Shown here: positions 1 through 38,629 of the stretch, piece after piece | Numbering within the stretch: the stretch's first letter is position 1 | Layout of the letters: every line of letters begins with the position of its first letter | Origin: a virus | Lineage: Duplodnaviria > Caudoviricetes | Strand: one strand, 5' to 3' | Virus record (IMG/VR): IMGVR_UViG_3300007363_002496 | Span: 1 to 38,629 of that record | Length of the DNA: 38,629 nucleotides | Notes under the pieces: generated by a model | What the model was told of the DNA's origin: nothing | The model's input: the letters and a program-made list of their open reading frames with translations, nothing else | The model's database searches: none | Translations under genes and position numbers: made by a program

Positions 1-110
1 TGTGTTTGGTCCACGCCAAGATGATCGCAAAGTGATTCCCGCTATCAAACGTGCTCTTAATGGTGGTGCACCACTAGTCGTACACAATGGGGGAAATGGC
101 TACCGGCAAT
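1..110 (+). repeat. Identical direct repeat, left anchor (copy at 36034-36143)
   Basis: 1-110 equals 36034-36143 base for base; the copies diverge at 111/36144. Confidence 0.95.
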
Positions 111-382
111 TCATTCACGTTTCTGAAATTCCAGCAATCATGGGTATGCTGCTTGAATTTGGAAACCGTACATACAACGTGACCACCAATGAAGGACTGA
201 CGGTTAATGAACTTATTTGGCATGCTGAGAAAATAACCGGAATGAAAGTGCCTACGGTCCCTGGTAAACGCAGTGGCATGGATATCAAATACCAAATGAA
301 CGGTGATAGACTGAAGCATGAATTTGACTGGAAACCTAAGCAGCCATTTTTAAACCACCTTCAAGAGTATCTATTATCATGA
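2..382 (+). CDS. C-terminal part of NDP-sugar 4,6-dehydratase, allele A (truncated by window start)
   Basis: FGPRQ...KVIP...GNGYRQFIHV; homologous to the C-terminus of 35483-36415. Confidence 0.9.
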   Translation: MFGPRQDDRKVIPAIKRALNGGAPLVVHNGGNGYRQFIHVSEIPAIMGMLLEFGNRTYNVTTNEGLTVNELIWHAEKITGMKVPTVPGKRSGMDIKYQMNGDRLKHEFDWKPKQPFLNHLQEYLLS

Positions 383-807
383 TTATCATCCACAAGCATC
401 AACCAAAAAATTGGGAAAAGCTATCAGCTAGCTTTGGCGGTGTGAAGTGGGAAGGCAATATAGTAGTTACTTACGCTGGGCATATTCATTGTCCAAGTGG
501 AAAAGTAGCGCCGGATGTATTGGTACATGAATTGGTGCATGTAGAGCAGCAGCGTGGCCAGAATATGGAAACGCTGCTTGAACTGTACATGAATGATATT
601 CAGTACCTAAGAGAAGTTGAAGCTGCCGCGTTTAAAGCGCAAGCCGCTTTCATTGATGCCACAATGCCAAACGCACAAGCCTGGTGTAGAAAATACGAAA
701 TTGCCAAGCAAATGGTTAGGATGTATAAAACTGCCTTTACATTTGAAACCGCTAGCGCTATCATGAATCTTAATGAACTTGATAAAAGCATTAGGCCAGT
801 GCGTTAG
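379..807 (+). CDS. HExxH zinc-metallopeptidase-like protein, allele A
   Basis: LVHELVHVEQQ motif with downstream E (EAAAF); conserved in allele B (36412-36804). Confidence 0.65.
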   Translation: MIIIHKHQPKNWEKLSASFGGVKWEGNIVVTYAGHIHCPSGKVAPDVLVHELVHVEQQRGQNMETLLELYMNDIQYLREVEAAAFKAQAAFIDATMPNAQAWCRKYEIAKQMVRMYKTAFTFETASAIMNLNELDKSIRPVR

Positions 808-907
808 TGCGTATGCTGCAATTGTAGTAGCGCTACTTACTGGCAAAATGATGTTGGATGATCAATCAGATTTGCCACCTCATTTACGCCGCGAAAACCT
901 TAATTAA
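773..907 (+). CDS. 44-aa small membrane protein, allele A (not in ORF track)
   Basis: MNLIKALGQCVSAYAAIVVALLTGKMMLDDQSDLPPHLRRENLN; frame and sequence conserved in allele B (36801-36938). Confidence 0.75.
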   Translation: MNLIKALGQCVSAYAAIVVALLTGKMMLDDQSDLPPHLRRENLN

Positions 908-910
908 CCT

Positions 911-1990
911 ATGATAAAGCTCTTTCAACCATACATAAGCAAAGAAGCGCGCGATAATGTACAGCGCGTGCTATCCGGTACGCAAATAGCTCAAGGTCCA
1001 GAAGTAGATTTATTTGAAAAGGAATTTGCAGCTAAGTTTGGTTTTGAGAGTTGGCAAATAGTAACCGTAAACAGTGGTACGGCGGCTTTAGAGTTGGCAT
1101 ACCATATGACGTTTGAGCGTGGTGATCATGCCATAGTGCCGGTGCTTACCTGTACCGCTACCAACGTACCGCTGGTCCGGATGGGTATTGATGCTACCTT
1201 TGCTGATATTCGTGGCCCACGCTGCTTGAATCTTGATCCAGACGATGTTTCCAGCAAGATTCAAAGAAACACACGTGCAGTAGTTTTTGTGCATTTTGGG
1301 GGCAATTCCAGCGGTCTAGAGGATATAGAAGAAGTTTGTAGTGAACACAATTTAGATCTGATTTGTGATGCGGCGCAAGCACTTGGCTCTAGCCTTTCTA
1401 GAAAGGCACGTTTTTCTGCTATCTCACTACAAGCCATAAAATCGCTTACAGCCGGTGATGGCGGCATACTGGTATGTAGAGATAAAGAGGATGCTGAAAT
1501 GGCCAGGAAGCTACGCTGGTTTGGCTACGATAGGGAGAAAAAGCAGAAGTATGGTGATTGTGATTTGGAAATAGCCGGATTCAAGTACCACATGAACGAT
1601 ATTGCGGCTGCTATTGCGCGCGGCAACCTAGAGCATTGGGATGAAATTCAGCAACACAGAGAAGATATCAATACCGTTTACCAAGATGCGTATGGTAAAG
1701 CTGAACGTAGCCATAATCTTATTAGAGGTATTTGGAACCCAATAGTGACAATGGCTGACTATCAAGCAGCTAAAGATATGGCAAGAAGGGCTGATCCGCT
1801 ATCTACTTGGAGTGGCTTTGAGATTGGCCAACACCACTACCGGAATGATAAGTATTCAGTCTTCCGCGCGGTATCCGGCTACTGCCCAAACATGGATGAT
1901 CTAGGTGATAAGTACTTCATGCTGCCATGCCACATGGGTATGAGCCTAGAAGATGCTGATAAAATTGCTAGTACGTTATGGGGTAAATAA
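911..1990 (+). CDS. DegT/DnrJ/EryC1/StrS-family PLP-dependent sugar aminotransferase, allele A
   Basis: GPEVDLFEKEFA, VNSGTAAL, DAAQALG, SLQAIKSLTAGDGG (PLP lysine), GFKYHMNDI. Confidence 0.95.
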   Translation: MIKLFQPYISKEARDNVQRVLSGTQIAQGPEVDLFEKEFAAKFGFESWQIVTVNSGTAALELAYHMTFERGDHAIVPVLTCTATNVPLVRMGIDATFADIRGPRCLNLDPDDVSSKIQRNTRAVVFVHFGGNSSGLEDIEEVCSEHNLDLICDAAQALGSSLSRKARFSAISLQAIKSLTAGDGGILVCRDKEDAEMARKLRWFGYDREKKQKYGDCDLEIAGFKYHMNDIAAAIARGNLEHWDEIQQHREDINTVYQDAYGKAERSHNLIRGIWNPIVTMADYQAAKDMARRADPLSTWSGFEIGQHHYRNDKYSVFRAVSGYCPNMDDLGDKYFMLPCHMGMSLEDADKIASTLWGK

Positions 1991-1995
1991 TTTAT

Positions 1996-2205
1996 ATGCC
2001 AACAATAAAACAAATTAAAAAAGAAGACCGTGAAGCTATTTTTAAAGAAATCCTAGTTGCACTAAAACCGCTAGCATCAAAGTTTGATGAATCAATTTTA
2101 AAGTGGGCTTTGAATAGGCACTTAACTGAGCGCCGTGAAATTGAAAAAGCCAGAAAAGCCAAGGCCGCCGCTGAAGAAAGATTAAAAGAATTAGGTGCAG
2201 CATGA
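1996..2205 (+). CDS. Small basic helical hypothetical protein, found only in allele A
   Basis: 69-aa ORF between the aminotransferase and GT2 genes, with an ATGA overlap at its 3' end. Confidence 0.7.
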   Translation: MPTIKQIKKEDREAIFKEILVALKPLASKFDESILKWALNRHLTERREIEKARKAKAAAEERLKELGAA

Positions 2206-2891
2206 GCAAATTAACTGAATCAATTGCAAAAATAAAAGAACTGGCCAAAGTACCAGTGCGTGATGATCGTGAAATTCAGCGAGTGGAGATCATTGTACTT
2301 AAATTTAAAGAACCGCCGGAAGTGATAGACAAATGCATCTCACGCATCATACACAACACTGACTGGCCTTTTAAACTGACCATTTTTGATAACAGACTGA
2401 ACCCACCAAACACCAGCAAGATATGGAATAAGCTAGTGAGTGAAGCCACATGCCGGTACGTACTGATCATGGATTCTGATGCCTTTGTACCGGCTACCAA
2501 GACTGAACCATGCTGGCTATCTCGAATGATGGAATCTATTGATGAAACCGGCTTTGTGATTCCGGTATCTTCTTCTGGTGGCGGGGCGCACCAGCACGTG
2601 TCCGGTCCCCTCCCCTACCCTTCTACAGTCCGAAATAAGGACATTTGGAGTGGATATTGCTTCTTATTCGATAGGGAAGGGGAGTACCAAAGCGTAGGTG
2701 AGTTTGATGAACGCTTTTATATTTACGGCCAAGACAGTGAGTTTGCTCATCGAGTAGGAAAAATAGGTGGAGCTGTAATGCGCCAGGATGTGTACGTGGA
2801 GCATATCGGGGGATTCAGCTTCAAACAGGATCCAATACGTGAGGATGATAAGATTTACGCCCGCGAGTTATTTAGATATTTAACCAAATAG
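2202..2891 (+). CDS. Glycosyltransferase family 2 (GT-A fold)
   Basis: YVLIMDSDAFV (DxD), SGYCFLF, GEFDERFYIYGQDSEF, VEHIGG. Confidence 0.92.
   Translation: MSKLTESIAKIKELAKVPVRDDREIQRVEIIVLKFKEPPEVIDKCISRIIHNTDWPFKLTIFDNRLNPPNTSKIWNKLVSEATCRYVLIMDSDAFVPATKTEPCWLSRMMESIDETGFVIPVSSSGGGAHQHVSGPLPYPSTVRNKDIWSGYCFLFDREGEYQSVGEFDERFYIYGQDSEFAHRVGKIGGAVMRQDVYVEHIGGFSFKQDPIREDDKIYARELFRYLTK
2307..2396 (+). repeat. Identical direct repeat, right anchor (copy at 38540-38629)
   Basis: 90 bp identical to the last 90 bp of the window. Confidence 0.95.
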
Positions 2892-2892
2892 C

Positions 2893-3336
2893 ATGAAAAT
2901 AAACATCGGCTGCGGCCGCGACTACCGTGAAGGATGGTTTAATACCGACATCTCCCTTGATACCAAGGCTGATGCCTACTTCGATATTGGTAAGGAATCA
3001 CTTTTAGCTGAAGCTGGATGCGCTGAAGAGATATTTATATCCGGAGTGTTAGAGCAAATCGGTCCAAACGCTGAATTTAAATTCGCTCTTAATCAGTGTC
3101 ACTACTTGCTGAAGCCAGGTGGAAAGCTAGTCATCGTGGTCCCTAACGCCAAGTACGCAATCGCTCACCGCGATCCTATGGACATCCGGAAGTTTACACC
3201 CGACACCTTCCGCTACTTCCTAGAAGGCACCCAAGAGTACCGAGACTATGGCAGTGTGTACGGCTTCAAACCGTGGCAAAGCTTAGATATCCAAGAGAAT
3301 CAACGCCACATCTTGACGGTAACAATGAGAAAATGA
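2893..3336 (+). CDS. Class I SAM-dependent methyltransferase
   Basis: INIGCGRD motif I; LLKPGGKLVIVVPN; RDPMD (DPTH-like motif). Confidence 0.88.
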   Translation: MKINIGCGRDYREGWFNTDISLDTKADAYFDIGKESLLAEAGCAEEIFISGVLEQIGPNAEFKFALNQCHYLLKPGGKLVIVVPNAKYAIAHRDPMDIRKFTPDTFRYFLEGTQEYRDYGSVYGFKPWQSLDIQENQRHILTVTMRK

Positions 3337-3683
3337 AACTAGTAATTAAAACACCTTTTGTCTCTACCAATGCGCTCTACACCAACAGTAAAACCACCGG
3401 GAAGCGTATCCTTACAGACAAAGCCCGGATATCAAAGGAAACAATAGCTTGGGAAGCAAAGGCTGAGATGAAAGGCCAGAAGATGTTTACTGGTCCCATC
3501 CGAGTAGAGTTATATCTTTTCTTTCCAACAAAGCACCGCCGCGATCTTGATAACGTGAAGTCTTTTATAGATGCCATGAGCAAGGTTTGCTACAAAGACG
3601 ACTCGCAAATCTATGAGCTAGTGATACGGAAATACCACGATAAAGAGAATCCACGTGTCGAAGTAATAATCCAAAAGCTATGA
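3333..3683 (+). CDS. rusA: RusA-family Holliday junction resolvase
   Basis: STNALY, RRDLDNVKSFIDAM, KDDSQI catalytic Asp motifs and NPRVEV; ATG at 3333 overlaps the upstream stop. Confidence 0.9.
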   Translation: MKLVIKTPFVSTNALYTNSKTTGKRILTDKARISKETIAWEAKAEMKGQKMFTGPIRVELYLFFPTKHRRDLDNVKSFIDAMSKVCYKDDSQIYELVIRKYHDKENPRVEVIIQKL

Positions 3684-3856
3684 CGAACGCTACTTTTACA
3701 TACTACGATGCTGATGGGAATGAACAGAAGATACGCTGTATAGGGGTGCCAAAATACACCGATAGTCCAAAGATTATTACTATTCAAACTGAAGAAGGTG
3801 AAATTGTTTTAGACCAAGCAGATGCGACCAGTGGTAGAACGTCTTTTGATATATGA
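3680..3856 (+). CDS. 58-aa hypothetical protein (not in ORF track)
   Basis: MTNATFTYYDADGNEQKIRC...; ATGA overlaps on both sides. Confidence 0.7.
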   Translation: MTNATFTYYDADGNEQKIRCIGVPKYTDSPKIITIQTEEGEIVLDQADATSGRTSFDI

Positions 3857-4035
3857 AACCAAAGCTAGTGAGACTGAAGATTATAGCAACCTACCTCACC
3901 GGCGAAACGGTTGAATTTTTATCGTACAACCTACCGAAGTTTGAAGGTGGGAATGTGCTGATAAACACTGACTATGGCGTAGTGGCTATTGCCCAAAAGG
4001 ATCTGACAAAGGTACGCTATACAAACGCAATTTAA
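3853..4035 (+). CDS. Hypothetical protein
   Basis: 60-aa ORF overlapping the upstream stop (ATGA). Confidence 0.65.
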   Translation: MKPKLVRLKIIATYLTGETVEFLSYNLPKFEGGNVLINTDYGVVAIAQKDLTKVRYTNAI

Positions 4036-4037
4036 AT

Positions 4038-4310
4038 ATGAGACCTTTACCCAGCCCATACCAAAGTGAATTTGACGGTACTGCTTTAGTGCTTTTTCTC
4101 CAGGCGATACCATTGTCGGACAAGTATCATCAGATTCTTTTAACTGATGAGCAGATCCGGAAGCTTTACAAAATATTACCTGACATCATCGGAACTCCCA
4201 CGCCTGAGGGTGGATTTGACTTAGAATTAAGCGAGAAGTTTATAATTGAAGTACCTGGCATAAAGGATCGTTATTCACCTCAAGAAATTGAAAATGACAC
4301 AGCCAAATAG
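4038..4310 (+). CDS. Hypothetical protein
   Basis: 90-aa ORF with operon-like packing. Confidence 0.65.
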   Translation: MRPLPSPYQSEFDGTALVLFLQAIPLSDKYHQILLTDEQIRKLYKILPDIIGTPTPEGGFDLELSEKFIIEVPGIKDRYSPQEIENDTAK

Positions 4311-5289
4311 AGTAGCAATAGTGGGAGCAGACTGGCCAGAGTACGAAAAGTACTGCCCTAACTTCGTGGGTATGCAGCTTGGCCTTACTGAAATGGGAAT
4401 CGAACACCAGCTTTTTAGTTGCCGACCAGTACTCGATGTAGATGCTCTAATTGCCTACCAGCCAGACTTTATCGTGTATGGGCTACTCGATATGGTAAAG
4501 ACTCGCCAAAAGCGCCTAGCCATCAGAAACGCCCTTCCAGATGCCAAGATTGTGATGTGGTACGGCGATTTGCGGAATGAAGAGACTGGCCAGATATTTG
4601 CCGACATGAGCGAGATCAATGCGATGTTTGTATCCAACGCAGCGCAGAATGAGTACTATAAAAATAAATGGCGGGTGCCGCAGTGCCACTTCCTTCCGCT
4701 GGGATCTCCCTTGTATAGTCCAGTATACAAGAGCAAATTTGATTTAGATTTTATTTTTGTCGGAGCGTCCATCACCGGCAAAGGATTCTTGGAGCGTGCG
4801 CGAATCATGTGGCGTTTACGTGAAGAAGGTGCCTTGAAAATCATTGATGCACCGGCTCAAACGAAGCCAAAGCTGCGTGCTCGCATCCTTCAAGACCTTC
4901 CTTCCCTATACCGTAGCGCCAAGATATCACTGGACTGGTCCCACTTCACTGACATTGAAGGCTATACCAGCAATCGTTTCTGGATTGTCACCGGCTCTGG
5001 TGGGTTTGCCCTCACTAAGCGCTGGCCTGGGTGTACTGACTTCTATCCCGAAGGCACCCGCGCGTACTTTGATACCGTGGAAGAAGCCATTGAACTGAAG
5101 GAGTACTACTTGGCACATCCAGAAGAGCGAGAAATCATACGCCAAGCCGGGTATGCACATGCTAAAAACCATACATACAGCAATCGCTTTGCTACAATGT
5201 TTAGTGTGATATATGGCCAGGGAACTAAAGACGGATTATGCATCGAAGGGATACAGGCACCGAGAACATCGGTCAAAAAAGGGCCGTAA
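4294..5289 (+). CDS. GT-B glycosyltransferase, CgeB-like (Glyco_trans_1_2)
   Basis: DFIFVG, LYRSAKISL, YTSNRFW..TGSGGFALT, YYLAHPEEREIIRQAGYAHAKNHTYSNR. Confidence 0.9.
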   Translation: MTQPNRVAIVGADWPEYEKYCPNFVGMQLGLTEMGIEHQLFSCRPVLDVDALIAYQPDFIVYGLLDMVKTRQKRLAIRNALPDAKIVMWYGDLRNEETGQIFADMSEINAMFVSNAAQNEYYKNKWRVPQCHFLPLGSPLYSPVYKSKFDLDFIFVGASITGKGFLERARIMWRLREEGALKIIDAPAQTKPKLRARILQDLPSLYRSAKISLDWSHFTDIEGYTSNRFWIVTGSGGFALTKRWPGCTDFYPEGTRAYFDTVEEAIELKEYYLAHPEEREIIRQAGYAHAKNHTYSNRFATMFSVIYGQGTKDGLCIEGIQAPRTSVKKGP

Positions 5290-5383
5290 AAAAGGCCACA
5301 GACACCGGCGGGCTATCAAGATCATGCATCTCGAGAATGAAAAGAAGCAACTTAAAAAGGAACTAAAATCTATAAAATTATGA
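5213..5383 (+). CDS. 56-aa highly basic (K/R/H-rich) protein (not in ORF track)
   Basis: MARELKTDYASKGYRHREHRSKKGRKKGHRHRRAIK...; stop overlaps the next ATG. Confidence 0.55.
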   Translation: MARELKTDYASKGYRHREHRSKKGRKKGHRHRRAIKIMHLENEKKQLKKELKSIKL

Positions 5384-6078
5384 AACAACTTGTGATCGGA
5401 TTGGGGGAAGTGGGGAGTGCTATTCAGCGTATCCTTCAGTGTGATGGGTACGATAGTAGGGATGGAATGAAGGCACCAGAAGGAAGCTTTGATGTATTGC
5501 ATATTTGTTTTCCCTACTCACTTTCTTTTGTAGCTGACGTGAGCCAATACAAGAGTTATTTTAACGCCGAAACAATAGTGGTCCACTCAAGCGTACCAGT
5601 CGGTACGTGTGATGAGCATGGCTGGATACATTCTCCGGTGCGTGGGGTACATCCTAACTTAGAGCAAGGCATACGCACCTTTGTGAAATACTTTGGTGGG
5701 GTAGGAGCATTGGAAGCAGCAAAAGTCTTTGATAATCTAGGAATTAACACAGTAGTGACCGTAGAAGCTCGCACCACTGAAGCACTGAAGCTCTGGGATA
5801 CGACACAGTATGGCGTGATGATTATGCTTGAAAAAAGCATCTATGAGTACTGTCGCCAACAGGGGCTTGATTCAGAACTGATATACGAGCACGCCAACCG
5901 CACTTACAATCTAGGGTATACCCGCCTTGGCATGGAGCACGTAGTACGACCACACCTCAAACACATGGATGGTGAGATTGGCGGTCACTGCGTGATACCA
6001 AACGCACATCTTCTTGCTTCACCAATTGCCGAAATGCTGATTGAATTCAATGAGAATCTGAAGAAGTCACCTCAATAG
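5380..6078 (+). CDS. Short NDP-sugar dehydrogenase (UDP-Glc/GDP-Man/UDP-ManNAc dehydrogenase family)
   Basis: VIGLGEVG Rossmann motif, ICFP, SSVPVGT, HSP.RG, TEALKL, IGGHCVIPN (catalytic Cys); no room for the C-terminal domain. Confidence 0.85.
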   Translation: MKQLVIGLGEVGSAIQRILQCDGYDSRDGMKAPEGSFDVLHICFPYSLSFVADVSQYKSYFNAETIVVHSSVPVGTCDEHGWIHSPVRGVHPNLEQGIRTFVKYFGGVGALEAAKVFDNLGINTVVTVEARTTEALKLWDTTQYGVMIMLEKSIYEYCRQQGLDSELIYEHANRTYNLGYTRLGMEHVVRPHLKHMDGEIGGHCVIPNAHLLASPIAEMLIEFNENLKKSPQ

Positions 6079-6080
6079 AG

Positions 6081-6110
6081 TAGACCAAAACCGCACCGCC
6101 AGCTTATACT
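6081..6110 (+). promoter_or_regulatory. GACCAA-class promoter
   Basis: TAGACC-AAAA, 18-bp spacer, TATACT; ATG 9 nt downstream. Confidence 0.75.
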
Positions 6111-6119
6111 AAAAGCACT

Positions 6120-6863
6120 ATGGTATTCAATGGCGATGCAAACAACATGGACATCTGCACATTGGCAGATCAACCAAACAAAACGGATGATACTTCCTTC
6201 CCTTTGTGGAAAAAAGCTATGTACGCCAACATGGGATTGCGTGCTATCTTCCGTGAAATCTATCAAATTTACGGTGGCTGGTCCCTTCAAGATACCAACG
6301 TATCCGGACTCGATGAAGTGACTACCAACCTACTCAACGATGGTACTCAATTCTATCCGTTTGTGACTGCATCATGGATTGCGGGAGTGGAATACATGGA
6401 TGAGAATGGTGATAAATTTCAACTCAAACCAATTACGCTCGAGAAAATTCGTGAGATGGGCTACGCTGAAGATGAATTTTACGACACGCCATCAACGCCA
6501 CAATACTACCGACCAGTGAAGAACGGTATCAAGATCTACCCGGCATGGGATACAAGCAAAGCTACAGTTTCAAATGGTTTAATTGTAAAGATTGGCGCTC
6601 AAGACATCGCACCTTTCACACCATCATCCACCACAACACAGCCTGGTTATGATTCTCTGGCCGGTCACGAAGCGGTGGCTGAATACATGAGTATGAAGTA
6701 CAGTGATGAAAACGATTCCAGCAACTTCCAGAAGCGTGAAGCAGCATGGTTACGTGCCTTGGTCGCTATTAAAGCGCACTACAAGCGTAAGTTTATGGAA
6801 GTGAAACCAGCCATACGAAAAGGAGCACAAGGGGGAAGCTACGCTAGTCAATTTGTCTCTTAA
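6120..6863 (+). CDS. Probable head-tail adaptor (podoviral tail tubular protein A-like)
   Basis: Size, position before the nozzle-like gene and a TPQYY...IKIYPA pattern typical of adaptors. Confidence 0.6.
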   Translation: MVFNGDANNMDICTLADQPNKTDDTSFPLWKKAMYANMGLRAIFREIYQIYGGWSLQDTNVSGLDEVTTNLLNDGTQFYPFVTASWIAGVEYMDENGDKFQLKPITLEKIREMGYAEDEFYDTPSTPQYYRPVKNGIKIYPAWDTSKATVSNGLIVKIGAQDIAPFTPSSTTTQPGYDSLAGHEAVAEYMSMKYSDENDSSNFQKREAAWLRALVAIKAHYKRKFMEVKPAIRKGAQGGSYASQFVS

Positions 6864-6865
6864 CT

Positions 6866-7072
6866 ATGAATGAACAAGAACGGCAACAATTCCAAGAGAT
6901 GGTGCAAAAAGTCGATGAAATGACTAGGATTTTTCAGAATACTTTTAATGCTGACGGCAGTATCAAAATTCCACAATTGGTTATACAGCCAAAAGATACT
7001 GCATTGACTACGCCTTCGGGAGCTGTCCGTGTAGAAACAAACATTGGTCCAATTAACGTGCTTGTAGTATGA
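6866..7072 (+). CDS. Small hypothetical, possibly virion, protein
   Basis: 68 aa, coiled N-terminus, in the tail operon. Confidence 0.6.
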   Translation: MNEQERQQFQEMVQKVDEMTRIFQNTFNADGSIKIPQLVIQPKDTALTTPSGAVRVETNIGPINVLVV

Positions 7073-9153
7073 ATATATTTATCCCTCAAAAAGAGAGTAA
7101 GAAATATAGTGTCAACTTAGCCACTGATCTTTTTGGTAATTTGGCTCGTACTCGCAACCTAGACTTCAACCGTCCAGGCTACCTTTCATTAGCTCGTAAA
7201 CCCTACGTACTTTACACAGAAGTAGAAAACGTAGACTTTGAAACACCGATTGCAATTCTTTCAGACGATGATGATTACTACGTAGTGACTTCAGAAGATG
7301 TATTTCGCATTGACCCGACCACTTCAAGTATAGGTGCAACACAGCTTACTGGCGGTACACCGCCAGGCGGTGGCTTCCAAGCTGACGGCGTATTTTTTAA
7401 CGGTGAATTGCACGTATCTGATAGCAATAGTATTCACAGTTTGACCGGCTCTAACTGGACTGAGGATTATACTGGCCTTTCTTCCTCATACCCACACCCA
7501 CTTTGTGTATCTGAACACCAACAGTACTTAGCGGTAGGTAATGGCAACACGGTCCGGCTTTTAAGTACTGCATACGCTTTAATTACTACGCTCACTATCC
7601 CTTCCGATCATGTAGTCACGTGGATTCGTTGGCGTGCAAACCTACTTTGGATTGGTACTCGTAATATTCAAGGCGGCGAAGCAAAAGTTTTTCTTTGGAA
7701 TGGATCTGGCACCGCTGCACAAGCTGGTTATGGCGTTGGCGGGGAGTGGGCTTTTTCTGGATGCAACTATGATGTAGAAAGTACAATTGTTGTGGTTAGC
7801 TCCACTGGCCAGCTTTTAAAATTTGGTGGCTCTGGGTTTATTCCATTGCGCGATAACGCTGGAAATGAAATAGCTTTCCCAGTGTACCACTTAGGCGTAC
7901 CATGGGGATCATCAGCGTCCACTTCCAATTTGATGGGTAAGGTGTCAAGTCGTGGTATGGAAGCACGCGGGAGTCGCATTTACATGGCGGTAGAAAACAC
8001 TATTGCCTTTACCAATGGCGGTACACCTGACTTCTTGCCAAACTTCCCCGGCGGTTTATGGGTATTTGATCCAGGCGTAGGCTTGTACCATAAGGCTGGC
8101 GTAGACCATAAAAAGCACGCGGTGGTTTCTTTTAGCTCACTTGCCAGTGACGTTTTAACCATGTCTTCCGCGCAAGTGTACGAAACAGGCGATCCAGTAG
8201 AAATAATTGCAGTCGGATCACTTACTGGCGATATCGATACTATTATTTACTACGCAATTAAAGTCAGTAGTACGCAAATTAAATTAGCACTTACACCACA
8301 ACAGGCCGTAGCTGGCGCAAACATTACCATCACCGGAGCCGTAGCCGGCGCTAGTATGGTCATGAATGTATACCAGTCGGTCGGAGCCTTTAAAACAGAG
8401 AGACAAGGTGGAGTATGTACCGTGAAGGCCGCTGGTGTAGCTCGATTTTCTGGTATTGAAGTACTGTACGGTGGGGACGTGGAACTTCCCGCCAGTGGTG
8501 CTTCTGTAGGGGCTGTTATGTCACTTGGCATGGGTAAGAACGTAGGATCGTTTGTTACCCCTAAGATTCAAGCCACAGCGGTGACAGATGCTTTTTCTCG
8601 GTTTGTTTCGAAGTTTGGAGATTTAAATATCAGCACTCGAAAAATTGTTGTTAAGTACCGTACTAAGCGCCGATGGGGTCTTCCTGGTCGCATGGATGTA
8701 CGCAATGGTGTGGCAACGTGGGTAACATCAAGCACTTTCACAATCAATCCAAAAACCTACGACATGTACTCGGTCCAAGTAGGCGATGAAGTTGAATTCT
8801 TGGATCGTGCGGCGGGTGGTTACACTGCTCATATCACGAACATCACAGTCGATAGCGCCACACAATGGACTATTGCTATTGATGAATCAATGCCGGACGT
8901 GACTGCCACTGAAACTTCCCACATCCTTATTGATAATTGGACTAAATATCTAGTCATTTCTACCACCGATGATGCGGCTGCGGCTGCTTCTGGTATTAAA
9001 AAAGCAGCTCTTGGGGCTGATGGTGACGATGCAAAGAACAAAGCCAAGTGGATAGAATTGAAGTTTGAGCTACGTGGCTACACCGATATTGAAGAGACAA
9101 TGGACTTTGAAGAAGTTATGCTCTTGAATACTGCTGACCAAAATTACGGATAA
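7069..9153 (+). CDS. Probable tail nozzle / DNA-stabilisation protein (beta-propeller; P22 gp10 / T7 gp12-like)
   Basis: 694 aa, beta-rich propeller-like blades, C-terminal KWIELKFELRG; follows the adaptor gene. Confidence 0.6.
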   Translation: MNIFIPQKESKKYSVNLATDLFGNLARTRNLDFNRPGYLSLARKPYVLYTEVENVDFETPIAILSDDDDYYVVTSEDVFRIDPTTSSIGATQLTGGTPPGGGFQADGVFFNGELHVSDSNSIHSLTGSNWTEDYTGLSSSYPHPLCVSEHQQYLAVGNGNTVRLLSTAYALITTLTIPSDHVVTWIRWRANLLWIGTRNIQGGEAKVFLWNGSGTAAQAGYGVGGEWAFSGCNYDVESTIVVVSSTGQLLKFGGSGFIPLRDNAGNEIAFPVYHLGVPWGSSASTSNLMGKVSSRGMEARGSRIYMAVENTIAFTNGGTPDFLPNFPGGLWVFDPGVGLYHKAGVDHKKHAVVSFSSLASDVLTMSSAQVYETGDPVEIIAVGSLTGDIDTIIYYAIKVSSTQIKLALTPQQAVAGANITITGAVAGASMVMNVYQSVGAFKTERQGGVCTVKAAGVARFSGIEVLYGGDVELPASGASVGAVMSLGMGKNVGSFVTPKIQATAVTDAFSRFVSKFGDLNISTRKIVVKYRTKRRWGLPGRMDVRNGVATWVTSSTFTINPKTYDMYSVQVGDEVEFLDRAAGGYTAHITNITVDSATQWTIAIDESMPDVTATETSHILIDNWTKYLVISTTDDAAAAASGIKKAALGADGDDAKNKAKWIELKFELRGYTDIEETMDFEEVMLLNTADQNYG

Positions 9154-9162
9154 GGATATAGT
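9134..9162 (+). promoter_or_regulatory. GACCAA-class promoter, leaderless
   Basis: CTGACC-AAAA, 17 bp, TATAGT, 6 nt, ATG 9169. Confidence 0.75.
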
Positions 9163-9168
9163 TTAAAT

Positions 9169-10542
9169 ATGGCAGAACAAACCTACACAGTAAAAGCGGG
9201 GGATACTCTCTCTAAAGTAGCATCACAATTTGGCGTAAGTCTGAATCAGATTTCAGGCTATAAATCTGGCGATCCTAACAAAATTGGTGTGGGTGAAACA
9301 TTACGTATTGCAACTCAACCGCCCGCACCAGTTAATACTGTAAACGCTACAAACCTTGGCCAGAATCAATTTGTGGTCCCACCAGTACCACCAGTCACTG
9401 GTTATGATGGGTTAATTAAAAGTAGCCAAGCAGCTATAACCACGCTCACGCCGGAAGTCGACAAGGGTAAAACCGACATCCAAACCAAGTACGATCGATT
9501 AGGCCAGCTTCCTACTGAGCGTGCTGACGGCTATAAAGAGTCTGGCGTGTACGACAAGCAAGCGGAATACAACCGCATGGTTAATACCATCAATCAAAAA
9601 GAGCTCGGCTACCAAACTCGCATTGATAAAATCCGAAACGAGAATCCAACTGGCCAGCTCACTGAAGGCCAGCAAATTGCTATCGACAAACTCGGCAAAG
9701 ATTGGGCTATTGAAAAAGCTGCCCTCAGTATTTCTGCTGCTTTTGCCAAAGATGACTACACCACGGCCAAACAAATCGTAGATGATCGCATCGATGCGGA
9801 AACGGAAGGGCTGAAGAATGAGCTTGAAGGCTTAAAGTTTTTCTATAGTGAAAACCAAGACCGGCTGACTGACGAGCGCAAACAAATACTTGAATTCCAA
9901 ATTGCTCAAGTAGAAGAAGAGAAGGCCCAAAAAGAAGAAGTGCTATCACAGATTGGTGCGATTCAACTAGCAGCCGCTGAAAACGGTGCACCGGCTGACG
10001 TTATTGTAGGCATCGGAAAGGCCACTGACCTCACCACTGCTATCACCAAGGCTGGCTCATGGGTAGACCAAACCATCGATCGTAAGGGTACTAGTGGCGG
10101 GGGCTCTAGCCTTATTGATTTAGCTCCAGAAGATGAACGTATCCTTGCTGGTGCTGGCTTTTCTACTGCTGATATTAAAGATATTCAAAAATCTGTCGCG
10201 GAATTTGGTATTGAAGCCACCATTAACGCACTCTCTACAGATGCCCAGAAAGCTGCGGTCCGTAAGGTATACAACGTGGCTGAAGGTGAAACTATGTACA
10301 CGCCAGAAAAAATTAACACTGCTGCGACTATGAAAAAAGCTCAAAGCTGGCTCAAAGCTAATTTCACTGAACAAGAGATCATTAAGAAAGCCCGCGATGC
10401 TGGTGTAGGATCACGCCGATTCTGGTTTGATAAATCAGATTCCGAAGTGCTGGCTGAATATCTAAACTCTGAAAAAGCTCGCCAAGAGTATGTTGACTAC
10501 TTAACAGAAACCGCGCGATCCGCTGGCAGACTGCAAGAGTAA
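9169..10542 (+). CDS. LysM-domain coiled-coil protein, probable ejection/internal virion protein
   Basis: N-terminal YTVKAGDTLSKVASQFGVS...DPNKIGVGETLRI is a LysM domain; the rest is helical. Confidence 0.8.
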   Translation: MAEQTYTVKAGDTLSKVASQFGVSLNQISGYKSGDPNKIGVGETLRIATQPPAPVNTVNATNLGQNQFVVPPVPPVTGYDGLIKSSQAAITTLTPEVDKGKTDIQTKYDRLGQLPTERADGYKESGVYDKQAEYNRMVNTINQKELGYQTRIDKIRNENPTGQLTEGQQIAIDKLGKDWAIEKAALSISAAFAKDDYTTAKQIVDDRIDAETEGLKNELEGLKFFYSENQDRLTDERKQILEFQIAQVEEEKAQKEEVLSQIGAIQLAAAENGAPADVIVGIGKATDLTTAITKAGSWVDQTIDRKGTSGGGSSLIDLAPEDERILAGAGFSTADIKDIQKSVAEFGIEATINALSTDAQKAAVRKVYNVAEGETMYTPEKINTAATMKKAQSWLKANFTEQEIIKKARDAGVGSRRFWFDKSDSEVLAEYLNSEKARQEYVDYLTETARSAGRLQE

Positions 10543-10554
10543 CCAACATGCACT

Positions 10555-13500
10555 ATGACTACTTCTCTCTACGAAAGAATCAAAGAACAGCAAACTGCTA
10601 GGCAGAAGCCAGTAAAGCCATTACTGAATACTACTGGTACAACTCCCCTATTCATCCAGCTCCTTACTAAGACCACGCCAGCACCAAAGCAAACACCAGC
10701 CGACCAAGCTGCGATTATTCAACGTGACCGGGAGCGTGGGGTATCTATCTCGCAAGGCACCCCAGATCCAGTACAGATTCAACGCCAGTCACTCAGTAAG
10801 ATTCCAGTCATTGGTAAATTTCTTACTGGTACTGGTCCACAAGGGCCATCAAACAGCTTATACGAGCCAGGCTCATTTCAGCAGTCTCTTGTAGAGAAAG
10901 GTGTAGTAGGATTTTTGGTAGAGGGTTTTCAAAAAAAACTTAATCCAACACGTGCTGAAGTAGGTGAGCGCATCTTTTCTCGGTATGAAGATTTGGCTGA
11001 TGTGGAACCGGATGAAGATCGCCGACTACGCCTTGCGGTAGAAGATACAATTGCCAACACACCAGGCACTGCTAAAAATATTCAAGATTTAATGAAGCCA
11101 GGTGTCGTACTTTCAAAGCAAGAAAAGGAAGCATTGTTTTGGACGAACCTACTTGAAGACACATTTGCGGTCCTTGATGCACCAGTGTTTATTGGTAGTA
11201 CCAAAATTCCAAAAAATGCCCTTCTTACCTTCTTAAAAAAGACTGACGATATTGATGAAATTATTCCACGCCTACGAATGGTGGGTATTTCAGCGGACGT
11301 GGCTGAAGATGTTGCACCAAAAATTGCCAAGTCGACTAATGAAATTCAGATTGCACGATACCTCGAAGATGCAAAGAAAGCAGTTACTGAAAACACCAAG
11401 CCATCACTTTTTAATCGAGTAAAGGAAAGTATCACTACCAAGCTGACACCGGGCAAAGTAGACCGCTTCTCTGAAGCAGCACAAAGTGGTGGAAGAGTAG
11501 CTGATGAAGTCACACCATCAACCGTCATAAAGCGTGCCGATGAAGTGAAAGAAGGGGAAATAGAACGCTTTTTCAGATCATCACAAGGGGGTAGTAAGTT
11601 TGAAGAAATTGTACCGGATGATGTGGTCCCCGCTTTTATTCGTGAAGACCTTGATACCTTTATAGTGAAGCAAGGCGATGAATTCCAAGTGATTGAAGGT
11701 AAAACCGGCCAGCAGATTGGTGACGGTGGGCGTAACGTAGCGGAAGCAGTCCAGAAGGCCAAGGCAGAAGTGGAATCAATGGGGAATGAGCGACTATCTG
11801 AATTTATTTCTAACTCACCGCTATCCCCACGTTATACACAGGTACGTGCGGAAGTACCAAAAGAAGCGCCTAAACAAACATTAAAACAGCCACCACGTAA
11901 GCTACCAAAGGGTGTAATCACTGCTGACCAGCTTCGATTAACTGACAAAGCAGCCGCACGTAGACTGGCCAAACTAGAAAGAATGGCTGAAACTGCACCG
12001 ACTGTTGATAAGTTTGTGGATAACACTGGCATTACCAAAGAAGCATTGGATATGACTGTGAAGAAGCAGGGGTATAAAGATGCCAATGAATTCTATGAAG
12101 CCAATAAAGCTGAGCCAATGAGCCAAGCGGAAATGAATGTCCGAAAGAGTAAAGCTGAACCAGATAACCGAGTGGCACCGGATGAAGACCAAGCATACTC
12201 ACTCATGGCTGAACAATACGAAGGTAGTGATTTTGTGATGAACGTAAAAGCTTCTGAAGCTGAGGAAGTGGTAGACAACTTGCGTGCGGTTTTTGCTGAT
12301 ATGAAAGGGATTGAAGTAGAGGACGCACTGAAATTCACTGAAGAAGACTTGGATAAAATCGAGATGGAATACCAATTCTTGATGGATGCACTCATGGATG
12401 ATCCAGCTCGCCAGCTAGTGAAGTACGTATCAAAAACCACCGGCCGGCTACCAGAAGTGACCGGAAAGGATACGATGATGGATCTTCGCGGCGGTAAAAA
12501 GGAAGTACGCAATAGTGAATTCGGAAAGCGTGGCGACCAGATTCTTCAAGAAGTCTTTGGGTACGAACGCCAAGTGACTCGAGAAGAAGCCCAGGAGTTT
12601 GTAGAAGCGTACATGAAGCGCCGTGATGAAGCACGTGAAATCTTTACCAACCTCAAGCAAATCCGCAACAGTATTCGGCTCGCAAAGCAAATGGATACCT
12701 TTGTTGAAGTGAATCAAAAGAAACTGGCTAATGAATTCCAGAAAAACCGCAAGGCTCTTACTGCCATTGTCGAAGCGGCTGAACGTGCTGGCTTCCGGAA
12801 GGGTGTAGAGCGTGGCAATCGAAAGTACGAAATCATGGTGGAGAAGCTACGGTCCCGCCGTAATACCCTAGGGGGTATCAAGTGGCGCTACTCACTCTCA
12901 TCCGGTGAAATGCAAAAAGCCATGGAATTCGCGCAGAAAGAGATGAACGATATCGCTATACCAGACGATCCTCGCTTCATGACCAAGGCTGAATTCACTG
13001 AATACAGTGCCAAGCTAGAAGAGTATGCACAAAACCTTGAAGCAAGGCGTATTGAACGTGGCATTGTAAAGACCATCATTGAGCAGAAGGAACTTAAGAA
13101 TACTGAAAACCTACGTGAAGTAATGGGCTTGCCACCGCTGTCACAGATGTCACTTGAAGAGATGGGGCGCTATGAAAAGGTGCTCAATAAATTCCGTGAC
13201 GGTGATGAATTCTTATCGAAGCGTACCTTGGAAGTAATCGATCGCACTGCTTTGAAGGGGGCACGTACCGTAAGACAGGTCCAAGAATATCTGGCTAAAG
13301 AGATAAAGACCGTACTAGGCCGAGACGTGTCACCAGATGAGCTACAGAACCTCACAGCTAGTGCGGGCGATTATCTACGCTGGGATACTGCTTTGGCTGA
13401 ATCTAAGCCATTTTACGGCTTCATGGTGAATCGTGCACAGAAACACATCATGGACGGTGAAGCCAATTTCCTACGGATACAGGATCGAGCCTTCCAATTG

Positions 13501-15384
13501 GCTGAGAAGGCAAAGAAATCTCGCGTGAAGGCCAATACCGCCAAGATTAAATCACTGAAGGCTGAACTACGCACCACTACTGATCCAGATGCTCGCCGCG
13601 CCATCAAGAAGCGTATGAAGACTTTGGGCTGGCGCGCAAACGTAAAGCAAACAGTGGTCCCTACCTACACTCGCATCATTAAGTACCTCGAAGCGCGTGG
13701 TGATGAAAAAGAAATGTTTTGGAAAACACTGACCAAACCAGAACAAGAATACGCCACCTTCATTCGAAACTACTACAACAGTGCATACAACTACCTCTCG
13801 TACATCAACGAGCTTCACGGAAGCCGTTATATTGATGCTTACTTTACCCATGTCCGCAAAGGATTCCTCGAAAAGTGGACAGATGATGGTTTTGTGGCCG
13901 CAATCAAAAACATGTGGGATGCACAAAAAGAAGATATGGCCATCGCCAACATCATCGACTCTGATACTGGCCGAATTCTTCCAAAATCTAAATTCTTCCA
14001 GTACACCCTCGAGCGTACCGGCGTAGGTGAAACTAGCCAGAACCTCACACAAGTATTCCTTCAGTACGCTAAGCTACTCGAGCGTAAGAAGATGCTGGAT
14101 AAAATGGTGCCAGAACTGGACGTATACACCTCGTCACTGACACCAAAAGAGCTTACTCAACGTGGACTCGAGATGGATCGAACCATGAAGGAGTTTGTAA
14201 ATAACTACCTCAACAACAAGCGCGGCCGCCGATTTAATTACGGTGGACTGGTAAAGCAAAACGGTCCGGCTGATATCTTGCTTCGAACTGGTAACACCCT
14301 CGTATCATTTATGGACTTGGGGCTTAACTTCCTTGCTGGTAGTGCTTCGCTGGTGGGTGAACAGGTGACTAACTTCGTGGCTCTTGGGAATCGTGGCACG
14401 CTTCGTGGCTTCAAGCGCCGTATTTGGGACACTGGTATCAAGCGTTTGGTAGATCCTAATGCAGCAAAAATCCTAAAGGAAGCTGAGCCATTTATTGGCC
14501 GCAACATCTGGACTGAAATAGCAGAAGTCGACAAGCCAATCTTTGACAAAGCCATGCAAGCGATGTTTGGTTTATTCAGTCAGTCTAGCGTGGAAGCAAA
14601 TAAGATTTTCCTACTTGGTAGCATCACTGATGCTGAACTGAAAGCAGGGAAGCTGAGTGCACAACGTATGGCTGATATGCGTTTGGAAGCTGGCCGATGG
14701 CGTGACATGGGTGACAGTATCAAGTCAATCGTGGGAGCTACATCTCCGGGCGGTGCGTACACCAAGTACAAAGGCTGGGCTATTCCAATCATCCGCACCA
14801 CCATCAAAGACATCACCACAGTGGCATCGATGCTCAAAAAGGGTGAATTTAAAAAGACTCTTGGTGCCAAGGAAACGCGAGAACTTATGCGTGCAATTGA
14901 AGCTACCACTGCTGCAGTCGTGGTCGGTATGGTTATTGCTGCTGAAGAGGGTGATGATTCACCAATTGCAAAGCTTCGCAACCGTATCAAACAAGAAACC
15001 CTAACCATTTTAGGCGGTGTGGATCCTACTGTATTCCTTGCCACCCCACGCCTTTACTCATGGCTACAGCAAATGGCTACCAACCTCAAGCAATTGGCGC
15101 TACTTGAAGAGTACAAGACTGATTCAAAGTACGGTGACGAAGGGGACTTGAAAGGCTTGGGCGGTATCAAACAGCAATTTACACCAGGATTCATCCGTCA
15201 ATTCCTTGGTGAAAATAAATCGACTTCAAGTATTTTGGACAGTATTCCAGAAAGTAAATCACCACGTAGTGCGCTAGAAGAGCTAGAAGCATTGGATGAG
15301 CTCGATACTGCTGACCTTGATGCACTTAACGAACTCGACAATCTGGACGACCTCGATGCCCTAGACGAATTAGATTCACTATAA
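10555..15384 (+). CDS. 1609-aa helical protein, probable large ejection/internal virion protein
   Basis: Size, composition and position in a podoviral tail module; no catalytic motif recognised. Confidence 0.6.
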   Translation: MTTSLYERIKEQQTARQKPVKPLLNTTGTTPLFIQLLTKTTPAPKQTPADQAAIIQRDRERGVSISQGTPDPVQIQRQSLSKIPVIGKFLTGTGPQGPSNSLYEPGSFQQSLVEKGVVGFLVEGFQKKLNPTRAEVGERIFSRYEDLADVEPDEDRRLRLAVEDTIANTPGTAKNIQDLMKPGVVLSKQEKEALFWTNLLEDTFAVLDAPVFIGSTKIPKNALLTFLKKTDDIDEIIPRLRMVGISADVAEDVAPKIAKSTNEIQIARYLEDAKKAVTENTKPSLFNRVKESITTKLTPGKVDRFSEAAQSGGRVADEVTPSTVIKRADEVKEGEIERFFRSSQGGSKFEEIVPDDVVPAFIREDLDTFIVKQGDEFQVIEGKTGQQIGDGGRNVAEAVQKAKAEVESMGNERLSEFISNSPLSPRYTQVRAEVPKEAPKQTLKQPPRKLPKGVITADQLRLTDKAAARRLAKLERMAETAPTVDKFVDNTGITKEALDMTVKKQGYKDANEFYEANKAEPMSQAEMNVRKSKAEPDNRVAPDEDQAYSLMAEQYEGSDFVMNVKASEAEEVVDNLRAVFADMKGIEVEDALKFTEEDLDKIEMEYQFLMDALMDDPARQLVKYVSKTTGRLPEVTGKDTMMDLRGGKKEVRNSEFGKRGDQILQEVFGYERQVTREEAQEFVEAYMKRRDEAREIFTNLKQIRNSIRLAKQMDTFVEVNQKKLANEFQKNRKALTAIVEAAERAGFRKGVERGNRKYEIMVEKLRSRRNTLGGIKWRYSLSSGEMQKAMEFAQKEMNDIAIPDDPRFMTKAEFTEYSAKLEEYAQNLEARRIERGIVKTIIEQKELKNTENLREVMGLPPLSQMSLEEMGRYEKVLNKFRDGDEFLSKRTLEVIDRTALKGARTVRQVQEYLAKEIKTVLGRDVSPDELQNLTASAGDYLRWDTALAESKPFYGFMVNRAQKHIMDGEANFLRIQDRAFQLAEKAKKSRVKANTAKIKSLKAELRTTTDPDARRAIKKRMKTLGWRANVKQTVVPTYTRIIKYLEARGDEKEMFWKTLTKPEQEYATFIRNYYNSAYNYLSYINELHGSRYIDAYFTHVRKGFLEKWTDDGFVAAIKNMWDAQKEDMAIANIIDSDTGRILPKSKFFQYTLERTGVGETSQNLTQVFLQYAKLLERKKMLDKMVPELDVYTSSLTPKELTQRGLEMDRTMKEFVNNYLNNKRGRRFNYGGLVKQNGPADILLRTGNTLVSFMDLGLNFLAGSASLVGEQVTNFVALGNRGTLRGFKRRIWDTGIKRLVDPNAAKILKEAEPFIGRNIWTEIAEVDKPIFDKAMQAMFGLFSQSSVEANKIFLLGSITDAELKAGKLSAQRMADMRLEAGRWRDMGDSIKSIVGATSPGGAYTKYKGWAIPIIRTTIKDITTVASMLKKGEFKKTLGAKETRELMRAIEATTAAVVVGMVIAAEEGDDSPIAKLRNRIKQETLTILGGVDPTVFLATPRLYSWLQQMATNLKQLALLEEYKTDSKYGDEGDLKGLGGIKQQFTPGFIRQFLGENKSTSSILDSIPESKSPRSALEELEALDELDTADLDALNELDNLDDLDALDELDSL

Positions 15385-15388
15385 GCGA

Positions 15389-15417
15389 CTGACCAATTAT
15401 TAACCCTGTGCGATACT
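15389..15417 (+). promoter_or_regulatory. GACCAA-class promoter, leaderless
   Basis: CTGACC-AATT, 17 bp, TG-C-GATACT, 6 nt, ATG 15424. Confidence 0.65.
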
Positions 15418-15423
15418 TAAATC

Positions 15424-16254
15424 ATGGCATCCGAGAAAACAAAAGAGCAGCGATATGAAGACTTAGTGAACGCCGTAGCTGGCGGGGAACTTAAAATGGT
15501 AAAGTTTCTCTGGAATCTTTTGTCCGAAATTGATGCAAAAGTATCTAGTACATGCACTAAAATCGCTGACGAACGCTATAAAAATGTTGATACGCTCTTG
15601 GCAAAGCTTCGCGCGAATCCACCAAAGGATGGAAAAACACCAAGCAAAGCTGAACTGATGGCACTAATAAAGCCACTTATTCCTAAACCAGAAAAGGGAG
15701 AGGATGGCAAAACTCCTACTAAAAAAGAACTGCTTGCGCTTATTGAACCGCTGATACCAGAAGCGCCAATTGCTATTCCTGGTAAGCCAGGGAAAGACGG
15801 AAAGCCAGGAGTTGGCCGTGTCCCTCGACATGAGTGGCGGGGTACTTTTATTCGTTTCGAACAGCCCGACGGTGAATTTGGTCCGTGGGTGAACCTACAA
15901 GGCGCACCGAGCGAACCAATTCAATACGGTGGGAGTATGCCATCTGTTACTGTGATTCAAGGTAATAATCGCTTTGAAGGTGTAGCAAAGATTGTACTTG
16001 ATGAGAACCTAACCGCTACACGTACACCAAATGGTATAGTCATTTCAGCACCTTCCGGTGGTGGAATGACTGAGCTCACACCACTAGAATCACCAGATGG
16101 AATCCTTACAGTTTTCACTTTTACTCAGAAACCAAAATTTATTCTTACTGAGATCAGTAACTTCGTAGAGGGCGCTGGCTATGGTTTTACCTGGGCTGGA
16201 AGTGAAGCCACCTTACCAATAGCACCGAGTACATTTGTGCGCGGTTATGTATAA
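15424..16254 (+). CDS. Collagen-like (GxY) fibre-associated protein
   Basis: PGKPGKDGKPG, two DGKTP..ELxALIxPLIP repeats, WVNLQG. Confidence 0.7.
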   Translation: MASEKTKEQRYEDLVNAVAGGELKMVKFLWNLLSEIDAKVSSTCTKIADERYKNVDTLLAKLRANPPKDGKTPSKAELMALIKPLIPKPEKGEDGKTPTKKELLALIEPLIPEAPIAIPGKPGKDGKPGVGRVPRHEWRGTFIRFEQPDGEFGPWVNLQGAPSEPIQYGGSMPSVTVIQGNNRFEGVAKIVLDENLTATRTPNGIVISAPSGGGMTELTPLESPDGILTVFTFTQKPKFILTEISNFVEGAGYGFTWAGSEATLPIAPSTFVRGYV

Positions 16255-16263
16255 TATTAAAGT

Positions 16264-18231
16264 ATGAAACAATTATTTATTGCCGTAATGGCCTTCTTCT
16301 TTGTCACTTCAACCGCATACGCGGTTTCGACACAGTTAGATTTTTCAAATGGTGTAGTCCGCTTTTTCAAGCCAATGCACACAGCTTCACTGCAAGTACC
16401 AAGCGTTATCGCAACATCAACCACTGCAACTTCCAGCTTCCCTATTCTTTCGGTAGGTAAGCTCTTAACCGAAGGTACTAGTGCTGGTGGTTTTACCACT
16501 TTTGATTCTACCAGTAGACTTGTTCAAGAGACATACCAAAAAGCAGAATACCCCGGCCACTATAGTGAACTTCAACGCCTTATTTGGCGTGATGATCTTG
16601 CCAAACCAGTAATAGCTTTTCAGGATGGATCCGGTGCAAATACAGCAACGCCTAAATCAAAAGCATGGCTGGTAGCACACAACCTCTCAAATGGTACTCA
16701 ACCATACGCAAACTTTGCTTCCTTCCCTGCTACTGTATACGGTCCAAACACTACCCCTGCACAAGCGGACTATTTCTACATGGATGAAGCCACTGACACG
16801 TTTTACCGCTGGGATGGAGTAACTACTACTAATAACGGCACAATCGCGGCAGGATCATGGGTAGCACTCACGGCACTAGAAGAGCTGTATGGTCCAAGAC
16901 ACCAACATTTTTCAGTTGAAACTACGGATGATGGTGGAAACAATCTGTATACCAGATGGGCAGTGCAATACGATGAAACTATTCCACTTCAGTCATTTGT
17001 GAATAGTAACTACCGCTTTTATGCTGGTACATTCCTTGGCCAAGACTATGGAAATTTCATCATGGATGGCCGGATGTACAACACCAACGACTTCCAGTTT
17101 TACCCTACTGCTACTAACACCAACGACCATAAGAACCTAGTCAGCAACAACACCAAAGGTTTTCGCATCCAGAAATCATCCCAACCTATCACTGGTACGG
17201 AAGAAACAACACTGAGCGCACTAGGATCTAACTTTCTCTTTGTAAATGATGCACTCAACGTGCTTTCTACTGGCTATTACAGTGGGAATTTGAGTGTAGG
17301 TACTACTAACGCAAACGCTAGAGTGACCATTCAAGGCACCGGATCAAATGATTTGCTTGATGTCGATAATAGCAGTGGCAGTAGTGTCTTCACCATTCTT
17401 GCTAGTGGCGCTACACGACTCCTTGGAATCACTGAACCAACCGCACCATCGGCCGGTAATCTGCTAACATATGCAAAAAACATAGCTGGCGAACTATTTC
17501 TTTTCATTAAGAATCCGGCTGGCCAATCAATGCCAACACAAGATGCGTTTTGGAATCAAGCCACTTACATGTGGAAGCCTACCACCGCTACTGATGGTCT
17601 TTGGATAGGTACTGCCGGAGCCGGCGCTGGTACGTTTGCCAACACGCTTCCTTCAAACAGCACTCTCTACACTCAAATGAAGCGAGCTAGATACTCAAAC
17701 GTAGCTACTACTACAAACCAAGTACTTGGCCAGCGAAATACTGAAGCGATGTGGTGGCGTGGTGATTCAGCCGGAGAAGGGGGATACTTTGTGTGCTCAA
17801 ACTTTGGGTACAACACTTGGACTAATGGCAGTCGCCATTTCTTTGGTTTACATTCTGGAACCACTGTAGTTTCAGCCGAACCATCAGCACTTAACAACAC
17901 AGTCGGATTTGCAGTAGATTCCGGTGATAACGGCGCAATTTCATTCTTGACTCGAGATGGTAGTGCTGCTACTAAAGCACCAACTGGCTTGACTATTGTG
18001 AGTGGCAAAGGGTACAAAGCATGTTTCTACGCAGCACCAAACAGCTCATCAATTGGCTGGTGGATTAAAGACATAAACACTGGTACTGAAGCATCTGGTA
18101 CAGCCACAAATACTCTTCCAACCAACACTACTTTCCTCACTGTAGGGGTCCTCGCATCAAATGCGGCACTGACAGCAGCTAACGCAACACAATTGGAAGT
18201 CAACCAAATCACGGTCCAGTCTGATTACTAA
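16264..18231 (+). CDS. Tail-fibre/adhesin-like protein with N-terminal signal peptide
   Basis: T/S/G/N-rich beta protein; GNLSVGTT fibre motif; MKQLFIAVMAFFFVTSTAYA signal-like start. Confidence 0.65.
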   Translation: MKQLFIAVMAFFFVTSTAYAVSTQLDFSNGVVRFFKPMHTASLQVPSVIATSTTATSSFPILSVGKLLTEGTSAGGFTTFDSTSRLVQETYQKAEYPGHYSELQRLIWRDDLAKPVIAFQDGSGANTATPKSKAWLVAHNLSNGTQPYANFASFPATVYGPNTTPAQADYFYMDEATDTFYRWDGVTTTNNGTIAAGSWVALTALEELYGPRHQHFSVETTDDGGNNLYTRWAVQYDETIPLQSFVNSNYRFYAGTFLGQDYGNFIMDGRMYNTNDFQFYPTATNTNDHKNLVSNNTKGFRIQKSSQPITGTEETTLSALGSNFLFVNDALNVLSTGYYSGNLSVGTTNANARVTIQGTGSNDLLDVDNSSGSSVFTILASGATRLLGITEPTAPSAGNLLTYAKNIAGELFLFIKNPAGQSMPTQDAFWNQATYMWKPTTATDGLWIGTAGAGAGTFANTLPSNSTLYTQMKRARYSNVATTTNQVLGQRNTEAMWWRGDSAGEGGYFVCSNFGYNTWTNGSRHFFGLHSGTTVVSAEPSALNNTVGFAVDSGDNGAISFLTRDGSAATKAPTGLTIVSGKGYKACFYAAPNSSSIGWWIKDINTGTEASGTATNTLPTNTTFLTVGVLASNAALTAANATQLEVNQITVQSDY

Positions 18232-18240
18232 CAGTAAAAA

Positions 18241-18269
18241 AAGACCAAAACTCAAAAATAAATTACAAT
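18241..18269 (+). promoter_or_regulatory. GACCAA-class promoter of the lysis cassette
   Basis: AAGACC-AAAA, 17 bp, TACAAT. Confidence 0.7.
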
Positions 18270-18290
18270 GTTGGTATAACATTGTAATTT
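18260..18290. repeat. Perfect 13-bp inverted repeat
   Basis: AAATTACAATGTT-GGTAT-AACATTGTAATTT. Confidence 0.9.
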
Positions 18291-18294
18291 TATT

Positions 18295-18567
18295 ATGGAC
18301 GCATCACTTCTTTCGATACTGCCAAACCTATCAATTGGGGTCATCTCAATACTAGGTTTAATCTACGTTGTCATTAAATTCTTGGATGCGCTCGACAAGC
18401 GTACAATCCAGCACGCAGAAGCCATGAAAGAGCGAGAGCAGGCACTACGCCAGGTAGAAAAGGATGTACGTGAGTCTCTATATAAACACCTCTCTGAATC
18501 CACTGTGGCTCTTGTAGAGAATACCAAAGTGCTGTCACGTGTTATTAGCCACTTAGATTCAAATTAA
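18295..18567 (+). CDS. Holin-like protein (one N-terminal TM helix plus coiled coil)
   Basis: Hydrophobic LSIGVISILGLIYVVIKFL, directly upstream of the peptidase. Confidence 0.6.
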   Translation: MDASLLSILPNLSIGVISILGLIYVVIKFLDALDKRTIQHAEAMKEREQALRQVEKDVRESLYKHLSESTVALVENTKVLSRVISHLDSN

Positions 18568-18569
18568 AT

Positions 18570-19433
18570 ATGGAACCAGTCACTAGGATCTACGGACTTG
18601 GAGCAGAACCATCACCAGTTGATATTCGTGACTTCACTTTCCTTCCGGATAAAAATCTACCAGTAACCATTCCACACCGTGGTGGCGAACGGTATAAGCC
18701 AGAAGACATTGAAGACCAACATCGAGTGGGTATCTGTACTGCTATCTCCCTCACTATGAACGCACGCAAAGCGCTGGGTATTAAATTCAGTGCCGACTTC
18801 CAGTACCTACTCCAAAAGAAGTTTTTTGATAAGAATTGGACTGAAGGATCTAGTGCCAAGAGCGCACTGCACATGGCGTACACTTACGGTTTTCTACCAG
18901 AATCAGAGTGGACGCACACCACTATTGAAGATCGTAAGCTCAGTTACTCAAAGTATATAGCCAAACTTCGGGCCATTCCCAATACTGAGATAGATCGATT
19001 GCTTAAAATTGCTGCCCAACATAAGCGATTGTCTGGGTATGCATCGGTCCCTGTGAATCGTGATAGATTAGCTGAAGCAGTAAATGAAAGTAAAACTGGC
19101 TTGATTGTACGCTTCGTAGTAGGGCGTGAATGGTATACCGCGCCTATAGAACCACTGAGAAGGGCAATAACACCGATTTCCGGGCATTTAATCACGTACT
19201 GTAACTATGACGGCATGTCATACCGTGTAGCCAACTCTTGGGGCGATGATTGGGCTGATAAGGGTACTGCATACGGACTTTTAACTACCTACCCACCTAC
19301 TGAAGCTTGGATCCCTTACTATTCTGAATTGCCACCAGTTATTGAAGACCAAAAGAAGCAACTTGAATCTTTATACGGCCAGATACTTAACCTGCTACAA
19401 AAAATGGTAGCGCTCATGAACCTCACCAAGTAG
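18570..19433 (+). CDS. Papain-like (C1) cysteine peptidase, putative lysin
   Basis: DQ..VGICTA (oxyanion Q, catalytic C), FSADFQY, SGHLI (H), VANSWGDDWADKG (N). Confidence 0.9.
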   Translation: MEPVTRIYGLGAEPSPVDIRDFTFLPDKNLPVTIPHRGGERYKPEDIEDQHRVGICTAISLTMNARKALGIKFSADFQYLLQKKFFDKNWTEGSSAKSALHMAYTYGFLPESEWTHTTIEDRKLSYSKYIAKLRAIPNTEIDRLLKIAAQHKRLSGYASVPVNRDRLAEAVNESKTGLIVRFVVGREWYTAPIEPLRRAITPISGHLITYCNYDGMSYRVANSWGDDWADKGTAYGLLTTYPPTEAWIPYYSELPPVIEDQKKQLESLYGQILNLLQKMVALMNLTK

Positions 19434-19448
19434 CACTGAATAACTAAA

Positions 19449-19477
19449 GCGACCAAAACCCACTCTAGTGGTAGCAT
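19449..19477 (+). promoter_or_regulatory. GACCAA-class promoter
   Basis: GCGACC-AAAA, 17 bp, TG-G-TAGCAT. Confidence 0.65.
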
Positions 19478-19519
19478 TTAGGTACTGCACACGCAGTCTA
19501 ATAATGTGAATTAATTTGT

Positions 19520-19699
19520 ATGAAATCATTACTAAGCTCAAAAACGTTCTGGGTTGCAGTCATTCAAGCTGTAGTCGGTGGTTTGGTCATTCTCTTCACT
19601 GAAGTACCAGACCTTGTTGGATACGTAGCCATCGTGAAATCTATCGGTGACATTCTTTTGCGTATCGTCACAACTGAACCAATTCGTAGCATAACCTAA
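19520..19699 (+). CDS. 59-aa two-TM holin-like protein (not in ORF track)
   Basis: MKSLLSSKTFWVAVIQAVVGGLVILFTEVPDLVGYVAIVKSIGDILLRIVTTEPIRSIT; SKTFW...LR.VT.EP pattern of small phage holins. Confidence 0.75.
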   Translation: MKSLLSSKTFWVAVIQAVVGGLVILFTEVPDLVGYVAIVKSIGDILLRIVTTEPIRSIT

Positions 19700-19734
19700 C
19701 CGCTATGCTCTAGTACCGGCTATCTCCGGTCATC

Positions 19735-20187
19735 ATGATACTCGCTAGTTTCATCGTTGCTGCTTCCACGGCTATGTTCGCACCAGGAATCAGCAACAAC
19801 ATACCGGAACTGGATCCACTTCCTATACTGGCTGTTGACGTTATCCATCAACAGCCAGTAGAAGTGAAGCCACTTCCAAGCACAAAACCAAATAGGGGAA
19901 GTGCGTGCAATTGTTACAACATCTTGAAAGATACTTTTTTGGATGTACCACCAATGGAAGCTATTTTGCGTCAAGCTACCAGTACCGTGGGTAACGTAGC
20001 GGTGATGCAATATCCAGCCACACCAGACTTCCCAAATGGGATGCCGCACGTAGCCTTGGTCCGGGCAGTACTACCAGATGGATCACTCGAGATTGAAGAG
20101 TATAACTACAAACGCTGTACCCACTCGACACGCATCATCCCTCCCGACTACCATCGCTTAGTGGGCTTCACTACTCTCGACTCATAG
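19735..20187 (+). CDS. CHAP-like amidase with hydrophobic N-terminus
   Basis: CNC(Y) catalytic Cys region, PHVALV (H), LEIEEYNY (E); signal/anchor-like N-terminus and Pro-rich linker. Confidence 0.75.
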   Translation: MILASFIVAASTAMFAPGISNNIPELDPLPILAVDVIHQQPVEVKPLPSTKPNRGSACNCYNILKDTFLDVPPMEAILRQATSTVGNVAVMQYPATPDFPNGMPHVALVRAVLPDGSLEIEEYNYKRCTHSTRIIPPDYHRLVGFTTLDS

Positions 20188-20215
20188 ACTCCCCTTCCCT
20201 ACTCACATGGATATG

Positions 20216-20243
20216 CAAAAAGCACTCTCTCGAGTGCTTTTTG
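20216..20243. terminator. Bidirectional intrinsic terminator between convergent operons
   Basis: CAAAAAGCACTC-TCTC-GAGTGCTTTTTG, perfect 12-bp stem with A/T tracts on both sides. Confidence 0.85.
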
Positions 20244-20389
20244 TGTGATTAGGACATATGCGATAGGGTAGGGGAGTGGTAGATAGCCTTATTCATAGCC
20301 ATATTCTTACGTGACTGAAAGTAGACGATTTTACGAGATAAATCAGCCGGGGGAGTGGTGTTCCATTCCCTTTAGGGTAGAAATCTCGG

Positions 20390-20605
20390 CTAGGCGATAC
20401 CCAATCTACTACGTGAATTTATGATCTCAACCATCAAATCCTCCCTGGCCACTTCCCTCATGTAATTTTGCTCGATCACCTCCTGAATCTGCTTCTCAGT
20501 AGTCACCTTTATACCCTGCTCTTCAAGCAAATAGAAAGCCAAGAGTGTCATCAAATCTTTGCGCTCCATCTTCTTCATCCTCTGGCGCATTTCAAACTCG
20601 CTCAT
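20390..20605 (-). CDS. Hypothetical protein (start MSEFEM)
   Basis: ATG immediately after the upstream stop; 71 aa. Confidence 0.65.
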   Translation of the reverse strand: MSEFEMRQRMKKMERKDLMTLLAFYLLEEQGIKVTTEKQIQEVIEQNYMREVAREDLMVEIINSRSRLGIA

Positions 20606-20606
20606 A

Positions 20607-20780
20607 CTATAAAGAATTGTCGTAATAACTCTCGATGCTTTCAGTGTAGTCCTCTTCAAATTTTGGGTCTCTCTTCACAGCTTCTCTATTTATTTTAACC
20701 AATACATTTATGCGCTCTTGCCTAGTTTCAATTTCTCGATTTATTTGCTGAATCTGATTTAAGATATCTTCTTGTCTCAT
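20607..20780 (-). CDS. 57-aa coiled-coil hypothetical protein (not in ORF track)
   Basis: MRQEDILNQIQQINREIETRQERI...; fills the gap between neighbours. Confidence 0.7.
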   Translation of the reverse strand: MRQEDILNQIQQINREIETRQERINVLVKINREAVKRDPKFEEDYTESIESYYDNSL

Positions 20781-20784
20781 AATT

Positions 20785-21042
20785 TTAATAACTAATTACT
20801 CTCCATCCTCTACTGATATCACTGTATAGATACCCTGTGTAGTCATGTGGGTATCCAGTATTGTAAGAGAGTTTTCTAAACCTTATGTATGCTCCGATTC
20901 TATCGACTACTGTGCGTTTCCTATTGCCTGGAGATATCACGACCGACCCTTTTTTTAATTTATCGAACTGTCTTCGAGTCATTGTTTTACTTTTCAACTC
21001 TACCTTTGCCGGCAACTCTCTTTTACAGTGAGGACAGCGCAT
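20785..21042 (-). CDS. Hypothetical protein with N-terminal CxxC
   Basis: MRCPHC; basic, 85 aa. Confidence 0.65.
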   Translation of the reverse strand: MRCPHCKRELPAKVELKSKTMTRRQFDKLKKGSVVISPGNRKRTVVDRIGAYIRFRKLSYNTGYPHDYTGYLYSDISRGWRVISY

Positions 21043-21043
21043 A

Positions 21044-21460
21044 CTATTCTTCCCCTCTTAGCTTGATAAACATCGCTTCAGTAAGCTCAGCATTAAACTC
21101 AATCTGATCATGGCAGCACTGGCACGCTACTACCCACTGCTTTGGAGAAGCCAATAGAACTGCATCCCCTTTGTACCACGCTCGCTTATGGCGGTGAGCT
21201 GGTGCTAGTGGCCAAGTCTTGGTGCATCCTTCCAGATTCAGCTCACAGACCTTCATATCCATGGCCTTGGCGTAGTCCGCAATCAATCCTCTGGCGGTTT
21301 TATTGGCCTTACCGACCTTACCTACCTTCCGGATGTTTTTCTTCACCTTGAGCGTTGTATGGCTTTTCAGTGTGGTCCTGGTAGTCAAACCTTTACGCTC
21401 AGACTTACCGTATACACTGCCCCACGGCTTTCTTGGATTTTTAAATGTTGATTGTTTCAT
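21044..21460 (-). CDS. HNH-type Zn-binding nuclease-like protein (NinG/Ref-like)
   Basis: CELNLEGC...PAHRHKR...VVACQCCHDQI after a basic N-terminus; start moved to MKQSTF because 21441-21587 is a separate gene. Confidence 0.65.
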   Translation of the reverse strand: MKQSTFKNPRKPWGSVYGKSERKGLTTRTTLKSHTTLKVKKNIRKVGKVGKANKTARGLIADYAKAMDMKVCELNLEGCTKTWPLAPAHRHKRAWYKGDAVLLASPKQWVVACQCCHDQIEFNAELTEAMFIKLRGEE

Positions 21461-21587
21461 TTTTAGTTTTTTTAGGACGACCACCTTTCTTTCCATTCTC
21501 ACGTACTGCTGCGGCTTTGGCTTCGCTCTTTTTCTTTCCACCAAGGCGGCCAAGAGCTACCGCGTGGGGATTCTTATTTGTTGACAT
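21441..21587 (-). CDS. 48-aa basic KGG/AT-hook-like DNA-binding protein (not in ORF track)
   Basis: MSTNKNPHAVALGRLGGKKKSEAKAAAVRENGKKGGRPKKTKNETINI. Confidence 0.8.
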   Translation of the reverse strand: MSTNKNPHAVALGRLGGKKKSEAKAAAVRENGKKGGRPKKTKNETINI

Positions 21588-21741
21588 CGAGTACTGCTTT
21601 AACGATTAAACCTACGTACATTTGGCTTAGACTTTTCTTAGTATCCATTTGCTTCACTAGCTTCTTGATCTCATCTTCATCCCTTAGATCCTGGTGTACT
21701 GCTTCACGAACGATATCGCGCATCAGTTGTTGTTCAAACAT
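21574..21741 (-). CDS. 55-aa hypothetical protein, first gene of the leftward operon (not in ORF track)
   Basis: MFEQQLMRDIVREAVHQDLRDEDEIKKLVKQM...; downstream of a consensus promoter. Confidence 0.7.
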   Translation of the reverse strand: MFEQQLMRDIVREAVHQDLRDEDEIKKLVKQMDTKKSLSQMYVGLIVKAVLDVNK

Positions 21742-21769
21742 AATTTATTTCTTATTAACTAATACGCTT

Positions 21770-21798
21770 AGGTTATCAAAACGCTTAGGTTTTGTCAA
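21770..21798 (-). promoter_or_regulatory. Leftward sigma70 promoter overlapped by two 11-bp direct repeats
   Basis: Minus strand TTGACA-17 bp-TAACCT with extended TG; ACGCTTAGGTT at 21764-21774 and 21781-21791. Confidence 0.8.
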
Positions 21799-21817
21799 AG
21801 CCCTCATAAACATGATG

Positions 21818-21850
21818 GGGATATCGCTATCACTTTCAACGTGCTATCCT
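21818..21850 (+). promoter_or_regulatory. GGGATA-class promoter, leaderless
   Basis: GGGATATCGCTA...TG-C-TATCCT, 6 nt, ATG 21857. Confidence 0.6.
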
Positions 21851-21856
21851 TTTGAC

Positions 21857-22141
21857 ATGGGCAAAAAGGTTGTTAATGAAGACTATGCAAAACCACTATT
21901 CACTCGCATCTACCGGAAGCACCGTAAGATGTTAGATGAATTAGTGCACAGCTTTCCTCTCATAAAAATTAAATACCCACGTAAAGATGGTCCACAAGAG
22001 CGCCCAATTACCGACACTGAAGTGGTCCAAGTAGCAATTGAAAAGCTACACCATCGCCGCGTAATTGCACCTACAAAACAACATGGCACAAGAAACATAC
22101 ACAACAAAGCTATTTCATCCGATAACTCTCGAACAGATTGA
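21857..22141 (+). CDS. Possible ribbon-helix-helix transcription regulator
   Basis: Strand PLFTRIY, helix RKHRKMLDEL, helix ITDTEVVQVAIEKL; transcribed divergently from the leftward operon. Confidence 0.5.
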   Translation: MGKKVVNEDYAKPLFTRIYRKHRKMLDELVHSFPLIKIKYPRKDGPQERPITDTEVVQVAIEKLHHRRVIAPTKQHGTRNIHNKAISSDNSRTD

Positions 22142-22265
22142 ATGTAGAGTATTTTTAAACTATTATGGCCTTGGTCATGATGGCTACCGTTTTAAAGGTG
22201 ATTCAGTGATGTATAGTAAAGAGGAACTAGATGCGATGGCTCCACAAACCGAGCCATCCGGCTAG
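22083..22265 (+). CDS. Hypothetical protein
   Basis: 60 aa from MAQETY. Confidence 0.6.
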   Translation: MAQETYTTKLFHPITLEQIECRVFLNYYGLGHDGYRFKGDSVMYSKEELDAMAPQTEPSG

Positions 22266-22290
22266 GTTTTATAATTAACTTTACGTGCTT

Positions 22291-22404
22291 ATGAACACAG
22301 AAGATACAACTGTCGACAGTGCAGCAGAAGAAACTAGTGAGGAAACTGAAGCGGAAACTACCGATGAAGAGACCGAGCAAACTGAAACCGAAGCAGCAGA
22401 GTAG
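22291..22404 (+). CDS. 37-aa extremely acidic peptide (not in ORF track)
   Basis: MNTEDTTVDSAAEETSEETEAETTDEETEQTETEAAE; 16 D/E, no K/R. Confidence 0.65.
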   Translation: MNTEDTTVDSAAEETSEETEAETTDEETEQTETEAAE

Positions 22405-22467
22405 TAGAATGGATTTAGATTGTTCTTTCTACAATTAAATACCTCCAAAATTCTAACGCTAAGAGTA

Positions 22468-22493
22468 AAGGCCCGCATGTTATTGCGGGCCTT
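22468..22493. terminator. Hairpin between convergent genes
   Basis: AAGGCCCGCA-TGTTAT-TGCGGGCCTT, perfect 10-bp stem. Confidence 0.75.
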
Positions 22494-22532
22494 GCTCGTA
22501 ACCCTGAGCAGGGAGATAAGGATCACCTCCTT

Positions 22533-22703
22533 TCAGCGGTTGTGCGATTCGCAGTATGGGCAGTCCGGTATCTCGACAGCACCGTGAACGGGGCATTTTC
22601 TGGTGGCTTCTTGCCTTCGCACTTCGGAAATGTGCGGGATAACCGGTGCCGCGAGATCGAGCCGGTCCGGCATGGGTAGTGACAATTGCTTTTCATGCTG
22701 CAT
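22533..22703 (-). CDS. 56-aa protein with CxxH...CxxC zinc-finger-like C-terminus (not in ORF track)
   Basis: MQHEKQLSLPMPD...KCPVHGAVEIPDCPYCESHNR; AAGGAG SD 7 nt upstream; own promoter. Confidence 0.7.
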   Translation of the reverse strand: MQHEKQLSLPMPDRLDLAAPVIPHISEVRRQEATRKCPVHGAVEIPDCPYCESHNR

Positions 22704-22735
22704 GGTCCTTCTCCTTGGTGAACAAACCTACTTCT

Positions 22736-22764
22736 ATTATGTGGATAAACTGTGGATTGGTCAC
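22736..22764 (-). promoter_or_regulatory. GACCAA-class promoter overlapping two DnaA boxes
   Basis: Minus strand GTGACC-AATCCACAGTTTATCCA (17)-CATAAT. Confidence 0.65.
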
Positions 22765-22996
22765 TGAGTAACCGTGTACAGAAGCAGTGTATCAACTGTG
22801 GAAAATCTGTGTATAACTGGTCCACTATCCCTACTGGCTTCTATGTGCTGTTTTTTGTACACACCTTTTTCCCCATATGTTCACACTTTATTCACAGTCA
22901 TTACTCTCCAAATACTGTGCAATTACTCTACAATTTGCACTTTCCCACATCTCCACAGGGCTAATAGTAGTAATAAATTTTTTAAAAAAGAAATAA
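22740..22996. other. oriC-like replication origin: DnaA-box array, DnaA-trios and AT-rich tract
   Basis: Exact TTWTNCACA at 22740(-), 22797(-), 22808(-), 22888(+). One or two mismatches at 22751, 22786, 22855, 22867, 22877, 22941, 22949. Then GGG, CTA-ATA-GTA-GTA-ATA and an A/T run. Confidence 0.85.
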
Positions 22997-23023
22997 GACA
23001 CTGCTATCCCCATGGTGTATGAT
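22995..23023 (+). promoter_or_regulatory. Rightward sigma70-like promoter next to the origin
   Basis: AAGACA-17 bp-TATGAT; spacer contains CTATCCCCA. Confidence 0.5.
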
Positions 23024-23068
23024 AAAGCTACCCGTGGTGGGAGATATGCTAATCTTAAAATTAAATTT

Positions 23069-23572
23069 ATGACACAAATTTTTAAAGTATTGAAGAATTT
23101 TGAATTAGATGGTGAACCGGTCCGGATTGGCCAAGAAGTAGTGTGTCGAGCACGTGAAGCTGAAGCACTACAAAAACAAGGTTTTATCACACCATCAGAC
23201 CGTGAACTTGATCCGGCTGAGCCAAAGGATGCTGAGCTGATTGCAAAGAGTAAGTCTCGAGCTGAAAGACGACATAGTGAAATCACTGGCGCAGAAGCCC
23301 AGCGTGATGAAGAAAAGAATGAACGTGAAATTGAGAAGGATGTTGACCGGGTTGCTCGAGTAGAAAAAGCCAAAGTCTTGGCTGAAAAAGTCGGTCGCAT
23401 TGAGGATATAGAAGCACTTGAAGCCATGACGATTGAGCAGTTAGATAAGGAAATTGAAGTGATGAGTGCTGCTCTTCCAGCGGAAAATAAAGAAGAGACA
23501 GAAGAAACAACTGAAGATGCCAAGCCAGAAGCACCAGCACCAACTTCACGCAATCGAACTGCTAAGGGATAA
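23069..23572 (+). CDS. Charged hypothetical protein with a small N-terminal domain
   Basis: MTQIFKVLKNFELDGEPVRIGQEV...EAEALQKQGFI, then coiled/acidic; AT-rich leader before the ATG. Confidence 0.7.
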   Translation: MTQIFKVLKNFELDGEPVRIGQEVVCRAREAEALQKQGFITPSDRELDPAEPKDAELIAKSKSRAERRHSEITGAEAQRDEEKNEREIEKDVDRVARVEKAKVLAEKVGRIEDIEALEAMTIEQLDKEIEVMSAALPAENKEETEETTEDAKPEAPAPTSRNRTAKG

Positions 23573-23598
23573 CGCTAGCGGTATCCCTGTGCTAAGAT
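23566..23598 (+). promoter_or_regulatory. GGGATA-class promoter within a 22-bp near-palindrome, leaderless
   Basis: GGGATAACGCTAGCGGTATCCC (one mismatched pair), TG-C-TAAGAT, 6 nt, ATG 23605. Confidence 0.7.
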
Positions 23599-23604
23599 TT
23601 AGGC

Positions 23605-24198
23605 ATGGCACGTGGGAGTAAAACAAAAACAGCAAAACAACAAGAAGCTGCCATCAAGGTGGTCCAAGAAAAGAGCCTGGATTTAACAGAGGATGTGGAT
23701 CGTTATGATTCTAAAAATCCTCGACAGGCTCTTTTTTTGCAATTGTATTTTGACCACCGCTCACCTACGTGGGGAAACGCAAAGCAGTCAGCTATTGCTG
23801 CCGGATTTAGTGAAGAATATGCGGATGTAATTACCTACCAACAACCTAAGTGGTTCTCGGATTTCATCGGGCAACAAGATATCGCTTCACTTATTGAAAA
23901 ACATGTGGCAGAAGTGTTAAACCTCCCAACCGTGACTCAAGCTATGGGTGCTTTTGGTCCCATAACCACCACTGAAACCATCAAAGTAGAGAAAACTTTT
24001 AAAAATGGTAAAACCCGACTAGTGAACAAAAAGATTAAGGTCCCAGTCTACGTACCAAACATCAACGTGATCAAAGAGAAAACGGCTGTGATGAAGATAG
24101 CAGCACCCGCGCACAATCCAGAAAAGTACGGTAAGAAGACTGGTGGCAATAACAATTTCTTTTTCGATATGCGCCAAACTAAAGAGCGATACACATGA
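23605..24198 (+). CDS. terS: Terminase small subunit
   Basis: PRQALFLQLY...GNAKQSAIAAGFSEEYA HTH pattern; overlaps the terL start. Confidence 0.85.
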   Translation: MARGSKTKTAKQQEAAIKVVQEKSLDLTEDVDRYDSKNPRQALFLQLYFDHRSPTWGNAKQSAIAAGFSEEYADVITYQQPKWFSDFIGQQDIASLIEKHVAEVLNLPTVTQAMGAFGPITTTETIKVEKTFKNGKTRLVNKKIKVPVYVPNINVIKEKTAVMKIAAPAHNPEKYGKKTGGNNNFFFDMRQTKERYT

Positions 24199-25790
24199 AA
24201 TACCGTTTGTTTATAGAAGAAAATTTTATGATCGACTTCGCCAATACCGGCGAGTTGGTGCCTTTTAAATTCAATCCGGTACAAGAAATCTACTACGAAG
24301 AGCTATGCCGTGATTACGATATCGAAAAGAAGGGTATCAATATCCCGATTCGAGAAAACATTTTGAAGGCTCGGCGCGAGGGATTTTCTTCTTTTATCCT
24401 TGGTTTGTTTGCTGCTGATGATCTGATGAACGATAATCCGACTGAAACGGACGTACTTTCATACAAAGAAGATGCCACCAATATCTTTCGGAAGCGATAC
24501 CGCACGTACCTACTCTCTTTTTTTGCAAAAGAATTTGGCGTGTCTCAACAACAGGTACGCGACAACATCAACATCCTTGAGGAAATTGCACCCAATGTAT
24601 TTTCAACCGATGCCAATGACATCACATTGAAGCACAATAAGGCTCACTTTCAATGTAATACCGCCAGCGCTCGAGTGGGTGGCCGTGGTGGTGTACGCCA
24701 TAAGATTCTCTTTTCCGAGATTGCTTTCTATCCAGATACTCAAAAAATTCTGGCCAGTGAGATGATTGAAGCTACCATGCGACAGGTAGATCCCGCATCC
24801 GGCTGGATATTTGCTGAATCTACCGAAAACGGACAGGGGACATACCAACACCGCATGTGGGTGGAAGCAAAACGTGGGCGCTCTCGCTTTAAAAACCGCT
24901 TCTATGGCACTGGCCACTTCTATGATGAAAAGCAGTTGGCAATTATTAAGTCGGAATACGTGGACATGGATTCATTCCGGCGTGACTATCCGCAAACAGA
25001 AGACGACCTATTCAAAGGATCCGCACGTTCTTTTACCTCAGAAGATCAGCTTACCAAGCTCATCGACCATCCGACAGCGGATAAAGACTTTGTGTACGCT
25101 GCTGAATTCCAGCACCAAAACGGAATGGACGTGGCTGAAATTATGGCGCACGACCTAGAAAAGCTGGCACGTGCTCATGAAGGGCGCTCCTTATACGTAG
25201 GAATTGATGAAGCGAAAGATATTGATGCCACTGTAATGTTTGTACTACGCGACCGCAGAAGGTCACTAAGGGGAGGGGTAAAGGGTATTGAAATCGATAC
25301 TACACGTGGCGATTGGCTAGCTGACTGGTTTGAACGTAACACAAATTACTACGTAAAGCGGGTGAAATTTAGTAGACCATCTAAATCACTCATGTATTCC
25401 AACCTTCAAATCGTTATTGAAGATGAGCTCACTTCCCTTCCTGAGTGGAAAACGCCAGACGGCCAGTTTGTTTCGAAAGAAATGGAGCACTTTTATAACC
25501 AAATGATCACACTCGAGAAGGAAATCATTGGTGGAATGTTGGTAGTCCGACACCCGCCCGGCTCATGTAGCAAGAATGGCCACAACTATGATGAATGTCC
25601 GTACCATGATGACTATCCAGATGCTTGGATGATGGCTGAAGATATTTACGTGGATATAAATGGTGTACCAGAGCGCAAAAAGAAACCAGAAGTGCCATCA
25701 GTACCAAACATGATTCAAGGTATTCTTGACAAAGGTACTATTCGAGATCCCCGCCGTAACCGTGGGCGTTATGAAAGCTCATTTGAATAG
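24195..25790 (+). CDS. terL: Terminase large subunit
   Basis: FNPVQ, ILKARREGFSS (Walker A), ILFSEIAF (Walker B), ESTENG, YVGID...D, HDDYPDA. Confidence 0.95.
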   Translation: MKYRLFIEENFMIDFANTGELVPFKFNPVQEIYYEELCRDYDIEKKGINIPIRENILKARREGFSSFILGLFAADDLMNDNPTETDVLSYKEDATNIFRKRYRTYLLSFFAKEFGVSQQQVRDNINILEEIAPNVFSTDANDITLKHNKAHFQCNTASARVGGRGGVRHKILFSEIAFYPDTQKILASEMIEATMRQVDPASGWIFAESTENGQGTYQHRMWVEAKRGRSRFKNRFYGTGHFYDEKQLAIIKSEYVDMDSFRRDYPQTEDDLFKGSARSFTSEDQLTKLIDHPTADKDFVYAAEFQHQNGMDVAEIMAHDLEKLARAHEGRSLYVGIDEAKDIDATVMFVLRDRRRSLRGGVKGIEIDTTRGDWLADWFERNTNYYVKRVKFSRPSKSLMYSNLQIVIEDELTSLPEWKTPDGQFVSKEMEHFYNQMITLEKEIIGGMLVVRHPPGSCSKNGHNYDECPYHDDYPDAWMMAEDIYVDINGVPERKKKPEVPSVPNMIQGILDKGTIRDPRRNRGRYESSFE

Positions 25791-25805
25791 TGCACCACTA
25801 CTACT

Positions 25806-25834
25806 TTGACCAAAAAAGTGTAGTAAAGCATAAT
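25806..25834 (+). promoter_or_regulatory. GACCAA-class promoter
   Basis: TTGACC-AAAA, 17 bp, CATAAT. Confidence 0.75.
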
Positions 25835-25863
25835 AAATTCATTACAAACTAGCGCCAATTATT

Positions 25864-26226
25864 ATGACATTTCGTTTTGATACCGTAGAACACGCCAATA
25901 AGGATCGATACAGTGCCGCCATGACGGAGACACTTGATCCAGTAAATGATGGTGTACGCACCTATCCCGATGCAAGCTCGGTTCAAATCTCTGCATCTAC
26001 CCTTGTCAAAACCGGCGCTGGTCGTGTGCAAGGAATCATTGTAGCTTCACACACTTCCGGAACTATTAAACTCTGGGATAACACTAGTGCTGCTGGTACA
26101 GTGCTTGTTGATACTATTACTCTCGCATCTGGTGAACGATTTATCCCGCTTCTAGGAATGAACTTTGCCACAGGTTTGTATGTCACGATTGGCGGTACTG
26201 CTAACATCACCGTGGTATACAATTAA
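25864..26226 (+). CDS. Small beta-rich virion protein
   Basis: VKTGAG...IKLWDNTSAAGT...FATGLYVTIGG; a pattern common in phage structural proteins. Confidence 0.6.
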   Translation: MTFRFDTVEHANKDRYSAAMTETLDPVNDGVRTYPDASSVQISASTLVKTGAGRVQGIIVASHTSGTIKLWDNTSAAGTVLVDTITLASGERFIPLLGMNFATGLYVTIGGTANITVVYN

Positions 26227-26229
26227 CCT

Positions 26230-27585
26230 ATGACACAACGTTTAAAAGTAAGAGATATGGGGCAGTCGGCCTTCTTTGATGGCTCGACTAACGGCCTTCA
26301 ACTACCTGGCTACACTCCCCCAGCATCTTTTTCTTTTGCGTTTTGGATTAAAGTCCGGAAGTACGTTGCATCAGATCGTATTTTTGACTTTTCTAATAGT
26401 GGCCCATCAAACGGTTTTTCATTCTTACTTGATGCCAATAGGAAATTTCTGTTTAACATCTTCAATGGAGCTTCAGCAGAAGTGGCTATCGTATCACCAG
26501 AAGAAGTACAACTACGCAAGTGGTATCACGTAGCTGTTACTGTAGAAGCAAACTCAGCCAAGCTCTACATCAATGGGGCACTGGTCGCTACTGATACGGC
26601 TTTTACCATGACCGCACCAACCGCTATGACTCCTACAATCGGTAAGCGTAGTGCCGCTGCTTCAAACTACACTGGCGCAAATATCAAGCAATTCATCTTT
26701 GCCGAACGTGTACTGACATTACCTGAAATAGCAAACCATTGTTTCGAAGGCATTAACCCAATCAATCTGAAGTACAAGATTGATTTTAATGGTGTTTCTA
26801 CCGATGAATACGGCAACACTACCACTGATGTGGGTACTCTGGCTTACCGAACTGATTCACCAGTTACTTTACGAACTACTACTACCAGTAGAAGTAACGC
26901 TCAGTCGCGTGTGTCGACTCAAGATATGGGCACTATGCTTCGCTTCGATGGGGTAGACGACCAAGTGACAACACCACTAACCAGTGCAAAATTTGACCCA
27001 ACTCAACCATACACTATCACTTTTGACTTAATGGATATTCCGTTTGTCACTACGTCACTTGGTATTGCTGGAATGTGGCTAGCGTCTGCTGGCCAAAGAA
27101 ACTTTGGTATTTTGATAGGTTCTACTAGACGAGTTTCTTTTGTGATTCGAAACTCTGTAGATGCTTCAATTAATTCTGACGCTGCAGTATCAGTCCGCAG
27201 ATCAATGAGAAACTTTGTTGCAGTTAGATTTGATGGTACAAACATGCAAGTGTATGTAAATGGAACCTGGAACACACCAACAGCTATAATTCCAGCCGCA
27301 GCCGGAGCGCAAGCTATCTTAATCGGTCGAGCTAATTCAGCCGCAAATCCTTTTTATAAAGGCCGTATTGATAACTTTAGAGTATTTCAAAAAGGATTGT
27401 CTGATGCTGAAATAGACAACTTGAACTACATGAACATAGTACCTGAAGAGATACTAGCTCAATATCTTTTTGACGAAGCTAGCGGATCAACTGCCCTCGA
27501 TACTTCAGGAAATGGGAATGATGCCACTATTGTCGGCGCTACCTACACAACTGACGTTCCGCTTCGTCTACGCACAACGGCATAG
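26230..27585 (+). CDS. Tandem LamG/concanavalin-A-like lectin domain protein
   Basis: FSFAFWIK, KWYHVAVT...KLYINGALV; FDGVDDQV, QVYVNG, YKGRIDNFRVFQKGLSDAEI, ALDTSGNGNDAT. Confidence 0.9.
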   Translation: MTQRLKVRDMGQSAFFDGSTNGLQLPGYTPPASFSFAFWIKVRKYVASDRIFDFSNSGPSNGFSFLLDANRKFLFNIFNGASAEVAIVSPEEVQLRKWYHVAVTVEANSAKLYINGALVATDTAFTMTAPTAMTPTIGKRSAAASNYTGANIKQFIFAERVLTLPEIANHCFEGINPINLKYKIDFNGVSTDEYGNTTTDVGTLAYRTDSPVTLRTTTTSRSNAQSRVSTQDMGTMLRFDGVDDQVTTPLTSAKFDPTQPYTITFDLMDIPFVTTSLGIAGMWLASAGQRNFGILIGSTRRVSFVIRNSVDASINSDAAVSVRRSMRNFVAVRFDGTNMQVYVNGTWNTPTAIIPAAAGAQAILIGRANSAANPFYKGRIDNFRVFQKGLSDAEIDNLNYMNIVPEEILAQYLFDEASGSTALDTSGNGNDATIVGATYTTDVPLRLRTTA

Positions 27586-27587
27586 CT

Positions 27588-28277
27588 ATGGCTGAACAAC
27601 CACGCAGACTCTCAGAAACACTATCAAAGTACCGTGAAGACAATGTACTGATTCTTAAAGAGCAAATTGATGATTTAGAGCGTGATCTCCCGCAGCGTTT
27701 AAAGGTACGTGAAGATTTAGAAGCAGACATTGTCACACTTACCGAAAAGAAAACCACGCTAGAAACTGATATACGCCAGCTTGATATTAAGTGCACTGAT
27801 TTATTTGATGAGAAGACAGAGCTACATAGCGCTGTAGTGGCGCTAAAGTCCGATGTTTCAAGGCTCGAGTCACTACAAGCAGATTTGAAAACAAAGACTG
27901 CCAATCTGACCAAGGTAACTGAAGATATAAAGCGCCTTGAAGTTTATTTACGTGATCTCAATGAATCAATCCGGATAGCTGAAACCACACTAAAGGTATG
28001 TAACGTGAAGCTCAACAGCTTTAATGAGCGTGAAGCAGCAGTATCGGCTCGAGAAATTGCGGTGGCTGAGCGCGAAAAAGAAGCGGAAGCCAAGCTTTCA
28101 CACGCTCAAACTATTAATGAAGACACGACCAAAAAGAATAATGAAATGATAGAACGCCAAAGGATTCTTGATTTAGGCGGGAAAACAATGGGCCATTACA
28201 TTCGTGGTGTACAGGAAGTCTTTGATAAAAAAGGCATCAAGATAGATTTTCATCAACTTATCTCCGATATTAAGTAG
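27588..28277 (+). CDS. Coiled-coil protein
   Basis: Continuous heptad pattern, 229 aa. Confidence 0.75.
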   Translation: MAEQPRRLSETLSKYREDNVLILKEQIDDLERDLPQRLKVREDLEADIVTLTEKKTTLETDIRQLDIKCTDLFDEKTELHSAVVALKSDVSRLESLQADLKTKTANLTKVTEDIKRLEVYLRDLNESIRIAETTLKVCNVKLNSFNEREAAVSAREIAVAEREKEAEAKLSHAQTINEDTTKKNNEMIERQRILDLGGKTMGHYIRGVQEVFDKKGIKIDFHQLISDIK

Positions 28278-28304
28278 ACCAAAAAGCACTCAAGAGCTTA
28301 TACT
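28275..28304 (+). promoter_or_regulatory. GACCAA-class promoter, leaderless
   Basis: TAGACC-AAAA, 18 bp, TATACT, 6 nt, ATG 28311. Confidence 0.8.
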
Positions 28305-28310
28305 AATCAC

Positions 28311-30137
28311 ATGAGATACGATATCTTTGCCGAACTTCAAAAAGAAATTGATGATTTCGACACGGGCGGGTATTACATTACCGGTGAGCCTAAAAGTAAA
28401 ACTGGCTATGGTGATCCAGGCCAGAAGGGTAAGAAGGGTGGCTACTACTACAGCCAGAAAGATACGCTTGAATCCATCGATATGGCTTCGGCTTCAAAGT
28501 ACAAGAAGGGAATCTATGACACTGAAGGCCAGCGCAAAACCTTCATCAACGTAGTGAACTTCTACCGAGACGTGATGAAGATGAAGATCATCATTAAGGT
28601 ATCAAACTACATTTTTGAGCCACGTAAGCTTGCCTATGAATGGCCAGTCTGGTCCCTCAAACAAGAATTCAGCATCTTCGCCGATGAGGAATCTTATGAT
28701 GATGAACTTCAAGACCGTGCTAATGACCTTTCCACTTACGGTAGTGTAGTCTCAAAGCGTGCTGCCTACTGTACTGAGCGCGTGCCACTTCGAACGCTAC
28801 GTAATACACAGTCCGCTAAATCTCTTTACCATGCTGCATCTACTGGAGGGTACGTGATTATAGAAGACGACAAACACTACAATGAAATGGCTGAGTACCC
28901 AGATTGGGATCTTGACGGACTTGCTAAGCACAAGAGCTACAATACTTTTGAACGGTACGCCTTGGTGCCTAAATCACTGTATGAAAACGAAGGTTGGAAA
29001 GAAAATGGTGGCGTAATTGAAAACGTAAAAGACGATGAAGACTGGATATTAGTCCAAGCCGTTTTGATTCCTGATGAAAAAGATATTAAAAACCGTGGCA
29101 AATTCACCAGCGGTAAAATTGTGTGGATGGAAATGGTAGATGAAGACTCATGGCCACTTGATGAGTGTCACACTGAGCGCATCGATGGTCGCTGGCTTGG
29201 CCGTGGTGAAATAGAAAAGCAGCTTGAAAACCAGATTGCACGTAACCTTACGGCTAACCTACGCCGCCGTGGACTCCTATGGGCTACCAAGAAAATCTAC
29301 CAATCATCTGATGAGGAAGTACAATCACAGCTTTTGATGGAAGTGAAAGACGGTGAAGTGGTGTACGTGAAGCCAAATGGCACCATCACACAAATCAATA
29401 CGCAAAGCCAGCAGCTCAATGAATTCAGCAGTGATGAAGCATCTTGGAAAGAAAACAGCCAGCAAAACGCTTTTGCTTTCAATATCGCTACCGGCGAGAA
29501 CATGCCATCTGGTACATCTTTCAGTCTGGGTGTGGTGCTCGATAAAGCGGTATCATCCCACTTCACTGCGGTCCGTAACCGATTCAGTAACTACCTCAAG
29601 CGAGATTTCTTCAACCAGCTTATCGAAGTATTTAAGGAAGAATACGCTGAAGAGCATGAGCGCCCAATCAACATGTCGAGTGATGATATCGAAGCGTTTC
29701 GTGATTCAGTGATTATTTTCCACGCTAATGAGCGCTACTTTGATGCACTCGCCAAGCGTAAGAACCCACGGATGGAACAGATCCGCGCTCAAGTAGAAGA
29801 GGAACTAATGAAGAGTCCGTATGTATTCCTCACGATTCCTGATGACTTCTATGAAAACGCTATTTTCTACATGAAGCTGAACATCGATGATGATATTGGT
29901 CCGGATATCCAGACACTCACTACCATTTACACCACTATGGAACAGAAGGGTGATCCACGCTCTGAAGTGGTACTACGCCAAATCCTTTCAAAGCAAGGTA
30001 AGAGCTTAACCGCTATTGCTGGCAAAAAGCCCGCACCAGTGGCTCCAATCGCTCCTAATGGTCCTCAAGGCGGTCCAGGCCAATCAGTACCTTCACCAAT
30101 GAATCCGGGCGCACCAGCGGCTGAAGTAACTCAGTAG
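28311..30137 (+). CDS. Portal protein (P22/podovirus-like)
   Basis: 608 aa; FINVV, TYGSVVSK, GRWLGRGEIE.QLENQIARN, TGENMPSGT; Pro-rich tail; between terminase and scaffold/capsid. Confidence 0.85.
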   Translation: MRYDIFAELQKEIDDFDTGGYYITGEPKSKTGYGDPGQKGKKGGYYYSQKDTLESIDMASASKYKKGIYDTEGQRKTFINVVNFYRDVMKMKIIIKVSNYIFEPRKLAYEWPVWSLKQEFSIFADEESYDDELQDRANDLSTYGSVVSKRAAYCTERVPLRTLRNTQSAKSLYHAASTGGYVIIEDDKHYNEMAEYPDWDLDGLAKHKSYNTFERYALVPKSLYENEGWKENGGVIENVKDDEDWILVQAVLIPDEKDIKNRGKFTSGKIVWMEMVDEDSWPLDECHTERIDGRWLGRGEIEKQLENQIARNLTANLRRRGLLWATKKIYQSSDEEVQSQLLMEVKDGEVVYVKPNGTITQINTQSQQLNEFSSDEASWKENSQQNAFAFNIATGENMPSGTSFSLGVVLDKAVSSHFTAVRNRFSNYLKRDFFNQLIEVFKEEYAEEHERPINMSSDDIEAFRDSVIIFHANERYFDALAKRKNPRMEQIRAQVEEELMKSPYVFLTIPDDFYENAIFYMKLNIDDDIGPDIQTLTTIYTTMEQKGDPRSEVVLRQILSKQGKSLTAIAGKKPAPVAPIAPNGPQGGPGQSVPSPMNPGAPAAEVTQ

Positions 30138-30138
30138 T

Positions 30139-30393
30139 ATGAAACTCAACGACTATCAAAAGAAATTTCTTCAAGATTTGGGCCGGAATGATACTGGTCG
30201 CAATTTAGTAGAAATCTTACTGGAATCCAAACGATACTACTCATCCATTGATACCATCGACACTTCACGTCCAACAGATTCACAAATCGAAGGCCGTAAG
30301 CTCTTTGCTGAATTCATTGACATCATGATCAGTGCCATCCAAACCCAAAAGCACAATCCACGACCAATCGCACAAGATGATTTTACCTCTTAA
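30139..30393 (+). CDS. Small portal-linked protein (Bbp19-like)
   Basis: 84 aa, GRNLVEIL...EGRK, in the usual slot after the portal. Confidence 0.55.
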   Translation: MKLNDYQKKFLQDLGRNDTGRNLVEILLESKRYYSSIDTIDTSRPTDSQIEGRKLFAEFIDIMISAIQTQKHNPRPIAQDDFTS

Positions 30394-30406
30394 CTACAGC
30401 TATTGT

Positions 30407-30436
30407 TTGACCAGAAAACAGCTATCGCTATACACT
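30407..30436 (+). promoter_or_regulatory. GACCAA-class promoter (scaffold/capsid)
   Basis: TTGACC-AGAA, 18 bp, TACACT. Confidence 0.7.
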
Positions 30437-30498
30437 GGTGCTAGGACAGCGGCTCTCCATACCAAACCGCCATTTGTAAAATAAAATATAACCATCAC

Positions 30499-31119
30499 AT
30501 GCTATTCGCAAACGATGAGCACGACACAGATCGTGACGAAGACATCGACGCTGACGATGAAAAAGACAGCGAAGAAGAGGACGATTCCGAAGAAGAGGAC
30601 GAGGATATTGATGCTGACGACTCTGAAGATTCCGATGAGGAAGAAGAAGAGGACGAAGACAATAAGCCAGTTACTCGGAAGGAATTGCGCGAGATGCTTC
30701 AAGGTAAGAAGAACGCTCGCAACGCTGCCGACCGTGTTTCCAAAAAGAAGGGTCGGGATACCAGACAGCCATCAGAAACGGATAAGCGACTGGAAGCCCT
30801 AGAAAAGAAAACCAACGAAGCGTTGGTCCTTGAAAAGAAGCGTACCTTTGGTTACGAGAACAACCTGTCGCCGAAGCAAGTAAACTACGTCTTTCGCCTT
30901 ACCAAGCGACCGACTGCCAGTTTTTTAGCAAAGCCACACGTTAAAGCCGCACTTGATGCCATCAAAGCTCAAGAGAATGTGAGCCGAAATACGCCAACCG
31001 GAAGCGGGAAGCGCCCACGTGGTGGTGAGTCTAAGAAATGGACTGAGTTGAAACCTGAAGAGCGACAGGCATCACTAGCGGATCGCCGCCGTGAAATTCT
31101 TGCAAACAAAGGCCGGTAA
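30499..31119 (+). CDS. Scaffolding protein
   Basis: Very acidic N-terminus, coiled middle, basic C-terminus; directly before the capsid gene. Confidence 0.8.
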   Translation: MLFANDEHDTDRDEDIDADDEKDSEEEDDSEEEDEDIDADDSEDSDEEEEEDEDNKPVTRKELREMLQGKKNARNAADRVSKKKGRDTRQPSETDKRLEALEKKTNEALVLEKKRTFGYENNLSPKQVNYVFRLTKRPTASFLAKPHVKAALDAIKAQENVSRNTPTGSGKRPRGGESKKWTELKPEERQASLADRRREILANKGR

Positions 31120-31154
31120 TTTACTGGATTTGATGGCATAAACTAAACATTACA

Positions 31155-32111
31155 ATGTTTTTCTTTGCCTTCGACAATCCAACAGCAGCGTTCACCGCTG
31201 CGGATGTAGCTGCAAGTACTCCAGAAATCTGGGGTGACTACATCATGGAACCAAACTTCCCAAAGGCTGTGTTCGCTAACTTCTTCACCGATCTTACGTA
31301 CCTAGCTGAAGAGGAAGGGGACGTGATTCACGTTCCAGACATCTACACCAACACGTTTTCTGCTTCAACGCAGAGCACGCAGGGTAACGGTGTAGTTGAC
31401 CAAAGCCCTGCACAAGTCGATGTCACTTTGAACATCGACACCCACGCTTACGTAGCCTGGCTCTTCGGAGACAAGACTATTAAGCAACTCGCCAATAAGG
31501 AAAAGCTTAACGAAGCGTATGCCCGCGAAGCTAAAAACGTCCTTATGGTTGAGCTTGAAGATGCACTTGCTGCATTGTGGTCATCTCTCTCCACTAACGT
31601 GATCGGAGATACTACAACCGTTCTTTCAGATGCTGAGATCCGAGATGCTATCAACGCGCTTGATACGCTCGATTACGACCTCACTGAAACAGCGTTCTTC
31701 TTCCATCCGTTCGTATTCTGGACACAGCTTGGCGGTATCGCTAAGTACTACAGTCAATACAGCTCAAACTTCAACTTCATCCGCCAGGGTAACTTCGGTC
31801 CGGGTGATCAAAGTCGAGGATTGCGCGGTGTGCTGTATGACCAGCCATGTTACGTCACTTCACGTGTAGTATCTGGTCTCCAGACTTACCGTAACCTTTT
31901 CGCTCACAAGAGTGCATTTGGATACGCACGTCAGACACCTGGCGTGGGCGGTGGAATGGGAATGTCTGCAAATGGCATCCGAATCCAAGCCGACTACCTA
32001 CTTCAGAACCTTGGTATGCTTACCGTGGTCGACATGATGTACGGTGTAGCTGTGCTTCGAGAACAAGCAGCAGTTGTCGTCAACGCCAACAGTACAGCCA
32101 AGACTAGCTAA
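31155..32111 (+). CDS. Major capsid protein (HK97 fold, P22/T7-like)
   Basis: TPEIW, EGDVIHVP, VTLNIDT, FFFHP, FAHKSAFGYA, DMMYGVAVLR. Confidence 0.92.
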   Translation: MFFFAFDNPTAAFTAADVAASTPEIWGDYIMEPNFPKAVFANFFTDLTYLAEEEGDVIHVPDIYTNTFSASTQSTQGNGVVDQSPAQVDVTLNIDTHAYVAWLFGDKTIKQLANKEKLNEAYAREAKNVLMVELEDALAALWSSLSTNVIGDTTTVLSDAEIRDAINALDTLDYDLTETAFFFHPFVFWTQLGGIAKYYSQYSSNFNFIRQGNFGPGDQSRGLRGVLYDQPCYVTSRVVSGLQTYRNLFAHKSAFGYARQTPGVGGGMGMSANGIRIQADYLLQNLGMLTVVDMMYGVAVLREQAAVVVNANSTAKTS

Positions 32112-32160
32112 CCAATAGTCTCAGTCTATACTGAAAGTCGCCGAAAGGTGGCTTACAGGA

Positions 32161-32184
32161 AATCCCCATTACCGGGGATTTTTT
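32161..32184 (+). terminator. Intrinsic terminator after the capsid gene
   Basis: AATCCCC-ATTACC-GGGGATT followed by a T run. Confidence 0.8.
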
Positions 32185-32200
32185 GTATGTGCATAACGTG

Positions 32201-32232
32201 GGGATAGCGATAGCGGTATCTTATGATACAAT
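32201..32232 (+). promoter_or_regulatory. GGGATA-class promoter, leaderless
   Basis: GGGATAGCGATAGCGGTATC..TG-A-TACAAT, 6 nt, ATG 32239. Confidence 0.7.
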
Positions 32233-32238
32233 TCTGGT

Positions 32239-32895
32239 ATGTCTGATCTCGATAAAGAGAAAGAGGAGTTACGGTCACAAGATTTGTCACCGGAAATGAT
32301 GGCACGTGCCACTGCACCAAAGAAAACATGGTTTTTCAAGCGCTTAGGAGATGGAAAAGTATTTGCCTGTGAAGAGCGTGAAGCTTGGCAAATTGTATAC
32401 AACCGTTCAACTTGGAAGCGCCGTGACTTTCAGCTACTTGGTACATCTGATGGTACTACCTATCACCGCATCACAAAGGAATCAATGGCAGAAGCACACC
32501 AGCTTGCACCCGAAATTGATAAGAAGAAAGCCGAACTACAACGCTACATGGATGCTGAAGAGAAGCTAGTGGTGGATGAAGCGGTCGATATGGAAGGTGA
32601 TCCGACTGATGTGGTAAACGAAGGTAATAAGCAAAAGGTGATCCGGCTTCGAAACATCATGGATCGTTTGCACAGAGAACTCGACACCATGGAAGCCCGA
32701 TATCGTGAAGTGACAGCCAGCGTAGTGAAGCGAGCGACTGATGCTGAAATGGAAGTCGCAATTGCCAATCAGAAGGCACGTATTGCACAGGGGCTAGATG
32801 TCGACTGGCCTGATGAAAACTTGAATATTCAAACACCAGCCGGAAGCCACAAGCCACGGAATAAGATCCTTGGTATTCTTGAAGGTAGACGATAA
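32239..32895 (+). CDS. Hypothetical protein
   Basis: 218-aa ORF with a coiled-coil C-terminal half. Confidence 0.75.
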   Translation: MSDLDKEKEELRSQDLSPEMMARATAPKKTWFFKRLGDGKVFACEEREAWQIVYNRSTWKRRDFQLLGTSDGTTYHRITKESMAEAHQLAPEIDKKKAELQRYMDAEEKLVVDEAVDMEGDPTDVVNEGNKQKVIRLRNIMDRLHRELDTMEARYREVTASVVKRATDAEMEVAIANQKARIAQGLDVDWPDENLNIQTPAGSHKPRNKILGILEGRR

Positions 32896-32900
32896 ACATC

Positions 32901-33401
32901 ATGCGAAAAAAGCACTTACGAGTCATCCAGATGATCCAAGAGGGTATCCCGAAGGAGCTTTTGATGCGGCTCACTAAAAAGGAAATCCAGGCACCTACCA
33001 TCAAGAAGGTATTTGAATTGGCACTCACAAAGCCAGATGATGAAGTCTCACCACGCCAGAAGCGGAATATCCAAGCCATGCTGGATTCCGGCCGGCTGGA
33101 TAGGGAAGTGGAAGTACTTGATCATGAAGTCGAAAAACAAATTGACGAGTATATCGCAGGGGAAATTGCCAAAGCAGTGAAGCTTGGGCGACTACCAAAG
33201 GAAGCACCAAAATTAAAACGATTACAATCTAAAGGTATTCAATATGCAAAACGGCAAGAAAAGCGGCTCAGACGTGAGTTTCTGGGCGAAGGTATCGATG
33301 TGGATGCAGCTTCGAAGGATGATCAAGAAGACCAAGCAGAGCATCCGACACGCTCATCTAACGATGAAACTCTACCAATCCCTAGCGCAGCAATACTCTA
33401 G
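32901..33401 (+). CDS. Hypothetical protein
   Basis: 166-aa charged ORF. Confidence 0.7.
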   Translation: MRKKHLRVIQMIQEGIPKELLMRLTKKEIQAPTIKKVFELALTKPDDEVSPRQKRNIQAMLDSGRLDREVEVLDHEVEKQIDEYIAGEIAKAVKLGRLPKEAPKLKRLQSKGIQYAKRQEKRLRREFLGEGIDVDAASKDDQEDQAEHPTRSSNDETLPIPSAAIL

Positions 33402-33546
33402 TGACGAGGATAAGAAGAAGCACGCGGATTTGATGATGAAGTACGGCCAAGTGGAAGCATCCGCGATGGCTGAAGAGCGTGCTTTGCGTATCTTCCAGAG
33501 CATCGATTTGAACGACCCAACACTTTACCAGCCAGTAAAAGAATAA
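33244..33546 (+). CDS. Hypothetical protein overlapping the upstream gene
   Basis: 100-aa helical ORF filling 33401-33550. Confidence 0.6.
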   Translation: MQNGKKSGSDVSFWAKVSMWMQLRRMIKKTKQSIRHAHLTMKLYQSLAQQYSSDEDKKKHADLMMKYGQVEASAMAEERALRIFQSIDLNDPTLYQPVKE

Positions 33547-33550
33547 CCAT

Positions 33551-33748
33551 ATGGTATCTTTCATCGCAGTAGTTAAGAACATGGGCCAAAAGTTTTCCTT
33601 CAAGGATGACATGCCCAAGACGACCGTGACTCTCACGCTCGAGATTAAGGATGGTCATGATAACATCCCTAATTTAGCTGAAGTGATCAACTCACCTCTT
33701 GAGTTTGAAATAAAACCTATTCAGCCTGGATTAATTACACAAAAATAG
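33551..33748 (+). CDS. Hypothetical protein
   Basis: 65 aa, tight packing. Confidence 0.65.
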
Positions 33749-33750
33749 AT

Positions 33751-33993
33751 ATGAAATACAAGACAAAGCCCTGTGAAATAGAAGCTGTCAAGTATACTGG
33801 CACAAACGGAACTGAGATTTTACGTTTTATGTTTCCAGATATTGAGCCTGATGCTGAATCATTTGATGAGACTATTAAAACTCTTGAAGGTGATATGCAT
33901 TGCTCAGCCGGGGACTACATAATTAAAGGATTAAATGGTGAGTTTTACCCTTGCAAGCCTGATATTTTTGAAAAGAAATACGAAGCTATTTAG
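33751..33993 (+). CDS. Widespread small phage protein (KP..IEA / [18 protein letters not shown] family)
   Basis: IKTLEG.M...[25 protein letters not shown]. Confidence 0.85.
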
Positions 33994-33995
33994 TC

Positions 33996-35246
33996 ATGAA
34001 AAAAGTTATTGGATACGGCCTATGTGGTCCAGGTGAAGCAGGGAGATACATGCGCGAAACGCTTGAGTGTTTTAAGCGGTTGTGCGATGAAGTGATCATC
34101 CTATGTAACAACTGTGACCAAGCCGAGCTGAATCTAATTGACGAGTACGGCTTCAAGCGGGTGAATGACCGGCGCGAGTGGGGTACGCACCAATGGCGTA
34201 TCAAACAGGATTTTATAGAACGAGACATCAAGCAGATGGCCAATGAAGGCGATGTGCTTGTTTGTTTGGATATGGATGAAGTCCTATCTGAGCGCTGTAC
34301 TAAGGAATGGCTACTCGAAGCTCCACTTGATGCGTATCACGTCTTCATCGTAGATCTTTGGAATGACCCACAACACTTTAAACCGGAGAGCTGCTTCTGG
34401 AATGTCCGGATCTGGAAGTGGAATGGTGAGACTAAATTCAAAGCCAAGCCGGTCCACTGTGGCCTAGCGCCGGAGTGGACATACCACTACCACCGTCATG
34501 CACCTTTTTTGCTGATGCATAAAGGGCTCATGGCTGAATCAGACCGCTTACGCAAAATAAAGCGATACGAGAAGTATGATCCCAACGCTGAACATCTTAG
34601 CCGGGTGTACTATGATATGCTTAAAAGCAATACAGCACGCCCACTGGATGAAAATGCTCTTGCTGACCAGATAGCTGAAGAGGTCGCCACTTATAATCAA
34701 ACTAAACCTAGACAATCTATGGTAAAAAAACCAAAGCCACGTTTCGCCTACGTAAAGAATCCACATGGTGAAGTAGTAGATATTCCAGAAAAGCATTTGG
34801 CTCGCACCCTAAAACAGAAAGGATTTGAATTCATCAATTGGGCTGATGAAGAGCAAGAAGAGATTGAATCGATGTTCGAAGATGATGATGAAGTTGGTGT
34901 GGTCCCAGGATCACGGCCACATCCCGAGGTTTTTAAAACTGACCAAGGCAGCTACCAACGCAGTGCCCAGGATGAGAAGGAAGAAGTAGAAAACTTGAAC
35001 GCTATTACCGATAGGCAAATGGCTGGCTTTTCTGCACCAGTACACACGCCAGTTGATGAAGAAGAGGTGGATGCTATGTTCAATGACGATGAGAAAGAAC
35101 CATCCGGTGAAGCCACTACCGTCACCAGTGAGAACGTAGGTGAAGTGATTAGCGATGCCAAAAATGCAATTGATAGCTTACCGCCAGCACCAAAGAAAAC
35201 CGTAGCTAAAAAGGCTGCTAAGAAAACAGCCGCTAAAAATAAATAG
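33996..35246 (+). CDS. GT2-like glycosyltransferase with long acidic and Lys/Ala-rich C-terminal extension
   Basis: LCDEVIIL, LVCLDMDEVL (DxDE), LMHKG...DRLRKIKRY...DP; tail KKTVAKKAAKKTAAKNK. Confidence 0.85.
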   Translation: MKKVIGYGLCGPGEAGRYMRETLECFKRLCDEVIILCNNCDQAELNLIDEYGFKRVNDRREWGTHQWRIKQDFIERDIKQMANEGDVLVCLDMDEVLSERCTKEWLLEAPLDAYHVFIVDLWNDPQHFKPESCFWNVRIWKWNGETKFKAKPVHCGLAPEWTYHYHRHAPFLLMHKGLMAESDRLRKIKRYEKYDPNAEHLSRVYYDMLKSNTARPLDENALADQIAEEVATYNQTKPRQSMVKKPKPRFAYVKNPHGEVVDIPEKHLARTLKQKGFEFINWADEEQEEIESMFEDDDEVGVVPGSRPHPEVFKTDQGSYQRSAQDEKEEVENLNAITDRQMAGFSAPVHTPVDEEEVDAMFNDDEKEPSGEATTVTSENVGEVISDAKNAIDSLPPAPKKTVAKKAAKKTAAKNK

Positions 35247-35249
35247 CGT

Positions 35250-35486
35250 ATGTTTGGCCATGATCCAACCTGGAATAAAGAATTAGGCCAGCATACATGC
35301 TGTGGTAGTAAACATACCTACCACAAAACTAATTGCCCAAACAGGCGGTCAATGGTGATGGGACGGTTATCAGATCCAGATTTTATTAAAGTACAAGACT
35401 GCAAAGCGGAAGGGTATTCGTCTGGCCAGTGTGCCAGCTTACTAAATATGCCGCTTGAGCAAGTAAACGATTTATGGCTAGTATGA
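35250..35486 (+). CDS. Small Cys/His-rich protein with C-terminal HTH-like segment
   Basis: HTCCGSKHTYHKTNC; GYSSGQCASLLNMPLEQV. Confidence 0.6.
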   Translation: MFGHDPTWNKELGQHTCCGSKHTYHKTNCPNRRSMVMGRLSDPDFIKVQDCKAEGYSSGQCASLLNMPLEQVNDLWLV

Positions 35487-36415
35487 AAAAGATTCTTATT
35501 ACCGGCGGGCTGGGATTTATTTTCTCTCACGTCACTGAGCATTTAATCAAAGGGGGGAATGATGTGATGGTCCTTGATAATCTATCGGCTGGGTCACATC
35601 CCCAACTGGCTGATGTATTTAAGCGCCTAGCACCACAGTACAATGCCCGCTTTACCTTCGTGGAAACGGATGTCTCTTTCACTACCACTATTCCAATCAT
35701 CACTACTTTCAATCCGGAATACATCATCCACGCGGCCGCTATTTCTGATGTCGACTACTCAATCAAACAGCCAGTGAAGACTATTCAGGCCAACAACAAC
35801 GCCACACTGAACGTCTTTGAAGCCGCACGCCAGCTTAAAAACCTCAAGAAGCTTCTGTACGTGTCGACTGATGAAGTCTATGGCGAGTGTGATCATCCTA
35901 AAGGTGAAGAGGAAATCATCTTCCCCAAGAATCCGTACTCACTATCAAAAGCATTTGGCTCGATTCTGCGCCTTGCCTACGACAATACCTATCCAGAGCT
36001 GAAGGATAAAACCGTGGAGACACGCTTTTGTAATGTGTTTGGTCCACGCCAAGATGATCGCAAAGTGATTCCCGCTATCAAACGTGCTCTTAATGGTGGT
36101 GCACCACTAGTCGTACACAATGGGGGAAATGGCTACCGGCAATACATACACGTATCTGAAATCCCGCCAATCATCTCGATGCTACTTGAAGTTGGCAACC
36201 GCACGTACAACGTCACCACCGGAGAAGGGCTGACTGTAAATGAGCTGATATGGCACGCTAGTCAAATTGCAAATAAAGAAGTACCTACGGTCCCTGGAAA
36301 GCGCAGTGGCATGGATATCAAATACCAGATGAATCCGACCCGCTTAATTCACGAACTTGGCTGGAAGCCACAGCGAAAAATGCTAGAGTGTTTGAAAGAG
36401 TATCTACTTTCATGA
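35483..36415 (+). CDS. dTDP/UDP-glucose 4,6-dehydratase (RmlB-like extended SDR), allele B C-terminus
   Basis: ILITGGLGFI, HAAAISDVD, YVSTDEVYG (TDE), PKNPYSLSK (YxxxK), NVFGPRQ. Confidence 0.93.
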   Translation: MKKILITGGLGFIFSHVTEHLIKGGNDVMVLDNLSAGSHPQLADVFKRLAPQYNARFTFVETDVSFTTTIPIITTFNPEYIIHAAAISDVDYSIKQPVKTIQANNNATLNVFEAARQLKNLKKLLYVSTDEVYGECDHPKGEEEIIFPKNPYSLSKAFGSILRLAYDNTYPELKDKTVETRFCNVFGPRQDDRKVIPAIKRALNGGAPLVVHNGGNGYRQYIHVSEIPPIISMLLEVGNRTYNVTTGEGLTVNELIWHASQIANKEVPTVPGKRSGMDIKYQMNPTRLIHELGWKPQRKMLECLKEYLLS

Positions 36416-36804
36416 TCACCATTCACACTACACCGCCACCAAATTGGGATGCACTTGCATCATCATTCGGCGTGAAGTGGGAAGGTAGCTTAGTAGTGAC
36501 CTACGCCGGTGAGATCTACTGCCCGAGTGGAGTAGTCGCACCGGATGTTTTAGTGCATGAGATGGTCCACGTAGAACAGCAACGCGGTATGGATATGGAG
36601 ATCATGCTACAGCGGTACATGAATGATGTGGAGTATTTAAAATCGGTAGAGATACCAGCTTTCAAAGCGCAAGCCGCCTTTATTGATGCAACCCTTCCGG
36701 AAGCTCAAGCGTGGTGCCGGAAATACAAGATAGCCAAGACCATGGTGAGAATGTACAAAGGTGCCTTTACAATGGAAACCGCTAGCGGTATCATGAATCT
36801 ATGA
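36412..36804 (+). CDS. HExxH metallopeptidase-like protein, allele B
   Basis: LVHEMVHVEQQ; homologous to 379-807. Confidence 0.65.
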   Translation: MITIHTTPPPNWDALASSFGVKWEGSLVVTYAGEIYCPSGVVAPDVLVHEMVHVEQQRGMDMEIMLQRYMNDVEYLKSVEIPAFKAQAAFIDATLPEAQAWCRKYKIAKTMVRMYKGAFTMETASGIMNL

Positions 36805-36938
36805 AAATCTTTCAAGCATTAGTGGAGTGGGTACTGGCGTATGCAGCCATCATTGGAGCGCTCTTTACTGGCAAGATGATGTTGTCTGATGATAGTGACC
36901 TACCACCACACTTACGCCGAGAAAATATCTATGATTAA
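36801..36938 (+). CDS. 45-aa small membrane protein, allele B
   Basis: MKIFQALVEWVLAYAAIIGALFTGKMMLSDDSDLPPHLRRENIYD; homologous to 773-907. Confidence 0.75.
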   Translation: MKIFQALVEWVLAYAAIIGALFTGKMMLSDDSDLPPHLRRENIYD

Positions 36939-38031
36939 GCTCTTTCAACCATACGTATCACAGCAAGCACGCGACAATGTACAGCGGGTTTTAATGGGTA
37001 CACAATTGGCGCAAGGGCCAGAAGTGGAATTGTTTGAACAAGAATTTGCAGCTAAGTTTGGTTTTGAAGCATGGCAGATTGTTTCACTTAACAGCGGTAC
37101 ATCCGCATTGGAATTGGCGTATGAACTCTTGGAACTTACCCGCTATGACCACGTGATCTCACCAGTACTAACGTGCACCGCTACCAACATCCCCTTGGTC
37201 CGGCGTGGGGTGAAGATGAGTTTTGGCGATATTGAAGGAAAGAAGTCACTGAACATGTGTCCGGAAGATGCATCATTCAAAATACTTCCCGAAACCAAAG
37301 CTATTGTATTCGTGCACTTTGGCGGATCATCACGCAACCTACAAGCCTTTGAAGAACTGACCGAAGAGCATGGCTTGGACTTGGTATGTGATGCAGCACA
37401 GGCACTAGGCGCTGAGCTATCCCGCAAAGCACGTTTTTCATGCATCTCACTACAGGCCATAAAATCGCTCACAGCGGGTGATGGTGGCGTACTGGTATGT
37501 CGGGATAAGGACGATGCAATTAAAGCCAGAAAGCTACGCTGGTTTGGATACGATAGGGAGCTAAAACAGCGACTAGGTGACTGCGACTTGGAATTGGCCG
37601 GATATAAGATGCACATGAACGATATCAACGCTGCTATCGCTCGAGGTAATCTGGCAGTGTGGGATGAGGTAGTGGAGCACCGCCAACGCATTAACGATAT
37701 ATACAGTGATTATTATTCAGCGTATGTGTCAAGATACAGTGAGAAAGTTGCTTCTCGATTTATAGAGGGTATCTGGAATCCTCAAGTTACTGGCTTAGAC
37801 TACGAAACGTACAGTAGTTTTACAAACAAAGCTGATCCTCTTTCTGTATTCCCCGGCTTTGAAATTGGCCAATATCACTACCGCAACGACAAATACTCAA
37901 TCTTCCGTAGCGTATATAGCAATTGTCCAAACATGGATGCTCTTGAAAAGTACTATTTTATGTTGCCTTGTCACATGGGTATGAGCTTGAAAGATGCAGA
38001 GATGATAGCTAAAACACTATGGCCAAGGTAA
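36931..38031 (+). CDS. DegT-family sugar aminotransferase, allele B
   Basis: Same motifs as 911-1990; start MIKLFQPY by homology. Confidence 0.95.
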   Translation: MIKLFQPYVSQQARDNVQRVLMGTQLAQGPEVELFEQEFAAKFGFEAWQIVSLNSGTSALELAYELLELTRYDHVISPVLTCTATNIPLVRRGVKMSFGDIEGKKSLNMCPEDASFKILPETKAIVFVHFGGSSRNLQAFEELTEEHGLDLVCDAAQALGAELSRKARFSCISLQAIKSLTAGDGGVLVCRDKDDAIKARKLRWFGYDRELKQRLGDCDLELAGYKMHMNDINAAIARGNLAVWDEVVEHRQRINDIYSDYYSAYVSRYSEKVASRFIEGIWNPQVTGLDYETYSSFTNKADPLSVFPGFEIGQYHYRNDKYSIFRSVYSNCPNMDALEKYYFMLPCHMGMSLKDAEMIAKTLWPR

Positions 38032-38432
38032 AAAGCATTATCAAAATCAAACCCTTTGCAATTTCTGAGCCAGTCTTCGGCTCATGTATTACATTCTGCG
38101 TGGGTATGACCTATGCTCAAATGATGAAAGAGTGTCAAAACGGTGATGTTGTATTTCCTAAAGGCTACGATGATCCAAAAGACCATGAAGATTCAAATGG
38201 TTGCGCGTTGGCTTGTGATAGCAAAGATGGCTCTTGCAAGTACAGAATCCTATGGCTTAGAGAAGCAAACAATCTGCCAGTGTTGGTCCACGAAATAGTG
38301 CATAGCGTGCAATTCATTTTTAAATTTAAAGGCATATCAACCACTGCTGATGAACCGGAACCGATGGCATATTTCTGTGAATTTTATTTCCGAGAAGCCT
38401 TTAATCACTTGAAAAAGAAAGCCGTTATTTAA
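38019..38432 (+). CDS. HExxH metallopeptidase-like protein, found only in allele B
   Basis: VLVHEIVHSV...EPMAYFCE. Confidence 0.7.
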   Translation: MAKVKSIIKIKPFAISEPVFGSCITFCVGMTYAQMMKECQNGDVVFPKGYDDPKDHEDSNGCALACDSKDGSCKYRILWLREANNLPVLVHEIVHSVQFIFKFKGISTTADEPEPMAYFCEFYFREAFNHLKKKAVI

Positions 38433-38434
38433 CT

Positions 38435-38629
38435 ATGAGCCAAATTACCGATTCAATTGCAAAGATAAAAGCACTTGCCAAGGTGCCTTTGGTAGATGAT
38501 AGAGAAGTGAAGCGGGTGGAAATCATCATACTCAAATTCAAAGAACCGCCGGAAGTGATAGACAAATGCATCTCACGCATCATACACAACACTGACTGGC
38601 CTTTTAAACTGACCATTTTTGATAACAGA
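38435..38629 (+). CDS. N-terminus of GT2 glycosyltransferase, allele B (truncated by window end)
   Basis: MSQITDSIAKIKALAKVP..., homologous to the gene starting at 2202. Confidence 0.9.
   Translation, partial: MSQITDSIAKIKALAKVPLVDDREVKRVEIIILKFKEPPEVIDKCISRIIHNTDWPFKLTIFDNR

Follow-up and report, generated by a model that had tools for sequence, protein, structure and literature searches.

According to current descriptions, phages begin replication with an initiator or priming protein that they encode themselves. The P1 prophage plasmid has an origin of DnaA boxes and RepA iterons at which RepA acts together with DnaA in initiation, and it needs its own RepA, iterons and ParAB. In lambda O/P and replisome-organiser origins, iterons and an A/T tract lie inside the initiator gene (PMC5043065). 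The specialised transducing phages lambda-asn carry oriC and were established as minichromosomes (PMC5835720), and E. coli datA is a DnaA-box cluster with an IHF site that promotes DnaA-ATP hydrolysis, for which the excerpts of that article describe neither trios nor an unwinding tract (PMC5835720).

In the basal unwinding system (BUS) of Bacillus subtilis oriC, which comprises incC boxes 6/7 and the DnaA-trios (PMC8287927, PMC10721633), a DnaA-ATP oligomer seeded by two co-oriented boxes captures the trio bases; 3′-GA-5′ is the preferred trio type, and the B. subtilis consensus box is box 6 (PMC10721633). The corresponding search rule demands one box with up to two mismatches to TTATCCACA and a partner box with up to four, a spacer of 0-16 bp that is mostly 10-13 bp from the better box, and at least three trios with a central adenine, with 3′-GAT-5′ the commonest beside the box (PMC8287927).

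Within the 38,629-nucleotide stretch of viral DNA analysed here (the window), the non-coding segment 22740-23012 agrees in sequence with these published rules for an oriC BUS (PMC8287927). It holds ten DnaA boxes with up to two mismatches to TTATCCACA, the minus-strand set first (all left of 22820) and the plus-strand set from 22855 on. Nine of them fall within 22740-22957; the tenth, at 23004 past the A/T run, had been overlooked by an earlier note on this DNA, and three weaker boxes with three mismatches lie at 22775, 22786 and 22877. The anatomy of the array terminus is as that note had described it: an overlapping tandem pair (22941/22949, 8-bp offset), GGG, five NTA triplets reading CTA-ATA-GTA-GTA-ATA, and an A/T run. 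Both tandem boxes have two mismatches to TTATCCACA, the spacer is 11 bp from the upstream and 3 bp from the proximal box, and all five trios (22961-75) keep the central adenine, the first being 3′-GAT-5′ and the other four not of the preferred type.

The likeness to the B. subtilis oriC BUS (PMC8287927, PMC10721633) thus extends to co-oriented tandem boxes, a short spacer, at least three central-adenine trios of which the first is 3′-GAT-5′, and an A/T tract, and by analogy the tandem pair would take the role of boxes 6/7. In contrast to that system, the phage module lies on a 36-kb phage and not next to dnaA/dnaN, its tandem boxes both deviate at two positions, and four of its five trios are 3′-TAT/CAT. 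Phage genes flank it on a closed 36-kb circle, so that it is not an oriC proper, i.e. a chromosomal one, here between dnaA and dnaN; the claim made for it is only that it may work like a bacterial chromosome origin.

An accumulation of boxes of this kind is not expected by chance. Per 250 bp, the cluster reaches four exact boxes, seven with up to one mismatch and eight with up to two mismatches to TTATCCACA, and each of these counts was reached in none of 200 dinucleotide shuffles, confirming the cluster of about 220 bp with four exact TTWTNCACA that had been noticed before. These four, at 22740(-), 22797(-), 22808(-) and 22888(+), make up half of the eight exact matches of the whole window. 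Scanning the genome as a whole supports the cluster but no general enrichment: eight exact boxes compare with 4.4 expected (8 of 100 shuffles reach eight), and 65 boxes at one mismatch with 91 expected. Matches to a sigma70-like promoter are likewise not above chance (6 versus 3.9 +/- 2.0), self-BLAST of the window revealed no iteron-like repeats around the candidate origin, and Rfam and tRNA scans gave no match. The features are collected in Table 1, where the ranking of 36-mers by duplex stability uses nearest-neighbour values that we assumed.

Table 1. Elements of the candidate origin, adjoining genes and related modules (positions refer to the window unless a locus is named)
Feature	Position	Strand	Remarks
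Small protein ORF, likely ribbon-helix-helix (RHH) fold	21857..22141	+	53-94 aa in clade
Short Cys-bearing ORF, variable	22533..22703	-	reads away from origin
DnaA-box pair, 11 bp apart, 0 and 2 mismatches to TTATCCACA	22740..22759	-	like minus-strand pair in relatives
Four boxes in 11-bp steps: 22775, 22786 weak; 22797, 22808 exact TTWTNCACA	22775..22816	-	
Four boxes 10-12 bp apart: 22855, 22867, 22877 (weak), 22888 (exact)	22855..22896	+	
Tandem co-oriented box pair, 8-bp offset	22941..22957	+	same arrangement in Paceibacteria dnaA-dnaN spacers
G/C spacer GGG	22958..22960	+	3-4 bp long in every clade member
Five DnaA-trio-like triplets, top CTA-ATA-GTA-GTA-ATA	22961..22975	-	bottom 3′-GAT TAT CAT CAT TAT-5′
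Trios and A/T run, predicted unwinding element	22961..22996	.	least stable 36-mer of genome, tied with 16245
Extra box past A/T run	23004..23012	+	within sigma70-like promoter match 22995-23023
167-186 aa ORF right of origin	23012..23572	+	weak DUF7210/HeH-like leads; initiator by no search
Terminase small subunit (TerS)	23605..24198	+	phrog_51, E 6.6e-6
Putative terminase large subunit (TerL), family marker	24195..25790	+	position, Walker-like motifs, one annotated match E 6e-7
Second-strain allele of sugar-modification cassette	36034..38629	+	outside ~36.0-kb unit; gives record linear look
Truncated initiator and inverted tandem-box/trio module	G090:C1 12199-12720; L029 580-1070		
Microvirus modules	L458 3400-3760; L459 1690-1920; L460 3790-3960		KT264804, KT264798, PQ006335

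What this arrangement suggests is that 22740-23012 is probably a phage replication origin opened by host DnaA instead of a phage initiator. By analogy with B. subtilis, host DnaA would bind the box arrays after circularisation, the tandem pair would seed a DnaA-ATP filament on the trios, and the A/T tract 22961-22996 would melt, whereupon host helicase, primase and polymerase would be loaded for theta replication. With less confidence, later amplification might be recombinational or of the rolling-circle type (the window encodes RusA and an HNH-like nuclease), and initiation might be coupled to transcription through the RHH protein and the box that lies in the rightward promoter. The two mismatches in both tandem boxes and the single trio of the preferred 3′-GA-5′ type speak against such an origin. 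Strand composition, which the earlier note had suggested as a check, gives a divided answer: four-fold-site skew shifts slightly in the expected direction (p 0.11, 0.026, 0.20), but GC and keto skew show no clean single switch (keto p 0.36-0.75), and in the window the minimum of cumulative skew falls elsewhere than at the origin. As in lambda-asn, phage DNA would replicate from a chromosome-type origin with host DnaA; those phages, however, are laboratory isolates with host DNA (PMC5835720), whereas the window belongs to a natural, conserved phage clade.

This clade was delineated with TerL. A single-protein locus search with the window TerL found nothing, and an alignment query was required, returning 110 loci (26, 4, 80) with L032 being the window. 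A quick tree of 40 rows, with L104 left out, groups the window with six relatives in one clade (SH-aLRT 99), whose members show 60-81% identity and, where measured, 44-57% GC; L092, L098 and L106-L108, short matches with inflated identities, were kept out of the clade count. By alignment, all seven members possess the minus boxes, plus boxes, tandem pair, 3-4 bp spacer, trios and A/T run, so the conservation in related phages on which the earlier note had made its case depend does exist. The module sits 1.2-1.7 kb upstream of TerL while the flanking genes vary, and its best-conserved part comprises the trios, the 3-4 bp spacer and the melting tract. In six of the seven sequences tested, no 36-mer is less stable than the one beginning at the trios (tied in the window), and in the remaining one it ranks second; an equivalent of the extra box at 23004 is also present in L003, L036, L044 and L033. 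A strict automatic detector, run on the 39 of the 110 loci that are non-duplicates with upstream DNA, recognised the module in five of the seven clade members (missing L002 and L037) and in two of the other 32 TerL loci (L041 and L029), most of these 32 being partial, compared with none in 459,693 reversed bases. TerL yielded no cultured relative, and BLASTN of the origin against 50,697 GenBank phages returned one short chance match (none for the origin region of L293, see below).

Further relatives differ in how they appear to initiate. Two without a BUS carry full-length initiators, namely G004 (259 aa, with internal iterons) and L005 (together with DnaB). In the complete relative G005 a BUS is missing, and no initiator was recognised either among the 10 ORFs scanned of the 52 listed or by the six-frame PF04492 search. 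L029, at 46% identity, is integrated as a prophage in a Patescibacteria MAG, together with an integrase gene and neighbouring host genes, which places a BUS inside a host chromosome. In both L029 and the unrelated complete phage G090, an inverted BUS comes after a gene for the N-terminal domain of an initiator (130-135 aa), and G090 retains iteron-like repeats and an A/T tract, its short trio run being missed by the detectors. To judge from their sequences, L029 and G090 are possible evolutionary intermediates in which the C-terminal half of the initiator was replaced by an inverted BUS. The more distant relatives L004, L006 and L029 have genes upstream of TerS that we take to be chaperonin-like (GroES/GroEL-like).

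Gene content was surveyed broadly. All 54 main window ORFs were scanned with PHROGs and Pfam, 33 window ORFs of at least 37 aa in 18.3-23.6 kb and 115 ORFs of relatives with PHROGs. NCBIfam was applied to 38 window ORFs, and phrog_270 (window) and PF04492 (G001, G002, G004, G005, G090) were searched in six frames. In the window, G001 and G002, these PHROGs, Pfam, NCBIfam and six-frame searches recognised no initiator, helicase, loader, primase, SSB, integrase or Par protein, and six-frame searches with phrog_19 and PF01695 found no DnaB or IstB/DnaC in G000, G001 and G002. The same scans do detect initiator-type genes in L029, L293, G004 and L005. The earlier statement that the phage lacks recognisable replication, initiator and integrase genes is thereby borne out, with many ORFs lacking a family: about half of the window ORFs are without a match, and not even the terminase is recognised by PHROG, Pfam or PDB. 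In this phage family, the absence of a recognisable initiator is weak evidence because complete G005 has neither BUS nor initiator. A DnaQ-like exonuclease is encoded in G001 and L033. Two candidates were set aside: ORF 20390 as DNA_pol_A was rejected (E 0.006, far under the cut-off), and the 1609-aa ORF is unlikely to be a conserved replication enzyme, with no PDB relative and no tblastn match in G001.

Measured against the described classes, the window contains neither a recognisable initiator gene with internal iterons nor a recognisable helicase or loader, and hence no recognisable lambda- or replisome-organiser-type origin. Related phages G004 and L005 do use such origins, while the window clade lacks initiator gene and iterons and G090 and L029 look half-way. 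With P1 the window shares the character of a phage replicon using host DnaA boxes, but RepA, iterons and ParAB are unrecognised in it; as many ORFs lack a family, this applies to recognisable Rep and ParA/ParB, and the RHH protein could be a centromere binder.

This RHH protein is encoded by the only non-structural ORF found to be common to the window and all five clade members with the region covered. Its model gave no significant Foldseek or HMM match. In a structure comparison (VIA-align), the best Z was 5.3 (clear = 8; rmsd 2.0 over 51 residues) in a list of mostly RHH proteins, and MetJ appeared in an atlas at 0.91 (rank 19). The predicted model makes an RHH fold likely and a role as repressor or copy-control protein likely as well; its structural neighbours are repressors, antitoxins and partition proteins, with no initiators among them. 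For the TerL ORF, which has no PHROG, Pfam or PDB match, the Walker-like motifs are what we take to be terminase motifs. The gene slot directly left of the boxes differs between members (L035 3104-4519, L033 7741-8082, L113 9394-9729), its products including a HerA-like ATPase with a winged helix and tandem HTH proteins. A 14-nt Shine-Dalgarno-like run, presumably complementary to the 3′ tail of 16S rRNA, is conserved at the end of a minus-strand ORF in the window (22455-22560(-)), L003 (8240-8345(-)) and L036 (1290-1400(-)); its fold comprises a hairpin and, after it, a terminator-like stem whose arms differ but remain paired (z -4.5), with no conserved ORF next and no Rfam match.

These neighbours bear on an alternative that we regard as unlikely, namely a hybrid origin at which host DnaA acts with an unrecognised phage protein, either the RHH protein or the variable HTH/HerA-wHTH product beside the boxes, that licenses or starts initiation. 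The RHH protein is common to the clade, an HTH gene (G001, L033) or the HerA-wHTH gene (L035) ends just before the boxes, and L029 and G090 combine an initiator N-terminal half with a BUS. The window, however, has no HTH or HerA gene at that slot, self-BLAST showed no iteron-like repeats in the region, and the RHH protein resembles regulators and partition proteins rather than initiators.

Searching for the BUS in other viruses puts the module into a wider context. With a loose pattern (one box plus trios), 121 loci were collected from 9 of 64 parts of the viral contigs; almost none had a tandem box, and they were judged to be chance. A first tandem-box pattern returned nine viral loci, six with convincing context, and a second one 110, compared with 43 for the control pattern. 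Among the matches of the second pattern, the first box was completed exactly in 42 (control 0), and at least four further boxes lay upstream in 37 (control 1), many of these 37 being one high-GC group and hence non-independent. In L293 (5671-8024), L317 (8001-10488) and about 25 similar loci, a group of ~34-kb phages of 64-69% GC whose terminase is nearest to that of actinobacterial phages, an inverted box array and BUS come after O-like and DnaB genes. In the Bacteroidota-like phage G091, which encodes its own DnaB, Toprim primase and Pol III alpha, some 12 closely packed boxes lead up to a BUS (G091:C1 ~16950-17250, L282), and in three GenBank microviruses box arrays, trios and an A/T run directly follow the replication gene. 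Going by these sequences, the BUS is a general module for DnaA recruitment in phages. Because it also occurs in phages with initiators, helicases and a rolling-circle Rep, it is by itself no proof of an initiator-free start, and it is a candidate sole origin only where no initiator is seen, as in the window. Our literature search, mostly outside subscription journals, found no report of DnaA-trios or a BUS in phage.

The same breadth lends some weight to a second alternative, which we consider rather improbable: the module might be a DnaA sink or recruiter, i.e. a datA-like stall of host replication, a helicase-loading or a transcription-control site, with replication starting by R-loops or recombination. 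Unwinding needs two boxes, whereas the module has 10-13; it is present in phages that encode a Rep or helicase themselves, too, and one box overlaps a promoter-like site. Like datA, it groups consensus and near-consensus DnaA boxes at a site other than oriC, but unlike datA as excerpted from PMC5835720 it has trios and a predicted unwinding tract. Titration requires boxes alone (datA, PMC5835720), yet the trios, spacer and melting tract are what is best conserved, and no recombinase or SSB was recognised for the alternative route.

The completeness of the genome was resolved by comparison with independent assemblies. The record has no terminal repeat and was classed as linear and 58% complete, and its end repeats its start (36034-38022 versus 1-1981 at 71%; 38435-38629 versus 2202-2396 at 87%). 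In the Logan assembly of run X1, which may be the source run of the window, a 36,063-base record has overlapping ends and zero differences to the window over 21000-25000, whereas the window tail 36188-38569 is a separate Logan record at about a third of the depth (5.8 versus 16.6). The record thus repeats its start at its end because a second-strain cassette allele was joined on, making it a two-strain chimera. Two further samples span the origin unchanged (run X2, 22461-23310; run X3, 22669-23048), and G002 (36,754 bases) and G001 (37,996 bases) are colinear permuted full circles with one sugar cassette each. Together, these data establish a ~36.0-kb circle as the genome unit and therefore exclude host misassembly at the origin, one of the conditions under which the earlier reading would have fallen; its description of the genome as closable holds in spite of the missing terminal repeat. 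The longest contigs among the 120 TerL homologs listed top out near 36-39 kb, and in view of this, the Logan circle and colinear G001/G002, the CheckV estimate of 58% was rejected. Two cassette alleles (36188-38569 versus 155-2536, 66-87% alike) co-occur in several samples; with their epimerase/aminotransferase/glycosyltransferase content, they possibly reflect surface-glycan or DNA-modification variation between strains. Runs X1 and X2 also contain another contig (2,449 bases in X1) that matches 22945-22992 only (41 of 48 bases), which could be either the host origin or another BUS-bearing element of the same samples.

That the module is a relic of a captured host oriC, an assembly chimera or chance is very improbable and largely refuted, for although the record end is a two-strain chimera and another contig in two runs matches part of the module, three runs span the origin without difference, the module is kept in 7/7 clade members at differing GC, and no dnaA or dnaN was found in the window or in the flanks of the 40 other BUS-bearing viral loci tested.

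DnaA scored over the cut-off in 77 of the 81 genomes of a Paceibacteria class sample, and 32 dnaA loci (L123, L124 and the best 30 of the 81-genome sample of L028's class) served as the host set. In Paceibacteria, the dnaA-dnaN spacer often carries the same order of elements as the phage module: minus pairs, plus boxes, tandem pair, spacer, CTA/ATA/GTA trios and A/T run, with the candidate-host origins using the same trio style. Compared with these predicted origins, the phage version is G+C-richer between boxes and has the extra downstream box. A loose BUS was present in 12 of the 32 host loci and the strict tandem form in six (control 0). A pattern derived from the phage clade matched 7 of 401 Paceibacteria-class genomes (control 0), in all seven cases between dnaA and dnaN, so the comparison with a candidate-host oriC, suggested previously, came out in favour of a shared layout. 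As it also matched 3 of 61 Bacteroidota genomes, this pattern marks origin-like sites rather than a host.

The host of this uncultured freshwater phage is likely one of the ultra-small Patescibacteria. For several relatives, a 0.1-micron fraction tag is part of the public contig name. Besides L029 in its Patescibacteria MAG, another relative was located in a Cytophagales MAG, and we found no CRISPR or physical host link for this clade. The proposal that the phage lives as a mini-chromosome on host DnaA consequently stands in part: the BUS anatomy, the complete genome with no recognisable initiator, the conservation and the match to candidate-host oriC support it, but a BUS is also found in initiator- and helicase-bearing phages, and G005 lacks BUS and recognisable initiator alike. 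Nothing in the sequence speaks specifically for the suggested titration of host DnaA or for an episomal life, as neither ParA/ParB nor an integrase was recognised, only the small protein with a likely RHH fold. Going further, tailed phages of Patescibacteria might be minichromosomes dependent on host DnaA only, having arisen via intermediates of the G090/L029 type, with the BUS as a general viral module acquired repeatedly in different hosts and kinds of virus, from microviruses to phages that encode a replisome; we would put the chances of this tentative scenario a little below even.

If true, replication of a natural tailed phage initiated by host DnaA at an oriC copy would represent another strategy, one that could account for some of the many complete phage genomes without a replication gene. 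The BUS would then be a sequence signal for origin and host prediction, and a 70-bp piece of the module could serve as substrate in the published strand-separation assay, to examine BUS function with a Patescibacteria DnaA. It also raises the question of how a once-per-cycle host initiator can be squared with the burst yield of a phage.

On the bacterial side, the dnaA-dnaN spacers of L246, L258 and L263 (Paceibacteria) contain the box/trio module in inverted orientation. All three Bacteroidota matches (L453-L455) adjoin what we take to be a nadA-like gene, and a nadA-adjacent BUS is perhaps a mark of oriC in lineages whose oriC lies away from dnaA.
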